Program-made: the position numbers and the translations under genes | In this document: one piece after another, positions 1 through 55,452 of the stretch | Numbering within the stretch: the stretch's first letter is position 1 | Layout: the number at the start of each line of letters is the position of its first letter | Notes under the pieces: model-generated | Database searches by the model: none | Told to the model about the DNA's origin: nothing | The model's input: the letters and a program-made list of their open reading frames with translations, nothing else | Origin: a virus | Lineage: Duplodnaviria > Caudoviricetes | IMG/VR virus record: IMGVR_UViG_3300021408_000080 | Span: 1-55,452 of that record | Strand: one strand, 5' to 3' | Length of the DNA stretch: 55,452 bases

Positions 1-782
1 AAGCCATGCGGGCTGAGAAGGTCTTCCAGCCTGCGCGTTTCGGTATCGCTGAGGGAGCCCGCGATCTCCCTGCCGATCAACTGCTCGATCTCGGTGGCCT
101 GCCGGCGCAGCATCGAGAGATTGTCCATGAGCCCGCGGCGCTCGCGGTCGTCGCGTTCCTTCTTCTCGCGCGCCATGCGCTGCTCATCGGCCTTCGCCTT
201 GGCCGCGGCGGCCTCAGCTTCGATGCGGCGCTGCTCGGCCTCATTGGCCTTGCGCTGCGCTTCCAACTCGCGATCACGCGCCGCGCGCTCTTCGCGTTCG
301 GCTGTCTCCCGGCGCTCGCGCGCTTCATCGGCCTCGCGTTGCAGGCGGGTGGCTTCCTCCCGCTCTTTCTGGGCCCGCGCTTCCCGCGCCTGGCGCTCGT
401 GCTCCCGGACGATCTCCTGATAGGCGGTGTAGCGGCCCTTGATGTCGTCGTGGGTCTTCTTGACCCTCTCCAGCGGCGTGGTGAAGAACGCATAGATGGT
501 GTCGGACACCTTCTGCCACGGCGCCTTCTCGGACGTGCGGTGCGCCTTCCAGGCGGCCATGCTCTCTGTCATCGAGCGCAGCAGGGTCTGGACGTCCTTG
601 GCTGTCGCCTCGTCCTCGATCCGTGCCGGGACAGCCTTCGCCGAGGCCAAAAGCTCATCGGCCCGCTTCTCGACCTCGGGGAACCGGACGCGCACATCCT
701 CCTGGGCATCCAGCGGCGTGGGCGCCTCGATCGGCGGCTTGTTGTGAGTCCGGCCGACTGACCGGGCGAATTCTTCACTCAT
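1..782 (-). CDS. Coiled-coil phage protein, runs off left edge (not in ORF track)
   Basis: ATG at 782 overlaps stop of exonuclease gene (ATGA); MSEEFARSVGRTHNKPP... followed by E/R/A-rich heptads; the + strand 6..761 ORF is its antisense shadow. Confidence 0.8.
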   Translation of the reverse strand, partial: MSEEFARSVGRTHNKPPIEAPTPLDAQEDVRVRFPEVEKRADELLASAKAVPARIEDEATAKDVQTLLRSMTESMAAWKAHRTSEKAPWQKVSDTIYAFFTTPLERVKKTHDDIKGRYTAYQEIVREHERQAREARAQKEREEATRLQREADEARERRETAEREERAARDRELEAQRKANEAEQRRIEAEAAAAKAKADEQRMAREKKERDDRERRGLMDNLSMLRRQATEIEQLIGREIAGSLSDTETRRLEDLLSPHG

Positions 783-2053
783 GATCTGGCTCGCTTTCTG
801 CCGAAGGTGGGTGGGGGTAGCTTGGTGAAGTCGACGGGAGCAGTGATGATCTCGACGCGCTTGCCGCTGCGGGACTCGTAGGCCTTGATCGTGATCGGCT
901 TGGCGCAGAGATAGCCCCACATATCGTAGGGGTCTTTGCGGTCGCCGTTGACCTCGCAGCGCAGGATCTGCATGCCCGTCGGCTGTTCGGTCAGGAAGTC
1001 GCGCTCGGGCTCGCGCCAGATGCGCGCAACGACGGGCGGGGTGTGGCGGTTGAGGCGACGCTCGTAGAAGCCGCATTGCGGAGTGGGCGGAATCACCTGC
1101 CCGCGGGCGCGAAGCTCTTCCTTCCACCACTCGAACGGATCGGCCATGGCCGGGACCACGCGCGGCGGCCGTGCGCCGCGCTCGAACATGCTCTCGTACA
1201 GCGCCTCGGCATCGAGCAGGCGGAGCATGTCGCGGATGGCCGGCTCGCTCGGGGCTTGCGGCCGCAACGACATGATCTCACCGGGCCATGGCGCCATGCA
1301 CTTCAGTGTCACCAGTTTGCGGTAGAGCCCGAAGTTCGGCGCTTCCTTCCGCAAGGAGTCGCGAATCCTGGTCCGCCCCGTCCATTCGCTCGGCTTGTTC
1401 AACGCCTTGCGGAGACCTTCGAGCGAGCCAAACCGGCGGATCAGGCCTGAGGCCGTCTTCAACCCGATGCCGGGCACGCCCGGGATGTTGTCGACGGCAT
1501 CGCCGCATAGCGCCTGAACGTCAGGCACCAGGTGCGGCTCGACGCCGAACTTCTTGAGCACGTCCGCCTCGAGCACGCGGGTACGCTCGACCGGGTTCGC
1601 GATCTCTACGACGTTGTCTTCGACCAGCTGGCAGAAGTCTTTGTCGATCGAGACGATGGTGGTGCGCATCTGCGATGCCTTGCCGATGGTGGCGAGGGTC
1701 GCGATCATGTCGTCGGCCTCGTAGCCGACGAGCTCCACCGGCTCGAACCCCATGACGTGGGCCGCCTCGCGCAGGATCGGCATCTGCCGGTTCAGATCCT
1801 CGGGCCGTATGCGGTGCGCCTTGTATTGCGGATACAGCTTGTGCCGGAAGGTCGGGCCGGGCGCGTCGAACACGGCCGCGGCGAACTGGTAGGGGTCCTT
1901 GTCGGCGCGGTCGATCATCTTCGACAGCAGCGACATGAACCCGATGATCGCGTGCGTGGGCATGCCGTCGGAGCGGAATCGCGGGGACAGTGCATGGTAT
2001 GCCCTGTAAGCAAAACCTGAGGAGTCGATCAGCAAAAGGTGGCCAGCAGTCAC
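779..2053 (-). CDS. 5'-3' exonuclease (PolA N-terminal/FEN-like) with C-terminal phage domain
   Basis: LLLIDSSGFAYRAYHAL, VFDAPGPTFRHKLYPQYKAHR, YEADDMIATL, DKDFCQL, H3TH motif LCGDAVDNIPGVPGIGLKTA. Confidence 0.93.
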   Translation of the reverse strand: MTAGHLLLIDSSGFAYRAYHALSPRFRSDGMPTHAIIGFMSLLSKMIDRADKDPYQFAAAVFDAPGPTFRHKLYPQYKAHRIRPEDLNRQMPILREAAHVMGFEPVELVGYEADDMIATLATIGKASQMRTTIVSIDKDFCQLVEDNVVEIANPVERTRVLEADVLKKFGVEPHLVPDVQALCGDAVDNIPGVPGIGLKTASGLIRRFGSLEGLRKALNKPSEWTGRTRIRDSLRKEAPNFGLYRKLVTLKCMAPWPGEIMSLRPQAPSEPAIRDMLRLLDAEALYESMFERGARPPRVVPAMADPFEWWKEELRARGQVIPPTPQCGFYERRLNRHTPPVVARIWREPERDFLTEQPTGMQILRCEVNGDRKDPYDMWGYLCAKPITIKAYESRSGKRVEIITAPVDFTKLPPPTFGRKRARS

Positions 2054-2253
2054 CGCTTTTCCTTGCGTGGGGGCGGATCGATGGAGTGATAGATGGACGA
2101 CCGGCCCTCGGTTATGGCCAGCACCGCTTCCTCAAGACCAGCGCGCTTGCCATTTTGGAAAGAGGATTCGCGGGCGGCCTTCTCGGCTTCGCGCTTCACC
2201 CAGTCCAGGCGCCAATTCAGGAGTTCTGTGGTGATCTTGGGAGGCTCGGTCAT
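2050..2253 (-). CDS. Hypothetical protein
   Basis: ORF overlapping exonuclease start (GTGA); start MTEPPK chosen. Confidence 0.55.
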   Translation of the reverse strand: MTEPPKITTELLNWRLDWVKREAEKAARESSFQNGKRAGLEEAVLAITEGRSSIYHSIDPPPRKEKR

Positions 2254-2283
2254 CGGCTCGCGGGCATGCGCTGAACCCCTCAT

Positions 2284-2397
2284 TTCTCGCGCGAATCATT
2301 ACCCTGATTTCCCACGCCCTACAAACCAAAACACATTGCAGCGTTTCTGTTTGTAGAACACCACAATATGTAGACTCGCGCGCATGCAGATGATTCG
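2284..2397. promoter_or_regulatory. Divergent promoter/operator region
   Basis: AT-rich gap between divergent genes; inverted repeat CTACAAAC (2319-2326)/GTTTGTAG (2349-2356); GANTC sites at both ends. Confidence 0.6.
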
Positions 2398-2710
2398 CTG
2401 GCGTGAGAAGAATGGGCTGAGTTACCGCAATGCCGGCGAACTCTTCGGTCTAGGCCCTAGTCACACATACAGAATTGAGAAGGGGCTGACGTTCCCTCGG
2501 CCGGAAGTCGCCGATAGAATCGAGCAGGTGACACAAGCTATGGGGCCATCAGGGGTCGGTTTGGATGACCACCTCCATGCTTGGCGCCGGAGTCATCCAC
2601 AGGAAACTGAAGCCGTGCGTGCGGCCAGCCGCGCCGCCGTCAAGGCTTTCAACAACGCGGCGAACGGGCCCAAGGAGGGCCAAAAAGATGGCAAGCAAAG
2701 CAAACGGTAA
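2384..2710 (+). CDS. Cro/XRE-like HTH regulator
   Basis: WREKNGLSYRNAGELFGLGPSHTYRIEKGLTFPRPE; first gene of rightward arm. Confidence 0.8.
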   Translation: MQMIRWREKNGLSYRNAGELFGLGPSHTYRIEKGLTFPRPEVADRIEQVTQAMGPSGVGLDDHLHAWRRSHPQETEAVRAASRAAVKAFNNAANGPKEGQKDGKQSKR

Positions 2711-3137
2711 GGGCCACGGCGGCGGGAAGGCGGCCGCTCCGAAGAAGGCGGCGAAAGCAGATGCCCCGAAAGCAGACCGCCGGAAGAACGTCGGCATCAG
2801 CAAGGCTGCGGCCCGGGAATTCGCGGAAGAATACAACCGCCTATTGGACGAGAAGGAAACTCTCGCTGGCGAGGCGATGTCCGACGTCAAGAACCTGATC
2901 GAGCGGGCATCGAACCAAACCGGCATGCCGCGCGCGATCATGCGCCAGGCCCTTCAGGACCAACGCCAGGAAAAGAAGCGCCACGCGAAGGAAAAGGAAA
3001 TGGAGCCCGAGGAGCGCCAGCAGCTGAAATCCGTGCGCGATGCGCTCGGGGTTTTCATCAACACGCCGCTGGGCCAATCGGCGGCACAGCGGGATGACGC
3101 GGGCGAGCGGCCGTCGGAAGTGGATGACGCCGGTTAA
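2688..3137 (+). CDS. gapR: GapR/DUF2312-like DNA-binding protein with Lys/Ala-rich N-terminal tail
   Basis: EEYNRLLDEKETLA...DVKNLIERAS..GMPRAIMRQAL...DALGVFINTPLG resembles the GapR helical pattern. Confidence 0.6.
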   Translation: MASKANGKGHGGGKAAAPKKAAKADAPKADRRKNVGISKAAAREFAEEYNRLLDEKETLAGEAMSDVKNLIERASNQTGMPRAIMRQALQDQRQEKKRHAKEKEMEPEERQQLKSVRDALGVFINTPLGQSAAQRDDAGERPSEVDDAG

Positions 3138-3685
3138 TGCGTGGCTTGGGGATCGATTGCGGTTTTCGGACCGGCTTTGGAGCACTCGGAGGCAGGAAAG
3201 CCCCTGCCTCCGGGTCCTACCACCTGGCTGGGTCGTCGGCTGAAATGGGCCAGGCCTTCGCCTCGCTCGTGCCGATCGTCAATGGCCTGATCGTTTCCCA
3301 GAAGCCTGACTTCATCGTGGTCGCCATGCCGTTCATCGGCCAGAAGGTGACGCCGGTCCAGCTTATCCCCATCATGGCGTTCCCCTGCCGCGTGCAGGAG
3401 ATCGCCGACGAACACAGCATCCCGTTCTACCGGATTGCCGAGTCTGACGCGCGCAAGGCGCTGCTCGGCTTTGTCCCCGGTGGAAGCGATGCGATCAAGA
3501 AGGCCGTTGTCTCCGGATGCCGCCAGCGCGGCTGGCCCTGCTGCGACAATCACGCGGGCGACGCGCTGTGCGTGGTCGACTTCAAGCTGAACGAGCTCGA
3601 TCCGAAGGGCGCCCATGAGCGCACCCCCCTCTTCATCAGCGCCGGCCTGGCCCGCGCGAAGCAGAAGAAGGCGATCACGGCATGA
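3137..3685 (+). CDS. RuvC-like resolvase fold protein
   Basis: GLGIDCGFRTGFG N-terminal motif; KPDFIVV; DNHAGDALCV C-terminal motif. Confidence 0.7.
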   Translation: MRGLGIDCGFRTGFGALGGRKAPASGSYHLAGSSAEMGQAFASLVPIVNGLIVSQKPDFIVVAMPFIGQKVTPVQLIPIMAFPCRVQEIADEHSIPFYRIAESDARKALLGFVPGGSDAIKKAVVSGCRQRGWPCCDNHAGDALCVVDFKLNELDPKGAHERTPLFISAGLARAKQKKAITA

Positions 3686-5046
3686 GCGAAGGGCCCAAGT
3701 TCTGGTACGTGGTCGGCTCGATCGCGGATGATGAGCACGTGGTCTTCGTGGTGCACGAGACCACGCCGGATATCTTCCGCCGGGTCGCCGCCTTCACGAA
3801 CAAGGTTCGCGCCGAAGACTATGCCGAAATGGAGAACGACTTCAGGCCTGGGCGTGGCACCGTGGACGAACTGCTCCAGGGCCGCGATGGCGACGACCAG
3901 CCCGCCGCGGCGCACGTGGCCGAGCCGAGATCCGCGCTGAGCGTTCGCCGCACCACTGTCGTGGAGACCACCCGGACCAGGATCGCGCATCAGGAAGAAG
4001 TAGGGGAGGACACACCAGAGAGCGGGGCTAGTGGCTCTCACGTGTGGGCCCTCCCCCGAGTTACTGCCGTGCCGGATCGCCCGGTTGAGCAGGTTGCCGT
4101 AGCTCCTTCGGCCTCGGCTGGCGCGATCACAACTGCCGACGCGCCCAAAAGTGCCGTTCCTGGGGGAATTATCCACAGCACTTCGCTCACCGAGAGCGAG
4201 GCCAAGGTGTTCGAGGCCCTCGTGGGCTTCGCCGCCCGCATGCACAAGCCCAGCATAGCGCAGATCGCCATCACCTCTGGCGTGCCCAACGGCAGCATCA
4301 CGCACCTGCTGCTCGCGCTCGAGCGTAAAGGCTACATCAAGAACGATGGCGTGCGCTTCGCGCCGGACTATCGCGTTATCGTCCAAGGCAAGCCCATCGT
4401 GGAAACGCCGATGGTTGCCGAGCCACCGTTGCCGAGCCCGGCGACCGCCAAGATCGAGCCCCAGGACGATCCGGTTGAAGCGCCGCTGAGCGCCGCCGAT
4501 CTGAGCGACCGCCAGCGTTCGGCGCTGATCTGCGTGAGCAGGGACGACCTGAGCGACCGCACGTTGGCGCTCGCCAGTATCGGCACGCACGAGCTTCCGA
4601 AGATCCTGCTCAGGCTGCGGGATTTCGAACTGATCGGGCTGGGCGTTGGCGGCAAGTGGCACCTGCTCCCCGACGGCGAGCGCATCGCCAATGAGATCAA
4701 GACCAAGAAGGGGCCTGGTCCGGTCGAAGCGAAGATCTCGATGCCGGTGGTTCGCCAGCCGGCGCCGGAGAAGCACAAGGACGTGTCGCTCAAGCACGAC
4801 CAAGCCGCTAAAGACGCCGTCGCCAGGTTCACGGAAACAGGCGGTGTGCGTAAATTCCACGAGGCAGATTCGGCGGCGCACTTCAACATTGCCGACTACT
4901 TAACGAGGAAGGGCCACCATGTGAGTGGCGCCAGCGCATGGAAGTCGGCGTGGATGATCGACGGAAAACGAATGGATTGGGACGCGGTGGTGTCCCTGGT
5001 GAACAAGCACCGGGTGCAAGCCGAGCTCCCGCCCCTGACATTTTGA
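3682..5046 (+). CDS. Multi-domain protein with LexA-like winged HTH
   Basis: LTESEAKVFEAL...PSIAQIAITSGV..GSITHLLLALERKGYI; possible second wHTH at LSDRQRSAL. Confidence 0.6.
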   Translation: MSEGPKFWYVVGSIADDEHVVFVVHETTPDIFRRVAAFTNKVRAEDYAEMENDFRPGRGTVDELLQGRDGDDQPAAAHVAEPRSALSVRRTTVVETTRTRIAHQEEVGEDTPESGASGSHVWALPRVTAVPDRPVEQVAVAPSASAGAITTADAPKSAVPGGIIHSTSLTESEAKVFEALVGFAARMHKPSIAQIAITSGVPNGSITHLLLALERKGYIKNDGVRFAPDYRVIVQGKPIVETPMVAEPPLPSPATAKIEPQDDPVEAPLSAADLSDRQRSALICVSRDDLSDRTLALASIGTHELPKILLRLRDFELIGLGVGGKWHLLPDGERIANEIKTKKGPGPVEAKISMPVVRQPAPEKHKDVSLKHDQAAKDAVARFTETGGVRKFHEADSAAHFNIADYLTRKGHHVSGASAWKSAWMIDGKRMDWDAVVSLVNKHRVQAELPPLTF

Positions 5047-5543
5047 GCGATCGCGATTTCGGGCGCGCGATCGTGACACAACGGAACTACCTGATTGCAT
5101 TTGCCAGGGCGAGGCTTCACCGCTCGCGCGATGATGCCGAAGACCTGGCGCAGACCACTCTTCTCAAGGCGTGGGAGCATCGGATGCAGTTCAAGCCCGG
5201 CTCCAACATGAAGGCCTGGCTCTTCACGATCCTGCGCAACGCCAATTTCGGGCAGCTGCGCCGGCTGAAGATCCACAACCCGATCTCGTCCACCGTCGAG
5301 AACAACACTGGCGAGAGCGTCGCCTACGACGTGGCCATCCCGGGCAATCAGGAAGACTCCGCCAACCTCCGGGACATCCTGGAAGCGTTCAAGCGCCTGC
5401 CGATCAATCAGATTGATAGCCTGCTGCTGCTCACGCGCGGGCACTCCTACGAGAAGGTTGCCGACAACGTCTGCGCCCCGGTAGGAACCGTGAAGAGCCG
5501 CGTCGCCCGCGCGCGCAAAGCCCTCAGGAAAGCTTGTGGATGA
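5043..5543 (+). CDS. ECF sigma-70 factor, EcfG/SigT-like
   Basis: TTG start overlapping upstream TGA; DAEDLAQTTLLKAW...FKPGSNMKAWLFTILRN (region 2) and SYEKVADNVCAPVGTVKSRVARAR (region 4). Confidence 0.9.
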   Translation: MSDRDFGRAIVTQRNYLIAFARARLHRSRDDAEDLAQTTLLKAWEHRMQFKPGSNMKAWLFTILRNANFGQLRRLKIHNPISSTVENNTGESVAYDVAIPGNQEDSANLRDILEAFKRLPINQIDSLLLLTRGHSYEKVADNVCAPVGTVKSRVARARKALRKACG

Positions 5544-5815
5544 CCGCGAAAACCCATTTGAAACGTGTGAGCTATTGCCAGTGGGCGGTTGAAGGGCCGC
5601 GGCGGGACGTCATTATCCGCCGCAACGGGCGCCGGTTCCAGGTGTTCGAGCGGGGTAAGCCGATGCTCGACGGGTTCTTCCACGAGACGTTCAGCCGCTT
5701 CTATCAGGCTGAGGCTTATGCCAGGACCCTCGCCGGCCTACCCGTCGTGTCGGTTATCCATCACGAAGAGCAATCGCTCTCGGTGCGGGCGTTCCTCGCC
5801 TCGCGGGCGTCATGA
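5540..5815 (+). CDS. Hypothetical protein
   Basis: ATGA-coupled on both sides. Confidence 0.6.
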   Translation: MTAKTHLKRVSYCQWAVEGPRRDVIIRRNGRRFQVFERGKPMLDGFFHETFSRFYQAEAYARTLAGLPVVSVIHHEEQSLSVRAFLASRAS

Positions 5816-6546
5816 GCAGGCTATCCCGGGCCGTTCAGGAGCGTCACGCCCCGAAAGAGGTCGAGGCCGACTCGCCAGAACGCAAGCGGTGGCGCGAGAT
5901 CGAGTGGTATGCGACCCCGCCATTTGCGACCCGTGCCGGCGCGGAATTGATCAGCCGCTTGAGCCCGGGCGGTATTGACGTCATCTGGGAACCAGCTTGC
6001 GGCGACGGAATCATGGCCGAGTGCCTCAAGCCTTTCTGCGACAGCGTCTTTTCCAGCGACCTTTGCCCTCAAAGCTATGGCGAGACGATCGATTTCCTGT
6101 TGGCCGAGCCGCACGAGTGCGATTGGGTGGTCTCGAATCCTCCCTTTGAGCTTGGCGCTCAGTTCATCACCCAGGGCCTGAAGATGGCGCGCATCGGCGT
6201 AGCGATGCTTTGCCGCCTGGCCTTCATCGAAGGGGCGGGGCGCTATCCCGTGCTCCACGCTGGCCGCCACCCCATGACGATCCTGGCGCCATTTATCGAG
6301 CGCGTGCCGATGCAGTTGGGCCCATGGAACCCGAAATGCAGCACGGCCACGGCCTATGCCTGGTTCATCTTCCTCAAGGAGGCGGAGCGGCCGCCGGACC
6401 AGCACTGGGCGGCGCGCGTGCACCCGATCCCGCCAGGCACGCGGGCGCGGCTTTCCTATCCGGACGATATCCGGCGCTTCTGCAAGGCAACGGGAGCGCC
6501 ATTGCTTGAGGGCGGCGATGCGGTGGACGACCGAGCAGCGGGCTGA
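5812..6546 (+). CDS. SAM-dependent amino-(N6A/N4C) DNA methyltransferase
   Basis: WYATPPFAT, IWEPACGDG (motif I), VVSNPPF (motif IV). Confidence 0.85.
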   Translation: MSRLSRAVQERHAPKEVEADSPERKRWREIEWYATPPFATRAGAELISRLSPGGIDVIWEPACGDGIMAECLKPFCDSVFSSDLCPQSYGETIDFLLAEPHECDWVVSNPPFELGAQFITQGLKMARIGVAMLCRLAFIEGAGRYPVLHAGRHPMTILAPFIERVPMQLGPWNPKCSTATAYAWFIFLKEAERPPDQHWAARVHPIPPGTRARLSYPDDIRRFCKATGAPLLEGGDAVDDRAAG

Positions 6547-7348
6547 ACTCGAGCACCGTTGGAACGTGCTCAAGCAGACGCCCCGCGTCATCAGACGGGA
6601 AATGGGGATCACCCGCGGGCAGCTGGCCGGGCGGGTAACCAAGTACACCCTTCAGTCTCAGGGCGTGCCGCGCTTCCACAACCCCGACGCGCCAGCCGTC
6701 TGGGAAGGCCGGACCAGGTTCCCGGGCCAGGTCACCAGCGAAGGCGCGGCGCTGAAGCCCGGCACCTTCCAACGGAAGCTCGGCAAGCGCGTCACCAAGG
6801 GGAAATGGAAGGGCATGCCGATCTACTCGCTGACGCTGGAAGAGCGCGCGACATGCCCCAAGGACTGCAAGCTGTGGACCGCCTGCTACGGTAACAACCT
6901 ACATTGGGCTAAGCGGATGTCTCACGGCCCTGCGCTGGAGGCGAAGATCTGGGTGGAGCTTCGCGCCCTCGCCCGCCGGCACCGGCGCACGGGCTTCGTG
7001 GTGCGTCTCCACATCCTTGGGGACTTCTGGTCGGTCGGCTATGTCGAGCTCTGGGCCGAGGCCCTGGACGCCTTCCCGGGCTTGCGGGTGTTCGGCTACA
7101 CCGCCTGGCAACCCACAACGCGCATAGGACGCGCGCTGGCGGCTTTGCGGGACCTGAGGTGGGACCGCTTCGCCATCCGGACGTCGGGCGCCACACAGGG
7201 CCCTCGCACGCTCGTGGTGAAGGATGAGCGGGGGGCAAAGCTATCCGGCGCGATCGTGTGCCCGGTCGAGACGGGCAAGACGGCCTGCTGCGGGACGTGC
7301 TCGCTGTGCTGGGCGACGACCAAGCCCATCGTGTTCATCGAGCACTGA
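6518..7348 (+). CDS. GcrA-like HTH fused to Gp88-like (radical-SAM-related) Cys-rich domain
   Basis: N-term MRWTTEQRAELEHRW...IRREMGITRGQLAGRV; then TCPKDCKLWTACY, VRLHILGDF, VFGYT, CPVETGKTACCGTCSLCW. Confidence 0.7.
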   Translation: MRWTTEQRAELEHRWNVLKQTPRVIRREMGITRGQLAGRVTKYTLQSQGVPRFHNPDAPAVWEGRTRFPGQVTSEGAALKPGTFQRKLGKRVTKGKWKGMPIYSLTLEERATCPKDCKLWTACYGNNLHWAKRMSHGPALEAKIWVELRALARRHRRTGFVVRLHILGDFWSVGYVELWAEALDAFPGLRVFGYTAWQPTTRIGRALAALRDLRWDRFAIRTSGATQGPRTLVVKDERGAKLSGAIVCPVETGKTACCGTCSLCWATTKPIVFIEH

Positions 7349-7537
7349 AACTTTATTTCGACCCCCGAAAAAGCGCGCTATTGCTGAATTTCGCAATTTC
7401 GCAAACTGAACGAAATGCTTGCGCCGCAGGTGTCAAGCCCGCGCGAAACAGCGTCCCGCAGCATGATTTATATGGCTTTTCTGAGGGTCGGGAGAGGGCG
7501 TTCGGGAAAATCGAGGAACCCGGTTTGCTAGCATGAC

Positions 7538-7570
7538 CTCCGTCGGGCCGGTTCAGAGGACCCGACGGAG
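7538..7570. repeat. Perfect 10-bp inverted repeat upstream of ORF 7592
   Basis: CTCCGTCGGG ... CCCGACGGAG. Confidence 0.7.
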
Positions 7571-7591
7571 AACCACTAACGGAGGCGTGTC

Positions 7592-7924
7592 ATGCCTGAG
7601 GCCAATAAGCACATCCCAGAACGGGGATCAATCTACGTCATCGAGACGAACCTGCCCGATCCGTTCCCGATCGGCTGGCGCCACTACTCGGCCAGCTTTG
7701 GGCCGAAATGGGTCAATCTCATCATGCTCTCGACCGGCCGGCACATCCGGGTCCCGGTTACCCACATGCCGCCGTGGCACCTCGCACCCAAGAAAATCCA
7801 GCAGCGCGCAGCCCGAAGACTCCGCCGGAACGCAGAGACTTATGGCAACTGGAGCAGCCACTTAAAGAAGACCCTGCGCTATCTGAGGGATCAGCGGTTA
7901 TCCACAATTTCCACAGGCGACTGA
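7592..7924 (+). CDS. Hypothetical protein
   Basis: GGAGG RBS upstream; GC3-biased codons. Confidence 0.7.
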   Translation: MPEANKHIPERGSIYVIETNLPDPFPIGWRHYSASFGPKWVNLIMLSTGRHIRVPVTHMPPWHLAPKKIQQRAARRLRRNAETYGNWSSHLKKTLRYLRDQRLSTISTGD

Positions 7925-7937
7925 ATCCTGTGGATCA
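7898..7937. promoter_or_regulatory. DnaA-box cluster
   Basis: TTATCCACA (7898), ATTTCCACA (7907), inverted TGTGGATCA (7929). Confidence 0.6.
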
Positions 7938-8020
7938 CACCCAGTTAGTACGGGAACGTACTTAGCCTTTGGTGGTAGGGTCACTCCGCCGGGTCCGCCT
8001 TAGCGGGTTGACGCGGTATC

Positions 8021-8089
8021 GGTTCCAGGGTCGGTGGGAAGGCTGCTCTCAGCTTGCCCCCCGACGGCGGCCTCCGCCGACCCGGAACC
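8021..8089 (+). other. Long stem-loop upstream of ProQ/FinO gene (structured leader or sRNA)
   Basis: GGTTCC-GGGTCGGTGG-AGGCTGC pairs with GCGGCCT-CCGCCGACCC-GGAACC. Confidence 0.55.
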
Positions 8090-8106
8090 TAACAAGGGGC
8101 GCAGCT

Positions 8107-8445
8107 ATGAAACGTCATTTCGACTGGGTTGCAATTCATCAGGCGCAGAAGGTCTTGGCCACGCTGTATCCGGAATTGTTCAGCCTGCTCAATCCCGTGC
8201 CGCTCAAAATCGGCATCAAGGACGACATCCTCGTGCGCTTCCCGGGTATCCGGCGGCACGTGCTCGGTGGGCTCCTGGGCTGGCTCACCCATCGGCGGGA
8301 CTACCTCGAACGATGCACCGAAGGCGCCACGCGCTACGGCTTTGATGGGCCGGACGGCGTGGTCACCGCGGCCGAGGCGGAGTTCGCGCTGAAGAAGTTC
8401 GTCGAGCGGGAAATCTCAAGCCTACCAAGGGTAAAAGCAGCATGA
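8107..8445 (+). CDS. proQ: ProQ/FinO-family RNA chaperone
   Basis: YPELF...PVPLKIGIKDDI...YLERCTEGATRYGFDG..GVVTAAEAEFA. Confidence 0.88.
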   Translation: MKRHFDWVAIHQAQKVLATLYPELFSLLNPVPLKIGIKDDILVRFPGIRRHVLGGLLGWLTHRRDYLERCTEGATRYGFDGPDGVVTAAEAEFALKKFVEREISSLPRVKAA

Positions 8446-8681
8446 GGACATCACTCTGTGCCCGACGGTTCCTGGCCCGCGTCCTTGAAGAGCGCACCGT
8501 CACGGTGGACGGCAAGCGCGCCGGGATGGTGGAGATCCTCTGCCGCACCAAGCTCATAACGGCCACTCCCATCAAGGCCGGGATCAAAGGCCGGAATCGC
8601 CAGTTCAAAGTTACGCTCACCCCCGAAGGCGCCAAATTCGCGAGGCCACTCTGTGGAGCTTCCCAGCCACTGGCCCGCTGA
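8442..8681 (+). CDS. Hypothetical protein (possible wHTH)
   Basis: ATGA-coupled; ends ...KVTLTPEGAKF. Confidence 0.55.
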   Translation: MRTSLCARRFLARVLEERTVTVDGKRAGMVEILCRTKLITATPIKAGIKGRNRQFKVTLTPEGAKFARPLCGASQPLAR

Positions 8682-8820
8682 GGACCAGTATCTGATCGCC
8701 CTGTTGTTCCGGCTCGACACTCAGACGCCGGGCGACAAAGACGAGTGTTCCGAGACCGGCGCGCTGCGCGTAGCCGTGGACATAGCCCTTGCGACATTTC
8801 CCGTAAAAACAGTCGGTTGA
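8653..8820 (+). CDS. Small hypothetical protein (55 aa, not in ORF track)
   Basis: GTG-initiated MELPSHWPAEDQYLIALLFRL... fills the gap before dnaB. Confidence 0.35.
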   Translation: MELPSHWPAEDQYLIALLFRLDTQTPGDKDECSETGALRVAVDIALATFPVKTVG

Positions 8821-8832
8821 GGTGTTGCGTTC

Positions 8833-10335
8833 ATGGCGTCTGCTAAGCCTCATTATGCTTTAGACGCAGAGCCACCATCTGAGCGAACCCTCCCCTGTAA
8901 CGTCGAGATCGAATGGGCGCTGCTCGGCGCGCTGCTGGTCGATAACCATTGGTTCGACCGGGCGGCGCTGACGCTCAGGCCCGAGGACTTCTACGACCCG
9001 CTGCATCAGCGGATGTATGCCGAAATGGTCGGGCTCTTCGCCAAGGGCATGCACGTGACGCCCTTGACGCTGAAGGCCATGCTCGAAGGCGATGCCGGCT
9101 TGGCCGAGGTCGGCGGCATCACGTATCTCTTAGGCCTCGCGCGCTCCGCATCGGTCCTGCCAAACGTCGCCGACTACATCGCGATCCTCAAGGATCTCGA
9201 ACTGCGGCGGCATCTGATCCGGATCGGCGAGGACATCACCAACCAGGCATATGCCGCACCCTATGGCGTGGCGGCTACCGAGGTCGCCGGGCGCGCCTCA
9301 GAGGCGCTGTTCCAGGCCGCGAGTGCCGGCGAGGCAAAGCCTGCCCTGTCTCTCGATAGGGTCGCAGGGGAAGTGCTCGACATGCACGAGCGCCGCTTCA
9401 ACGGCGAGCGGTTCCCGACGGTCAAGATCGGCCTGCACACAGTGGACGCCGAGATAGGCGGATTCAGGGGCACGGACCTGGTCGGGATCGCCGGGCGGAG
9501 CGGCATGGGCAAGTCGGCGCTGCTGGGCGGCATCGCCCTCGGCGCCGCGATGCGGGGCACCCCCGTGCTCGTGTTCTCCATCGAAATGGCCAACGGGCAG
9601 TGGGCCGAGCGCACGCTGTGCGACATCGACTTCTACGAAAACGGCGGCAAGGACGCGCTTGAATACCGCAAGTTCCGCAACGGCACGTTGACTGAGGGGG
9701 AGTTCGATCGCGCCGCGCGCGCCCGCCTCCGGCTCAACAATCTACCCCTTCACATCATCGACGACGACCAGCTGAACATCGAGGATCTGAGCGCGCGCGC
9801 CAGGACATGGGCGATCGGGCGCGGGCCTCTCGGCATGATCGTGGTCGACTATGCGCAGATCGTGGCCCCGACGGACCAAGGCCGAGATCGCTCCCGCGAG
9901 CAGGAGGTCAACCACATCGCCCGCGGGCTCAAGCGCTTGGCCAAGAAGCTCGGCTGGGTGGTCGTCGCCGGAATCCAGTTGCTGAACAAGGGCATGAAGG
10001 GCACGGATGCCGACCGCCGGCCGACCGCGCAGGACATCAGGGAATCGGGGGGCATCGAGAACGAGTGCGACGTGGTCTTCGCCACCTATCGCCCCGCTTG
10101 GTATCTCGAGCAGCGCAAAGCCGAGGCCAAGGCCGCGAGCCAAGCCGAGTGGGATGCCTGGCAGGCAGACCATCAGAACGCCAAGCACAAATTCGAACTG
10201 CTGAACTTCAAGCAGCGGCACGGCCGCCGGATTGATTTCGAACTGTGGTGCGACATGGGCGCATCAGCCGTCCGCGATCAACGGCCCATCGGCAACGTCA
10301 TCACCCAAGAGGAAGCGAAAGGGCTGTTCGCATGA
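8833..10335 (+). CDS. dnaB: Replicative DNA helicase DnaB-like
   Basis: N-domain NVEIEWALLGALL/PEDFYDPLHQ; Walker A AGRSGMGKS; FSIEM; IVVDYAQ; DIRESGGIENECD. Confidence 0.95.
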   Translation: MASAKPHYALDAEPPSERTLPCNVEIEWALLGALLVDNHWFDRAALTLRPEDFYDPLHQRMYAEMVGLFAKGMHVTPLTLKAMLEGDAGLAEVGGITYLLGLARSASVLPNVADYIAILKDLELRRHLIRIGEDITNQAYAAPYGVAATEVAGRASEALFQAASAGEAKPALSLDRVAGEVLDMHERRFNGERFPTVKIGLHTVDAEIGGFRGTDLVGIAGRSGMGKSALLGGIALGAAMRGTPVLVFSIEMANGQWAERTLCDIDFYENGGKDALEYRKFRNGTLTEGEFDRAARARLRLNNLPLHIIDDDQLNIEDLSARARTWAIGRGPLGMIVVDYAQIVAPTDQGRDRSREQEVNHIARGLKRLAKKLGWVVVAGIQLLNKGMKGTDADRRPTAQDIRESGGIENECDVVFATYRPAWYLEQRKAEAKAASQAEWDAWQADHQNAKHKFELLNFKQRHGRRIDFELWCDMGASAVRDQRPIGNVITQEEAKGLFA

Positions 10336-10583
10336 GTGTCGAGGCGATGACGTGGGCGTGGAAGCAGAAGGTGGGCTCTGGGCAGCAGAAGCTCGTCCTG
10401 GTGGTGTTGTCCGACTCAGCGGACCCGAGTACCGGCCTTGTCTGGCTCGATATCGACAGCCTCAAACGACGCGCTGAAATGTCAGAAGCAGCCATCAAAA
10501 CCGCCCTTCTGGCGCTAAGCATCAAAGGGTTCATCAAGCAGGAAGAAAACGGCAACTACCGTTTCATTTGGGGGGCAAAATGA
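10332..10583 (+). CDS. HTH_36-like winged-helix protein
   Basis: MSVEAMTWAWKQ...KLVLVVLSD; resembles the N-terminus of the next gene. Confidence 0.75.
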   Translation: MSVEAMTWAWKQKVGSGQQKLVLVVLSDSADPSTGLVWLDIDSLKRRAEMSEAAIKTALLALSIKGFIKQEENGNYRFIWGAK

Positions 10584-11518
10584 GCGTCGATGTCATCACC
10601 GCAGTGTGGCGCTCAGGCGTCTACGACGGCAGCAACCTGATCGTTCTGCTCGCCCTGGCTGATTGGGCCGCGCCGGACGGCACGCGGGTCTATCCAACGA
10701 TCCGGCAAATCATGGAGAAGGCGCGGCTCTCTGAGCGTGGGGCCCGAGACTGCCTCCGCAAGCTGAAAGGCGACGGGTTTCTGATCCTGGTGAAGGGTTC
10801 GGACGGCACGAGGGGTATGGCCAACGAATGGCGCCTCGACGTCGCGAAGCTATGGGCCTGTGCCGGAGAAACGGAGAAGAAATCACGGGGGCAAATTGAA
10901 GGTGACAATTATGCCACGGGGGCAAATGGCGACAGTCACGGGGGCAAATTGCAGCTGCACGGGGGCAAATTGCAACAAATCCCCCACACCCCCTATATAG
11001 ATTCAACCGTTATAAACAACCGTCATATACAACCGTCATCCGCGCCTGGCGGCGCGTCGAGAGCGAAGGCTTCGAAGCAAGGGGAAGAACCAGAGGGCTT
11101 CGCCGAGTTCTACCAAGCCTATCCAAGACACGAGGGCCGGGGGCAGGCGGAGAGGGCCTATAGGGCCGCGCGCAAGATCGTCTCGGCCGAGATCCTCCTT
11201 GAGGGCGCGGAGCGGTACGCGGCGCTCCGGAAGGGCGAGCCAGCCCAATACACCAAACATCCGGCCACCTGGTTGAACGGCAAAGGCTGGCTGGACGAGG
11301 CCCTGCCAGTCCAATCGGCGACTGTGATCCCGATCGCGCGCGCCAGCCTCTTCGACTGGGAAGAGCGGCTGCGGATCTACTACGGCTACGTCAGCGAGGA
11401 CAAAGAATACCCACTACCGAAGGGCACCTGGAACAAGAGTTGGGGCCCAGCACCGCACGAGCAAGGCCACAAGGTCCCGCTTGAAGCCTTCGCCAAGATC
11501 AAACCCAAGGTGGCGTGA
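10580..11518 (+). CDS. Phage replication initiator (wHTH plus C-terminal loader-interacting domain)
   Basis: VLLALADWA...YPTIRQI; FAEFYQAYPRHEGRGQA...KHPATWLNGKGWLDE; iterons in its linker. Confidence 0.85.
   Translation: MSVDVITAVWRSGVYDGSNLIVLLALADWAAPDGTRVYPTIRQIMEKARLSERGARDCLRKLKGDGFLILVKGSDGTRGMANEWRLDVAKLWACAGETEKKSRGQIEGDNYATGANGDSHGGKLQLHGGKLQQIPHTPYIDSTVINNRHIQPSSAPGGASRAKASKQGEEPEGFAEFYQAYPRHEGRGQAERAYRAARKIVSAEILLEGAERYAALRKGEPAQYTKHPATWLNGKGWLDEALPVQSATVIPIARASLFDWEERLRIYYGYVSEDKEYPLPKGTWNKSWGPAPHEQGHKVPLEAFAKIKPKVA
10884..11042 (+). repeat. Replication origin: four iterons plus three 13-bp AT-rich repeats
   Basis: CACGGGGGCAAAT at 10884, 10915, 10937, 10958; CAACCGT at 11004, 11017, 11030. 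Confidence 0.85.
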
Positions 11519-11688
11519 TGAAGTGCCTCCTCAAGAAAACCGGTGGGGTGTGCCGCTCTCCTGTGGCGTGTGGCGGATTTGGCTACTGTCGCGAGCGAAA
11601 CTTCGATGGCACGCCGATGACCGAGGCAAAGCTCGCGCGCAACCGCGAGGCTCAACGGGCTGATGACGCTGGGAGAGAGGCCAAATGA
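11518..11688 (+). CDS. Small Cys-rich protein (56 aa, not in ORF track)
   Basis: MKCLLKKTGGVCRSPVACGGFGYCRERN...; TGATG and ATGA coupling. Confidence 0.6.
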   Translation: MKCLLKKTGGVCRSPVACGGFGYCRERNFDGTPMTEAKLARNREAQRADDAGREAK

Positions 11689-12023
11689 AGCTCGATCGCA
11701 ACAAACTCGGCAACGACGGCCGCGGAAAGTATGCGCTGATCAAGGTGCGAGAGGTGGCGCTGTTTGAGCCGCCCGAGGCCTTCGCAACGAGCCCCGTGCT
11801 CGAAGCGATCAAGACCCTTGAGGACGCGGGCGTGCTCGATTGGGGCGAGGTTAACACCGAGGCCGAGTTCTTCGTGATCCGGCTCAAGGACAAGTACGCT
11901 CTGGCGGCGCTGGTGGCCTACGCGCAGGCGGCGTTCACGGACGATCCGGAGTACGCGAAGGATATCGCGGACCTGGTCTGTCGCGCCGGAGCGAACTCCC
12001 GTTGGTGCAAGAGGCCCGACTGA
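11685..12023 (+). CDS. Hypothetical phage protein
   Basis: Coupled ORF; EFFVIRLKDKYALAALVAYA. Confidence 0.75.
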   Translation: MKLDRNKLGNDGRGKYALIKVREVALFEPPEAFATSPVLEAIKTLEDAGVLDWGEVNTEAEFFVIRLKDKYALAALVAYAQAAFTDDPEYAKDIADLVCRAGANSRWCKRPD

Positions 12024-12295
12024 TGAAGCGGAAAAACTGGCGGTCAACCGGATGGCGTTGCAGCGATGGGCGCGTGCTGGAATACAGCACCGATCTACCG
12101 GCGGGCATCCACGCCGAGGTCTTCCGCGCCCGAGCGTCCACGACGGGGCGTTATCCGGCCAAGAACCCGTGGCGATTCCGCATCGGCGGGTATGACCACT
12201 CAACGCGCCGCTATCCATCGGCGGTCCAGGCGATGCTCGCATGCGAGCGCGTTCTGAAGGATGCCCTCCGGAAATCTCTGGGGATGCTGTCATGA
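12023..12295 (+). CDS. Hypothetical protein
   Basis: TGATG-coupled ORF. Confidence 0.6.
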   Translation: MKRKNWRSTGWRCSDGRVLEYSTDLPAGIHAEVFRARASTTGRYPAKNPWRFRIGGYDHSTRRYPSAVQAMLACERVLKDALRKSLGMLS

Positions 12296-12759
12296 AGGCG
12301 CTCACAATCTGGCAACCCTGGGCGTCGCTCGTGATCCTTGGCGCCAAGCCCTACGAATTCCGGGAGTGGGACTATTCGGACCGATACCCGGGCGTGGTCG
12401 ACCAGAGGATTGCTATCCATGCCGCCGCGCGCCCGATCAAGCCGGCCGAGATCGAAGACCTGATCGAACGGGTGCGCGAGAAGGAATCCTCGCTGGTGCC
12501 CGAGATCGCGTGGCCGCTGCTCAATCGGTTGAGCCAGGCCTACAAGGGGCAGGGCGTGCTCGAGCTCTCCGCCGGGCTCGGCACGTGCATCATCCGCAAG
12601 CCGATCAAGGTCACCGACCTGTTCAAGGGCTACGACAGCGACCGGTTGAATCACCGCATGTTCGCGTGGCCCGTGACGGACATCGAGCCGTTCGACCACC
12701 CGATTCCGCATCGGGGCGCGCAAGGCTTCTGGAACTGGCCCGAGAAGGTGGCAGCATGA
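12292..12759 (+). CDS. ASCH-domain protein
   Basis: MKALTIWQPWASLVILGAKPYEFREW...IAIHAA...PIPHRGAQGFWNW. Confidence 0.88.
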   Translation: MKALTIWQPWASLVILGAKPYEFREWDYSDRYPGVVDQRIAIHAAARPIKPAEIEDLIERVREKESSLVPEIAWPLLNRLSQAYKGQGVLELSAGLGTCIIRKPIKVTDLFKGYDSDRLNHRMFAWPVTDIEPFDHPIPHRGAQGFWNWPEKVAA

Positions 12760-13298
12760 ACCCGAAGGTCACCCTGCCACAAGAGTGGATGGACAAGTCC
12801 ATGGCCTATGCCGAGCTCCAGGTTCGGCGGTACGAGAACGGCGAGTGCAGCACCTACCGGTCGACCCACGGGGTAGAGAGCGACGTCGAGACGCTCGCCA
12901 ATGCCAAGCGGTGCGAGTGTGCGTTCGCCATCTATCTCGGCCTGGACCCGGCCCAGGCGGTAAATTGGGTCCAGGCGAAACGCGGAGACGATGACGACCG
13001 GGACATCGAGTGGGTAGGTAAGGGCGGATTGCGGCTGGTCGACGTGAAGTCGACGCGGCGAGGCGGCCAGTACCTTTTCTGGCCGATCGGCAAGAACGAT
13101 GATTTCGAGACGAAGAAGTTCAACACCCTCGTCCTGGTGACGCACGCCGACAATGAGTTCGAGATCATGGGGTGGCTGACCAAGGACGAATTCCGCGCCA
13201 TGCGGCAGGTTGCTCCGGCAGGGCACAAACTGACCAAGGGCACCTGGCACGTGCATCAGAAGAACATCCGCAAGTTCCGAGAGAGGGTGGCAGCATGA
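12756..13298 (+). CDS. PD-(D/E)xK nuclease-like protein
   Basis: CECAFAIYLG...DRDIEW...LVDVKST...EIMGW. Confidence 0.55.
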   Translation: MNPKVTLPQEWMDKSMAYAELQVRRYENGECSTYRSTHGVESDVETLANAKRCECAFAIYLGLDPAQAVNWVQAKRGDDDDRDIEWVGKGGLRLVDVKSTRRGGQYLFWPIGKNDDFETKKFNTLVLVTHADNEFEIMGWLTKDEFRAMRQVAPAGHKLTKGTWHVHQKNIRKFRERVAA

Positions 13299-13885
13299 CG
13301 TTCGATGAGATCATGGCCGTCTACACCGGCTCGAATGGTGACGCGACCAAGGCGCTCTACGCCCAACTGGGGACGTTCGGGCCTGCCGGCGGCGTCGCGC
13401 TGAACCTCTTCCGCGCCTGCAAGACGAGCGAGCGGGCGAAGAAGTATCGCGGCGGGAACGGCAATGGCCGCTATCGCGACCAGGCCTACGCCACCAAGTC
13501 CTGGTCGCTCGACAACCTGTGCGAGGCGTTGGAGTGGGCGGCGCCCAAGCTCGGCATCACGTGGGGCTGGGCGGTCGACACCAAGATGTCGCCGGACGCG
13601 CCGCACCGTGAGGTCATCTACATCGACACACCCTGCGGCCAAGTCTCGTTCCACAATGACCGCCGCGGCGCCGGACCGGCCTACACCGGCAGATGGGACG
13701 GACAGCCAGGCCAGGCGCCGGCGCGGATCTGCACCTGGATCGATGCGATCATGAACGGCAAGCCGTGCGGGGTCCCGGCCCTCGTGGCGTGCGAGCCCGA
13801 TCAAAGCCATCTACGGCGCACGGCCAAACGCCGGATGCAGGCGCAGCAAGCGGACGTGGATGGACCAGGAGGCAAGCTGCTGTGA
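13295..13885 (+). CDS. Hypothetical phage protein
   Basis: Coupled ORF; VIYIDTPCGQVSFH...YTGRWDG. Confidence 0.75.
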   Translation: MTFDEIMAVYTGSNGDATKALYAQLGTFGPAGGVALNLFRACKTSERAKKYRGGNGNGRYRDQAYATKSWSLDNLCEALEWAAPKLGITWGWAVDTKMSPDAPHREVIYIDTPCGQVSFHNDRRGAGPAYTGRWDGQPGQAPARICTWIDAIMNGKPCGVPALVACEPDQSHLRRTAKRRMQAQQADVDGPGGKLL

Positions 13886-14262
13886 TCACGCGCGAGGAAC
13901 TGAAGAATTTGCACATGATCCAGACCTTGCACGGCCACGGGGACGGGATGTTCTTCTACCGCTACCGGTGCGTCGAGCATCCGCGCCTTTCCCGCCACGA
14001 CCACTACGAGAAGAGGACCAAGAGCGTGGAGAGCACGTTCATGGTCGACGGCGCCAATGTCGCGGACATCGATGCGGCGATCGAGGCGCTGAGCGTGCCG
14101 GTGGTCATAACGCCCGAAGAGCAGGCCGTGCTCGACACCCTCCCGACCGAGTGGACTGATATCCGTTCGTTCAGCGGCAAACAGCGCCTCGATCTCCTGC
14201 CGCTCGCGGACAAAGGCCTGATCGAATACAGCGGCGACCGCCAGTTCCGGCGCAGGCCGTGA
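13882..14262 (+). CDS. Hypothetical protein
   Basis: GTGA-coupled on both sides. Confidence 0.65.
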   Translation: MITREELKNLHMIQTLHGHGDGMFFYRYRCVEHPRLSRHDHYEKRTKSVESTFMVDGANVADIDAAIEALSVPVVITPEEQAVLDTLPTEWTDIRSFSGKQRLDLLPLADKGLIEYSGDRQFRRRP

Positions 14263-15119
14263 AGCTGATCCGCGTGTTTCCCCGCCGCAACAGGGCTACG
14301 CCCGATGACGCCGGAGTGCGCTTCGGCCCTCCTGGACTGTTCGATGAGGCGGACGAGGTCCATGTCTCGGTGACCTTCACCGCGGACAAGACGATCGCGG
14401 AGCGGCTGGCGGAGCAATGGCGGGCTGTGGCGCCGGTCAAGATCGGCGGCGTGGCCTACGGCGACACGAGCCTGGAGTTCATCCCCGGCCGCTACGTGAA
14501 GCCGGGTTACACGATCACCTCGCGCGGCTGTCCGCGGCGCTGCTGGTTCTGCGGCGTGTGGAAGAAGTGGCCCGAGGTCAACGCGATGCCGATCTACGAC
14601 GGATGGAACGTGCTCGATGACAACCTGCTGGCGGCTCCCGTGGAGCATGTCCATGGCGTCTTCGCGATGCTGCGCCGGCAGAAGAAGGCCGATTGGCCCG
14701 GTTGGGACGGCCGCATCGAGTTTACCGGCGGGCTCGAAGCTCTGTCGCTTCAGGACTATCAGGTCGACCTCCTCGCCAGCCTGAAGCCGCGGCCGAATAT
14801 GTTCTTCGCCTACGATCCTGGCGATGCGTTCGAAACGCTGGAGAGCGCCGCGCGCCGCCTGCTCGCCGCCGGCTTCACCACCAGGTCGCACCGCATGCGC
14901 GCCTACGTGCTGATCGGCTACCCCAAGGACACCTTCGACGAGGCCGAGAAGCGCCTTAACCAGATGATGGGGATCGGCTTCACGCCGCACGCCATGCTGT
15001 GGCTCCCGGAGACGCCGTCGCAAGAGAAGCACCGGCCGCCGCCGGAGTGGCGCGCCTTCCAACGCCAATGGGCAAGGCCGACGATCATCCATGCTGTGGA
15101 TAATGAGAAACGGGATTGA
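14259..15119 (+). CDS. Radical SAM protein
   Basis: TSRGCPRRCWFCGVW (CxxxCxxC), DDNLLA, YVLIGYPKDTFDEAEKRL. Confidence 0.88.
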   Translation: MKLIRVFPRRNRATPDDAGVRFGPPGLFDEADEVHVSVTFTADKTIAERLAEQWRAVAPVKIGGVAYGDTSLEFIPGRYVKPGYTITSRGCPRRCWFCGVWKKWPEVNAMPIYDGWNVLDDNLLAAPVEHVHGVFAMLRRQKKADWPGWDGRIEFTGGLEALSLQDYQVDLLASLKPRPNMFFAYDPGDAFETLESAARRLLAAGFTTRSHRMRAYVLIGYPKDTFDEAEKRLNQMMGIGFTPHAMLWLPETPSQEKHRPPPEWRAFQRQWARPTIIHAVDNEKRD

Positions 15120-15144
15120 GGATTTGCACGGCGCGGGATATAAG
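15095..15144 (+). promoter_or_regulatory. Sigma70-like promoter preceded by a DnaA box
   Basis: TGTGGATAA (15095-15103); TTGAGG-N17-TATAAG (15116-15144). Confidence 0.5.
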
Positions 15145-15205
15145 GAACACGTCGCGGTGACCTTTACCGCCTAACTGGGCCTTATGTGGCCCGAGGAGAC
15201 CGACA

Positions 15206-15598
15206 ATGAAAATCACCATCGCCATCGACATCCCCACCAAAGAGATCATGTGGCAGTTCGTAGCCGCCTTCGAAGGTGGCTCGAATTATTGGCTGAACGA
15301 GATCGGCGCTGTCACCATCGGGACCTTCCCCGATCCAAAGAAGCCCTGGTACTCGGACGAGCGCGTGTTCGAGCAGGCCTACAGCATCGAACTGAAATAC
15401 GACAACCCCAAAAAGGGTAAGCCGTATGCGAGCAAGACGATCACGCAGGACGACGTTGTGAAGGGACTCGCGATTATGGCGGCCAAGGTGCCGCATCAGT
15501 TCGCCGCGCTGATCGACCCTGACGGCACAAGCGCCGACGCCACCACTGCCGACGTGTTCTTGCAGTGCGTGCTGTTCGGCGACGTCGTTTACGGGTGA
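15206..15598 (+). CDS. Hypothetical phage protein
   Basis: GAGGAG RBS; ends ADVFLQCVLFGDVVYG. Confidence 0.8.
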   Translation: MKITIAIDIPTKEIMWQFVAAFEGGSNYWLNEIGAVTIGTFPDPKKPWYSDERVFEQAYSIELKYDNPKKGKPYASKTITQDDVVKGLAIMAAKVPHQFAALIDPDGTSADATTADVFLQCVLFGDVVYG

Positions 15599-15603
15599 GC
15601 GCG

Positions 15604-15954
15604 ATGGAACCCCAAACAACCGACATTGACTGGTCGACCGGCGAAGAGCGCGGCGTGCCGCCTCGGACCAAGGTGTGGTTTGTCGCGGTCTACATGGTGG
15701 ACAAGGCCTTTGGCGGCCACGAGGAAGGCGGCTGGTGGTACGACGTGGGCGAGCTCGTCCGCGTCAACCGCTCGTTCAAGAACGAGAGCCTTGCCTACGC
15801 CTACGCCCGCCGCATGAACGACCGGCTTGAGCGCACCCTGAACAAGGATCGGCGTGAAATCTCGTCTGTGCTGTCGGAGGGGCGCTACAGCGCCCGCGTT
15901 TGCGACGATCTGCCAACACGGCACTTCCCCCTCCTTCGCCCGCACTACGAGTGA
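15604..15954 (+). CDS. Hypothetical phage protein
   Basis: VYMVDKAFGGHEEGGWWYD motif; codon bias. Confidence 0.75.
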   Translation: MEPQTTDIDWSTGEERGVPPRTKVWFVAVYMVDKAFGGHEEGGWWYDVGELVRVNRSFKNESLAYAYARRMNDRLERTLNKDRREISSVLSEGRYSARVCDDLPTRHFPLLRPHYE

Positions 15955-15959
15955 CCGCC

Positions 15960-16427
15960 ATGATGACCGCAAACGAAGCTTTGGACCGCGCGCGCAAGAT
16001 TTGGGGCGACAGGATCAAGAACGTCGCGCCCATGTCGCGCAAGGAAGGCTCTTGGTGGGTTGATGTCACCGATGATGCCTGGGCGCACGGTCTCGATGGC
16101 AACGGCCACGCCGACTGCCACCCCGAGTGCACGAAGCTGGAAATGGGCACTCCCATGACCATCGATCTTTGCACTGCGCCTGGAGCCGCCGACCTGACGT
16201 TTGGTTCGGTGCTCTCAGAAATGATCTCACGGTCGTTTCTGCGCGTGGATGGGCGCGCGGCCCCTGGGGGGCGGTACTATACGCAATGCCTGCATTGCCG
16301 TGGCACCGATATGGATCGGCCGACCGGCAGAGGGGCTACGCTGGGCTTGGTGACGCATGCTGCTGATTGCCTACTGGCAAAGCACCTGCCGCGCCTCATA
16401 GCGATGGCGGATAAGGGCGTGACATGA
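15960..16427 (+). CDS. Hypothetical Cys/His-rich protein
   Basis: Coupled ORF; CHPEC, CLHC, HAADC. Confidence 0.6.
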   Translation: MMTANEALDRARKIWGDRIKNVAPMSRKEGSWWVDVTDDAWAHGLDGNGHADCHPECTKLEMGTPMTIDLCTAPGAADLTFGSVLSEMISRSFLRVDGRAAPGGRYYTQCLHCRGTDMDRPTGRGATLGLVTHAADCLLAKHLPRLIAMADKGVT

Positions 16428-16780
16428 CCGGCGCCATCGCAATCTCAGACGAGGACATTGACGGGATGACGGACGACGCCTGCGATGAACTCGCGCGCAT
16501 CGTCCAGAAGGTGGTTGGCCAGAAGGACGGCGGAATCGCCGGGCAGATCTACGGACGGCATGGCGAGCAATGGGCGACCGTCCGTGCCCTCCTTGTCGAG
16601 CACCTGACGACCGAGGAGCTTTACCGGGACGCCGACGATGACGACGGGGAGCCGCGCTGCTCCAATCCTGGCGGCCATCACTTCGTGTGCACCGGGACCA
16701 ACGAGGGCGGCGACGATGAGCGCTACCACGGCGAAGGGCGCACCTATTGCGAACACTGCAACGCGGATGGTGACGCATGA
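16424..16780 (+). CDS. Hypothetical protein with C-terminal Zn ribbon
   Basis: ATGA-coupled; C...H...CEHC. Confidence 0.65.
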   Translation: MTGAIAISDEDIDGMTDDACDELARIVQKVVGQKDGGIAGQIYGRHGEQWATVRALLVEHLTTEELYRDADDDDGEPRCSNPGGHHFVCTGTNEGGDDERYHGEGRTYCEHCNADGDA

Positions 16781-17106
16781 AAACCTACATCGGCACCTAT
16801 CACCAACAGGGCAACACCGTCGTCGTCCAGGAATCCGGCCGGGAGCGTCGGCTCTCGCCCAAGGTCAACATCAGGAACCACAGTCCGTCCGGGTTCAGTT
16901 GGGGATATGGCGGGTCTGGGCCCGCGCAGCTGGCCCTCGCGATCATGTGCGACCTCTACGGCGATCGGATCGAGGACCATCCCGTCAACTACCAGACCTT
17001 CAAGTTCGCCTTCGTGGCGAATCTGCCGGAGAGCAAGCCCTGGCGCGCGACCGAGGCGGAAGTCCGCCAAGCCGTGGCGCGCCTGACGGATGGAGCGCCC
17101 CGATGA
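16777..17106 (+). CDS. DUF6166-like protein
   Basis: RNHSPSGFSWGYGGSGPAQLALAI. Confidence 0.75.
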   Translation: MKTYIGTYHQQGNTVVVQESGRERRLSPKVNIRNHSPSGFSWGYGGSGPAQLALAIMCDLYGDRIEDHPVNYQTFKFAFVANLPESKPWRATEAEVRQAVARLTDGAPR

Positions 17107-17345
17107 AAGCCTACGCACCGAACGGAAAGCCGATCATCGGCACGGCTGATTCCATCCTCGCCACTGCGCACACGGACCCCGAGGGCTGGGGGCGCAACAC
17201 GCACGGCGTGCTCACCTTCGACTACAGCGACGGGTCGACCATCCACTGGGACACGGCAGAGGTCGAGACCGGTGAGAACCGGCTTCGATACTTCTACGAC
17301 GCCGACGGCAACAAATGGCGCGAAGATCAGGTGGTGCTCAAATGA
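17103..17345 (+). CDS. Hypothetical protein
   Basis: ATGA-coupled. Confidence 0.65.
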   Translation: MKAYAPNGKPIIGTADSILATAHTDPEGWGRNTHGVLTFDYSDGSTIHWDTAEVETGENRLRYFYDADGNKWREDQVVLK

Positions 17346-17557
17346 GGTTCTACAAGCTGCACCTGAAGAGCCACACCAACGGGAGCGTGGGCTACGAGTT
17401 CTTCGCCAACCGCGAGGCCGCGGACAAGCGCTGGCGCGAATGGGGCAAGGAAGCCGACCACTACTTCGCCGACATCGACACGATCGACGTCACGCCTACG
17501 AAGGCTGGCATCCTGTCGGCGCTCAACGATTTCGCGGGGCACCCAAACAATGGCTAA
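17342..17557 (+). CDS. Hypothetical protein
   Basis: ATGA-coupled. Confidence 0.65.
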   Translation: MRFYKLHLKSHTNGSVGYEFFANREAADKRWREWGKEADHYFADIDTIDVTPTKAGILSALNDFAGHPNNG

Positions 17558-17756
17558 GCGGACGATGCGCAACATCCCGCCTGGGTGGGCCGAGTTCATG
17601 ACCGGCCTGGAAGGGCTTGAGCGATACGCTCGGGAAAACAGCCTTCCAATCGCGGCGCGCGGGCTGAACAACGCGAAGAACGCTGCGGGCTGGGAACTGT
17701 CCGGCAACCTCGATCGCGCCGTCAAGGCAACCAGGGGGGAGCGCTGCGATGGCTGA
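17550..17756 (+). CDS. Hypothetical protein
   Basis: Overlapping tandem ORF. Confidence 0.6.
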   Translation: MAKRTMRNIPPGWAEFMTGLEGLERYARENSLPIAARGLNNAKNAAGWELSGNLDRAVKATRGERCDG

Positions 17757-17976
17757 GCGAGTCTTCACGATTGTCGAGCGCGCGCCGGACTGGCGGCTTG
17801 AAGTCTGGACCAAGGAGCGGGCGCGCGGGCGGCTGCTCTACCAGGGCAACCTGGACCAGATGATGGGCAAGGCCTCGGCCTGCGCCACGCTCACCACGGA
17901 TGCCGTCCACATCCTGCCGCGCACGGCGGCCGACTGGTATTCGTCCATCGCAACCTACAACGGGAGACCAACATGA
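17749..17976 (+). CDS. Hypothetical protein
   Basis: Overlapping tandem ORF with RBS. Confidence 0.6.
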   Translation: MAERVFTIVERAPDWRLEVWTKERARGRLLYQGNLDQMMGKASACATLTTDAVHILPRTAADWYSSIATYNGRPT

Positions 17977-18179
17977 GCCGATACGATCCGGACGACGGAG
18001 ACGAGCCAGAATTCATGGACCCAGGCGGCAAGAGCGCCCTGCGGGCCGCGTCGAAGAAGAACCCGCGCAACCTTCCCTGTCCCTCGTGCGGCCAGCCCAA
18101 CAGGCTGACGCCGAAGGACAAGGCGCTCGGCTACCAGTGCGACGATTGCGCTGATCGTGACGAACGTGGAGGGCCATGA
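17973..18179 (+). CDS. Small Zn-ribbon protein
   Basis: CPSC...CDDC. Confidence 0.7.
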   Translation: MSRYDPDDGDEPEFMDPGGKSALRAASKKNPRNLPCPSCGQPNRLTPKDKALGYQCDDCADRDERGGP

Positions 18180-18406
18180 TGACCGCGCCGCCCGTCACGG
18201 TGGTGACGACGATAGGGACAACACTAGAGTTGTTCGATCTCATGCAGGTTCTGCGCAAGATGATACCCGCAAATGATCGCGGCTGGCACATGATGGAGAT
18301 CCAGATTGCCCTGTGTCAGCCCGACGGCCCCGACGGCGCCATGCTCGAAGACGCCCTGACGATCTACATCAATCGCCATCTTGTAGCGCACCATCACGCG
18401 ATATGA
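18176..18406 (+). CDS. Hypothetical protein
   Basis: ATGA-coupled. Confidence 0.55.
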   Translation: MMTAPPVTVVTTIGTTLELFDLMQVLRKMIPANDRGWHMMEIQIALCQPDGPDGAMLEDALTIYINRHLVAHHHAI

Positions 18407-18414
18407 GGGAACCC

Positions 18415-18879
18415 ATGATGAAGCTCGGAGACGCCTTGGTCTTACTGGACAACATCGCCAAGAACGACCCCGTGCCCTGCAATGGCTGCACGGCCTGCTG
18501 CCGCGGCAACCAGGCGGTATGTCTACGCGAGGGCGATGACCCCGAGGCCTACGGCCAGAACCTCAACTGGGAGAACTGCCACGGCACGATGCAGTTGACC
18601 CTTAAGCGTCAGAAGAGCGGGGACTGCAACTTCCTCGTGCTGGGCGCATGCTCGATCTACGCCAAGCGACCGACCGTCTGCCGGCGCTTCGACTGCCGCC
18701 GAATCGTGGCCATGCTCACCCCCAGCGAGCGCAAGCAGGCGGTGCGCAATAAGCTCTTCGACCAGGAGATCATGGACGCTGGCGTTGACCGTCTGCCGAC
18801 GCTGACATTGACGCCCGAAGAGGAGCACCTGCGCGATGGCGGGCTCGGCGACATGATGCGGGATCGGGGACTGCTATGA
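18415..18879 (+). CDS. YkgJ-family (CxxCxxCC) cysteine-cluster protein
   Basis: CNGCTACC...DCNFL...CSIYAKRPTVCRRFDC. Confidence 0.85.
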   Translation: MMKLGDALVLLDNIAKNDPVPCNGCTACCRGNQAVCLREGDDPEAYGQNLNWENCHGTMQLTLKRQKSGDCNFLVLGACSIYAKRPTVCRRFDCRRIVAMLTPSERKQAVRNKLFDQEIMDAGVDRLPTLTLTPEEEHLRDGGLGDMMRDRGLL

Positions 18880-19145
18880 CCAGCCAGACCTTCCCGACCG
18901 GCATCTTGCACAACACCAAGACCGGACGCTTCCACCCGATCACGTTCCGAATCGCGCCCATGCCCGGCAACGCCGAGCAGGGCCCGGCCTACCGGCATAA
19001 GTCGCTGGGGCACCACACCGAGGGCTTCGACACGCTCGAACAGGCGCAGGAATGGGTGACGAACGACCCGAACTGCGACGATCGCGGCACGACCTACCTC
19101 TGGGACGGCGAGGGCATCCCGGCCATGGTGGATTGGTTCGTATGA
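18876..19145 (+). CDS. Hypothetical protein
   Basis: ATGA-coupled. Confidence 0.65.
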   Translation: MTSQTFPTGILHNTKTGRFHPITFRIAPMPGNAEQGPAYRHKSLGHHTEGFDTLEQAQEWVTNDPNCDDRGTTYLWDGEGIPAMVDWFV

Positions 19146-19453
19146 CGCCTGGCGAGATCAAAGCTATGCGCGAGAAGCTCGGCCTGTCGACGGCGGAGTT
19201 CGGCCGCGCGCTCGGGCTGACGAAGGACAACGCCTCGCGCGTGGTCCGGTCCTGGGAAGAGGGCGAGATCCGCAAAGGTCGCCCGTCCGTGCCGAGCGCG
19301 ACCGCGATCATGGCGATGAAGTATCTCGCCGCCATCTGCGACGTGTTCGGCAAGGATTACACCCACGCCCACCACGAGATCGAGGAATCGTTCCGACAGG
19401 TGCTGCCGCCGTTCATGACGGCGCACCTGCCATTCAGGAGGAGGGGGGTCTGA
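19142..19453 (+). CDS. XRE-family HTH protein
   Basis: MTPGEIKAMREKLGLSTAEFGRALGL...VVRSWEEG. Confidence 0.85.
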   Translation: MTPGEIKAMREKLGLSTAEFGRALGLTKDNASRVVRSWEEGEIRKGRPSVPSATAIMAMKYLAAICDVFGKDYTHAHHEIEESFRQVLPPFMTAHLPFRRRGV

Positions 19454-19674
19454 TGTCCAAGCAACCGTTGGGGAAGTTGACGATCGACACGGGACTCGCC
19501 TTGGCATATCGCGACCTGGAGGACGCGCGCCTGGCGCAGGCCTCCTTCTCCCGCAACAAGGCGAACGTCGATGCCATCCGCCATCACCGGGCGAACGGCA
19601 TGTCGAGGACTCGCCTCGAACAGATCTACGGCAAGCAGCTGGTCTACATCGCGATCCAGCAGGGGGACGAGTAA
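19453..19674 (+). CDS. Hypothetical protein
   Basis: TGATG-coupled, RBS. Confidence 0.6.
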   Translation: MSKQPLGKLTIDTGLALAYRDLEDARLAQASFSRNKANVDAIRHHRANGMSRTRLEQIYGKQLVYIAIQQGDE

Positions 19675-20115
19675 ATGAGATACGGGCTGATCGACCCGCG
19701 CACGCGGCAGTACGACGTGGTGGTGGCTGACGAACTGCCACTGTCGCTCGTCGGTCTTACCAACTCTGAGACAGATCACGGCGCTGTCGCGCCCAGGCTC
19801 ATGATCGTGGTCTACGAATACAGTCTGTTCGTCCCGCCTGAGAAGCAGAGCTATTTCGCCATCGGTCGCCAACTCTTCGGCGGCGTGGCGGTGCTTTACC
19901 GCGTCGACAAGGATGGCGAGACGATTGATTTCACATGGCCGATCGCGCCAAAGGTGCGCTGGTTCGCCGATCGCGCCGCCGTCGAGCGTGAGATCGAGGC
20001 CCGACTTCTCGACCGCCCGGTGATGTCTATTAGCAGTGGCAATGAGGTCCGTGTGTTCTGGCAGTGGCCAGACCCGCGGCCGGACATCGGCCCGATCATT
20101 AAGGGGCTAGTCTGA
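19675..20115 (+). CDS. Hypothetical protein
   Basis: Abutting ORF. Confidence 0.65.
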   Translation: MRYGLIDPRTRQYDVVVADELPLSLVGLTNSETDHGAVAPRLMIVVYEYSLFVPPEKQSYFAIGRQLFGGVAVLYRVDKDGETIDFTWPIAPKVRWFADRAAVEREIEARLLDRPVMSISSGNEVRVFWQWPDPRPDIGPIIKGLV

Positions 20116-20996
20116 TGCCCGCTGAAACCAAAATAGGCTGGACTGATGCCACGCATAATCCGATCGCCGGGTGCTCCATCGAGAGCCCTGGGTGTACAAA
20201 TTGCTATGCTCAGAGCCTCGCCGGCACGCGGCTCGCGCAGCACCCGATGTACGGTGGCACCACCAGCCCATCGAAGACGGGCCCGGTGTTCAACGGGCGG
20301 CTGACCGAGCACCCGAATCCTGACGTCTTCCTGTGGCCGATGCGCTGGAAGGGTGCGAAGAACCCGCGCCTGGGTCCGGGCAAGCGGTCCATGATCTTCG
20401 TCGCCGACATGAGCGACCTCTTCCACCCGAACCGGCCGCTTGAGACGATCGACAAGGTCGTGGACCCGTGCTTCGCCTCGCCGCACATCTGCCAGTTCCT
20501 GACCAAGCGCCCGCGTTTCATGGCCAACTACTTCGATTGCTGGCGCCCGACGTTGAAGCCTACGCCGAACTTCTGGCTCGGCTTCTCGGCCGAGGACCAA
20601 ACGCGCTTCGATGAACGCTGGCCGATCATGCGCGGCCTCGCCGAGGCGGGATGGATTGTCTTCTGCTCCTACGAGCCCGCAATCGGCCGTCTCGTGCTGC
20701 CGCCCGACTTCCTGGCCTTCAGGGAGCGCGTCTGGATCATCATCGGCGGCGAGTCCGGCCCGAAGGCGCGGGTCTACAACATGAAGTGGGGCGAGAGCAT
20801 CATCGAACGCTGCCAGGCCCAGGGAGTTGCGGTGTTCAACAAACAGGCGGGTGCGCGCCCGTATTATGGTCCGGCCGACTATTCGACGTTCGTCCTGAAT
20901 CCGGTGGATCTGAAGCACAAGAAGGGCGAGGACATGGCCGAGTGGCCTGAAGCTATGCGCGTCCGCGAGTGGCCCAAGGCGGGGATCACAGCATGA
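20115..20996 (+). CDS. DUF5131 / phage Gp37Gp68-family protein
   Basis: TKIGWTDATHNPIAGCSIESPGCTNCYA, IFVADMSDLFH, QFLTKRP, WIIIGGESGP. Confidence 0.92.
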   Translation: MPAETKIGWTDATHNPIAGCSIESPGCTNCYAQSLAGTRLAQHPMYGGTTSPSKTGPVFNGRLTEHPNPDVFLWPMRWKGAKNPRLGPGKRSMIFVADMSDLFHPNRPLETIDKVVDPCFASPHICQFLTKRPRFMANYFDCWRPTLKPTPNFWLGFSAEDQTRFDERWPIMRGLAEAGWIVFCSYEPAIGRLVLPPDFLAFRERVWIIIGGESGPKARVYNMKWGESIIERCQAQGVAVFNKQAGARPYYGPADYSTFVLNPVDLKHKKGEDMAEWPEAMRVREWPKAGITA

Positions 20997-21241
20997 GCAA
21001 CAACCCGATCCGCGACCTGGTCAAGCGTGTGGATCTCGCTGAGGTCGCGCACATGCGCCACCTGGCGGGCAAGGCGATCGCGAAGCACTGCGATAAGCGT
21101 ATCGCCAAGGCGCGCAAGTGCATGGGCGTGCTGGCCGACCTGTGCGAGCGCTACGCCAACGATGGCATGCACCTTCCGAACTCGGAGCGGAAGCTCCACA
21201 AAGTCGCCAAGATGGCGCGCAAATACGAGCAAGACCTATGA
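20993..21241 (+). CDS. Hypothetical protein
   Basis: ATGA-coupled. Confidence 0.6.
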   Translation: MSNNPIRDLVKRVDLAEVAHMRHLAGKAIAKHCDKRIAKARKCMGVLADLCERYANDGMHLPNSERKLHKVAKMARKYEQDL

Positions 21242-21471
21242 CCCTCCAGGGAACTAACGCGACCGTCGAATCCGTGAGGACGTGCGTCACGTGCCGGCGC
21301 GCGAGCTTCAACGGCTATTTGGCGGGCTCGGATTTCGCGCCCAAATACCCCAGTGACGCGGAGCGCTGCGAGCACGGGGTGCCGCGCCTGATCTGCCAGC
21401 ATGGTCGTGAATTCTGCTCGGTCCCAGGGTGTCAGGAGGACGTGATCGTTTGCACGCCGGACACGCCATGA
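21238..21471 (+). CDS. Small Cys-rich protein
   Basis: CVTC, CEHG, CQHG, CSVPGC. Confidence 0.55.
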   Translation: MTLQGTNATVESVRTCVTCRRASFNGYLAGSDFAPKYPSDAERCEHGVPRLICQHGREFCSVPGCQEDVIVCTPDTP

Positions 21472-21731
21472 CCGACCGTCGGCTGGTGAACGCGATCGAA
21501 GAGGCCAAGCGCCAGCAGGCGTTGGTGTGGTCCGGCCTTCGCCAAGCGGGGCAGATCCTGGACGCCGTGAATCCACAGGGCATCCTCGATGTGATCGCGG
21601 CCGAGAACGGCTGGGACTCGGCCGATCCCGACATGGAGCGGAAACGACAGCTGCTTGAAGCAGCAGCGCAGTTCCTGCGCGAGTGGAACCGCATCAGGAC
21701 CGAAGCCCTCGCCGAAAAGGACGGGCTATGA
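21468..21731 (+). CDS. Hypothetical protein
   Basis: ATGA-coupled. Confidence 0.6.
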   Translation: MTDRRLVNAIEEAKRQQALVWSGLRQAGQILDAVNPQGILDVIAAENGWDSADPDMERKRQLLEAAAQFLREWNRIRTEALAEKDGL

Positions 21732-22681
21732 AGGTCACCGGCGCCATCTTTTCAGCCCCCATGGTGCTGGCGCTGCTCGATGGTCGCAAGACCCAAACGC
21801 GCCGCTTGGCGTGGATCGCGCGCCTGGACAAAGGGACCAACAACCAGTGGAAGCGTGCCCCATCGCCCTGGCAGACGCTGAAGCCGGGCGACTTGCTCTA
21901 CGTGCGCGAGCAAACCACGCGCTCCGGCGGCATGCTGCAATATGTGGCTGACCACAAGACGAGCGGGCACCTCTGGCCGCATAAATGGACCCGCGATCCG
22001 GCCTCGCCGCTGCACTTGCCACGCGCGTTCAGCCGCCTGACGCTTGAGGTGGTCGCGAACCGCGTCGAGCCGGTGCAGTTGATATCGCGGGCCGATGCCA
22101 TCGCCGAGGGATTGCAGATGGTATCCAGCAATATCGAGGAGTTATTCAGGTGGCCACCGCCTTTCGATGACGCCTTATGGCTATCCCCGACCGGCGCATA
22201 CCAGGATCTGTGGACCAATTTGCATGGCGCGTCTTCCTGGGACGCCAACCCGGAGGTCTGCGCCGTCACGTTCATCGTCCACACCATGAACGTGGGCCGC
22301 TTTCTCGCCTCGAAGCGCGTTGCGGCCGTGGCCGACAGCTTCTCCGATGGCGTGCGCAAGGGTGAGATCGCGGGCTTCAAGATGGACGACCGCGAGTGCC
22401 TATGGCCGGAGAACCTTGCCGGCGTCGAGCATCTGGGCAAGGGCGCCCTCATCCGCTTCACCGGATTCAACGGCGGTGAAGCCGACCAGGAATTCGCCCA
22501 ACGCCTGCTGACGGTCGACGCCTTCTACACGATGATGGATACCGACGTGCGCTCACGGTCGACATCGATCTACCTGAAAGAGCACCCGGGTATCGGATTC
22601 AACAGCGTCATGTTCTCGGCGCGCCACAGGCGTGGATGCGACTGCGATATGTGCACCGATCGAGGGGAAATGGGCGGATGA
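21728..22681 (+). CDS. ASCH/PUA-like phage protein with C-terminal extension
   Basis: IFSAPMVLALLDGRKTQTRR, PGDLLYVRE, LPRAFSRLTLEV, SWDANPEVCAVTF. Confidence 0.75.
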   Translation: MKVTGAIFSAPMVLALLDGRKTQTRRLAWIARLDKGTNNQWKRAPSPWQTLKPGDLLYVREQTTRSGGMLQYVADHKTSGHLWPHKWTRDPASPLHLPRAFSRLTLEVVANRVEPVQLISRADAIAEGLQMVSSNIEELFRWPPPFDDALWLSPTGAYQDLWTNLHGASSWDANPEVCAVTFIVHTMNVGRFLASKRVAAVADSFSDGVRKGEIAGFKMDDRECLWPENLAGVEHLGKGALIRFTGFNGGEADQEFAQRLLTVDAFYTMMDTDVRSRSTSIYLKEHPGIGFNSVMFSARHRRGCDCDMCTDRGEMGG

Positions 22682-22887
22682 AGGGCAAGAGCCGTGGACA
22701 ACCACCATTCGTGATCGTGCGCCGTGGCAAGGGCAAGGAGCTCTTCGTCAGCGTGCTCTTCGCGCCGATCCCGACCGAGCCTATGCTCCACGTCGTCGCG
22801 GTGATTCCAGTTACCCACGAAGTGGCGTCACGCCCGCTGGCCGAGCTCCAAGCCATGGCAAACCGCGCAGTAGTGGACAAGCCATGA
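22678..22887 (+). CDS. Hypothetical protein
   Basis: ATGA-coupled. Confidence 0.55.
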   Translation: MKGKSRGQPPFVIVRRGKGKELFVSVLFAPIPTEPMLHVVAVIPVTHEVASRPLAELQAMANRAVVDKP

Positions 22888-23987
22888 AGAACCTCACGGC
22901 CGCCTTGTGGATCTGTGCTGGCCTGGCGCTCTCCGTCGGGATGACGATCATGCTCACGGCGGCCGCGGGGTTGGTCTACGGGGGCAAGTACGTCAGCGCC
23001 GGCCTGGTGCTCTACGCCACCATGGCGATCGTCGCGGCCTTCACCGGAGACGCGCGCTGGTGGCTGATCGTCCGGGGCATCTTCTGGGTCGTGGGCGCCA
23101 TAGCGATCTCGTTGATGTGCTTCTGGATCGATGACAGCGCCATGACCGGACTGCTCTGGGCCGGCATCGCCGGATCAAGCATGCCCAACCTTCTGAGACT
23201 TTGGCGAGGAGACAGCAGCCATGGACATAGGACCAGCAGTGCGCAGACGTCGAGTGATCCCAGTGGAGAACCCGATACCGCAGGAACACGAGCCGTGCTT
23301 GCCCAAGCCATCGCCAACGGTATCGCCACAGGAATCCCCAACGCCTCCATCGCCGTCATCGCCCCGGAAGGTTCCGGCTTAGCGGTCTACGGGCCAGGCA
23401 TGTATCGCCAGTTGAGAGCGCAGTTGGGCAACGAGTGGGCCGCCCAGACGTGCCTGAAGGTAATCGTCCGGTCTTCCTTGGACACGAACCGAGGCATCGT
23501 GCTCGGCAACGTGTTCAAGTGCCAAGCGCCGGATTTCACGGTGGTAGCAGGCCAAGAGCCCAAGCCCTTGGAGTTCGAGCCGCTTGAGGTCGGCGAGATC
23601 GTGGCCTATCGCGCGTGGCTGTTGACCTTCGATGGCCTGCTTACCAGCGTGCACATCAAGCACGCATTGTGGAAGCCGGGTCACCCGATGCAGGGCAAGA
23701 TCAACGACGTCTTCATCTACGGAGAGGGCGGCGGGGTGCATGCGGCGAAGGACGTCGAGGCCGTGCGCGAATACATCGGCGACGTCCAGACCTACGACAT
23801 GGCGACCGACAGCTATCGCACCTTAGTCATCGGCACGGTGGTGCTCTGGGGTGAGGTCATCGAGCACGAGAGGGGCTATCGGGCTGAATACGCTCAGATC
23901 GCTTCGCTGGACGAGATCACAGGCGACAATCCAGAGGCCCTGCGCAGGCTGCGCGAGACCTATGGTCTGGTGCACCCCAATGTCTGA
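22884..23987 (+). CDS. Membrane protein fused to a phage domain of unknown function
   Basis: About four hydrophobic helices at the N-terminus; C-domain VAYRAW...GVHAAK...IGTVVLWGEVIEHERGYRAEYA. Confidence 0.7.
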   Translation: MKNLTAALWICAGLALSVGMTIMLTAAAGLVYGGKYVSAGLVLYATMAIVAAFTGDARWWLIVRGIFWVVGAIAISLMCFWIDDSAMTGLLWAGIAGSSMPNLLRLWRGDSSHGHRTSSAQTSSDPSGEPDTAGTRAVLAQAIANGIATGIPNASIAVIAPEGSGLAVYGPGMYRQLRAQLGNEWAAQTCLKVIVRSSLDTNRGIVLGNVFKCQAPDFTVVAGQEPKPLEFEPLEVGEIVAYRAWLLTFDGLLTSVHIKHALWKPGHPMQGKINDVFIYGEGGGVHAAKDVEAVREYIGDVQTYDMATDSYRTLVIGTVVLWGEVIEHERGYRAEYAQIASLDEITGDNPEALRRLRETYGLVHPNV

Positions 23988-24234
23988 TCATCGGGACAGC
24001 GATATGTCGCTTGAGATCGCGCTCGAGGGGGTCATCAAGCTCAACAGTACGATCATGGCGAAGGCGCTGGACCTGGAACGCCAAGTCGCGGCCGTCCGCG
24101 CCCAGGGCCACAGCGATGCGCAGATCCCACTCGATGATCTCGACCGCTTCGTCAAGTTCCTGCGCGACGTCGCGAGGCTGCAAGAGCTTCTGGTTCAGGG
24201 CGTTGAAATGGCAATGCCGAAGGGGAGCGCATGA
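23980..24234 (+). CDS. Hypothetical protein
   Basis: Overlapping tandem ORF. Confidence 0.55.
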   Translation: MSDHRDSDMSLEIALEGVIKLNSTIMAKALDLERQVAAVRAQGHSDAQIPLDDLDRFVKFLRDVARLQELLVQGVEMAMPKGSA

Positions 24235-24428
24235 GCAAGCTGCATTTGAACCTCAACCGTGTCGAACCCGACGTCAGGCGCGCCGAAATGATGGGGACCA
24301 GGTTCATCGAGGGCCTGATGACGATCGACGCCGCCGGCAGGCGCACGGTGTTCCAGGCGATCGGCGCCGCGTTCTGCATGGGATGCGGCTCGAACAACCC
24401 CACGTGCCGCTGTCAGGAGGGCAAATGA
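24231..24428 (+). CDS. Small Cys-containing protein
   Basis: FCMGCG...CRC; ATGA-coupled. Confidence 0.6.
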   Translation: MSKLHLNLNRVEPDVRRAEMMGTRFIEGLMTIDAAGRRTVFQAIGAAFCMGCGSNNPTCRCQEGK

Positions 24429-24658
24429 CCAGGCAAGAGCACCTGAAGTGGGCCAAGGAGCGCGCGCTAGAGTACGTGGACGTTGGCGACCTGGCGAACG
24501 CCGTAGCGTCCATGACCTCCGATATCCAGAAGCACGATGAAACCGCCTACACGGGCGAGGCCGCGGCCACGCTCGCATTACTCGTGCATGTGGCCACACT
24601 CGACGTGATGAACGGCAACGCGCGCGCCGTGCGCCAATGGGTAGAGGGGTTCACATGA
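24425..24658 (+). CDS. Hypothetical phage protein
   Basis: MTRQEHLKWAKERALEYVD; AGGAGG RBS. Confidence 0.7.
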   Translation: MTRQEHLKWAKERALEYVDVGDLANAVASMTSDIQKHDETAYTGEAAATLALLVHVATLDVMNGNARAVRQWVEGFT

Positions 24659-24801
24659 ACCCGCCCAAGTGCCGATCCTGCGGCAAGATCGAGTGGCAGC
24701 ACATCTGCAAGGGCCCAGCTGCGCCACTCGCGCTCAGGGGCCGTGCGAGCAAGCCGCCCAAGGTCGCGAAGCCAAAGCCGAAGAAGGCGAAGAGCGCATG
24801 A
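24655..24801 (+). CDS. Small basic Zn-finger-like protein (48 aa, not in ORF track)
   Basis: MNPPKCRSCGKIEWQHIC...KPKPKKAKSA; ATGA on both sides. Confidence 0.6.
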   Translation: MNPPKCRSCGKIEWQHICKGPAAPLALRGRASKPPKVAKPKPKKAKSA

Positions 24802-25178
24802 GCAAGATCACGATCACGGGCGACCAGGCCATCCTCGAATGGTTCAAGCCCTCGTTCGATGCGTTCCTCGCGATGGTCGACAAGGACGAGACCATCATCG
24901 GTGGCGTGCTCGGCCTGACGATCGAGCCTGTGGGCTGTGCGGTGCGCGCCAAGATCGAGACCACGAGCCTTCCCGCAGCTGGGGCTGCGATATTGCGGGT
25001 GATCGAGACCCTTGCCGGCAACCATGAGACGCTGGTGCGCAGCGCGCCCGAGGCCCAAAGCACCGAGGACCCTGAGATCGGCACGCTGCATTTCTACGGG
25101 TGCGCGCGCTTCCACGTCCTGAACCGCGCAGGCAAGACGTCGGTGATGGCGCCGGCCCTGCCATGGGTGGACAAATGA
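24798..25178 (+). CDS. Hypothetical protein
   Basis: ATGA-coupled. Confidence 0.6.
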   Translation: MSKITITGDQAILEWFKPSFDAFLAMVDKDETIIGGVLGLTIEPVGCAVRAKIETTSLPAAGAAILRVIETLAGNHETLVRSAPEAQSTEDPEIGTLHFYGCARFHVLNRAGKTSVMAPALPWVDK

Positions 25179-25423
25179 CCCGCGACAAGGTGTACGCCGC
25201 GGTGTTCAGGGCCGCCCGCGAGATCAACGTCAACCTGCCTCTCACCGAGGCCACGCTGATCCACGCTGACCTCGGCTTCGACAGCCTGGACATCGTCGAG
25301 TTCCAGATGGCGGTCGAGGAGCACCTCCCCGGCGCCGTCGATATGGTGGGCGCCTTCGACATCGGGGAAACCGACACCTTGGGCACGGTCGCCGAACGCA
25401 TCCTCGCAGGACCAACCAGATGA
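25175..25423 (+). CDS. Acyl carrier protein-like
   Basis: 82 aa, acidic; ADLGFDSLDIVEFQMAVEE phosphopantetheine motif; TLGTVAERI final helix. Confidence 0.85.
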   Translation: MTRDKVYAAVFRAAREINVNLPLTEATLIHADLGFDSLDIVEFQMAVEEHLPGAVDMVGAFDIGETDTLGTVAERILAGPTR

Positions 25424-25499
25424 CCGACGAACCCTCCCAATGCACGCCGATCAGATCGGTAAGCCTGGCTTCGTCAAACCAACAGAAGGAGCATGAGGG

Positions 25500-25712
25500 A
25501 TGAGCACACCGGCCCCATGTCCGAACTGCGGCCAGTACCACCCCGTGAGCCCGTGCCCGTATCTGTTCCCGAACAGTGCTCCTGCGCCACATCAGCCTGC
25601 GGCACAGTTAGGCGCGCACGTCATCGTTCCACACGGCTGCATCTGCCCGCCGACAAGCGAGCAGACGTGCCAAGGGCCATGGTGCCCGCGTCGCGCGTTG
25701 ACGCCCCCATGA
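25500..25712 (+). CDS. Small Cys/Pro-rich protein
   Basis: CPNCGQYHPVSPC, GCICPPTSEQTCQGPWCPR; RBS. Confidence 0.6.
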   Translation: MSTPAPCPNCGQYHPVSPCPYLFPNSAPAPHQPAAQLGAHVIVPHGCICPPTSEQTCQGPWCPRRALTPP

Positions 25713-26101
25713 CCCACGAGATCATAGACGCCTCCGAAATGTCCTTTGACACCGTCATCGCCAGGCTCCTGATCAATGCCAAGAGCCCGCACGTGGTCGT
25801 CACCCCTCTCGTCTGGGTGCCAAGCGATGGCACATCCGCCAAGCGCATCTATTTCTGCATAGCGACAGGGCCTGACTTCAAGGTCGATGCCGTGAACTGT
25901 GATAGCGACGACCCAGCCGCGCTCATGGATGCCGTGATCCTCGCCATTGCTGCGACCGACCCACCAAAGATCGTCCACATCACGTGCACCGAGCTCCAAG
26001 CCGCCAGCCTCTGCGCCACCCTATGGCCAGGGAAGAAGACCGCTGAAATGCTGAAGACCGTCGAGAGCGAGAAGCCCCAAACAAATGAGTGGTCGCACTG
26101 A
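25709..26101 (+). CDS. Hypothetical protein
   Basis: ATGA-coupled. Confidence 0.6.
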   Translation: MTHEIIDASEMSFDTVIARLLINAKSPHVVVTPLVWVPSDGTSAKRIYFCIATGPDFKVDAVNCDSDDPAALMDAVILAIAATDPPKIVHITCTELQAASLCATLWPGKKTAEMLKTVESEKPQTNEWSH

Positions 26102-26773
26102 TGGCTACCAAGAAGAAACCCAAGGCGAAGCCCAAGAAGCCACCGCCCAAGATCATCACCGCCAAGCCGCCGACCAACGAACCCAGGTACAACGGCAACC
26201 ATCCCGGAGGCCGCAGGACCAAATATCACACCGGCATCCCGGCCATGGCCGCGGCCGGCATCAAGCTCCACCTCACCGACGAGCAGCCTGATCATCGGCA
26301 TCGATCACCGCACATGGCTGCGCTGGAAGCACACCTACCCAGAGTTTTGCCGGGCCGCCACGCGCACAAAGGAGCAGGTGAACGAGGTGGTCGAGGCTTC
26401 CCTGATCCAGAGGGCCATGGGCTACAGCGTCACGGCGACCAAGGTTTTCATGGCGACCGATGAGACCGAGACCATCAACAAACGTGGCCAGCGCGTCATC
26501 ACCCGCCGCAAGATCCCGCTCTACGCGCCGTTCGAGGAGCACATCCCGGCCGAGGTCGGGGCGATCGCGCTGTACCTGCACAACCGCGACCCGAACCGGT
26601 GGAAGCGCAAGATCGAGCCCGAGCTACCGCCCGCAGTCCCGCCTGAAGTCCAGGTCGAGCGGCAACAGACCCTCAAGGCGCTGCTGAAGCTGGTCGAGGA
26701 CAATGCCAAGGCGGGGGGCAAGCCGATCTTCTCGAAGCTGCCGGCGCCCGTGAAGCTCGGGGGAGACAGTTGA
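26101..26773 (+). pseudogene. terS: Terminase small subunit split by a frameshift near 26287
   Basis: Frame A ...GRRTKYH...LHLTDEQ continues in the +1 frame as LIIGIDHRTWLRWKHTYPEFC...VEASLIQRAMGY...HIPAEVGAIALYLHNRDPNRWK, the usual HTH-type TerS pattern. Confidence 0.75.
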
Positions 26774-26781
26774 CGAAATCC

Positions 26782-26856
26782 ATGTGGATAGTAACGACCG
26801 CGATCATGTTCGTGGTTCTCGTGGGGCTACAGTTCTACGTGGAGCACAACCCATGA
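26782..26856 (+). CDS. Possible single-helix membrane peptide (24 aa)
   Basis: MWIVTTAIMFVVLVGLQFYVEHNP fills an intergenic gap. Confidence 0.3.
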   Translation: MWIVTTAIMFVVLVGLQFYVEHNP

Positions 26857-26866
26857 GCACAACCCA

Positions 26867-27172
26867 ATGAAGACGACCAAGAGCACCGCCCAACTGAACC
26901 GCGAGTTGAAGGCGATGCGCCGAGAGATCGACGAGCGGTACGTGGTGCCAGCGATAGCCAGCAAGAACAACCACGAGCTTATCCACGTCATGCTCGCCAT
27001 GGCGTTCGCCTGGGCGCGCGTGGCGGCGCTGCTATGCGCTCAGAAGGACAATCCGGCCACACAACTGGACAAGGAGATCGAGCGGATACGGGAGATCGCG
27101 GCCGAGGAGCAGGCCGACTTCGCGGAGTTCGTCACCCAACAGCTGCAAAACGTGTCGGGGAGAGTTCACTGA
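26867..27172 (+). CDS. Hypothetical protein
   Basis: ORF with phage-like codon bias. Confidence 0.6.
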   Translation: MKTTKSTAQLNRELKAMRREIDERYVVPAIASKNNHELIHVMLAMAFAWARVAALLCAQKDNPATQLDKEIERIREIAAEEQADFAEFVTQQLQNVSGRVH

Positions 27173-27336
27173 TGACCACGGATCGAGACCTTGCCGCGCG
27201 CATCCGCAACGTCGCCTATCAGTACGACGACAACGAGAGGATCAGCCGGGCCATGCGGGCTACGAAGCCCTCAACCGAGAGCCAGGCGCCTGCCGAGCGT
27301 GCCACCAGGCCGAAGAAGCCACGGAAGCGGCCATGA
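27172..27336 (+). CDS. Hypothetical protein
   Basis: TGATG- and ATGA-coupled. Confidence 0.5.
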   Translation: MTTDRDLAARIRNVAYQYDDNERISRAMRATKPSTESQAPAERATRPKKPRKRP

Positions 27337-27545
27337 CGACCGCCTGGGCCGTGGTCGAGTACGGCGACATCAGGATCAACTCCGTGGGCGACACCCGGCG
27401 TGCGGCGCTGGTGAACTGGCTGGTTGCCGAGAAGCGGGTATTGGCCCTGGCCCACGCCTCCGACCAGTTGATCGAGCAGATGTGGTCCGAGCACCAGGGC
27501 GATGCCATCTGCACCACGGTCAAGATCGAGGTCACCAAGCGATGA
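27333..27545 (+). CDS. Hypothetical protein
   Basis: ATGA-coupled. Confidence 0.6.
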   Translation: MTTAWAVVEYGDIRINSVGDTRRAALVNWLVAEKRVLALAHASDQLIEQMWSEHQGDAICTTVKIEVTKR

Positions 27546-27623
27546 CCGACGAAAAACCCTGAGCCTCGCGCACATTTCCTCGATATCCGGCCCATTACAC
27601 TATGAGGACCCGGAGAACGTGCG

Positions 27624-27809
27624 ATGCGCCTGCGCCTGAACGCCGAAGAGATCGGCATCCTGCTTGGCCTGATCGGTGACGTGGACTGGGGCGCGCATTT
27701 CGAGTGCTGCGCCACACCCGAGGAGGGCGACCGCGAATTCGCCATGGCCGAGCGTGTGAAGGCGAAGCTTGAACGACGGTACTCGTTCCTTTCGCGCGAA
27801 TCAGGTTAA
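27624..27809 (+). CDS. Hypothetical protein
   Basis: GGAG RBS. Confidence 0.55.
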   Translation: MRLRLNAEEIGILLGLIGDVDWGAHFECCATPEEGDREFAMAERVKAKLERRYSFLSRESG

Positions 27810-27843
27810 GGGTGTTGCTGCGAAGCAAACAGGGCGCCGCTCC

Positions 27844-28128
27844 ATGGCTCGACCGAACTTCGACTGCACCACCTGCAACAAGTTCCACCCGGACCGCCAT
27901 CAGGACCCGGCATCGGGCGGCCAGTGCCGCGCCCATCCGCCGGTCACGATCATCGTGGGCGCCAAGATCGACCGCCTCTCGAACCAGCAATCCCCGATCT
28001 TCCAAACCATCTTCCCGGTCGTGCTCAAGGAGCACTATTGCTTCGAGCATCCGCTGGCGACCGCGGATTTGCCGATCCTGCGGCGCGGTCCCTCGAACCC
28101 AGTGCCGGCGCGCGAGCCAGGCCTATGA
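27844..28128 (+). CDS. Cys-rich phage protein
   Basis: CTTC...GQCRAHPP...FPVV...YCFEH. Confidence 0.65.
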   Translation: MARPNFDCTTCNKFHPDRHQDPASGGQCRAHPPVTIIVGAKIDRLSNQQSPIFQTIFPVVLKEHYCFEHPLATADLPILRRGPSNPVPAREPGL

Positions 28129-28517
28129 CGATCAAAGCCGCATGCGACCCCAGCGAATGGCACCAGTTGCTCGCGCCACTGTTGGGCGGGATCAGGGACA
28201 TCTTCCCGATCGAGATCCTCGGCTTCCCGGCCGCGTACTCGCAGTTCGAGAAGAGCTATGTGACCATCGACAACGGCCATGTCAGGGCTGAAGGCGCGCT
28301 CTCGGCCGACGTCGAGGATATCCGCCTCGCCATCACGCTCAGCCTCCAATGGTTCGAGGCGCAGCGCGCGACGGGCGATGACGTCCTGGTCTGGCGCAAG
28401 CTGCCGGTTATCACCGAAGCGCAGACGATCAGTGGCCCTCGCGTGTTGCTCTCGATGCGCGCCCACACGATGACCAGGGCCGACCTGATCAAGCACCTGA
28501 CGGAAGGTGCGGCATGA
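28125..28517 (+). CDS. Hypothetical protein
   Basis: ATGA-coupled. Confidence 0.6.
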   Translation: MTIKAACDPSEWHQLLAPLLGGIRDIFPIEILGFPAAYSQFEKSYVTIDNGHVRAEGALSADVEDIRLAITLSLQWFEAQRATGDDVLVWRKLPVITEAQTISGPRVLLSMRAHTMTRADLIKHLTEGAA

Positions 28518-28606
28518 ACCCACGCATGAGAGGATGCCTAACCCTCATCGTCGCCCTCGTGCTGTTCGGTTGCATGCTCTTCGTTGCCTTCGGGGTCGAC
28601 TCATGA
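28514..28606 (+). CDS. Small membrane peptide (30 aa, not in ORF track)
   Basis: MNPRMRGCLTLIVALVLFGCMLFVAFGVDS; ATGA on both sides. Confidence 0.55.
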   Translation: MNPRMRGCLTLIVALVLFGCMLFVAFGVDS

Positions 28607-28887
28607 AGCGGTGGGATTACGTGATCCTCGAAGTCAACGGCGGCGTGGGTGTGGCCCAGTCCCAGTACCGCGACATGGGCGATGCTGGCTGGGAGTTGGT
28701 CCACGTCGAGAAGGAGCGCTACCCGCGCGAACGCGATCCGAGCGAAGAGATCTGGCGCGAGGCCACGTTCAAGCGCGAGATCGAGGACTATTGGACGCCG
28801 CCATGGTGGTTGTGGGCCGTCACGATCGTCGGGGGCATCGCCGGCATCTTCATCGGCGTCTTCGCAAAGATGGGAGTGTTGTTCTGA
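28603..28887 (+). CDS. DUF4177-like domain with C-terminal TM helix
   Basis: MKRWDYVIL...MGDAGWELVHV...TFKRE plus hydrophobic tail. Confidence 0.55.
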   Translation: MKRWDYVILEVNGGVGVAQSQYRDMGDAGWELVHVEKERYPRERDPSEEIWREATFKREIEDYWTPPWWLWAVTIVGGIAGIFIGVFAKMGVLF

Positions 28888-29066
28888 TGGCAAACCGCGT
28901 CGTGATGAAAGCCTGGCGCGCCAAGCGCGAAGGTATGTCCATGCAGGACATCCGCTTGATGATCAGCCGTTTCGACGCGCCGAACTACATCAAGGCCGAG
29001 GCCGAGCGCCGCGCGGACATGGCTGTTCGGAAGGGCGCGCCGCCCCAGCGTGCGCGACGAGCGTGA
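28887..29066 (+). CDS. Hypothetical basic protein
   Basis: TGATG-coupled. Confidence 0.5.
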   Translation: MANRVVMKAWRAKREGMSMQDIRLMISRFDAPNYIKAEAERRADMAVRKGAPPQRARRA

Positions 29067-29105
29067 GCGCCCGGGCAAGTTCATGTATCATCCCGACGAC
29101 CAGCA

Positions 29106-30275
29106 ATGGAGGTCACGCCGTTGACCAAAGCAGCCATCTTCGAATTCTCCGACATCAACGCGCGCATGCGCATGATCCGCAACGAGATCGAACACGAGGT
29201 CCACACGCGGTTGAACCCCGTGGAGGTGCGCATGCCACAGGAGGACGACTTCCCGGTGGGCGCCGTGATCTACGGCTTCAGAGAGATCGCAGCTGTGCTC
29301 GAGGAATTCGAGGACCTGAGCGAGGACGCGCTTGAGCAGATCGAGATCGACTTTCCCACCCCGGCCGCGGGCCATCAGCCGGCAGTCTTCGCCTACGCGG
29401 AGATCCGCGATCGCATGGCCGTCATGCAGGGGAAGAAGCCGACAAACACGCTCTACCATCACCCGATGCTGTCGGACTCGGACGGGCAGAAGGCGCTCTA
29501 CCGCCACTGGGCCGAGGACGTCGGGGTCGGGGGCTTCACCATGGAAGGCTACGTCGCCCGCCAGGGCCACGAGTACGACATCATGTGGGACGGCTGCAAA
29601 CGCTGCCTCCGGGAATGGTCCGACATCATGGAGTTGGATCTGCGCATCTGCCCGGGGCCGAACAGCGGCGAGGCTTGCATCCAGTGCGGCGAGAAGGCCT
29701 ACGTGTCGCTCAGCCACACAAAGTGGGGCGTATCGGAGGGCGGATCGCGCAATCACTTCGGCCGCTGCCTGTCCTGCGGCTGGAGGACCGCCACCGACCT
29801 GGACGATCCGCGCAAGGGCCACCGCTTCCTGCCTCCGCGCAAGCCGGTCGACATGAGCAACGCACACGCTGTTGCCGCCGCCGGCTATGCAAGGGCCGAG
29901 GCTGAGCAGCGCAAGCGCGACGGCGTTGCGCTGAACGCGGCCACGCACCCCACCGACGAGCGCAAGCTCGCGCCCAGGCTCACCTTTGCCGAGCGTGCCG
30001 AGCGCGAGGCCATCATGGACCAGGAGCGCGTCAGGCTTCAGAAGATCGCCGCCGCCGCCCTCGCCGCGACGCTGGCGGTCGAGGAACCCTTGCGTCAGAC
30101 CATGGCCGCATGGGTCCAGTACACCCCGAGCCACGCGCTGAAGGACGATACCGCCGCTGCCCTGCGCATACTCGCGGACGCCAGACTGATGGCCTCGCGC
30201 TCAGGTGACATGGCCAAGACGCTGGCCAGGGAGAGCATGGCAATGCGGGCAATCGTAGGGCCGCTGAGATCCTGA
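29106..30275 (+). CDS. Hypothetical protein with Cys pairs, upstream of TerL
   Basis: 389-aa ORF with CKRC, CIQC, CLSC and a helical C-terminus. Confidence 0.7.
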   Translation: MEVTPLTKAAIFEFSDINARMRMIRNEIEHEVHTRLNPVEVRMPQEDDFPVGAVIYGFREIAAVLEEFEDLSEDALEQIEIDFPTPAAGHQPAVFAYAEIRDRMAVMQGKKPTNTLYHHPMLSDSDGQKALYRHWAEDVGVGGFTMEGYVARQGHEYDIMWDGCKRCLREWSDIMELDLRICPGPNSGEACIQCGEKAYVSLSHTKWGVSEGGSRNHFGRCLSCGWRTATDLDDPRKGHRFLPPRKPVDMSNAHAVAAAGYARAEAEQRKRDGVALNAATHPTDERKLAPRLTFAERAEREAIMDQERVRLQKIAAAALAATLAVEEPLRQTMAAWVQYTPSHALKDDTAAALRILADARLMASRSGDMAKTLARESMAMRAIVGPLRS

Positions 30276-30285
30276 TCACGGCTAC

Positions 30286-31887
30286 ATGCTCCAGATCGAC
30301 CTATCCGCGCTTGGCGATTCTGAGGACCAACGCCGATACCTGAACAAGATGACGGCCGCTGGCGTCCATGGCATTGCCTCGGACGTCGACGTCCAAACGC
30401 TGGTGGCCTGGAGCGAGAGTTGGAAGCAGCGCGCATGGGCTCGTAAGCGCGCCGGCAAGCAAGTCCCCACCGATGAGCGCGAGTGGCGCCTGCTGATCTT
30501 CAAGAGCGGGCGCGGGTTCGGGAAGACCGAGGGCTTGTGCCAATGGCTGGGCCACGAAATGGCCCGCCTGCCCAACCTGATCGGCCACGCGGTCGCGCCA
30601 ACCCTGAACGACGTGCGCGGCACGCTCTTCCTCGGAAACTCAGGCTTCCAATCCCTCATCCCTCCTTCCCTGCTGTACAAGGAATCGTGGGACGAGGCCT
30701 ACGACAGCACCCACCACGAGCTATTGTTCAAGAACGGGAGCCTGATCCGCGGCTTCGGCGCCAAGGACCAAGGCGGACGGCTCCGCGGCCCGCAATGCCA
30801 TGCCGGGGTCGGTGACGAGCTCCGCGAGTGGGACCGCCCGGCGGGCAACCTCGAATTCGTCCACTCGAACATGATGCTCGGTGTTCGCCTGCCCTATCCC
30901 GATGGGACGCCGGCACGCGCGGTCTTCGGCACCACGCCGCGGCCGATCCCCTACCTGAAGAACCTCTACAAACGCCCGGACTGCATCGTCATCACCGGCA
31001 CGACGTTCGAGAACATGGAAAACCTCTCGGCTGGGTTCGTGTCCGAAGTGATGACGCTGATGGGCACGCAGCTGGGCAAGATCGAGATCCTCGGCGAGGA
31101 CATCGATAGCGAGGACTTCGGCATCTACAAGAAGTCCTGGCTGCGCCTGTGGCCAGCTGGCAAGGCGTTCCCGCAGTTCAGCTTCGTCATGCTGACCATG
31201 GACACCGCCATGGAGGAGGAGGCGCGCGACAACAAGACCGGCAAGGTGGACTACTCCGCCTGCGCCGTGCTCGGCGTCTTCAACACCAAGCAGTGCTTCA
31301 CGGCCGGCGAGCTTCTGAAGCTGGGCGTGCGGTCCAAATATGCCGTGTTGCTGTGCGATTTCTGGATGGAGCGGCTCGGCTTCCCGGAATTGCTCGAGAA
31401 GACGCGCGACACCTACCGCAAGAAGTATCAGGGCCGCTTCCCCGAGCTCGTGCTGATCGAGAACAAGGCCTCGGGCATCAGCCTGCGCCAGACCCTTCAG
31501 CGTTTCGGCGTGCCGTCCTGGCCGTTCGATCCGCACGGCCAATCCAAGATGATGCGCGCGCACGTGGCCTCGCCACTGGTCAAGCAGGGCATGTTCTTCG
31601 TCCCGGAATCAGGCCTGGCCCACCGCAAAGGGCAATTCCGCGACTGGTGCGAGCCCGTCGTGGAGCAGATGACCACCTTCGCCGGCGAGGGATCTATCGA
31701 GTTCGATGATGCTGTGGACGCCGTCACGCAGGCGCTGCTGTATCTGCAACAAACCGGTACACTGGTCGCATTGCCCCAAGGGCGCCTCTATCCCGATGCC
31801 GACGAACTCGAAGAGCAGAAGATGCGCGAAGCAACGGCGATCGCCGAGCGCGAGAAGCGTGGCAAGGTCAGTCCATACGGGAGTTGA
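30286..31887 (+). CDS. terL: Terminase large subunit
   Basis: Walker A SGRGFGKT, RLRGPQ, Walker B GVGDEL, nuclease MDTA, IENKASG, DDAVDAVTQAL. Confidence 0.95.
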   Translation: MLQIDLSALGDSEDQRRYLNKMTAAGVHGIASDVDVQTLVAWSESWKQRAWARKRAGKQVPTDEREWRLLIFKSGRGFGKTEGLCQWLGHEMARLPNLIGHAVAPTLNDVRGTLFLGNSGFQSLIPPSLLYKESWDEAYDSTHHELLFKNGSLIRGFGAKDQGGRLRGPQCHAGVGDELREWDRPAGNLEFVHSNMMLGVRLPYPDGTPARAVFGTTPRPIPYLKNLYKRPDCIVITGTTFENMENLSAGFVSEVMTLMGTQLGKIEILGEDIDSEDFGIYKKSWLRLWPAGKAFPQFSFVMLTMDTAMEEEARDNKTGKVDYSACAVLGVFNTKQCFTAGELLKLGVRSKYAVLLCDFWMERLGFPELLEKTRDTYRKKYQGRFPELVLIENKASGISLRQTLQRFGVPSWPFDPHGQSKMMRAHVASPLVKQGMFFVPESGLAHRKGQFRDWCEPVVEQMTTFAGEGSIEFDDAVDAVTQALLYLQQTGTLVALPQGRLYPDADELEEQKMREATAIAEREKRGKVSPYGS

Positions 31888-31890
31888 GCC

Positions 31891-32070
31891 ATGAGCATCA
31901 TGCAGTTCATCGCCTTCGCGCTGCCCTCCCTGTCGGCCTTTTACTGGGCCCTCGTCTATGTCGCCCACGGGAGCGAGGGCTTCTGGCTCTCGTTCGCGAT
32001 CTACTTCGTGGCGGGCGCCTGCATGGTCTTCTTTGGCATGCTGATCCAGATGATGCGGCAGACGTCATGA
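31891..32070 (+). CDS. Small two-TM membrane protein (59 aa, not in ORF track)
   Basis: MSIMQFIAFALPSLSAFYWALVY...FWLSFAIYFVAGACMVFFGMLI. Confidence 0.6.
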   Translation: MSIMQFIAFALPSLSAFYWALVYVAHGSEGFWLSFAIYFVAGACMVFFGMLIQMMRQTS

Positions 32071-32444
32071 GCATCAAGCGGCTGTTTCACGACGCCTGGG
32101 GCGCGGCCAAGAACGCCGAGGGCTACGACAAGCAGGCGTGGATGTACGTCCACGGCTGGCTCGACCACGTGCTGGAATCGCACCGCCGCGTGCTCAAGCT
32201 CCACCAGAAGACGAAGGTCGACCTCCCGGCCCAGCAAGTCCTGGAGGGCGCGATGGCCTACGACCTACAACAGGTACTGGTCTGCGGCGCTGATCGGGAC
32301 GGCAAGCTGCTCATCTTGATGTCGACCGGCGACGCGGGCACCAACAACCTGCTGCTGGACTGCGCCAAGGTGCAGATCGTCAACAGCGACGTGGTCGATC
32401 GGCCGATGGAGCCCAAGCCTCCGGAGCCCACCGATGGGAATTGA
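32067..32444 (+). CDS. Hypothetical phage protein
   Basis: ATGA-coupled; start MSIKRLF. Confidence 0.65.
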   Translation: MSIKRLFHDAWGAAKNAEGYDKQAWMYVHGWLDHVLESHRRVLKLHQKTKVDLPAQQVLEGAMAYDLQQVLVCGADRDGKLLILMSTGDAGTNNLLLDCAKVQIVNSDVVDRPMEPKPPEPTDGN

Positions 32445-32658
32445 GTTCTACTGCCCCGACGAGAGCGGGCCTGTGCCGCGCCCGGTTCACCATCGCCTGA
32501 CGTGCGACTCCAGGCACGGCGCTCCCGGCGCTGTGGCCGCCTGTGGCAAGGTTCAGGTGTTCACCGCGGGAGACGTCATCGCCAATCGCAAGGCCGCTGT
32601 GGCGGCTGGATGGCGCTTCTCAGGCGATGGCCCGGTCTACTGCCCGAATTGTCGGTGA
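32434..32658 (+). CDS. Small Zn-ribbon protein
   Basis: CD...CG...AGWR...YCPNC. Confidence 0.65.
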   Translation: MGIEFYCPDESGPVPRPVHHRLTCDSRHGAPGAVAACGKVQVFTAGDVIANRKAAVAAGWRFSGDGPVYCPNCR

Positions 32659-32903
32659 CCGCCGCGCCGCGCGTGCTCTGCATCGTCCCATACTGCCGGC
32701 GCACGGCCAAACGCCTGGACGCCCATCACGAATGGATCTGCGGCAAGCACTGGTCCCTCGTCCCCAGGGCCTACCGGCGCGCCTACGCCCGAGCCAAGCG
32801 GCGCTTCAAGGTTCGTCAGACGCTTCTCCTGTGGAAATGCAGCGGCATGCTCTGGTCCCGCTGCAAGCGCGCTGCTATCGAAAGGGCCGTTGGAATCAGC
32901 TGA
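32655..32903 (+). CDS. Small Cys-containing basic protein
   Basis: CIVPYCRRT...WICGKHW. Confidence 0.65.
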   Translation: MTAAPRVLCIVPYCRRTAKRLDAHHEWICGKHWSLVPRAYRRAYARAKRRFKVRQTLLLWKCSGMLWSRCKRAAIERAVGIS

Positions 32904-32915
32904 GGAGCGCCACCC

Positions 32916-33203
32916 ATGAGACAACACGTCCTCACTGTGGCGGTCGTGATCTTCGGCTTCCTTACGTTCCTCGCGGTCAGCAATCAAAGCTGGGAATTGG
33001 GCCTTGGCATCTATCTCGGCGTCGGCGTCGGGACCGTCTGCTGGTTCATCGTCGATAATTGGTCGACGGACCTGTGGAGTAATCCCGAGCGCCTGCCGGC
33101 GTGGCTGCACATATCCATACTCGGCAGCTGCCTGGTCGGTCTCGCGCTGTTCTGGCTCCCGTTCATTGGATGGACCTTGGTGGCCGGGAGGCGCGCCACG
33201 TGA
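32916..33203 (+). CDS. Three-TM membrane protein
   Basis: GAGGAG RBS; three hydrophobic stretches. Confidence 0.65.
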   Translation: MRQHVLTVAVVIFGFLTFLAVSNQSWELGLGIYLGVGVGTVCWFIVDNWSTDLWSNPERLPAWLHISILGSCLVGLALFWLPFIGWTLVAGRRAT

Positions 33204-33529
33204 TGACCGCAGCACAAGCCACCCGCGCGGCGTTCCTGATCGAGGCGCTCGAAGATATCCGCTACGACCTCAACCCGCCCCAGGCGGATCGCGAGAGCAA
33301 GACCAAGTGGAAATACGGCCTCACGCCGCTTGGCATGGAAGACGAGGATGACCGCTTCAATCTCGATATGTGCGGGGACGAGCACCTGGACGAGAAGGAG
33401 GGCTCGCACCAGATCGCCCGCATCGATCGCGGTCTCGGGCGCAAGGCCATGACGTGGCTCTGCGCCGAGATCGAGCGGGAGCTTCGCGAACTGGGCGTGG
33501 AGCCGCCACCCGAAGAGCCGTCCGCATGA
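33203..33529 (+). CDS. Hypothetical protein
   Basis: TGATG-coupled. Confidence 0.6.
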   Translation: MTAAQATRAAFLIEALEDIRYDLNPPQADRESKTKWKYGLTPLGMEDEDDRFNLDMCGDEHLDEKEGSHQIARIDRGLGRKAMTWLCAEIERELRELGVEPPPEEPSA

Positions 33530-33618
33530 AGCTCGTGGTCATCTGCTGCTGGTGCCTGATACTCCTCGGCCTGAGCTTGCTCGGCCTTGCTGCGATCCTG
33601 GAGGCCATGCGTGGGTGA
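33526..33618 (+). CDS. Small membrane peptide
   Basis: MKLVVICCWCLILLGLSLLGLAAILEAMRG. Confidence 0.45.
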   Translation: MKLVVICCWCLILLGLSLLGLAAILEAMRG

Positions 33619-33814
33619 CCGATCACAGCATCCCTATTGCCCGGATACTTACGGACACCCGGCCGAGCGCCATCATCTGGACCATGCGCAGACGTGTTTC
33701 CATTGCGAACGGCTGTGGATCAAGTATCCAAATGGAGGCCAGGACAAGCCGAACGCCGACACCATCCAAGACTTCCTGACCCAGCGCCGGATCACGGGCC
33801 CGACAGATGGGTGA
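33611..33814 (+). CDS. Hypothetical protein
   Basis: GTG start after GGAGG; CFHC. Confidence 0.5.
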   Translation: MGDRSQHPYCPDTYGHPAERHHLDHAQTCFHCERLWIKYPNGGQDKPNADTIQDFLTQRRITGPTDG

Positions 33815-33992
33815 ACCAACTACGATCGGCACGCGGATATCGTTCATCGACCGCTACGGCCAGCGCGTGGTGTTCAACGTCCTCACCAGCTGCGGCCTAT
33901 GCCGCGTCTGCCTCGTGACTGAAACCAAGCATTGCGCATATGGCGGTCCCTACGATGCCGAGGGAATCGTGCTATGCCTGGAGAAGCGATAG
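33807..33992 (+). CDS. Small Cys-rich protein
   Basis: CGLCRVC...CAYGGPY. Confidence 0.5.
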   Translation: MGEPTTIGTRISFIDRYGQRVVFNVLTSCGLCRVCLVTETKHCAYGGPYDAEGIVLCLEKR

Positions 33993-34074
33993 GAGGCCAC
34001 ATGCTCTTCGCCGATTTCTTCGCGATGATCCTCAACGCCCTTTGCAAACACAGACCCCACCACCGAGGTCACCG

Positions 34075-34293
34075 ATGAGCGTCGCGACCAAGACCAAGCC
34101 CAAAGACACCCCCGAGGTGACCAAGCTCAAGAAGCGCATCCGCATCCTCACCGACGTGCAGGACCACCTGGTTGCGATGAGCATCCGGGCGCTCAGGCTG
34201 TTGGAGTCGATGGAATCCGACGGCGGCGCGCGCCTGCCCTATCCTGACTATGCCGAGACCAAGGCGGCCCTCAAGGCGATCGCCGAAGCATGA
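34075..34293 (+). CDS. Hypothetical protein
   Basis: GAGG RBS; codon bias. Confidence 0.6.
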   Translation: MSVATKTKPKDTPEVTKLKKRIRILTDVQDHLVAMSIRALRLLESMESDGGARLPYPDYAETKAALKAIAEA

Positions 34294-34310
34294 AAACCTG
34301 CGAAGAGGTT

Positions 34311-34545
34311 GGGGACATTCCCCTATAAAGAGTTCCTCATAGGAAATCAGGAACCCAAGCTGAATATGACCCCGCAGGCGAATCGGGGTAAGGTGGCCGT
34401 CCTTCTGGGTACGAGAAGCAACGCCGTGAAAGGGTCCGATGTCCGCCACCATCGGGCCCTTTCGCGTTTCTCACGGACCGTGATAATTCTGGCTGGTTAG
34501 CGGTGCGCCGAATCCGGGTGCTGCCCTTCCGTTCCCAGAGGGTGG
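34311..34545 (+). ncRNA. Candidate structured RNA / portal mRNA leader
   Basis: Several hairpins, including a long stem at 34413-34472; no convincing ORF. Confidence 0.4.
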
Positions 34546-34551
34546 ACCATA

Positions 34552-37257
34552 ATGGCACGATCGAGCGCCGCGCAGCGCCTTCTCCCGTCCCCCGAGGCTG
34601 AAGGCCTCGAAATCACCGAATACTTCGACATCGATGACGACCCCCAGATGCTCCGCGGCGAGATCGATGAGGATGGCTCGCTGATTGTCGACATGGGCGG
34701 CGAGGAGGAGGAAGAGGTCGACCGCGGAACGGGCGAGTTCTTCGAAAACCTGGCCGACGACGTCATCCCCGAGACCGAGCTCATGCGCATCGCCACCGAT
34801 CTTCTGATGAAGATCGATGAGGACAAGCAGGCGCGCGAGAAGCGCGACCAGCAGTACGAGGAGGGCATCCGCCGCACTGGCCTGGGCAACGACGCGCCCG
34901 GCGGCGCCACGTTCGAGGGCGCGAGCAAAGTGGTGCACCCCGGCCTGACCGAGGCCTGTATCGACGGCGAAGCGCGGCTCATGAAGGAGCTATGGCCGCC
35001 ATCAGGACCGGTCAAACCGAAGATCCTGGGCGAGGTTACCGCCGAGAAGCAGACCAAGGCCGATCGCAAAACGGCCTACATGAACCAGCAGCTGACCACG
35101 ACCATGAAGGAGGCGTTCGACACCGTCGAGAAGACGCTCACCCAGGTCATGCTCGGCGGCTCGCAGTTCATCAAGCTGTGGCAGGACCACCGTCTCGGCC
35201 GCCCGCGCATGCAGTTCGTGCCGGTCGACAAGGTCTTCCTCCAGGCGTCGGCCGACAGCCTGCAAGAGGCCGGGCGCCGCACCTTCGTCGAGACCATCAC
35301 CCAGGTGGAATACCTCCAGCGCGTGGAGTCCGGGCAATACCGCAAGGAGCGCATACCTCCGCCGGCAATGGACCCGGAGAAGACCGCGGCCCAGAAGGCG
35401 ACCGACAAGGTCGAGGGCAAGGAGGGCACGGGCCAGAACATCGACGGCGAGCGCGACATCTACGAGACGATGACGTACCTCGAAGTGTCCGACGAAATGG
35501 CGGACGCGCTCGAGCACGAGGAGCAAGGCAAGCTCTACCCGTACCTGATGACGATCGATGCCTCGTCCAAGCGCGTGCTCGCGCTGTACCGGGATTGGGA
35601 GCAGGAAGACGAAGCGCACGAGCCGATCGAGCACTACTTCGAATTCCCGATGATCCCCTGGCGCGGGGCCATGTCGATCGGCTTCTGCCAGATCATCGGC
35701 GGCCTCTCAGGCGCATCGACCGGCGCCCTGCGCGCGCTGCTCGATTCCGCGCACATCGCCAACGTCCAGGGCGGCTACATCAAGAAGGGCGCAGGCATTT
35801 CGGGCCAGAACAAGAAGCCCATGCCCGGCGAAATGCTCGAAGTCGACACCGGCATGGAGACGAAGGACATCCGCGATGTCGTCATGCCCTTCAACACCAA
35901 AGAGCCATCGACGGTGCTCTTCCAGCTGCTCGGCGCGTTGGTCGAGTCGTCCAAGGGCGTGGTGCGAACCACCCTGGACGAGGCGCCTTCCGACCGCCCG
36001 AACCCGGCTACACCGGTCGGCACGCAACTGTCGCGCGTCGAAGAGGGCCTGACGGTCTTCTCGTCCATCCACGGGCGCACCCACACGGCGTTCAATCGCC
36101 TGCTCCAAGGCTTGCACCGGCTCAACCGCCTCTACCTGCCCGAAGTGCAGCGCGTGGATCTGGAGGGCAAAGAAACCCTCATCATGCGCCGCGACTTCGA
36201 AGGGCCGTCCGACGTACAGCCGACCTCTGACCCCACGATCTACAGCGACCGCCAACGGTTCGAGCAGATCGGCGCCATCCAGCAGCGCCAGATCATGCTC
36301 AAGGGCGCCGGCATCAATATGTACAACGACCGCGAGGTGGAGCGGCGCTTCCTCAAGCTGATCAAGGTGCCCGACTTCGAGTCGCTCCTGGTCGCGGAGC
36401 CCAAGCCCAGCGAGTTGAACTCCGTCAACGAGAACGTGGCGATGGCCTTCGGGCGTCCCGTGGTCGTGTTCGCCAATCAGGATCACCTCGCGCACCTTCA
36501 GGCGCATCTGGACTTCGCCCAGTCGCCCGCGCTTGGCGGTAACCCGATCATCCAGCAGAAGTTCTTGCCCGCGCTCCTGCAACACTGCGCAGAGCACATG
36601 GTCTATCACTACGTCACGATCATGAATAACTTCGTCTCGGATGCGGCGGGCGTGCCGGCGGCGGAGCTCTACAGCCAGGATGACGAGGTCAAGAACGCCT
36701 TCGACCAGGTGCTGGCGATGGCGAGCATGCGCCTGGTCCCGGGCATCAGCATCACGTTCGAGAGGGCGCTACCGCTGCTCCAGAAGGGCATGCAGGCCCT
36801 GCAAGCTATGATGCCACCCCCGCCCATGGACCCAGCCCAGGCCGCTGCCAAGGCCGCAGAGGCCGAAACCCAGCGCCGGACGGCCGACGACGCGAGCAAG
36901 GCCGAACTCGCGGCCAAGGAACTGGAACGCAAGGGCACGAAGGACCAGACCGACGCCGCGCTCAAGGACAAGCAGATCAACACCGCTGCCTCCGTCCAGC
37001 GCGAGAAGACCGCCGCCGACATGATCAAGGCGCGCGAGGCCAATCAGAACAAGCTCACCACCACGCTGATCACGACCGACACGGACGAGGAGATCGCCGA
37101 GGGTGACCGCCTGACCCAGGAAGGGATCGCCCGTGGCAACCGCACGGCCGCGGAGATCACCGCCGAAGGCAATCGCAGGGCGAGCAAGGACACCGCCATT
37201 TCCGTGGTAAAGGCCAAACCCAAGCCAGCGGCCAGGAAACCCGGAGCCAAGAAATGA
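34552..37257 (+). CDS. Portal protein
   Basis: 901 aa after TerL; FFENLAD...GATFEGASKVVHPGLTEACID, GGLSGASTGALRALLDSAH, FSSIHGRTH; coiled-coil C-terminus. Confidence 0.9.
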   Translation: MARSSAAQRLLPSPEAEGLEITEYFDIDDDPQMLRGEIDEDGSLIVDMGGEEEEEVDRGTGEFFENLADDVIPETELMRIATDLLMKIDEDKQAREKRDQQYEEGIRRTGLGNDAPGGATFEGASKVVHPGLTEACIDGEARLMKELWPPSGPVKPKILGEVTAEKQTKADRKTAYMNQQLTTTMKEAFDTVEKTLTQVMLGGSQFIKLWQDHRLGRPRMQFVPVDKVFLQASADSLQEAGRRTFVETITQVEYLQRVESGQYRKERIPPPAMDPEKTAAQKATDKVEGKEGTGQNIDGERDIYETMTYLEVSDEMADALEHEEQGKLYPYLMTIDASSKRVLALYRDWEQEDEAHEPIEHYFEFPMIPWRGAMSIGFCQIIGGLSGASTGALRALLDSAHIANVQGGYIKKGAGISGQNKKPMPGEMLEVDTGMETKDIRDVVMPFNTKEPSTVLFQLLGALVESSKGVVRTTLDEAPSDRPNPATPVGTQLSRVEEGLTVFSSIHGRTHTAFNRLLQGLHRLNRLYLPEVQRVDLEGKETLIMRRDFEGPSDVQPTSDPTIYSDRQRFEQIGAIQQRQIMLKGAGINMYNDREVERRFLKLIKVPDFESLLVAEPKPSELNSVNENVAMAFGRPVVVFANQDHLAHLQAHLDFAQSPALGGNPIIQQKFLPALLQHCAEHMVYHYVTIMNNFVSDAAGVPAAELYSQDDEVKNAFDQVLAMASMRLVPGISITFERALPLLQKGMQALQAMMPPPPMDPAQAAAKAAEAETQRRTADDASKAELAAKELERKGTKDQTDAALKDKQINTAASVQREKTAADMIKAREANQNKLTTTLITTDTDEEIAEGDRLTQEGIARGNRTAAEITAEGNRRASKDTAISVVKAKPKPAARKPGAKK

Positions 37258-37481
37258 AACGGCTAGTCCTCTCCACCCCGCGCCCGGTAATGTCCCCGCG
37301 CATCCAGCGCTACGCGAGGATCATCTGCATGGCCCAAGGCCAGGACCCCGATAAGACGTGGCCGCCGGTGCAAGTCGGTGACGATCGTCCCAAGCGCATG
37401 TGGACCTTCCACGTCGACACCGCGATCGAGGTGCTGAAGCAGGCCGACGCCGACATCGCCAAGGACGGCGCGATCAAATGA
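37254..37481 (+). CDS. Hypothetical protein
   Basis: ATGA-coupled. Confidence 0.6.
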   Translation: MKRLVLSTPRPVMSPRIQRYARIICMAQGQDPDKTWPPVQVGDDRPKRMWTFHVDTAIEVLKQADADIAKDGAIK

Positions 37482-38020
37482 GCCGCTACCCGATCATCCC
37501 GGTTGAAATGCTCGATGAGGGCATGGTCATCGACAACTACTGGTGCGAGTGCGGCAAGGGGCCGGACGTGGCGCGCGGGCGCTTCAAGGAGTCGAACAAG
37601 CCCGACGCCGATTGGAGCGACACGCGCCGATGCGAGTGCAACCGTGATGTGGAAATGTCATCGCAGAGCTTCGAACGCTTCTACCGCCGGCTCGATACCG
37701 GCGAGGAACTGGGCGGCAGTCGCCACCCGCACAAGGTGCACGCGGATCTCCCAGCTGGCTGCGCCTACTTCCAGATCGACCCGGCCTATGCGGCCGAGCA
37801 GAGCGGACCCGACGGCAAGTGCCTGGTCGTGGTGCTGCCCGACGGCCATCACTGGTACGTCGACAGCACGTCGAGCAGCAACGGGCGATGGAAGCGGAAG
37901 GGCTCGATCCTGGACGGCACGCTGGATATCAAGCCGTCGATCCGGGTCGGCAATCCCCAGACCTACCATGGCCACGTGAACAACGGCTGGTTGGAGAGCA
38001 CGAGCGACAGCCCCTGTTAA
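37478..38020 (+). CDS. Hypothetical protein with DUF6527-like C-terminus
   Basis: RWKRKG..DGTLDIKPSIRV...YHGHVNNGWL. Confidence 0.5.
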   Translation: MSRYPIIPVEMLDEGMVIDNYWCECGKGPDVARGRFKESNKPDADWSDTRRCECNRDVEMSSQSFERFYRRLDTGEELGGSRHPHKVHADLPAGCAYFQIDPAYAAEQSGPDGKCLVVVLPDGHHWYVDSTSSSNGRWKRKGSILDGTLDIKPSIRVGNPQTYHGHVNNGWLESTSDSPC

Positions 38021-38209
38021 GCTGTGGACAATGCGCGCGCGCCGTTGCAAATGCAGGAACGCCAAGGTTTGATGCTCGCGCTGTGGCGAGCGATGACCGG
38101 CGCACTTCGGTCTAACAAAGTTGGCCCTTTGGATGCCCTTAGGCGGTAATCCCCGTCACAGCAACTTTCCTGCTATACATCCTGAGTCGACCGCCCCCAG
38201 GAGTGCCAC

Positions 38210-38395
38210 ATGGCCAAGCAATCCAATCAGCAGTCCCACCTGTCCACCGGCCGCGAAGACGTCGAGACAGGCCCGCTCAAGCAGCACCACCGCATGGCCG
38301 TCGGAGACAAGGTCAGCGGCAAGGACAATCCCAACGGCGCCACCGTCGCTTCGACCGAAAGCACGATCGCGAATGGCAAGGGCAAGAACTGGTAG
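38210..38395 (+). CDS. Hypothetical protein
   Basis: AGGAG RBS. Confidence 0.65.
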   Translation: MAKQSNQQSHLSTGREDVETGPLKQHHRMAVGDKVSGKDNPNGATVASTESTIANGKGKNW

Positions 38396-38600
38396 ACGCC
38401 TCGGGGTTGATGCCATCAATCTAAGGCTGCGCCTGGCTGTTCTGTCGGACGGATCGACCGTCCCCATCACCATCCTGATTGACGCCGACTTACTCGAGAC
38501 GGACTCCGAAGATGCCGCAGTCGCGTTCGTCGCAGGCTCAGGGGAATTCTGGTTCGCAGGCGCGATCGAAGACTACCGGGGCGGCCCGCGGCTCAATTGA
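38373..38600 (+). CDS. Hypothetical acidic protein
   Basis: VDAINLRLRLAVLSDGSTVPIT...AFVAG..WF; start uncertain. Confidence 0.5.
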   Translation: MARARTGRRLGVDAINLRLRLAVLSDGSTVPITILIDADLLETDSEDAAVAFVAGSGEFWFAGAIEDYRGGPRLN

Positions 38601-38796
38601 TATCCTGGTCCCAGAGACCGATGCCGCCTTCCTCCAACGCATCCGCCAAGCCATCCAGATTGCGCGCGACGGCGGGCGCGTCCACAATTTCATGGCGAGC
38701 GGACCAGCAGCCAACAGCCTGAACATCGAGTTCGACGTCGTCGACCGCCTCTGCGAGATCGCCGAGCGAGGCCTAACCACGAGGAGGCGCGCATGA
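38596..38796 (+). CDS. Hypothetical protein (start uncertain)
   Basis: Coding-like frame ending in ATGA overlap with next gene. Confidence 0.4.
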   Translation: MDILVPETDAAFLQRIRQAIQIARDGGRVHNFMASGPAANSLNIEFDVVDRLCEIAERGLTTRRRA

Positions 38797-39014
38797 GCCT
38801 GCACCCATCCACATTTGAGTACCTGAAGCCGACAGCCGAGCAGATCGTGCAGATGGCCAATGTCCGCGAGGCGGCCAAGGTATATGCCGACATGCTCGAC
38901 GCCGTGTTACCCGAGGGCCCGGACAAGACCTTCATCCTCCGCGCCCACCGCTCGAACGCTATGTGGGCGAACGTCTGCATCACGAGACAGCCTGACGGGA
39001 CGCCGCGCCAATGA
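38793..39014 (+). CDS. Acb2/Tad1-like helical hairpin protein (candidate nucleotide sponge)
   Basis: TFEYLKPTAEQIVQMANVREAAK...LPEGPDKTFILRAHRSNAMWANVCITR; GAGGAGG RBS. Confidence 0.6.
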   Translation: MSLHPSTFEYLKPTAEQIVQMANVREAAKVYADMLDAVLPEGPDKTFILRAHRSNAMWANVCITRQPDGTPRQ

Positions 39015-39304
39015 GCGGCAGCAGGACCATCGACTTCAGCCGCGCGCTGCTCGCGATGAAGGACGGCCACCGCGTCCAGCGCGCCGTCTGGAAGGGCGAG
39101 TGGGTCTGCCTCGGCAATGGCGGCATAATCTCGTGGGAAGAGTTCTGGAACGAGCACACCCGGATCTTCGCTTCGGGGCAAACGAACCACGAGGCCGAAT
39201 TGCTGCCCTACTTCATCATGAAGACCGCCGACGACAAGATCCAGATGGGCTGGCACCCGTCGCAATCCGACATACTCGCCGAAGATTGGCAGGTTGTGGC
39301 ATGA
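39011..39304 (+). CDS. tad2: DUF2829 / Tad2-family protein
   Basis: DFSRALLAMKDGHRVQRAVWKG...PYFIMKTADD...GWHPSQSDILAEDWQVV. Confidence 0.85.
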   Translation: MSGSRTIDFSRALLAMKDGHRVQRAVWKGEWVCLGNGGIISWEEFWNEHTRIFASGQTNHEAELLPYFIMKTADDKIQMGWHPSQSDILAEDWQVVA

Positions 39305-39570
39305 GCGCCTCGACGCAGTGTCCGCATAGCGACCTGGAGATCAACATCCACAACGTCGGGATGACGGACAGCAACATCCGCTACATGGAGGTCAAGGCGC
39401 TGTGCAAGCTGTGCCTGAAGCCCATCGCCTTCCGCGGCGCGCCCCTCGGCGTCTCGCCCATGCACCCGACCATGGCGCTCGACGGGCAAGAGATCAGGCT
39501 TCCGTTCCTGGCCGAGGGCGAAGAGTACGACGGCAAGTCCATTGGCTTCACAGGGAGAGTGATCGGATGA
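39301..39570 (+). CDS. Hypothetical Zn-binding protein
   Basis: CPH...CKLC; ATGA-coupled. Confidence 0.7.
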   Translation: MSASTQCPHSDLEINIHNVGMTDSNIRYMEVKALCKLCLKPIAFRGAPLGVSPMHPTMALDGQEIRLPFLAEGEEYDGKSIGFTGRVIG

Positions 39571-39854
39571 GCCTACCGCCCGACGGAGAGATCATCGAGC
39601 GCGCCAAGGGCATGCTCCTGACGTTCAAGGGCATGCGGCTCGGCAACGGCATGACGCAGAACATCAATATGTCGGCCGAGCGCGCGGAGCGCCTGGTGGC
39701 GCTGGCCATGCTCGGGCTCGATATCCGGGCTGAGTGGGAGCGTGAGAGCGAGCTACCCGAGGACGTGCGCGCCTGGCTCGCCCCGTTCATGGAGAAATGG
39801 GTGGAGAAGACGAACCTGTTGGTCGGCACGATCATCGAGGACAAGAAGCCATGA
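39567..39854 (+). CDS. Hypothetical protein
   Basis: ATGA-coupled. Confidence 0.6.
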   Translation: MSLPPDGEIIERAKGMLLTFKGMRLGNGMTQNINMSAERAERLVALAMLGLDIRAEWERESELPEDVRAWLAPFMEKWVEKTNLLVGTIIEDKKP

Positions 39855-40096
39855 AGCTTGAGCCCGTCCAGTCGTCGAACATCAAAGCCATAGGGCACGA
39901 GGGCAAGTCGCTCTTCGTGCAGTTCCAGTCCGGCGAAGTGTGGGAATACACGCCGATCCCCGTCCAGGTTTACGAGGAACTGATCAAGGCGAGGTCGATC
40001 GGCGCGCACTTCCACAAGTGGATTCGCTCGAACTCGGCCTACAAGAGCAAGAAGGTCGAAGGCCCCGCGGCGTCCGGACCGCCCTCTGTGGCATAG
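39851..40096 (+). CDS. KTSC-domain protein
   Basis: PVQSSNIKAIGH...LFVQFQSGEVWEY...VYEELIKARSIGAHFHKWIR. Confidence 0.9.
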   Translation: MKLEPVQSSNIKAIGHEGKSLFVQFQSGEVWEYTPIPVQVYEELIKARSIGAHFHKWIRSNSAYKSKKVEGPAASGPPSVA

Positions 40097-40131
40097 TGGC
40101 CACGGGTGCAACTGATTCGAGGCACATTTTT

Positions 40132-40206
40132 GGCGCGGTGGAGCAGTGGTAGCTCGCGACGCTCATAACGTCGAGGTCGGGGGTTCGAATCCCTCCTGCG
40201 CTCCCA
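40132..40206 (+). tRNA. tRNA with CAT anticodon (Met-type, atypical)
   Basis: Cloverleaf: acceptor GGCGCGG/CTGCGCT, D-stem GAGC/GCTC, anticodon arm CGACG-CTCATAA-CGTCG, T-arm GGGGG-TTCGAAT-CCCTC, encoded CCA. Confidence 0.93.
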
Positions 40207-40439
40207 ACTCTAAGTACATCCCGCAACAACCTTCATCGTTTTGTCTCTCGGCACTCACACGCACGAGTGGCACACTCCGGTCTTCTCAGGTGATTCGAAC
40301 CGTTGGGAGCGAGGCCATGCAGCTATCGGTGCGCGAACTGTTCGAGTTGCTGAGGCGTCGTTGTTGCCTCTGCCGCCCGAAACCCGGACACGGTCGGATC
40401 AAAACAGCGGTCATGATGTTCGGACCCCCAGGAGACGAC

Positions 40440-40760
40440 ATGGCAAAAGGTTTCATCGATCTGGACCAGACCTCGATCCCTTCAGTTCTGGACCTCAGGA
40501 ATAAGGCGGGCGAGCCCGTCACGCCCGATACACCCCCGGTTTGGACGCTCGGCGACCCGTCGATCGCATCCATCACAGTGGCCTCCGACGGCATGTCCGC
40601 CGTCTTCGCGCCGCTCGCAGTGGGCATCACCACCGTGAACGTGACCGTTGACGCCGAAATCGGCGAAGGCGTGACCGAAATGCTTCTGTCCGGCGAACTC
40701 GAAGTCACCGCTGGCGATATCGCCACGGGCGAAGTGACCTTCGGTCCGCCTGTAGACTAA
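40440..40760 (+). CDS. Ig-like (Big_2-type) domain protein
   Basis: AGGAG RBS; PVWTLGDPSIASITVASDGMSAVFAPLAVGITTVNVT; alternative in-frame upstream start (MQLSVREL). Confidence 0.65.
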   Translation: MAKGFIDLDQTSIPSVLDLRNKAGEPVTPDTPPVWTLGDPSIASITVASDGMSAVFAPLAVGITTVNVTVDAEIGEGVTEMLLSGELEVTAGDIATGEVTFGPPVD

Positions 40761-40874
40761 GCCGCCCGAGGCATGGCGACTTGCGAGCGCCGTCAGGGAA
40801 ACCTGGCGGCGCTTTCGTTTGGGGCACGATTGTACAATCGAGTACCATCACCGCGCGCGAAACGGAGAGAGACG

Positions 40875-41174
40875 GTGATTGACATACGCGAGATTGTGAA
40901 AACCTGGATGTGGGAAAACCGCGCCCAATGGCTTACCGAGGTTGCCGTTGCGCACCGTGACGGCGCTGACGAGGATAAGCTGGGGGCAAAGGCTGACGAT
41001 CTCCTCGCCCGTCTCGACGCTCTCGGGTTGGCCGTGGTGCCGAAAGAGCCGAGTGAGGAAGCAATTCGGGCGTGGTGGAAAATAGAACGTAAGCGGCCTT
41101 ATAATTCGTTCAACACGCCCACGGACTGCGGCACGGCAATGTACCGCGCCATGATCGAAGCGTCTAAGCCATGA
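40875..41174 (+). CDS. Hypothetical phage protein
   Basis: GGAG RBS plus GTG; GLAVVPKEPSEEAI...YRAMIEA. Confidence 0.65.
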   Translation: MIDIREIVKTWMWENRAQWLTEVAVAHRDGADEDKLGAKADDLLARLDALGLAVVPKEPSEEAIRAWWKIERKRPYNSFNTPTDCGTAMYRAMIEASKP

Positions 41175-41213
41175 CCAAGAAGCGCAAACGCAGGGACAAA
41201 CAAGGGTCACGGC

Positions 41214-41450
41214 TCACATCGTCCGATTGTTCCAGCGCTTGATCGCAGCGGCCTTGTAGGCGTCGGTGCCACGCCCATCGCAGGTGAGCGCGCCATCACT
41301 GACCCGCACGCCCTCATCGTGCCCGTCGTAGGTCGCGCACCGCTTGTTCACGCACACGACCGCAGCCCAAGCAGTGCCCTCGACCTCAGGATTGGTCGGC
41401 AGGATCTTCGGAAGCTTGCCGCAGAACGGGCAGGGCAGTGGTTTAGGCAC
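41214..41450 (-). CDS. Lar-family (restriction alleviation-like) Zn-finger protein
   Basis: PLPCPFCGK...VVC...C...AAIKRWNNR; GGAGG RBS. Confidence 0.7.
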   Translation of the reverse strand: MPKPLPCPFCGKLPKILPTNPEVEGTAWAAVVCVNKRCATYDGHDEGVRVSDGALTCDGRGTDAYKAAAIKRWNNRTM

Positions 41451-41706
41451 GCCGTCCTCCCGACGCGCGGCGCTTCTTCTGCTTGCTGCTGGCCACGACA
41501 ACGGGGAACGCCTTGGCCCACTTATCAAGCTCGGTCTTGAGGTAGAGCGATTGGCCGCCGCCTGGTCGCGTGCGGGCCTCAGGCCCGATGCACTGCATCG
41601 CATACCGGGCGAGCGCGTATTTCGAGACCGGGAAATAGTGTTCGGTGAGGTATGTCGCGGCTTCTTTGCGTGAGAGGTACGACCGGCTCGGTATTATTTC
41701 ACTCAC
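41443..41706 (-). CDS. Excisionase/MerR-like HTH DNA-binding protein
   Basis: YLSRKEAATYL...VSKYALARYA...GP...LYLKTELDKWA; GGAG RBS. Confidence 0.75.
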   Translation of the reverse strand: MSEIIPSRSYLSRKEAATYLTEHYFPVSKYALARYAMQCIGPEARTRPGGGQSLYLKTELDKWAKAFPVVVASSKQKKRRASGGRRA

Positions 41707-41905
41707 TGGCGCGCTCCTGCTTTGATTCGAGGCACCTACACCTCCCGGCGGAAGACTGGCGATCGACTCGCGCCGTCTCTGGTGTCGCGATGTATGTAAA
41801 TAATCCACCGCCGTTGCAAGTACATCGCAACCTATAGCGCGCAATCGCACATCTAGTGTCGTGGGGTTGCGCGCCTACTCGTATTGCCGCAACTCTCGCG
41901 CACCG

Positions 41906-42100
41906 ATGGCGAAAACCCACTTTGAGCAGTTGATCGATGCGGAAAAGCGAATTGTGGCGGACTCTGCAATGAAGTTGGCCAATGGCGATTCCCACGGTCT
42001 GGCTGAATTGAAGGGCGTCTGCCGAGGGCTGGAAAAGGCTCTCGAACTGATGCGCGAAGCGGGCCGCAAGGACATGGCGCTCACGGGAGACCACGACTAA
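41906..42100 (+). CDS. Small helical protein heading the head operon
   Basis: LANGD...KGVCRGLEKALELM; TAATG-coupled to GroES-like gene. Confidence 0.65.
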   Translation: MAKTHFEQLIDAEKRIVADSAMKLANGDSHGLAELKGVCRGLEKALELMREAGRKDMALTGDHD

Positions 42101-42726
42101 TGGCTTCCAGGGCAACGGCCTCCAACGTCACGGCACTGAAGGCACCACGGACCAGAAGTCGGAGCCGGTACACCGAGCCGTCATCCAAGCAGGGGGACAC
42201 ACAGTCGCTCCTGACCTCCAGCAACTCCCTGGCGTTCAAGTATTCCTCGCTCGATGAAGCCTTCCCGGCGGTCGACCCAGGCATCAGGCCCCTCGGGGCG
42301 GTGGTGCTCGTCCAGATCCGCCAGCCCAAGCGCTTCAGCGCCGGCGGGGTCGAACTGATCGCGGAGACCCGCGCGACCGAATATTACAATACCCAGGTGG
42401 CCAAGGTGATTGCCTTCGGGCCGCTTTGCTTCAAGACCGTCAAGACGATCGAGGCGCCCTTACCGGGCGTCGCGCCTCAAGACGTCCTCGTGGACTACGT
42501 CGAAGGCTCCTGGTTCCAACTGGGCGAGTTCGTGCGTGTCCCGAGATACGGCGGCGACCGCTTCGCTGTCGAATACGACCACGTCTACCGCCTGAAAGAG
42601 CCGGGCTCGGATCACTTCGAGCCCAGCACACGCCGCGAAGAGATCATCTTCTGCCTGTTCAAGGCGAAGGACATCCTCGGCGTGATTACGGGTGACCCCC
42701 TCAAAGTCAAAGCTTTCTTGGATTGA
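42100..42726 (+). CDS. groES: GroES/Cpn10-like co-chaperonin
   Basis: IRPLGAVVLVQ...SAGGVEL...AKVIAFGP...LGEFVRVPRYGG...KDILGVI. Confidence 0.8.
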   Translation: MASRATASNVTALKAPRTRSRSRYTEPSSKQGDTQSLLTSSNSLAFKYSSLDEAFPAVDPGIRPLGAVVLVQIRQPKRFSAGGVELIAETRATEYYNTQVAKVIAFGPLCFKTVKTIEAPLPGVAPQDVLVDYVEGSWFQLGEFVRVPRYGGDRFAVEYDHVYRLKEPGSDHFEPSTRREEIIFCLFKAKDILGVITGDPLKVKAFLD

Positions 42727-42739
42727 TGAGATCGCGAAC

Positions 42740-44038
42740 ATGGCCCGCGCAGCTGCACCCAAGACCACCAGTGTGATCACCGAAGACGACGGCGATGACG
42801 GCGAAAGCCGTGAAGTCGTGGTCGATAGCGATGCGAGACTCTCCGCCCCGGCGCAGCCGACCCTGAAGAACATCCAGCAGGCCGCTGACGACCAGTTCGA
42901 GGCGCTTGAGGTCGACGACAAGGGCCGTCCGCTCAACCCAGCCACCAGGCGCGGGGACGAGCAGGATGGTGACGAACCGCAAGATGGCGACGACGAGCGC
43001 GAAGCCACGCTTTCGGAAGAGGACCAGGGCCGCGGCGAGCACGACGAACCGCTCATCAACGGCAAGGGGCAGCGCTGGGAAAGCCGCTCTTCACGCCGTG
43101 AGCGCCAGCGCCAGGCCCGCGCCCGCAAGGACAAAGAGAACGAGGATCTCAAGGCGGAGATCCGGCGCCTACGGGCTCACCAGGACGAGACCGAGCCGCG
43201 CCTCGCTCACATCGAGAAGCGATTCTCCAAGGAAGCCGCCACCAACCTTGAGAACAAGGTCACCTCCGCCACTGCCGAGCTTGACGCCGCCGCGCGAAAC
43301 CTCGCCAAGGCGCTCCGCGAAGGCGATGAAGATGCCGTTACCACGGCGCTCAACACCCGCGACATGGCCTTCGTCAACAAGATGCAGGCCGAGGGCGCCC
43401 GCGATCACTACAAGCGCACCACCGGCGCGACTGAGGATGACGACGACCGCGACGACCGGCGCGACGCTCGCAAGGACCGCGAGCCCGACGACCGCCGCCG
43501 GGACGCAGCCCCCGTAGCGCTCTCCCGCAAGGGCCGCACGCGCGTAGACGAGTTCTGCGCGAAGCACGATTGGTTCGACCCCCACGGTGGGGACGAAGAC
43601 TCCCAGCTGACCCTCTTCATCGACGGTCAGGTCCGCAAGGCCGGGTTCAACCCCGAGAACGACGACTATTGGGAAGAGCTCGAGGAGCGCCTCTCCGCGC
43701 GCATGCCCGACAAGTTCGGGGATGGCGAGGAAGAGGACGAACGCGAAACCCGCCGCCCAGCCAAGCGCCAGGCCAATGGCCACGCGAATGGCGAAGCAAG
43801 ACGCCCAGCCCCAGCGGCCCAGCCGCAACGCCGCGGTCCGATGACCAGTGGCGCTGCCGAGCAGCGCGGCTCCGGCGGTGGCAAGAACCAAGTCAGGGTC
43901 ACCCCTGAACGCAAGAAAGCACTCATCGATGCTGGTGTCGTCCAAGCCGACGGCACGATCGCTGACGCCCCGAAGTTCCAGCGCATGCTCCGGCAGTATG
44001 CGGATTTTGACCGCACTCACGGTCTGATGAAAGCTTGA
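42740..44038 (+). CDS. Capsid scaffolding-like protein
   Basis: Acidic N-terminus, coiled coil, HDWFDP...DYWEELEERL, KNQVRVTPER; upstream of capsid genes. Confidence 0.7.
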   Translation: MARAAAPKTTSVITEDDGDDGESREVVVDSDARLSAPAQPTLKNIQQAADDQFEALEVDDKGRPLNPATRRGDEQDGDEPQDGDDEREATLSEEDQGRGEHDEPLINGKGQRWESRSSRRERQRQARARKDKENEDLKAEIRRLRAHQDETEPRLAHIEKRFSKEAATNLENKVTSATAELDAAARNLAKALREGDEDAVTTALNTRDMAFVNKMQAEGARDHYKRTTGATEDDDDRDDRRDARKDREPDDRRRDAAPVALSRKGRTRVDEFCAKHDWFDPHGGDEDSQLTLFIDGQVRKAGFNPENDDYWEELEERLSARMPDKFGDGEEEDERETRRPAKRQANGHANGEARRPAPAAQPQRRGPMTSGAAEQRGSGGGKNQVRVTPERKKALIDAGVVQADGTIADAPKFQRMLRQYADFDRTHGLMKA

Positions 44039-44049
44039 GGACTCAGTCC

Positions 44050-44685
44050 ATGGCCGCGAAACAGAACACGGAATCGAGCCTGGCAGACAACGACGGCGTG
44101 CCCAAGAGCGCGCGCGCCCGTCAAAGGTCTACCGCCGCGAAAGCGGATGCCGACCGTGAGACGTCACGCGATGACCAGGATGACGGTCGCGATACAGACC
44201 ACAACGAGCGGGACATCAAGAATCAAGACCGGGAACTGTCCGAGGACGAACGCTTCGCCCTCTTCCAGTCCTCGATCGTGCAATCGGTCCTACCGAACCT
44301 TCCACCAATGCCGGGTTACCATCTTTGTTGGCTGACGACGAACAACCCCCGAGACAGCATCGCGATGCGAGTCCGCCTGGGCTACGAGCTCATTTCGCAG
44401 GACATGATCGCGGGCTGGAGAGGCGAAAGCCTCAAGTCCGGGGAATACAAGGGCGTCATCAGCGTGAACGAAATGGTCGCGGCGCGAATCTCTCTCCGCC
44501 TCTACAATCGCTACATGGCTGAGGTCCACGACACGCTCCCCAGAGCCGAAGAAGAAAAGCTCAGGGCCGTCGTCTCAACCCTCAAAGATCAAGCGCAGAC
44601 AGTGGGGACCAGAATCGCAGAAGAAGGCGATGGTACGGCCGATATCGTCCAACGGGCGCGGCCAATGCCGGAGTTCTCCGTCTAA
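44050..44685 (+). CDS. Phage head-module protein
   Basis: LPPMPGYHLCWL...RVRLGYELI; position between scaffold and capsid genes. Confidence 0.7.
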   Translation: MAAKQNTESSLADNDGVPKSARARQRSTAAKADADRETSRDDQDDGRDTDHNERDIKNQDRELSEDERFALFQSSIVQSVLPNLPPMPGYHLCWLTTNNPRDSIAMRVRLGYELISQDMIAGWRGESLKSGEYKGVISVNEMVAARISLRLYNRYMAEVHDTLPRAEEEKLRAVVSTLKDQAQTVGTRIAEEGDGTADIVQRARPMPEFSV

Positions 44686-44744
44686 CCGGAAGCTCCAAAC
44701 CTTGTTCGCGCCCACGGTGAAACATCGAGCCGTGGGAGACCACA

Positions 44745-45341
44745 ATGAGTGCAACTGCAAGGCCATATGGGCTCAGGCCCATCAGCGACTTTTCGGGCAC
44801 AGTTCGGCCGCTCGTCATGAAAAACGGGATCGCGTCCGGCTTGGCCGCCAATCTCTTCAAGTATCAGGCCGTCATGCTTGATGCGACGAACGGGACCATC
44901 ACCCCGGTCACCGCGACAACCGACAAGATCTACGGCGTCTTCATGGGCGTCGAATACACGCCAACGGGCCAACGCCCGGTGGTGGCGGACTTCTGGCCGT
45001 CTGGCTCCACCTATGTGGCGGGTCTCGACAAGATGGAGGTCTGCATCTGCCCGGCATGGGTGGACAACATGCGCTTCCAGATCCAGGCCGATGGTTCGGT
45101 TCCGCAGTCCGCCTACGGTGCGCAGTTCAACCTCTCGAACTTCGCGGCCGGCAGCACCTTCACCGGCCTCTCGGCCATGACGGCAGCTGCAACGCCGATC
45201 GCGGCCGCCTCGCAGGGCCAGCTGCAACTGATCGAGTTCGGGGAAGACATCGACAACAATGTTGGCGACGCCTTCACGGACCTGATCGTTGCGATCAGCT
45301 ACCCGCAAGCCGTGTCCGGCTTCCAGACGTCACCAGGCTAA
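44745..45341 (+). CDS. Virion protein (capsid decoration-like)
   Basis: MSATARPYGLRP...GVFMGVEYT; beta-rich; directly before MCP. Confidence 0.7.
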   Translation: MSATARPYGLRPISDFSGTVRPLVMKNGIASGLAANLFKYQAVMLDATNGTITPVTATTDKIYGVFMGVEYTPTGQRPVVADFWPSGSTYVAGLDKMEVCICPAWVDNMRFQIQADGSVPQSAYGAQFNLSNFAAGSTFTGLSAMTAAATPIAAASQGQLQLIEFGEDIDNNVGDAFTDLIVAISYPQAVSGFQTSPG

Positions 45342-45414
45342 GGAGAGCCCTGACCAGTTTCGGGGGAGCCTTGCGGTTCCTTCGCCTGCTGACCAGAACT
45401 TGAAGGAGAGTCCA

Positions 45415-46329
45415 ATGTCTATCGCAATGAGGTCTACAGACTTCAGGGCAATCGTCGAGCCGATCCTCAACGAGGAATTCGACGGTCTTTACGAGCAGCG
45501 CGCCGACGAATGGAAGGGTCCGTTCAAGGAAATCACCGGCACGCCACGTAACTATCATGAAGAACCTGTCCTGTTTGGTTTTGGAGCCGCCCCCGAGATT
45601 CCTGACGGGATGCCGGTCTCATACCAACAGGGCGGAACGCTCTTCATCAAGCGCTACCAGTATCGCGTATTCGGGTTGGCGTTCGCGCTCACCCAGATCC
45701 TGGTGGAAGACGGCGACCACATCCGCATCGGCCAGATCTACTCGCGCCACCTGGCGCAGTCCCTGATCGAAACGAAGGAAACGCTGACGGCGAACATCCT
45801 TAACCGGGCGTTCAACGGCTCGTTCCCGGGCGGCGACGGCGTCTCGCTTGTCTCGACTGCCCACCCGATCGCCAACGGCACGTTCAGCAATCAGCTTGCT
45901 ACCGCCGCGGTGCTCTCGCAGACCAGCCTCGAGCAAATGCTCATCCAGGTCCGCGGCGCCGTCGACAACAACGGCAAGAAGATCCGGCTGATGCCGCGCG
46001 CCATCACCTGCTCGCCCTCGAACGTCTTCCAGGCCGAGACCATCCTGAAGTCTGCGCTTCGCACCGGCACTGCAAATAACGACATCAACCCAATCAAAAG
46101 TATGCAGCTGCTGACCGAGGGCCAGTACAACATGAGCCGTCTGACCTCCACCACGGCGTGGTGGGTCAACACGAACGCTCCTGAAGGTCTGAAGCTCGTC
46201 AAGCGCCGTGGTCTGAAGCGCTCCATGGAAGGCGACTTCGAGACCGACACCGCCCGCTACAAGGCGACGGAACGGTACATCCCGGGTTGGACCGATCCAC
46301 GCACTGTGTTCGGAACGGCCGGTCTCTAA
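45415..46329 (+). CDS. Major capsid protein
   Basis: AAGGAG RBS; 304 aa; EEPVLFGFGAAP, ANILNRAF..GGDGVSL.STAHP, MEGDFETD..RYKATERY..GWTDPR. Confidence 0.9.
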   Translation: MSIAMRSTDFRAIVEPILNEEFDGLYEQRADEWKGPFKEITGTPRNYHEEPVLFGFGAAPEIPDGMPVSYQQGGTLFIKRYQYRVFGLAFALTQILVEDGDHIRIGQIYSRHLAQSLIETKETLTANILNRAFNGSFPGGDGVSLVSTAHPIANGTFSNQLATAAVLSQTSLEQMLIQVRGAVDNNGKKIRLMPRAITCSPSNVFQAETILKSALRTGTANNDINPIKSMQLLTEGQYNMSRLTSTTAWWVNTNAPEGLKLVKRRGLKRSMEGDFETDTARYKATERYIPGWTDPRTVFGTAGL

Positions 46330-46342
46330 CCGAGGCCTTTTT

Positions 46343-46387
46343 CGGCTCCCCTGGCGTGGCGTCTAAATGGGCGTCACGCCAGAGCCG
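46343..46387 (+). other. Stable hairpin after MCP (mRNA stability/attenuation element)
   Basis: CTGGCGTGGCGTC/GGCGTCACGCCAG with outer CGGCTC/GAGCCG; no U-tract. Confidence 0.5.
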
Positions 46388-46402
46388 CACAGGAGAACAG
46401 TC

Positions 46403-47134
46403 ATGCACAGTCCAGACGACCTGCACATCGGCGGTGGCCGCGGCCAAGGTGGCCCGTTCTTCCTCCCTGGTTTTAGGTTGAACGCAGGCGTTGGCCCGCT
46501 CGCCCGCGTCTACATCTACGACATCATCCCGGTCACGTTGGGGGCGGCGCTTCTCGCAGTGCTGCAAGCTCAGACTGCGGCTGTCGCGCTTACCCTGGCC
46601 GCCGGCGCCGGCGTCACCACGGAAATCGTCAATGGCGAGACCCGGTACGTGCTCGACGTGCCGCGAACCGTCTCTCTCACTTCCGGCGGCGTCCTCTCGG
46701 CCGGCACGTTCACCATCGTCGGATACGACGTCTACGGCCAACGGATGACCCAGACGCTCGCGGGCCCGGCCACCAACACGGTCAACACCCTGAAGGCGTT
46801 CAAGTCGATCGTATCGGTCACCCCGAACACGACCAGCGCCACCACGGTCTCGATCGGCATTGGCGACACCTTCGGCCTGCCGTTCGCGATCTCCGACGTT
46901 GGCTATGTCCAAGCGGTGAAGTGGGCGCAGACGCTCGCTCCGGACGCCGGAACCTTCGTGGCGGCGGTTGCGACCGATCCGAACACGGCCGCCCTTGGCG
47001 ACGTGCGCGGGACGTACCTGCCATCCTCGGCCTCCAACGGCACCAGGCGCTTGGTCATGAGCCTGGCGCTGAAGGACGTCCAGGTTAGCGCTGGCGCAAC
47101 GCTGCGCGGCGCGATCGGCGTGGTCCCGGCCTAA
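46403..47134 (+). CDS. Virion structural protein
   Basis: AGGAG RBS; LDVPRTVS...GYDVYGQRMTQT...KAFKSI...GDVRGTYLPSSASNG. Confidence 0.75.
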   Translation: MHSPDDLHIGGGRGQGGPFFLPGFRLNAGVGPLARVYIYDIIPVTLGAALLAVLQAQTAAVALTLAAGAGVTTEIVNGETRYVLDVPRTVSLTSGGVLSAGTFTIVGYDVYGQRMTQTLAGPATNTVNTLKAFKSIVSVTPNTTSATTVSIGIGDTFGLPFAISDVGYVQAVKWAQTLAPDAGTFVAAVATDPNTAALGDVRGTYLPSSASNGTRRLVMSLALKDVQVSAGATLRGAIGVVPA

Positions 47135-47166
47135 ACCCTTTGTTGAGAGAGACGAGGAGAGTCCAA

Positions 47167-47529
47167 ATGGCAAAGACGACAGTGAAGGACCGGATGCTGG
47201 CCCACATCGGCCGCCGGATCACTCAAGCCCTCAAGAAGCAGCCCTATCGCGGTGCGCCGAGCTTTGACGACGTCAAGGTGGCAATCGTCGCCGCTTTCGC
47301 AGCGGCCAGCGAAGATCCTGACCAAGTCGAGGCGCAGGAAAGGGCCAAACTGCCGCCGCCCCTGCCTGCTCCGGTTCGGCCCACAAGCCTGCCGAGCTCT
47401 CCCCGGGTGAAAGGCGGCGTCGGCGCCAAAGGCACCACCGGCGGCGCTGGCGTGACGCGATCGATCCCGCGGAACATCCCGCGTCTCCCGCCCAACCCAA
47501 GTCCGGCACGTCCCCCGGCAAAGCCATAA
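47167..47529 (+). CDS. Hypothetical Pro-rich protein
   Basis: GAGGAG RBS. Confidence 0.6.
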   Translation: MAKTTVKDRMLAHIGRRITQALKKQPYRGAPSFDDVKVAIVAAFAAASEDPDQVEAQERAKLPPPLPAPVRPTSLPSSPRVKGGVGAKGTTGGAGVTRSIPRNIPRLPPNPSPARPPAKP

Positions 47530-47541
47530 GCGGAGGACCCA

Positions 47542-47883
47542 ATGCGGCCGGTTACACTGACGCTGCAAGGTACTGGCGTCGGGGTGCTGAATAGCGCCCC
47601 GTGCCCGATGGACATCTACAAGAGCCCGTTCAATGTCGGCATGGGCTTCAACACGGGCGGCGCCACGACCGCGTTTACGGTCCAGCACAGCTTCGAAGAC
47701 CCGGCGAGCTACGCCTCGGCGGCGCTCTACAACGCCAATGCCAAATGGTTCGACCATCCGTTCATGGCCGCCATGGTGGCCGACGAGGACGGCAACTATG
47801 CCTTCCCCGTGCGCGCCATTCGGCTTCAAGCCAGCGCCTCGGGCACCGACACCGCAACGCTCACCATCATCCAGGCGGGCTAG
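47542..47883 (+). CDS. Small beta-rich virion protein (spike base-like)
   Basis: GGAGG RBS; FTVQHSFED...GNYAFPVRAIRL...TLTIIQAG. Confidence 0.7.
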   Translation: MRPVTLTLQGTGVGVLNSAPCPMDIYKSPFNVGMGFNTGGATTAFTVQHSFEDPASYASAALYNANAKWFDHPFMAAMVADEDGNYAFPVRAIRLQASASGTDTATLTIIQAG

Positions 47884-47886
47884 TTA

Positions 47887-50100
47887 ATGGCCGGCGTGTC
47901 TCTCTTCGCCGGAGTCTCCCAGGTGCCCGGTGTGGTCTTCGGCGAGGGCGTGAGCCAATCAGCCGGGGTCACGCTCGGTGGGATGGGCCTCCCAGGTGTG
48001 CCGTTCGGCAACTCGACGGTCGTGCGCAACTCCGTGGGATATGCCGAGACTGCCGCTGGGGCCCTGGTTTCGTTCCCGATCAACACGAAACGGCAGACCG
48101 ATCTCGGGCTTCTGGTCGAGGGGCCAAGGACCAATCTCCTGACGTTCTCTCAGGCCTTCAGCAATGCCGCGTGGGTTAGCGGCGCGACGCAACTCACCAT
48201 TACGGACAACAACGCGGTCGGCCCTGACGGCACAATGACCGCAAGTCGCTGGGCGAACACGTCGACCTCCAACGCTCATCGCGCGCGGCAGGATAATCTC
48301 TCCGTCACGAACGGGTCGAGATATACGCTGTGGTGCATCGTCAGGATGGGGACGCACCGCTATCTCCAACTTGTTCCGTCGAGCGTTGGTTTCGCAGCAG
48401 GCCTCTATGCAAATTATGATTTGCAAAACGGCGTTGTGACCGCGGTTGGAACTGGCCAATCCCTTTTCAGTTCCGACATCGGCATCACGTCCTTAACCGG
48501 CGGCTACTATCTCTGCTGGCTGACGGTAACGGCGAATCTCACGACGGCCGTTTCAAACGCCGCGTTTAGCTTGCAGAACAGTCCTACGGCCTCGCAGCTG
48601 AACGCCTATGCTGGGACCGCGACCACGGTCTTTGTGTGGGCCGCCGGCGTGGCGCCTGGATTGGTCTCAGCCGTGCCGGTTCTCACGGTGGCTTCGGCGG
48701 TCACGACGGCGGCGGATGTCGTCACCTATGCGCGGACGGGAACGCCAGCTGGAACGGTCGTTATCGAGGCTATCGCCCCACTCACCAACGCTGTGGCGAA
48801 CGTCCTCTGGGAGTGGCACGACGCCTCGGAGAACAATCGTCACCGGATCGAGCGCAACACGAGCCGGGAGGTCCACTACATCGTCACCTCTGGCGGCGTT
48901 GGCGTTGTCGATCTGAATCTCGGTATCGCGGTGAACGGCGGCAGCTTCAAGGTCGCTGCGGCATGGGCGCTGAACGATTATGCCGCCTCGCTGAACGGGG
49001 AGGCGTGCCTGACGGATGCCGCGGGGGCGCTTCCTGTCGGGCTCACCACAATCCAGTTCGGCGGGGACAGTGCCGGCAACTACTTGGGCTCCTATATCGC
49101 GTCCGCGCTCATCTACGCGGCGCGTCAGTCAAACGCAGAGCTTGAGGCAGATGCGCTCTATCCGCCGGCGCCGCCGCCACTGCCTGCGGTCAAGTCAATC
49201 CTCATCGATGCCGACGACGATTCCGACATTGACGACGCGATCGACTCGCTGACTGCCCTCGCGCTTGAAAAGGGCGGAGAGTGCACCCTGCCTGGGTATT
49301 GCGTGACGTCGTCCAACGCCGGGGCTGCTGGATGCCAATATGCCTTCCTGAACTTTTACGGCCGGACGGCCATCCCAATGGGGCAAAACGTCAACGATCT
49401 CGGGACGTCGACCAGCGTATATATCGCCCCTGTGATCGCGAACTACGGCGTTGCCGGACACGTGACGGCGGCCGACTTTGAGTACGGGGTCCAGACCTAT
49501 CGGCGCACCCTTTGGGACGCGCCGGACGGAAGCGTCCCGATTATCGTCACCGGCGGCGGCTCGACTCTCGCGCTCACGGCGAGAACGGGGCGCACTGCGG
49601 CCGTGCCCCTGAACGGCGTGGACCTCATAAATCGCAAGGCGAAGGAAATCTGGATCGTCGCCGGCAACTGGCCGTCCGGCGCTGGCGTCTCGGATATGAC
49701 CAACACGCGCCTTGCCTACCAATGGGTTTTCGACAACCTCAACGTGCCGATCATGATCTTCGGCGTCGATCAGGTCGGAGCGATCAATACCGGCGGGAAT
49801 GTGATGGTTGGGCTTGCGGCGAACAATCCTGTTCGGTTCGCCTGGGAGACGTATTTCGGAGGATCGAACCCGGCCAACACACGCCCCGGCTGGGCGCAAC
49901 CTGCCATCCTCGCCGCGGTGCGTGGCATGTCAGGGCTTCTTAGCATCACGGGCGCGAACGGTTACGCGACCGTCAGTCCGACCACTGGCGCCACGCAGTG
50001 GAACGCGACGCCGAACCGGAAGCACAACTATCTCGGCAAGGTCATGTCGGACGCGAACTTCGTGACGACAATCAATGCACTGATCGCGCCCGGCCCATGA
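47887..50100 (+). CDS. Spike/fibre-like protein with lectin-like domains and C-terminal nucleoside-hydrolase-like domain
   Basis: GLLVEGPRTNLL..PDGTMTA; LamG-like segment; Pro linker; ILIDADDDSDIDDA...FYGRTAIPMG...YRRTL..PDGSVPIIVTG...RPGWAQPAILAAVRG. Confidence 0.75.
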   Translation: MAGVSLFAGVSQVPGVVFGEGVSQSAGVTLGGMGLPGVPFGNSTVVRNSVGYAETAAGALVSFPINTKRQTDLGLLVEGPRTNLLTFSQAFSNAAWVSGATQLTITDNNAVGPDGTMTASRWANTSTSNAHRARQDNLSVTNGSRYTLWCIVRMGTHRYLQLVPSSVGFAAGLYANYDLQNGVVTAVGTGQSLFSSDIGITSLTGGYYLCWLTVTANLTTAVSNAAFSLQNSPTASQLNAYAGTATTVFVWAAGVAPGLVSAVPVLTVASAVTTAADVVTYARTGTPAGTVVIEAIAPLTNAVANVLWEWHDASENNRHRIERNTSREVHYIVTSGGVGVVDLNLGIAVNGGSFKVAAAWALNDYAASLNGEACLTDAAGALPVGLTTIQFGGDSAGNYLGSYIASALIYAARQSNAELEADALYPPAPPPLPAVKSILIDADDDSDIDDAIDSLTALALEKGGECTLPGYCVTSSNAGAAGCQYAFLNFYGRTAIPMGQNVNDLGTSTSVYIAPVIANYGVAGHVTAADFEYGVQTYRRTLWDAPDGSVPIIVTGGGSTLALTARTGRTAAVPLNGVDLINRKAKEIWIVAGNWPSGAGVSDMTNTRLAYQWVFDNLNVPIMIFGVDQVGAINTGGNVMVGLAANNPVRFAWETYFGGSNPANTRPGWAQPAILAAVRGMSGLLSITGANGYATVSPTTGATQWNATPNRKHNYLGKVMSDANFVTTINALIAPGP

Positions 50101-50146
50101 GCGACGAGAATCACGTTAAACTGACTTCGATGAGAGGACCGACCCA

Positions 50147-51319
50147 ATGAGCAAGACGCTTCGTTACCTGCCCGAGGGCAAGGACTTCGGCGGCGATGCC
50201 TTCGACAACAAGCACGTCTTCACCCCGTCCGGACATCGGCCGGAGGTCTTCAGCGGCGCGAAGGGCTACGCCAAAGGCGGCACGGTCACCACCACGCCGG
50301 TCGAGACGAACAGGCAACTCAATCCCTCGACCGATCCGACGTCGGCCAAGGCGAAGGCGGACAACACCGCAGAGGCCAACTGGCGCAAAAGCGGCGGCTA
50401 CGGCTTCAAGAAGGGCGGCAAGGTCAACAAGGGTGACCGCAACGCAGGCCTGATGCGCGCCGCACAGGCGGCGAAAGCGGGACGCGGGCCGCTGAAGCTC
50501 GCGGAGGGCGGATCGGTCAACAAGAAGATCGGGACCAAGATCGGGCCCAAAGCGCCATCGATCACCGACCGGTTGTTCGGCACGCTCAAGAAGATCCACC
50601 CGCTCACGGGGGCAATGGACAAGATCAACGACGCGCTGACGGGCAACAAGTCCTCGTCCGGCACGAAGTTCGGCCGCGCCGATACCGGCAAAGCCTTCAA
50701 GAAGGGCGGCAGGGTCAAGAAGTATGCGATCGGCGGCCAGATCACGCCGATGCAGCCAGGCGCCCTGGCGATGGCGAGGCCGGCGGCGATGGAACGACCG
50801 CTGCCCATGGACCGGCCGTCGCCGATGGCTGCGCCAACGCCGCTCAACCCGCAGACGTTCGGCGGCACGGGCACCAGGGATCTCGGCAGGCTTCCCGGCG
50901 CACAGCCTGGTCCGGGCATGCCCACCCAGACGCAACTGCCCCCGGCGGTGCAGACGGCCGGTCAGAACCTCGGCAACATGGCGGGCAAAGTCATCGCCAA
51001 GCGGCTCATGGGTGGTAAGGGCGGCAACAACGTGTTCAAGGGCTTCGCCAAGGGCGGCAAGGTCGGCGGCGAGAAGACCATGGTCCGCAAAGGCGTCCAC
51101 CAGCACGAGCGCGCGATGCACAAGGGCAAGTCCGTCACACCGCTGAAGTTCAATGCGGGCGGCGGCGTGGCCATGGGCCTGGGCGGTCTTGGCGGCGGCG
51201 GCGTCGATCCCAACCAGGTCTTGCAGAACATGACCACCATGGGCGCTAATACGACCATGGGCGGCAATGGGATGCAGCCAATCACCACGCTCAAGCGTGG
51301 AGGCAAGGTCAAACGATGA
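50147..51319 (+). CDS. Low-complexity basic protein with eight [FYL]xxGGx[VI] motifs
   Basis: YAKGGTV, FKKGGKV, LAEGGSV, FKKGGRV, YAIGGQI, FAKGGKV, FNAGGGV, LKRGGKV. Confidence 0.8.
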   Translation: MSKTLRYLPEGKDFGGDAFDNKHVFTPSGHRPEVFSGAKGYAKGGTVTTTPVETNRQLNPSTDPTSAKAKADNTAEANWRKSGGYGFKKGGKVNKGDRNAGLMRAAQAAKAGRGPLKLAEGGSVNKKIGTKIGPKAPSITDRLFGTLKKIHPLTGAMDKINDALTGNKSSSGTKFGRADTGKAFKKGGRVKKYAIGGQITPMQPGALAMARPAAMERPLPMDRPSPMAAPTPLNPQTFGGTGTRDLGRLPGAQPGPGMPTQTQLPPAVQTAGQNLGNMAGKVIAKRLMGGKGGNNVFKGFAKGGKVGGEKTMVRKGVHQHERAMHKGKSVTPLKFNAGGGVAMGLGGLGGGGVDPNQVLQNMTTMGANTTMGGNGMQPITTLKRGGKVKR

Positions 51320-51534
51320 AAACGGAAGTTATGCGGGCTCAGCGTCAGGCGCTTGATGAATGGGCCCGCATGTACGAAGCCGACGGCACCGAGGGTAGCG
51401 CCTCGGTCGCGTTCTTCCTGGGCAAGGCGTCTCGACAGATCGGGCGCATCTTGGAGGACCCGAACGTGCCCGACGAGCCGTTGCCAGCCGAACCGGTCAC
51501 CGAGCATCCGCGCGCGGACGACACAATCGACTGA
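51316..51534 (+). CDS. Hypothetical protein
   Basis: ATGA-coupled. Confidence 0.55.
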   Translation: MKTEVMRAQRQALDEWARMYEADGTEGSASVAFFLGKASRQIGRILEDPNVPDEPLPAEPVTEHPRADDTID

Positions 51535-51602
51535 ACCCGTGTTAGAGTGAGTCCTGGGTCGGCGCGTTGCCCGCTGGCTGGTCGCAATCAGGAGATCAGC
51601 CA

Positions 51603-52070
51603 ATGCCCATGAAGTCTCGTGCGCAGAACCGTTTCATGCACGCCGCGGCCGCGGACCCCGAGGTCGCCGAACGCCTGAAGATCAAGCCCAAAGTCGCCAA
51701 GAAGTTCGTGAAGGAGAGCCGCGGCCAGAAGGTCAGCCGGCTCCCCGAGCGCAAGGTCCAGAAGCTCGCCAAGGGCGGGCGCGTGAAGGACAGCCCTATC
51801 GATCCGCAGAAGCGGGATATGAACCGTATCGAGACGCAGAACTATGACGTGCTGCGCACCGGCAAGAAGAAGTTCAGGCCGGATGAGGCGCGCGAATATG
51901 CAACCAGCCCCAGTGGGCGGTTGCCAATGGTTGACGAGCGTGAAGAGCCTGCCGCGCGCTCGGATATCAAGATCCTCGGGACTCGCAAAAGCTTCGATGA
52001 TCTGAAGCAACGGCAGCAATACGCCCAGGGCGGCACGGTCAAAGCCGACAAGCCGTCCTGCAAGTGGTGA
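51603..52070 (+). CDS. Basic virion-module protein with two GG motifs
   Basis: AGGAG RBS; MPMKSRAQNRFMHAAAADP; LAKGGRV, YAQGGTV. Confidence 0.75.
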   Translation: MPMKSRAQNRFMHAAAADPEVAERLKIKPKVAKKFVKESRGQKVSRLPERKVQKLAKGGRVKDSPIDPQKRDMNRIETQNYDVLRTGKKKFRPDEAREYATSPSGRLPMVDEREEPAARSDIKILGTRKSFDDLKQRQQYAQGGTVKADKPSCKW

Positions 52071-52074
52071 TCTG

Positions 52075-53196
52075 ATGGCCACCTCAGGCACCGTCAGCGG
52101 GCATCCCTACCCGATACGCAAATTGCTCGACCATGCCTTCATGAGGGCTGGTTACGAGGTGCAGAAGATCGTGCCCGAGGGCATGACGATCGCGCTTGAT
52201 CTGCTCTATACGCTCTGCACCGACCTCATCAACGCCGGCTTCCCGCTGTGGACGCGGCAATACCTGCTGCTCAACATCACGCGCTTCTCGCCCAACGTGA
52301 CGTTCCCGCGCGGTGTGGTCGATATTCTCCAGTCCTACTGGCGATCGCTCAATCCCTACCGAGGCGTCTGCACGGTCAACGGCGGCGGCCCTAACTCGAC
52401 GCTCTTCTCGACCGAGGAAGAGGCCGATGTGCCAATTACCAGCGTCATGGTCGATTTTACGACGGTGACCATCCTTAACACCATCGGCGTGCTGCTCGGC
52501 GGGGCGGTGGAGGTCACGACAAGCCTGACGGTTGAAACGTCAAGCGATGGGATCACCTGGACAAGCAGCCAGTTGCTTCCGTCAACCACGTTCGTGCCGG
52601 GCGATTGGTCGTATTTCGATCTCGACCCGTCGACCCAGTCTCAATACGTGCGCCTGGGCTACACCGGCCTGGGGCAGTTGGCCGTGAACCACCTGAACTT
52701 CGGCCTGGCGAACGGCGTCGATACCCCGCTCGGCATCGAGAACATCGACGACTACTTCACCTTGCCGAACAAGGCTCAACTGTCCAACCGGCCGGTCGTG
52801 GCCTATGTCGATCGCCAGATCACGGACGGCATTGATGGCCCGATCCTGAAAATCTGGGGCGTGCCTGATCAGTCCGCGTTTTTCTCCGGCACCATCACCG
52901 CTTTGACGCGGCGCTACATCCAGGACCCGGGCACTCTCCGCGATGACCTGGAGATCCCGCGGCGCTGGATCGAGTGCGTCCAGTGGACCTTGGCCGAGAA
53001 GATCCTGGCGGAGATCCCGGCCAGCATCCTGCTCGCCGACCCGCCGGAACTGACCGCGCTCAAGCTTCAGGAGCGCAAGCAGCGCCTGGAGTTGTGCGAG
53101 CGCCGCGCCAAGGAAGCCCGCCTGCTGGCCTGGTCGGAAGAGCGCACCAAGGCGCCGATCCGGATCACGCCAAACATTTCTCCGTACACAAAGTGA
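52075..53196 (+). CDS. Head-tail connector/adaptor-like protein with beta-sandwich insertion
   Basis: MATSGT...AFMRAG...GFPLWT; DDYFTLPNK...RP; RYIQDPG...EIPRRW. Confidence 0.7.
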   Translation: MATSGTVSGHPYPIRKLLDHAFMRAGYEVQKIVPEGMTIALDLLYTLCTDLINAGFPLWTRQYLLLNITRFSPNVTFPRGVVDILQSYWRSLNPYRGVCTVNGGGPNSTLFSTEEEADVPITSVMVDFTTVTILNTIGVLLGGAVEVTTSLTVETSSDGITWTSSQLLPSTTFVPGDWSYFDLDPSTQSQYVRLGYTGLGQLAVNHLNFGLANGVDTPLGIENIDDYFTLPNKAQLSNRPVVAYVDRQITDGIDGPILKIWGVPDQSAFFSGTITALTRRYIQDPGTLRDDLEIPRRWIECVQWTLAEKILAEIPASILLADPPELTALKLQERKQRLELCERRAKEARLLAWSEERTKAPIRITPNISPYTK

Positions 53197-53200
53197 TCCG

Positions 53201-53707
53201 ATGCCAAAATTTATCGACACCAGAGGCCGGACTAAGATCGCAATCGCGATCTGCGGACGCTGCTCGCTCAAGTTCCCCTACGACGAGCTCGTGGAAGACC
53301 TGAACATCCCGGGCCTGTGGGTGTGCAAGGACGACCAGGACAAGTTCGACCCGTGGCGCCTGCCGGCGCGCATGACCGAGGATATCAGCCTCGATCATCC
53401 GCGCCCGGACGTCGGGATTTCCGACCTGGGCCCGACGCCGCTCTACGGCACGAACCAGTTGGACCCGGTCGTCAACAACGTCTCGGTAGTGGGCGGGCGT
53501 CCCATCACCTCGCTGCGTCCCGCGCGCATCTGGCAACCGCGCACCTTCTATCGGAAGGGCGACACCATCGTGCCGAAGGACCCGAACGCAGACACGACCG
53601 TGCTGCCCCAGCCCATCATCGTGGTGCTCGAAGACGGCTGGAGCGGTGACGAGCCGCCCAACTGGCCCAAGGCGGCGGGCGTCTACTTCGAATCGGGCGA
53701 GCCCTGA
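53201..53707 (+). CDS. Cys-containing virion-module protein with CBM-like C-terminus
   Basis: AIAICGRCSLKFPY...GLWVC..D.FDPWRLP...PRPD; WQPRTFYRKGDTIV. Confidence 0.7.
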   Translation: MPKFIDTRGRTKIAIAICGRCSLKFPYDELVEDLNIPGLWVCKDDQDKFDPWRLPARMTEDISLDHPRPDVGISDLGPTPLYGTNQLDPVVNNVSVVGGRPITSLRPARIWQPRTFYRKGDTIVPKDPNADTTVLPQPIIVVLEDGWSGDEPPNWPKAAGVYFESGEP

Positions 53708-53907
53708 TGGCCACGCCGGAAGAAGACGTCGTTGCATCGAAACCTGTCGGCACCGACGAGCCCTCGCACGTGCTCAGGCGTCGCGGCCGTGAGCGCGATG
53801 GGATGCACGTCTCGCTGATGCAGTTCGAAGCGCGCCCCGAACGGCCGCCACCGTTGAAGATGATGACCATCGGCGGCGGCGGCGATGCCTCGATCGCGCT
53901 GAAATAG
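53707..53907 (+). CDS. Hypothetical protein
   Basis: TGATG-coupled. Confidence 0.45.
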   Translation: MATPEEDVVASKPVGTDEPSHVLRRRGRERDGMHVSLMQFEARPERPPPLKMMTIGGGGDASIALK

Positions 53908-53914
53908 GTGACCG

Positions 53915-54574
53915 ATGCCTGAAACCACCACATTCACCAGCCTCAAGAACGACGTGAAGGGCTATCTCGAACGGGGTGGATCGGCCGTGTCTGACCCTGA
54001 GGTGTTCGCGCAGATCCCGCGGCTCATCAATCTCTGCGAGCGCAATATCTCGGACCGCCTGAAGCTCCTGGGCCAGATCGAGATCCTGCGGGACCTCTCG
54101 GGCCTGGTCATCAACCAGCCGGTCATCACCAAGCCAGACCGTTGGCGTCAGACCGTGTCGTTCCATTTCGGCGCCAGCGTCGAGAATATGAGCATGACGC
54201 CGATCTTCCCGCGCTCTTACGAGTATTGCCGGATGTATTGGCCCAATCAGGCCGATGTCGGCGTGCCGGAGTTCTACGCGGACTACGACTATCAGCACTA
54301 CCTGATCGTGCCGACGCCGATAGCGACATACCCGCTCGAAGGCGTGTTCTACATGCAGCCGCAGCTGCTGGACGACGTGAACCAGACCAACTTCTTTTCG
54401 GTCTACACGCCAGCCGTCCTGCTCTACGGGACGCTGCTCGAGGCCGTGCCGTACCTCAAGAACGACGAGCGCATCCCCGTCTGGGAGAAGAAGTTCAACG
54501 AAGGCCTGGGGCTGCTCAACGGCCAGGATCTCCAGCGCATCCTCGACCGCGCGGTTGAAAGGAATCAGACATGA
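53915..54574 (+). CDS. Phage adaptor / tail tubular protein A-like
   Basis: TFTSLKNDVKGYLER...IPRLINLCE...PTP...LLYGTLLEAVPYLKNDERIPVW. Confidence 0.75.
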   Translation: MPETTTFTSLKNDVKGYLERGGSAVSDPEVFAQIPRLINLCERNISDRLKLLGQIEILRDLSGLVINQPVITKPDRWRQTVSFHFGASVENMSMTPIFPRSYEYCRMYWPNQADVGVPEFYADYDYQHYLIVPTPIATYPLEGVFYMQPQLLDDVNQTNFFSVYTPAVLLYGTLLEAVPYLKNDERIPVWEKKFNEGLGLLNGQDLQRILDRAVERNQT

Positions 54575-55452
54575 GTTGGCTCAACGTCTTCACGGGAGTC
54601 GCCCAGCGCTCGGCGTTCCCGGAATACGAACTCATCACGCCCACGGGCGATGTGACGCTGGTCTGGCCGACCGAAAGCATGTCGGGCGTTCCCTACGTGG
54701 CGGACTGGATCGACGTGAACTCGACGGACTGCGACTGGATTCGCATGCCCGATGCGCGCCAGGCGGCAACCGGTATCTCGCTGGTCATCGCCAACATCGG
54801 CACGGACGCCTTCGAACTCCAGGACAATATCGGCGGTCAGATCACGATGGTCGACCCGGGCACCGCCTGGGTCATCCTGTTGACCAACAACACGACGCAG
54901 GCGGGCCTCTGGCGCGTGGTGCAGCTGGGCGCCATGACGTCGGACGCGCAAGCCGGCGCGCTCGCCGGCGCTGGCCTGGAAGCGAACTACACGCTGCTCC
55001 GGTCCAAGATCGCCACAGTCTTCGCGGACGACACCGACCTCACCCTGACCGAGACGCACCGCGCCAATGCGATCGTGCTCCAGGGCCCGAACGATCACAC
55101 CTTCCAGTTGGCGGCCATCGGCAACGGGCTCTTGAGCACGCTGAAGCCCGGCTGGTGGGCCATGGTGACCAACGAGTCGAGCGGCGTCCTGACGATCGAT
55201 GCCTCTGGCACCGACACGATCAACGATGGCCTGCCCTCGTTCGATCTCCCGCCCGCAACCACGGATCTGCGCTACAGCGCGATCATCGTCGCCTCATCGA
55301 CCGGCTTCCACGTCTTCGGCGCGCAACCGATCCCGGTCCCGATCTCAGCGGGCGGCACCGGCGCGACCACGGCGCTGGGCGCGCTTCAGAACTTCGGCGG
55401 CACTGCCCTTGGCATCGCGATCTTCACCGCGCCGTCGGCCGCGGCGGTCCTG
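54571..55452 (+). CDS. Tail fibre/structural protein, runs off right edge (not in ORF track)
   Basis: ATG at 54571 overlaps the upstream stop; MSWLNVFTG...LVWP...MPDARQAATG...; reads as open to the window end, with a PISAGGTGATT fibre-type motif. Confidence 0.8.
   Translation, partial: MSWLNVFTGVAQRSAFPEYELITPTGDVTLVWPTESMSGVPYVADWIDVNSTDCDWIRMPDARQAATGISLVIANIGTDAFELQDNIGGQITMVDPGTAWVILLTNNTTQAGLWRVVQLGAMTSDAQAGALAGAGLEANYTLLRSKIATVFADDTDLTLTETHRANAIVLQGPNDHTFQLAAIGNGLLSTLKPGWWAMVTNESSGVLTIDASGTDTINDGLPSFDLPPATTDLRYSAIIVASSTGFHVFGAQPIPVPISAGGTGATTALGALQNFGGTALGIAIFTAPSAAAVL

Follow-up and report, generated by a model that had tools for sequence, protein, structure and literature searches.

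Gene organization of the locus

The window (the whole 55,452-nucleotide stretch of Caudoviricetes DNA that we analysed) carries a run of four overlapping genes, all on the same strand (Table 1). The run opens with an ECF-type sigma factor, which matches Pfam Sigma70_r2 (E 6.2e-12) and Sigma70_r4_2 (E 4e-5) as well as phrog_1740, RNA polymerase sigma factor (E 4.3e-26). The 3′ end of the sigma gene overlaps the start of the next ORF at 5534. This 93-aa ORF has no match in PHROG or Pfam; in a sister phage (locus L167), its slot is filled by an unrelated 83-aa ORF. The third gene encodes an amino-methyltransferase-like protein (P0002), and the fourth encodes a protein (P0001) that begins MRWT and joins a GcrA-type HTH to a GP88 domain, hereafter the fusion. 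The fusion gene is a phage early gene and lies in the early/regulatory part of the genome.

The frame of P0001 is open from 6356, upstream of the ATG at 6518. Homologues support the start at 6518: 85 aligned sequences begin MxWxxE at this position, and L167, the closest relative (its fusion is 86% identical), uses the same start. A Shine-Dalgarno-like element, read from the sequence, precedes the ATG within the methyltransferase (MTase) gene. The MTase and fusion genes overlap by 29 nt (6518–6546), as an earlier reading of the bare letters (the sequence-only reading) had reported, and every motif that it quoted is present in the fusion translation. In L167, the corresponding overlap with its own MTase gene is 32 nt.

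Table 1. Genes and protein features of the fusion locus (positions in the window)
Feature	Position	Strand	Details
ECF-type sigma factor	4938..5543	+	Opens the run of four overlapping genes
93-aa ORF	5534..5815	+	Overlaps both neighbours; ATGA at 5812-5815
Amino-methyltransferase-like P0002	5812..6546	+	244 aa; motif I WEPACGDG, motif IV SNPPF; family without a Pfam model
Shine-Dalgarno-like GAGGG	6508-6512	+	5 nt before ATG 6518, within the MTase gene
GcrA-type HTH::GP88 fusion P0001	6518..7348	+	276 aa; ATG at 6518
GcrA-type three-helix DNA-binding domain	6518..6652	+	Residues 1-45
Linker	6653..6694	+	Residues 46-59
GP88/DUF7227 domain and stop codon	6695..7348	+	Residues 60-276
Three-Cys loop C113-x3-C117-x5-C123 (then Y)	6854..6886	+	Directly after strand 101-105 (model)
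R163-LHILGDF-170	7004..7027	+	End of strand 160-164
Four-Cys site C248-P249 ... C258-x2-C261-x2-C264	7259..7309	+	Motif C248-P-x7-C257-C258-x2-C261-x2-C264

The N-terminal domain is of the GcrA type

The N-terminus of the fusion is a GcrA-type HTH at the level of family and fold only. Pfam GcrA (PF07750) is matched by 42 of 85 homologues, and the family profile of the fusion matches PDB 5yiu_A with an E value of 1.9e-4. The predicted model, in which the helices of the N-domain span residues 5–17, 22–29 and 33–42, superposes on the same structure with an rmsd of 1.3 Å over 44 residues. The GcrA-like N-terminus that had been proposed from its letters is upheld by these results. The similarity is seen through the family profile and the fold and not in the protein’s own sequence: the first 70 aa of P0001 have no GcrA match by Pfam at E ≤ 10, and a phmmer search of the N-terminus against the PDB returned no GcrA match. 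Matches to GcrA stop at about residue 45–56. The sigma-70-interacting C-terminal domain of Caulobacter GcrA (PF07750; PDB 5yiu, 5yix, 7ye1) is absent, and the fusion has its GP88 domain in that place. Between the two domains, model residues 43–58 lack regular secondary structure (with a lower pLDDT, 84–86, in blocks spanning residues 41–60), and the phage homologues align only from about residue 58 on.

In the GcrA study (PMC5887438), the methyl pockets are formed by R33, N34, I37 and G38. The fusion keeps the GcrA residues W3, W15, T32, R33 and G38, whereas N34, I37, H41 and R42 are changed to G, A, T and K, respectively. Of the 85 sequences in the family alignment, 69 have G and 10 have N at position 34, and position 37 varies. 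The sequence-only reading had the N-domain recognizing m6A; this is unsupported, because in the fusion G and A replace N34 and I37 of the methyl pocket. The recognition helix differs from that of GcrA, and the target therefore need not be methylated GANTC.

The GP88 domain and its conserved sites

The remainder of the fusion is Gp88-like, in agreement with the initial assignment. It matches Pfam GP88 (PF17338) with 29.5 bits (cut-off 24.4), DUF7227 (PF23872) with 15.4 bits (under the cut-off of 27), and phrog_2554 over residues 61–276 with an E value of 3.5e-37. Among 85 homologues, 83 match GP88 and 75 match DUF7227 at E ≤ 0.01. Searches of NCBIfam and PADLOC with P0001 gave no match, and an ESM Atlas feature search from which the protein’s own families were left out gave no usable match. 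The domain is modelled with a pLDDT of 89.8.

At E ≤ 1e-3, the large and uncharacterised viral family GP88/DUF7227 comprises 2,683 cluster representatives. Alphaproteobacterial and actinobacterial phages both carry members, and structural relatives are present in archaeal viruses. No paper on GP88 came up in literature searches by accession or family name, consistent with its earlier description as uncharacterised, and searches that combined GcrA with phage, iron-sulfur and radical SAM terms brought up nothing about the fusion. Named relatives of the C-terminal domain include Rhodobacter phage RcZahn gp132, Sphingomonas phage Lucius gp48, Roseobacter phage CRP-361 gp1 and Ruegeria phage 45A6 ANH49055. 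These four proteins share 38–46% identity with the fusion over residues 58–276 and keep all of the Cys and polar motifs. Their N-terminal parts differ from the GcrA-type domain: RcZahn has a MarR-like wHTH, CRP-361 has no N-terminal module, and the 515-aa protein of 45A6 has several HTH_23-type modules.

Examination of the aligned sequences highlights several conserved sites. Within the three-Cys loop, the 85 sequences show no variation at C117 and C123 and at least 90% conservation at C113; in a set of 49 sequences, all three are invariant. Mycobacteriophage JoshKayV gp96 has CX6CX3C where the fusion has CX3CX5C. R163, H165, G168 and D169 are invariant in the 85 sequences, and the fusion also contains an F192-GYT-195 motif. 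In the C-terminal site, C248, C258, C261 and C264 are invariant both in the 85 sequences and across seven distant members. A stand-alone mycobacteriophage GP88 that is just 26% identical to the fusion retains the Cys sites together with R163, H165, G168, D169, F170, Y194, T195 and S223. This retention argues for an enzyme rather than a host-specific binder, as do the archaeal-virus structural relatives and the number of cluster representatives.

Resemblance to radical-SAM enzymes

Comparison of the GP88 model with solved structures shows a faint resemblance to the radical-SAM fold. Twenty of the 50 rows listed are what we take, partly from general knowledge, to be radical-SAM enzymes, including QueE, PFL-AE, NifB, LAM, SuiB, anSME, viperin, BtrN and TYW1. 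They are the only large recurrent enzyme group matched in this list; non-enzymatic STAS domains make up the rest of the recurrent matches. A Foldseek search against the PDB gave no match at E ≤ 1e-3 with either the full model or the domain model. Against a viral structure library, the GP88 domain had 18 matches at E ≤ 1e-3, and those with names are all GP88/DUF7227 except for one ‘Gp37/Gp68-like’ protein (E 8.2e-4). As in radical-SAM enzymes, a three-Cys loop comes after the first strand; the C-terminus carries another four invariant Cys. The ‘LGD’ at the end of strand 2 may sit where a GGE motif would be.

Counting against an iron-sulfur enzyme, Pfam, profile and hhalign comparisons gave no sequence-level link to the radical-SAM superfamily. 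PF04055 does not match P0001 at E ≤ 1 and is absent from the nine families that the 85 homologues match at E ≤ 0.01. The GP88-domain family profile found nothing in the PDB. The hhalign probabilities for GP88 were 0.3% with the phage’s own CX3CX2C protein, 0.4% with its own DUF5131 protein and 0.06% with a 10-sequence DUF5131 alignment.

Two radical-SAM groups offer closer comparisons. Spore photoproduct lyase carries the canonical CX3CX2C, whereas GP88 has CX3CX5C, is shorter and has the four-Cys C-terminal site. This radical-SAM DNA repair enzyme (PDB 4fhc) is 10% identical to GP88, with no sequence or profile match. The DUF5131 (Gp37/Gp68) family (PF07505; Megacluster-5-2) is, like GP88, phage-borne with a three-Cys motif of unusual spacing, and it provides the one structural neighbour from outside GP88/DUF7227 among the named viral-library matches. 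Unlike GP88, it has CX6CX2C and a GGESG motif. PMC9477430 gives DUF5131 as a curated radical-SAM subgroup that shares a megacluster with spore photoproduct lyase, and the radical-SAM motif variants listed there all end in CX2C; the CX3CX5C of the fusion and the CX6CX3C of JoshKayV both break this terminal CX2C. PF17338, PF07505, PF23872, GP88 and DUF5131 are all absent from the one supplementary file of that study that was searched. Literature searches for DUF5131, PF07505 and TcmP found only the RadicalSAM.org listing. The phage studied here also has a DUF5131 gene, at 20115–20996.

The failure of all sequence tests for radical-SAM membership and the non-canonical Cys spacing would also suit another kind of enzyme acting on DNA, such as a metal-dependent hydrolase, nuclease or glycosylase, in which the Cys would hold a structural zinc or a structural iron-sulfur cluster and no radical chemistry would take place. 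The invariant R, H, D, E and K would fit acid-base or metal catalysis, and the DNA-metabolism genes near GP88 (see next section) are compatible with such an activity. We consider such an enzyme distinctly improbable: it is opposed by the recurrence of radical-SAM enzymes among the solved-structure matches listed, and a Cys triad following strand 1, joined by four further Cys (3+4), is the pattern of a radical-SAM domain plus auxiliary cluster.

Fusion partners across the family

Across the family, the GP88 domain is fused to a wide variety of modules that bind DNA or RNA polymerase, or else its gene follows a ParB-like one. The fusion partners include HTH_23, MarR, wHTH, ArsR, GerE, FaeA, Trans_reg_C, LexA DBD, GntR, DnaA_C, the GcrA DBD (at either end), the GcrA sigma-binding domain, an ECF sigma factor and the ParB-like DUF6551. 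A DUF6551 gene lies within 4 kb in 19 of the 80 best GP88 loci and directly upstream of GP88 in 16 of those 19. Thirteen of these 16 GP88 genes are short (≤264 aa), with no room for an HTH of their own. Literature searches on DUF6551 found nothing bearing on GP88. Neighbours of GP88 are DNA-metabolism genes (ParB-like, DnaN, DnaB, VRR-NUC and RusA). Stand-alone GP88 proteins that lack any DNA-binding part are common.

The free exchange of DNA-binding domains is also a habit of regulator families. The fusion could accordingly be a phage transcription regulator in which the HTH finds promoters and GP88 is a non-catalytic effector or sensor, perhaps a metal- or redox-sensing module or an RNA polymerase contact surface that retunes host or phage transcription early in infection. 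One GP88 member (P0433) is fused to an ECF sigma factor and another (P0201) to a GcrA sigma-70-interacting domain (PDB 5yix_B, E 2.3e-4), and such proteins fit a transcription factor just as well as an iron-sulfur enzyme. However, these are single examples of each kind and could be gene-calling joins. The sigma factor gene that opens the fusion’s own overlapping operon, and the place of the fusion gene among early/regulatory genes, likewise favour a regulator. The frequent stand-alone forms do not, nor do the invariant residues, which lie at the positions of β/α enzyme active sites. Moreover, viruses with different polymerases (alphaproteobacterial phages, mycobacteriophages and viruses of archaea) share the domain and its polar strand-end residues. 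A regulator is thus possible, if on the unlikely side.

The overlapping methyltransferase

P0002 has the two marks of an amino-methyltransferase, a SAM-binding motif I and a catalytic motif IV of the form (D/N/S)PP(Y/F). It matches phrog_799 ‘DNA methyltransferase’ with an E value of 2.1e-44; in Pfam, the only match is MTS (E 0.2), and no model reaches its cut-off. All of its 245 homologues are named only as hypothetical, and none carries a Pfam domain. In a family alignment of 55 sequences, N109, P110 and P111 are invariant, and P61, A62, G64 and G66 are at least 90% conserved. The family profile has 20 weak matches in the PDB (E 0.027–1.6), all of which bear the name or annotation of a methyltransferase or methylase except for two uncharacterised chains, MJ0882 and BH2331.

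The sequence-only reading combined these genes into one system, in which the GcrA-type domain reads m6A made by the MTase and GP88 perhaps modifies the marked sites further as a defence against restriction. The replaced methyl-pocket residues already speak against such a system. We examined the pairing of the genes in the 80 best GP88-related viral loci and the 80 best P0002-like MTase loci, with a radius of 4 kb. A P0002-like MTase lies within this distance in five (by tblastn) or six (by clustering) of the 80 GP88 loci and is directly adjacent in three; no GP88 gene lies within 4 kb in any of the 80 MTase loci. Thus, the pair is largely not conserved, which the sequence-only reading had itself given as grounds for its refutation. 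Sixty-five of the 80 GP88 loci, including 9 of the 12 with GcrA-type fusions, have no adjacent MTase. No GP88-MTase fusion was found among 120 long forms listed by Pfam annotation, 89 long forms scanned and 85 near-length homologues scanned.

Other counts lend the system some support. Direct adjacency of a P0002-like MTase is confined to GcrA-type fusions (3/12 versus 0/68, Fisher p 0.003, from small numbers), whereas adjacency of any MTase is not associated with a GcrA-type N-terminus (3/12 versus 12/68, p 0.69). Of 80 GP88 loci, 33 have an MTase of some family within 4 kb, versus 19 of 80 DnaB control loci (p 0.028); this enrichment is inflated because the HMMs used for detection, in the control too, took their seeds from the GP88 set. 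These HMMs were used in place of a motif-regex detector, which recovered 3 of 31 known cases and was dropped. The DnaB control loci were gathered with an alignment; a single-protein query gave only one locus, that of the sister phage. Overlaps recur as well. In locus L015, where members of the P0002-like and GP88 families stand in reversed order, they share 28 nt, and L167 keeps the overlapping pair found here. The MTase of L167 is only 32% identical to P0002, compared with 86% for GP88, and therefore behaves as an exchangeable cassette. We conclude that the link between MTase and GP88 is occasional and not conserved, with a residue of signal in the GcrA-type subset. A write, read and modify system is accordingly very improbable; the GcrA-type domain fused to GP88 stands, while m6A reading and a conserved system do not.

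A model for the fusion protein

We tentatively prefer to view the fusion as a DNA-tethered iron-sulfur enzyme of radical-SAM-like fold. The gene encodes a two-domain phage early protein, which the GcrA-type HTH may tether to DNA, and residues 60–276 would form an iron-sulfur enzyme with a shortened β/α barrel of the radical-SAM type. Of two putative clusters, one with a single open iron would be bound by the three-Cys loop that follows strand 1, and the other, fully ligated as in twitch domains, by the CP...CxxCxxC site. Invariant R163, H165, D169, T195, R221 and S223, located at strand ends, are the putative active site. Such an enzyme would use SAM, and its substrate may be DNA. Because the DNA-binding module appears to be one of many interchangeable tethers, the GP88 domain would act on DNA or DNA-bound complexes early in infection. 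The overlapping MTase is probably co-translated with the fusion here, as a facultative neighbour and not an obligate partner.

A more far-reaching proposal, which taken as a whole we regard as unlikely, is that GP88/DUF7227 is an unrecognised branch of radical-SAM enzymes near spore photoproduct lyase and DUF5131. The hallmarks of this branch would be a three-Cys loop of non-canonical type and a second, twitch-like cluster, and it would extend across bacterial and archaeal viruses. Plug-in DNA-binding modules or ParB-like partners would direct radical DNA chemistry (base modification or repair) to particular sites, and the GcrA-type subset would work with an orphan adenine methyltransferase family.

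The seven invariant cysteines (3+4), the active-site-like residues and the near-universal tethering to DNA or the transcription machinery provide a testable hypothesis for the whole GP88 family. Cultured carriers (RcZahn, Lucius, CRP-361, CRP-114 and 45A6) make bench tests feasible. Should GP88 prove to be a DNA-directed iron-sulfur or radical enzyme, phages would be credited with a DNA chemistry of a new kind. Should it instead be a regulator, the fusion would belong to a new class of phage transcription factors, one built on the DNA-reading half of GcrA, a cell-cycle regulator of the host.

Organization of the fusion gene and its surroundings

P0001 is a 276-aa protein that joins a GcrA-type DNA-binding domain (residues 1–45) to a GP88/DUF7227 domain (residues 60–276). 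Its gene overlaps that of P0002, a methyltransferase (MTase) of 244 aa with WEPACGDG and SNPPF motifs. The P0001 reading frame is open from position 6356, and the ATG at 6518 gives the 276-aa protein and a 29-nt overlap with the MTase gene. This start is supported by an MxWxxE sequence that begins the 85 aligned homologues at the same point, by a GAGGG 5 nt 5′ of the ATG, and by the sister phage locus L167, where the corresponding gene (86% identical) has the same start point. The overlap had been reported in a sequence-only reading and is confirmed, with every motif quoted there present in the translation. Because four genes, encoding a sigma factor, a 93-aa ORF, the MTase and the fusion, overlap end to start, they look like one translationally coupled operon.

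The window, an entire IMG/VR virus record of 55,452 bp with a completeness rating of 96%, has a G+C content of 61–66% and carries its early and replication genes in the left third. Named relatives of P0001 occur in phages of Roseobacter, Ruegeria, Rhodobacter and Sphingomonas and in Parvibaculum, Thalassobaculum, Marinicauda and Phenylobacterium genomes, so the host is probably an alphaproteobacterium. The window as a whole is strongly depleted in GANTC, which occurs 107 times; every one of 100 dinucleotide-preserving shuffles contained more (278 ± 15). Such depletion is usual in hosts with CcrM. Just 5′ of the sigma factor gene, and overlapping its start, lies a gene for a protein of 454 aa whose only domain assignment is a weak LexA-type winged-helix match mid-protein (residues 167–222, E 7.4e-5). 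Two genes 3′ of the fusion, a ProQ/FinO-domain protein (PF04352, E 1.8e-12) places an RNA-chaperone-type domain within the phage early region.

Coordinates of features in the window
Feature	Position	Strand
5′-3′ exonuclease	779–2053	minus
454-aa protein	3682–5046	plus
ECF-type sigma factor	4938–5543	
MTase (P0002)	5812–6546	plus
GcrA-type::GP88 fusion (P0001)	6518–7348	plus
ProQ/FinO-domain protein	7969–8445	plus
DnaB-like helicase	8833–10335	
Replication initiator	10568–11518	
286-aa three-Cys protein	14259–15119	plus
CxxCxxCC protein	18313–18879	plus
DUF5131 protein	20115–20996	plus

The N-terminal GcrA-type domain

P0001 has 1,591 homologues of similar length, and 85 of the 120 listed were aligned, chosen for near-full coverage. 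The P0001 N-terminus alone matched GcrA neither in Pfam at E ≤ 10 nor in the PDB. Pfam GcrA is matched by 42 of the 85 aligned homologues (E ≤ 0.01) and Myb-type domains by four, and the 85-sequence profile matches the GcrA DNA-binding domain 5yiu_A over positions 1–44 (E 1.9e-4). Together with the above-cut-off match to GP88 (PF17338), these results bear out the fusion of a GcrA-type DNA-binding domain to GP88.

The account of the GcrA methyl pockets in PMC5887438 places I37 with N34 and R33, and G38 with N34. The corresponding residues of P0001 are R33, G34, A37 and G38. Of the 85 sequences, 69 have G and 10 have N at position 34; position 37 is variable (S in 18, A in 17, D in 16, I in 14, L in 10). 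The fold and backbone-contact signature of the P0001 domain are those of GcrA, but the residues with which GcrA reads the methyl groups are not kept. With these residues replaced (N34→G, I37→A), m6A reading by P0001 cannot be inferred, and the earlier suggestion that this domain reads m6A is unsupported.

The GP88 domain

P0001 matches Pfam GP88 above and DUF7227 (PF23872) below the cut-off, and phrog_2554 covers residues 61–276. A domain-only profile built from 49 GP88 sequences matches 2,683 cluster representatives at E ≤ 1e-3; the number falls to 1,116 at E ≤ 1e-10 and to 756 at E ≤ 1e-30. Residues invariant in the 85 aligned sequences are K87, K94, E109, R110, T112, C117, C123, R133, R163, H165, G168, D169, Y175, W179, G193, F218, R221, S223, C248, P249, C258, C261, C264, F273 and H276; C113 is at least 90% conserved. 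JoshKayV gp96, a stand-alone mycobacteriophage GP88 protein (26% identical), has a CX6CX3C loop in which the outer cysteines are kept and the middle one is shifted, and it retains R163, H165, G168, D169, F170, Y194, T195, S223 and the CP...CxxCxxC site.

In the P0001 model, strand 101–105 leads into the Cys loop, followed by helices alternating with parallel strands (160–164, 189–195, 218–223), with invariant polar residues at the strand ends. Foldseek found no PDB match at E ≤ 1e-3. Among the 50 weak PDB matches listed for the GP88 domain model, 20 are radical-SAM enzymes and about 18 are STAS domains, the latter spanning only about 105 residues. A viral structure library gave 18 matches at E ≤ 1e-3, and the named ones are GP88/DUF7227 except for one Gp37/Gp68-like protein (E 8.2e-4); we take DUF5131 (PF07505) to be these phage Gp37/Gp68 proteins. 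The library matches include archaeal virus proteins, and the weak rows include an ‘organic radical activating enzyme’ (E 0.095). RadicalSAM.org (PMC9477430) treats DUF5131 as a radical-SAM subgroup that shares a megacluster with spore photoproduct lyase and has the motif CX6CX2C, and it notes that twitch domains hold an extra cluster with three or four cysteines. No sequence or profile test run linked GP88 to radical-SAM families, and the GP88 Cys loop lacks the terminal CX2C of the motif variants given in PMC9477430. The modelled domain may therefore be called radical-SAM-like in fold and cysteine layout, and is at most a candidate member of the superfamily.

Three proteins of this phage carry three-Cys motifs: the GP88 fusion, a DUF5131 protein and a 286-aa protein. 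The DUF5131 protein (Gp37/Gp68, PF07505, E 1.1e-47), with C20-x6-C27-x2-C30 and GGESG, falls in a radical-SAM subgroup that is curated but functionally uncharacterised. The 286-aa protein has a canonical GCPRRCWFC (CX3CX2C) and FTGGLE; it matches phrog_9298 ‘radical SAM domain protein’ (E 2.5e-12) and scores 23.2 bits for Pfam Radical_SAM, below the cut-off of 29.5. The window also encodes a CxxCxxCC protein whose domain is putatively zinc- or iron-chelating (PF03692, E 1.2e-6), and at another viral locus (L020) a PF03692 protein lies directly upstream of GP88.

Association with methyltransferases

PHROGs assigns P0002 as a DNA methyltransferase. Its family (245 detected proteins) carries neither a Pfam domain nor an informative name, and motifs I and IV are conserved. 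The family profile gives only weak PDB matches (E 0.027–1.6), which are methyltransferases or methylases by name or annotation, bar two uncharacterised chains.

Neighbourhoods were compared for the best 80 of 562 related viral GP88 loci. A P0002-like gene lies within 4 kb of GP88 at five (tblastn) or six (clustering) of these and is directly adjacent at three. MTases of any family are directly adjacent at 15 (MT-A70 6, N6_N4 4, P0002-like 3, C5 1, D12 1). By HMMs, any MTase occurs within 4 kb at 33/80 GP88 loci versus 19/80 control loci centred on DnaB-like helicases (p 0.028), and at 32/65 versus 11/40 among loci of at least 55% G+C (p 0.04); this enrichment is mild and an upper bound, because the HMMs derive from the GP88 set itself and the control loci were not matched by host. 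Around the P0002-like MTases (best 80 of 455 loci, L086–L165), GP88 is found within 4 kb at none and DUF5131 at 11, so within this set the family accompanies three-Cys DUF5131 more often than GP88; at L089 the DUF5131 ORF extends to the start of the MTase match. These counts, from both sides, leave a conserved write-read-modify pair without support.

Direct P0002-family adjacency is confined to GcrA-type fusions (3/12 versus 0/68 in the best 80 loci, p 0.003), and the opposite gene order occurs, once with a 28-nt overlap. L167 retains the sigma factor, small ORF, MTase and fusion, with a 32-nt overlap. This restriction and the kept arrangement speak for some MTase-fusion link. The MTase slot is itself exchangeable, since the L167 MTase (L167:999–1715) is 32% identical to P0002 (residues 33–190), compared with 72% for the sigma factor, 86% for the fusion and 87% for DnaB. 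Its motif I reads EPAANRGY against EPACGDG in the window, and the preceding small ORF bears no relation to the window’s 93-aa ORF.

Partners of the GP88 domain

Among cultured phages, what precedes the GP88 domain varies: RcZahn gp132 has a MarR-like wHTH, 45A6 several HTH_23 modules, Lucius gp48 an unassigned N-terminus and CRP-361 gp1 almost nothing. In precomputed Pfam annotations of 120 listed long forms, GP88/DUF7227 partners include DUF6551/ParBc, Trans_reg_C, LexA_DNA_bind, MarR, GntR, GerE, HTH_23 and GcrA, and none is a methyltransferase domain. We scanned 89 long forms (80 of 100 further listed proteins, those of at least 300 aa, and nine of the 120) and found HTH_27, FaeA, MarR_2, HTH_38, HTH_5, GerE/HTH_23, GcrA (seven), Bac_DnaA_C and DUF6551; most extensions had no Pfam match. 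One of the 89, P0433, joins GP88 to an ECF sigma factor. The homologue P0201 has the GcrA sigma-70-binding domain after GP88, without the GcrA DNA-binding domain (5yix_B, E 2.3e-4), and P0211 carries the GcrA DNA-binding domain C-terminal to GP88 rather than N-terminal.

At the best 80 loci, a DUF6551 ParB-like gene lies within 4 kb of GP88 at 19 and directly upstream at 16, and GP88 is short (up to 264 aa) in 13 of those 16. A preprint reports that phage DUF6551 proteins bind CTP or ATP (10.1101/2025.10.10.680097). Other neighbours are GapR, DnaN, DnaB, DUF1376, DnaA_C-type HTH proteins, VRR-NUC and RusA.

The write-read-modify system first proposed thus keeps its fusion of a GcrA-type domain to GP88 and the fold-level radical-SAM likeness, and loses m6A reading and the conserved pair. 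Our preferred, though tentative, reading is that P0001 may be an Fe-S enzyme of radical-SAM-like fold that is tethered to DNA. The main rival account, which we consider somewhat less likely, makes P0001 a transcription factor with the GP88 domain as sensor or effector. Across the family, the shared feature is recruitment of the GP88 domain to DNA or RNA polymerase, whether in cis or via a partner.

Follow-up and report, generated by a model that had tools for sequence, protein, structure and literature searches.

Two putative immune-signal sponges in a translationally coupled gene chain of an uncultivated tailed phage

The source record (IMG/VR virus record IMGVR_UViG_3300021408_000080) is the nearly complete, ~55-kb genome of an uncultivated tailed phage, with a completeness of 96% in IMG/VR and matches to DnaB, terminase, portal and tail proteins. 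The whole stretch of 55,452 nucleotides was analysed and is referred to here as the window. The host is probably an alphaproteobacterium. Behind the portal gene, the window carries a run of small genes on the plus strand that leads to a tRNA gene; the genes of its main part are named below by the position of their first nucleotide.

The first small gene after the portal (37254..37481) encodes 75 amino acids, with a third-position GC content (GC3) of 0.82-0.85 in frame and 71% amino acid identity to its counterpart in the only close relative of the phage, L081, whose portal protein is 89% identical. No Pfam, PHROG or NCBIfam match was found for its product. The next gene (37478..38020; GC3 0.74-0.95) encodes a 180-aa protein with a Cys-rich N-terminal part, which shows a weak relationship (32% identity over 93 aa) to the product of L081:7445-7855. 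That product of the relative belongs to PF20137 (DUF6527, 2.2e-17), and the 37478..38020 protein itself has no Pfam match. The three small ORFs that the preliminary description placed upstream of 38793 were all recovered. They encode a 61-aa hydrophilic protein (38210..38395; GC3 0.87; 72% amino acid identity in the relative), a possible 75-aa product (38373..38600) and a 94-aa protein (38512..38796; 105 aa from a TTG at 38479) whose stop codon overlaps the start of 38793. The middle ORF is the weakest gene call of the chain: its support is a frame-0 GC3 of 0.62-0.75 over 38370-38500, and it has neither a counterpart in the relative nor an NCBIfam family. For the 94-aa protein, the C-terminal 68 residues are 69% identical in the relative and the Pfam match is at chance level only.

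From 38512 onward the genes are tightly coupled. The stop/start pairs of the table-11 ORFs (38796/38793, 39014/39011, 39304/39301, 39570/39567, and 39854/39851) form five successive 4-bp ATGA overlaps that join genes 38512, 38793, 39011, 39301, 39567, and 39851, and the chain ends at a tRNA-Met. Third-position GC of 0.8-1.0 tracks exactly the ATGA-coupled frames. The coupled chain from 38793 to 39851 with a tRNA behind it, as read earlier from the letters, is thus borne out by ORF overlaps, GC3, and ARAGORN. A promoter and terminator scan, which was not built for the host of this phage, found neither inside the chain. NCBIfam returned no match for 10 ORFs of the region, and when the region was compared by blastn with 50,697 phage records, the tRNA was the sole match.

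Gene 38793 (38793..39014) encodes a 73-aa helical-hairpin protein that family profiles and alignment place in the Acb2 family, which makes it a putative signal sponge. For the single sequence this placement is borderline. It matches PF24729 (Acb2_Tad1_hairpin) at 3.2e-5 with 24.5 bits, under the curated cut-off of 27, and PHROG 1454 at 1.5e-9; in sequence searches of the PDB, neither the protein nor its close-family profile retrieved a solved Acb2 or Tad1. At the family level an Acb2-type assignment is supported. There are 829 close homologues at E<=0.01, most of them precomputed as PF24729, and the family amounts to 512 clusters at E<=1e-3, with PF24729 matches in 31 of 36 diverse members (best 3.9e-14). 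When the wider family profile was run against the PDB, Acb2 homolog 43 (9ptq) came out on top at 5.2e-4, and hhalign of the family against a Vs.4-type alignment gave 87% (E 4e-6), placing Y10 on Vs.4 Y8 and R25 on K23. When phage records were searched by tblastn with the 73-aa sequence, 12 matched at 30-34% identity; of these, 11 are annotated as hypothetical and one as a putative phosphomannomutase.

Like the solved Acb2 proteins (PaMx33 Acb2, 8h2j; T4 Vs.4, 7uq2), the 38793 protein is a small helical hairpin with a PF24729 signal and predicted self-association, an M-W-A motif in helix 2, and an N-terminal Tyr and basic residue spaced 15 apart. This pair (Y10/R25) is the same in all 21 close homologues compared. 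In PaMx33 Acb2 the dinucleotide contacts are Y11 (stacking) and K26 (phosphate), described in the source as highly conserved; from the equal spacing and this stated conservation, Vs.4 Y8/K23 are taken to match them. Unlike these Acb2 proteins, the 38793 product has 73 rather than 88-94 residues, carries Arg in place of Lys and a subfamily-specific R-A-H-R-S-N stretch, and shows no direct sequence match to Acb2 chains. The trinucleotide (cA3) pocket also differs from that of PaMx33 Acb2: P43/R50 align with Vs.4 D61/T68, which have been equated with PaMx33 R67/T74. Membership in PF24729 is not excluded by this difference, because T4 Acb2 is also without cA3 binding. One feature was misjudged at the outset. 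The helix KTFILRAHRSNAMWAN, which had been called divergent, is the most conserved part of the subfamily, with K45, R50, H52, R53, N55, A56, M57, W58, and N60 invariant in 21 of 21 close homologues, and its M-W-A part is common to T4 Vs.4. The different ligand that had been suggested on account of this helix is neither favoured nor disfavoured by the pockets: the cA3 positions depart from those of PaMx33 Acb2, and the dinucleotide pair of Tyr and basic residue is retained.

Acb2 homolog 43, the nearest solved relative by profile, is a Thoeris-inhibiting sponge of 3'cADPR according to Hadary et al. (2025, bioRxiv 10.1101/2025.08.24.671296), whose assays covered 46 Acb2 proteins. It is similar in size to the 38793 protein (its library sequence has 76 residues and its solved chain 69), both have an L-P-x-G-x-x-K hairpin turn, and its K19 aligns with R25. 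Its contacts T4, H5, L6, V7, and K55 correspond to Y10, L11, K12, P13, and V61 and are not kept; a common ligand can therefore not be taken for granted.

The AF2 model of the 38793 protein is a helical hairpin (pLDDT 93.5) with helices at residues 5-11, 15-38, and 43-64. In a VIA comparison with 48,161 chains, Vs.4, Acb2, and Acb2_43 ranked 2, 10, and 11 behind an unrelated chain in first place, with Z values of 6.3-6.9 (6.3-6.7 for the similarity to Acb2 structures) that are not above the helical-hairpin background. Foldseek, which the preliminary description had named as a check, did return Vs.4 as the top match, at an E value of 1. Four copies modelled together reached an ipSAE of 0.78 versus 0.00 for the best control, with contacts agreeing to at least 84% and pLDDT of at least 81. 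The ipSAE mark was calibrated with two copies and other alignments; 20 of 30 solved homo-pairs passed it there, as did 1 of 23 single chains. Since solved Acb2 hexamers exist, the pass may partly reflect likeness to them; the prediction supports self-association at four copies, not a hexamer as such. In 80 of 80 other loci the surroundings of the 38793-type gene are unrelated and often include replication genes, and none of its immediate neighbours there, 76 ORFs downstream and 72 upstream, is a Tad2 gene.

The neighbouring gene 39011 (39011..39304) encodes a 97-aa protein that is clearly a Tad2 homologue (DUF2829/PF11195) as judged by its sequence, and hence a further putative signal sponge. 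It matches PF11195 at 5.2e-20 over residues 8-96 with 72.2 bits, well beyond the curated threshold of 25 (the genome scan gave 71.1 bits), and over residues 5-96 it matches the solved Tad2 chains 9eib (2.1e-10), 8v3e (2.3e-10), 8wjd (1.2e-8), and 8sme (2.2e-8). Chains of AcrIIA7/HgmTad2 are also among its PDB matches, with AcrIIA7 aligned over the C-terminal 35 residues only. In common with the solved Tad2s (SPO1 Gp34.65, 8sme; ModTad2, 9eib; SptTad2, 8wjd; HgmTad2/AcrIIA7, 8kbi), it has a C-terminal S-Q-[ST]-D...E-D-W. Li et al. describe W21-N22-G23 and W87, S90, T92, and D93 as the gcADPR-contact motifs of HgmTad2, the Asn of W-N-G contacting the ligand. In the printed alignments, the C-terminal W-x-x-S-Q-S-D of 39011 parallels the HgmTad2 stretch W87...S90-Q-T92-D93 with T replaced by S, whereas the ligand-contacting loop reads W-K-G where the solved Tad2s carry W-N-G. 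In length, the beta2-beta5 insertion falls between those of ModTad2 and SPO1 Tad2, which are shorter, and that of SptTad2, which is longer. Two sponge families side by side had been proposed for this locus, and this stands, firmly for Tad2 and at the family level for the Acb2-type gene, whose own Pfam score lies below the cut-off.

Gene 39301 (39301..39570) encodes an 89-aa all-beta protein with a CPH...CxxC motif and no Pfam family. Residues C7, P8, H9, C35, and C38 are invariant in 25 sequences, which suggests putative zinc binding; the earlier label "Zn-binding" is reasonable on the strength of these Cys and His residues, as a prediction. The predicted model (pLDDT 85) has no match in the PDB by Foldseek (best E 0.35), over 48,161 chains by VIA-align (best Z 3.3), or in BFVD (best E 0.26), and its Atlas matches are unnamed viral and bacterial clusters only. 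The family is recurrently coupled to sponge genes. A scan of the genome collection with a single family member gave three loci (one spurious partial match, L087), and further viral scans added two contexts and a duplicate of L093. Among the 12 evaluable contexts, which are a non-random sample, three have the 39301-family gene immediately after a sponge-family gene, the two joined by an ATGA overlap; in the other nine no sponge-family gene is directly upstream. Besides the present locus, where it lies behind Tad2, the gene follows a PF24729 gene in L086 (1.9e-19) and in L094 (8.8e-15), with an ATGA overlap in each. Two different sponge folds are represented in the three contexts, and the 39301 homologues found there are divergent (42-61% identity). 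As a rough background, 9,141 Acb2 and 7,492 Tad2 proteins among ~32 million phage proteins correspond to ~5e-4 sponge genes per protein. Elsewhere, ASCH, KOW-like, ParB-like or uncharacterised genes lie upstream and terminase or capsid genes adjoin, and none of 35 other Tad2 loci contains the family.

The 95-aa product of 39567 (39567..39854; GC3 0.85-0.95) is an orphan: searches found no homologue besides itself and no Pfam family, all its Atlas matches are below 0.8, and it has no counterpart in the 35 other Tad2 loci. With no homologue, no case can be made for an immune role. The last protein gene (39851..40096) encodes an 81-aa KTSC-domain protein (PF13619, 1.2e-13, 51 bits versus a cut-off of 25), and the relative has a 77% identical protein in the same place. 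It is followed by the tRNA-Met (anticodon CAT, 40132-40206, plus strand, by ARAGORN), which by eye is not initiator-like and has an 82.5% identical stretch in the relative. Because KTSC is a nucleic-acid-binding domain in the literature and is kept beside the tRNA in the relative, a translation- or nucleic-acid-related function is more likely for it than an immune one. The suggestion that the unassigned neighbours are good candidates for immune antagonists is strengthened for 39301 alone, by its three of 12 contexts.

The relative is without Tad2, 39301, and 39567 (39011-39854): there, KTSC comes immediately after the Acb2-type gene. The missing cassette measures 840 bp and its breakpoints fall exactly at ATGA junctions. 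The two genomes also differ over 37478-38036 and 40208-41469. As the only close relative lacks these three genes, we regard the region as a variable accessory slot. Travel of the whole cassette as a unit is ruled out by the 35 other Tad2 loci, where the 39301 family and 39567 are each found in none. An Acb2-type hairpin and Tad2 are located together in two of these 35 loci, where PF24729 lies within ~1 kb of PF11195 (L099 and L111). In the present locus, the PF24729-type and PF11195 genes adjoin and the region varies between relatives, as judged from one relative. It thereby resembles the anti-defence islands as described by Tesson et al. (2024, AntiDefenseFinder, PMC11724313), with two anti-defence-family genes less than 1 kb apart in a variable region. 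Unlike the islands described there, both genes belong to sponge families, as their homology suggests, and lie in one ATGA-coupled chain between structural genes.

Taken together, we consider it probable (about 0.7) that the coupled chain encodes two immune-signal sponges in a mosaic accessory slot, part of which is an 840-bp cassette, and that 39301 is the best candidate for a further counter-defence function, its family lying repeatedly directly behind sponge genes. The evidence comprises gene structure and homology, the predicted fold and self-association, the recurrent gene neighbourhood, and the indel; from it we infer the host, the defence systems targeted, ligand binding, the oligomeric state, and whatever role 39301 may have. 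The slot would hold small accessory genes between the portal and the next conserved structural genes. The 73-aa Acb2-type hairpin would most likely form a homo-oligomer that traps a nucleotide alarm signal between its N-terminal regions by means of Tyr10 and Arg25, and the 97-aa Tad2 would most likely act as a tetramer in trapping ADP-ribose-derived signals of the Thoeris type, and possibly further ones. With the signals removed, CBASS- or Thoeris-type effectors of the host would stay silent. Tad2 and the next two small genes would have been gained or lost as the 840-bp cassette at the ATGA start/stop junctions, and KTSC and the tRNA would be older residents of the slot, probably with nucleic-acid or translation functions.

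It is unlikely, in our view, that the 73-aa hairpin has another role, such as in DNA metabolism or as a structural adaptor, and that Tad2 is the sole anti-defence gene. The hairpin shape is common and a distant Acb2 sequence signal might merely be shared, which would fit the sub-threshold Pfam score and the structural Z within the helical background. Against this stand the PF24729 matches across the family, the profile match to Acb2_43, and the hhalign result with its invariant Tyr and basic residue, as well as three Acb2 representatives in the top 11 of 48,161 chains and a self-association that passes controls. Neighbours of 38793-type genes elsewhere are mostly replication genes (AAA_24, PD-(D/E)XK nuclease, DNA polymerase A). 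Known sponge genes are also located among early or replication genes, so this location is no argument against a sponge role. The close family is unusually uniform for anti-defence, the 120 homologues listed (of 829) being 71-86% identical; sponges are short and highly divergent according to Hadary et al. (bioRxiv 10.1101/2025.08.24.671296). Rather doubtful, too, is a 39011 protein that acts other than as a Thoeris sponge, be it as an AcrIIA7-type anti-CRISPR or as a sponge for a cyclic dinucleotide, cUMP or N7-cADPR. AcrIIA7/HgmTad2 does occur among its PDB matches, AntiDefenseFinder as described treats Tad2 and AcrIIA7 as one family, and among assayed Tad2 homologues, inhibition of CBASS, Pycsar, and three Thoeris types occurs in varying combinations; the Lys in place of the ligand-contacting Asn and the insertion of intermediate length point the same way. 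The best full-length matches, however, are the Thoeris-inhibiting ModTad2 and SPO1 Tad2, AcrIIA7 aligns over the C-terminal 35 residues only, and the gcADPR site is given by Li et al. as conserved in ~99% of Tad2 proteins.

For the remaining genes, the chances are slightly better than even that 39301, 39567, KTSC, and the tRNA are unrelated cargo, brought next to the sponge genes by shared insertion hot spots and operon architecture. The 39301 family also lies behind ASCH, KOW-like, and ParB-like genes and near terminase or capsid genes, is missing from the other Tad2 loci, and has no structural match to any known inhibitor; KTSC is described as nucleic-acid binding and 39567 is an orphan. What speaks against chance adjacency is the coupling to two sponge folds in three of 12 contexts, non-random as these are, versus the rough background of ~5e-4. 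A bolder possibility combines two claims: that the 39301 family is a new phage counter-defence family, a sponge or signalling-defence inhibitor co-translated with sponges of two unrelated folds, and that the R-A-H-R-S-N Acb2-type subfamily sequesters a signal new to Acb2. We hold this combination to be improbable.

That sponge genes exist and that anti-defence genes cluster is already known in general. The locus extends known sponge families by new members, placed in a mosaic accessory region, and provides one good guilt-by-association lead: the 39301 family, small and of unassigned fold, shows translational coupling to sponge genes in three independent settings. The two genomes form a clean natural with/without pair that differs by a three-gene cassette, and 39011 is a Tad2 with an altered ligand-contact residue. 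The R-A-H-R-S-N subfamily of Acb2-type hairpins is abundant in environmental phages, large, uniform, and apparently uncharacterised, and it keeps the Tyr and basic residue of the dinucleotide pocket while the rest differs. About a quarter of tested sponge homologues are without a known target, as reported by Hadary et al. (bioRxiv 10.1101/2025.08.24.671296), and it is through sponge proteins that new bacterial immune signals have come to light.

The 55,452-bp IMG/VR virus record is linear, has an estimated completeness of 96% and a GC content of 61-66% throughout, and carries PHROG-annotated genes for a DnaB-like helicase (8833-10335), the large terminase (30286-31887), the portal (34552-37257), and a tail protein (47887-50100). 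The sponge-gene chain begins shortly 3' of the portal, in the same orientation. Both the ORF table and the sequence contain five successive 4-bp ATGA start/stop overlaps, at the genes starting at 38793 (Acb2-type, 73 aa), 39011 (Tad2, 97 aa), 39301 (a beta protein with CPH and CxxC motifs), 39567 (an orphan), and 39851 (KTSC). Since GC3 is 0.8-1.0 and switches frame exactly at these junctions, all five, the orphan included, are taken as real genes. Three further ORFs lie upstream (38210-38395, 38373-38600 with GC3 support, and 38512-38796), and ARAGORN placed a tRNA-Met(CAT) at 40132-40206. The coupled chain and tRNA noted in the preliminary description are thus borne out by the ORF table, sequence, GC3, and ARAGORN. 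No terminator-like sites were found inside the chain in our scan, and in a collection of 50,697 records the tRNA match was the only DNA-level likeness of the region to cultured phages.

The window has a single close relative, IMGVR_UViG_3300021090_000723, with a portal 89% identical at the amino acid level. It carries homologues of 37254, 38210, 38512, the Acb2-type gene (85%), KTSC (77%), the tRNA, and the genes from 41469 onward; there, KTSC comes immediately after the Acb2-type gene, also with an ATGA overlap. Alignment with this one relative revealed 840 bp extra in the window, either gained there or lost in the relative, comprising Tad2, 39301, and 39567 and bounded by ATGA at both edges. 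Positions 37478-38036 and 40208-41469 likewise differ. The contig of the relative measures 104,903 bp, about twice the length of the window, which could reflect a concatemer or else a prophage embedded in host DNA.

In the slot after its portal, the relative encodes a DUF6527 protein (L081:7445-7855; PF20137, 2.2e-17); the window has in the same place a 180-aa protein (37478-38020) that is 32% identical to it along 93 aa and lacks any Pfam match of its own. The ORF 3' of the tRNA (40146-40760, plus strand), a stretch without counterpart in the relative, appears by eye Ig-like (Big-type) in its C-terminal part, with a Pfam match at chance level. On the minus strand, at 41214-41603 with 41443-41850, the C-terminal half of an ORF resembles the Lar restriction-alleviation family (PF14354, 7.8e-5, 23.3 bits, below the cut-off of 28.6). 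Immediately upstream of this ORF is a small conserved gene resembling, by eye, a DNA-binding regulator, and the Lar-like part of the ORF falls inside 40208-41469, where there is no DNA match to the relative. The ORF may be a further counter-defence gene or may show a mere zinc-ribbon resemblance.

The 39011 protein matches PF11195 above the cut-off (5.2e-20) and aligns over its full length with solved Tad2 sponges (ModTad2 9eib, 2.1e-10; also 8v3e, SptTad2 8wjd, and SPO1 Gp34.65 8sme), the match to AcrIIA7/HgmTad2 being confined to the C-terminal part. Contacts to gcADPR described for HgmTad2 are W21/N22/G23, W87, S90, T92, and D93 (Li et al., bioRxiv 10.1101/2023.11.15.567273). In the alignments, 39011 has W-K-G where all solved Tad2s shown have W-N-G, and W...S-Q-S-D at the C-terminus. 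With full-length homology, these features identify 39011, at the sequence level, as a Tad2 family member with one contact residue changed. The signals bound are reported to vary widely among Tad2 homologues (Hadary et al., bioRxiv 10.1101/2025.08.24.671296).

Assignment of 38793 depended on its family. Alone, it scored 24.5 bits against PF24729 (Acb2_Tad1_hairpin; cut-off 27), and neither the protein itself nor a profile of its close relatives matched solved Acb2 or Tad1 proteins in sequence searches. It has 829 homologues at E<=0.01, and the best 120 of them are 71-86% identical, the majority already tagged PF24729. An exhaustive profile search expanded the family to 512 clusters at 50% identity; 31 of 36 diverse members match PF24729 (best 3.9e-14), and the top PDB match for their profile was Acb2 homolog 43 (Acb2_43, 9ptq, E 5.2e-4). 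With hhalign, the family matched an alignment that combined T4 Vs.4 with two strong PF24729 proteins, at 87% probability (E 4e-6). The proposal of two sponge families side by side therefore stands, with Tad2 assigned by PF11195 and the Acb2-type gene by family matches; the accessory slot that carries them is variable, differing from that of the relative.

AF2 models 38793 as a helical hairpin preceded by a short helix at the N-terminus (pLDDT 93.5), for which Foldseek ranked Vs.4 first but with E=1. Against 48,161 chains, Vs.4, PaMx33 Acb2, and Acb2_43 ranked 2, 10, and 11 behind an unrelated chain, with Z scores (6.7, 6.3, and 6.3) ordinary for helical hairpins. Self-association was predicted for four copies, which reached an ipSAE of 0.78 versus 0.00 for the best control, with contact agreement of at least 84% and pLDDT of at least 81. 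The ipSAE mark was calibrated with two copies: 20 of 30 solved homo-pairs cleared it, as did 1 of 23 single chains. Because of that, and because hexameric Acb2 structures have been solved, this predicted self-association may partly reflect likeness.

In PaMx33 Acb2, cyclic dinucleotides are contacted by Y11, which stacks on the base, and by K26, which bridges the phosphates; cA3 is bound by R67 and T74, which are variable among homologues (Cao et al., PMC10312549). The hhalign pairing sets Y10 and R25 of 38793 against Y8 and K23 of Vs.4. Y10 and R25 are invariant in all 21 close relatives and have the same 15-residue spacing as Y11/K26, to which we infer that they are positionally equivalent. 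In contrast, R67 and T74 are replaced by P43 and R50, and among the 3'cADPR contacts of Acb2_43 (T4, H5, L6, V7, K19, and K55; Hadary et al.) only K19 pairs with a similar residue (R25). The helix previously called divergent turned out to be the most conserved stretch of the subfamily, and its M-W-A is shared with Vs.4. Given the kept pocket residues and this conserved helix, the N-terminal pocket of 38793 most likely accommodates a ligand of the nucleotide type.

Among 80 IMG/VR loci fetched with an Acb2-type gene (80/80) in otherwise unrelated backgrounds, the window portal occurred in two, and the window Tad2, 39301, and 39567 each in none. The 76 ORFs directly downstream included three KTSC, three DUF6496, and no Tad2; the 72 directly upstream, seven AAA_24, three KTSC, and no Tad2. 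PF24729 genes were present upstream in 2 of 35 loci with relatives of the window Tad2 (L099, ~950 nt, 2.3e-11; L111, ~300 nt, 5.3e-16), so pairing of the two sponge families recurs yet is not the rule. The AntiDefenseFinder authors put at 17.8% the share of anti-defence systems in phages that lie together within 1 kb (PMC11724313).

The suggestion that the unassigned neighbours are candidate immune antagonists gained independent support for 39301 and none for 39567 or KTSC, so the preliminary interpretation is borne out in part. For 39567, no homologue was found in 5.8 billion proteins, nor any useful neighbour in the Atlas. KTSC has been named a DNA-binding domain in one paper (Iyer et al., PMC9503650) and, in another, an RNA-binding domain that may support translation (Iyer et al., PMC7824862); its conserved position beside the tRNA fits a nucleic-acid or translation reading better than an immune role. 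By eye, the tRNA-Met has a G1-U72 pair and an anticodon stem without the G/C triplet, and so looks non-initiator. The six KTSC neighbours of Acb2-type genes represent three phage lineages (L006/L007, L018/L021/L022, and the window's own relative, L001), two with KTSC downstream and one upstream, whose KTSC sequences are divergent; the adjacency may point to a functional connection or to a common accessory slot.

The 39301 protein has 25 homologues (48-66% identity) with C7, P8, H9, C35, and C38 invariant; the presence of some of them in Phenylobacterium and Rhizomicrobium assemblies hints at an alphaproteobacterial host. Its AF2 model is all-beta (pLDDT 85), structure comparisons yielded no convincing neighbour, and the Atlas added more nameless clusters, chiefly viral. 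Twelve family contexts had sufficient upstream DNA (the window, L083-L086, L089, L091-L094, L132, and L133), after omission of L082 and L090 (<170 nt upstream), L087 (a spurious 37-residue match), and L131 (a duplicate of L093). In three, a sponge-family gene stands directly upstream and is joined to the 39301-family gene by an ATGA stop/start overlap; it is Tad2 in the window and PF24729 in L086 (1.9e-19) and L094 (8.8e-15). The other nine upstream genes are ASCH (Pfam-confirmed in L085, by eye in L083), KOW-like, ParB-like, or unknown. Downstream of 39301-family genes, L091:4245-4655 and L085 ~4270-4700 encode a small protein family sharing D-x-x-H-H-A-L-G-R-P by eye, with no Pfam family. 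With 9,141 Acb2 and 7,492 Tad2 among ~32 million phage proteins (Hadary et al.), 3/12 is far above the naive background by rough arithmetic on non-randomly sampled contexts, which qualifies 39301 as no more than a fair guilt-by-association candidate. The sponge-family genes are by homology additions to known families, and all functions proposed for this locus are putative.
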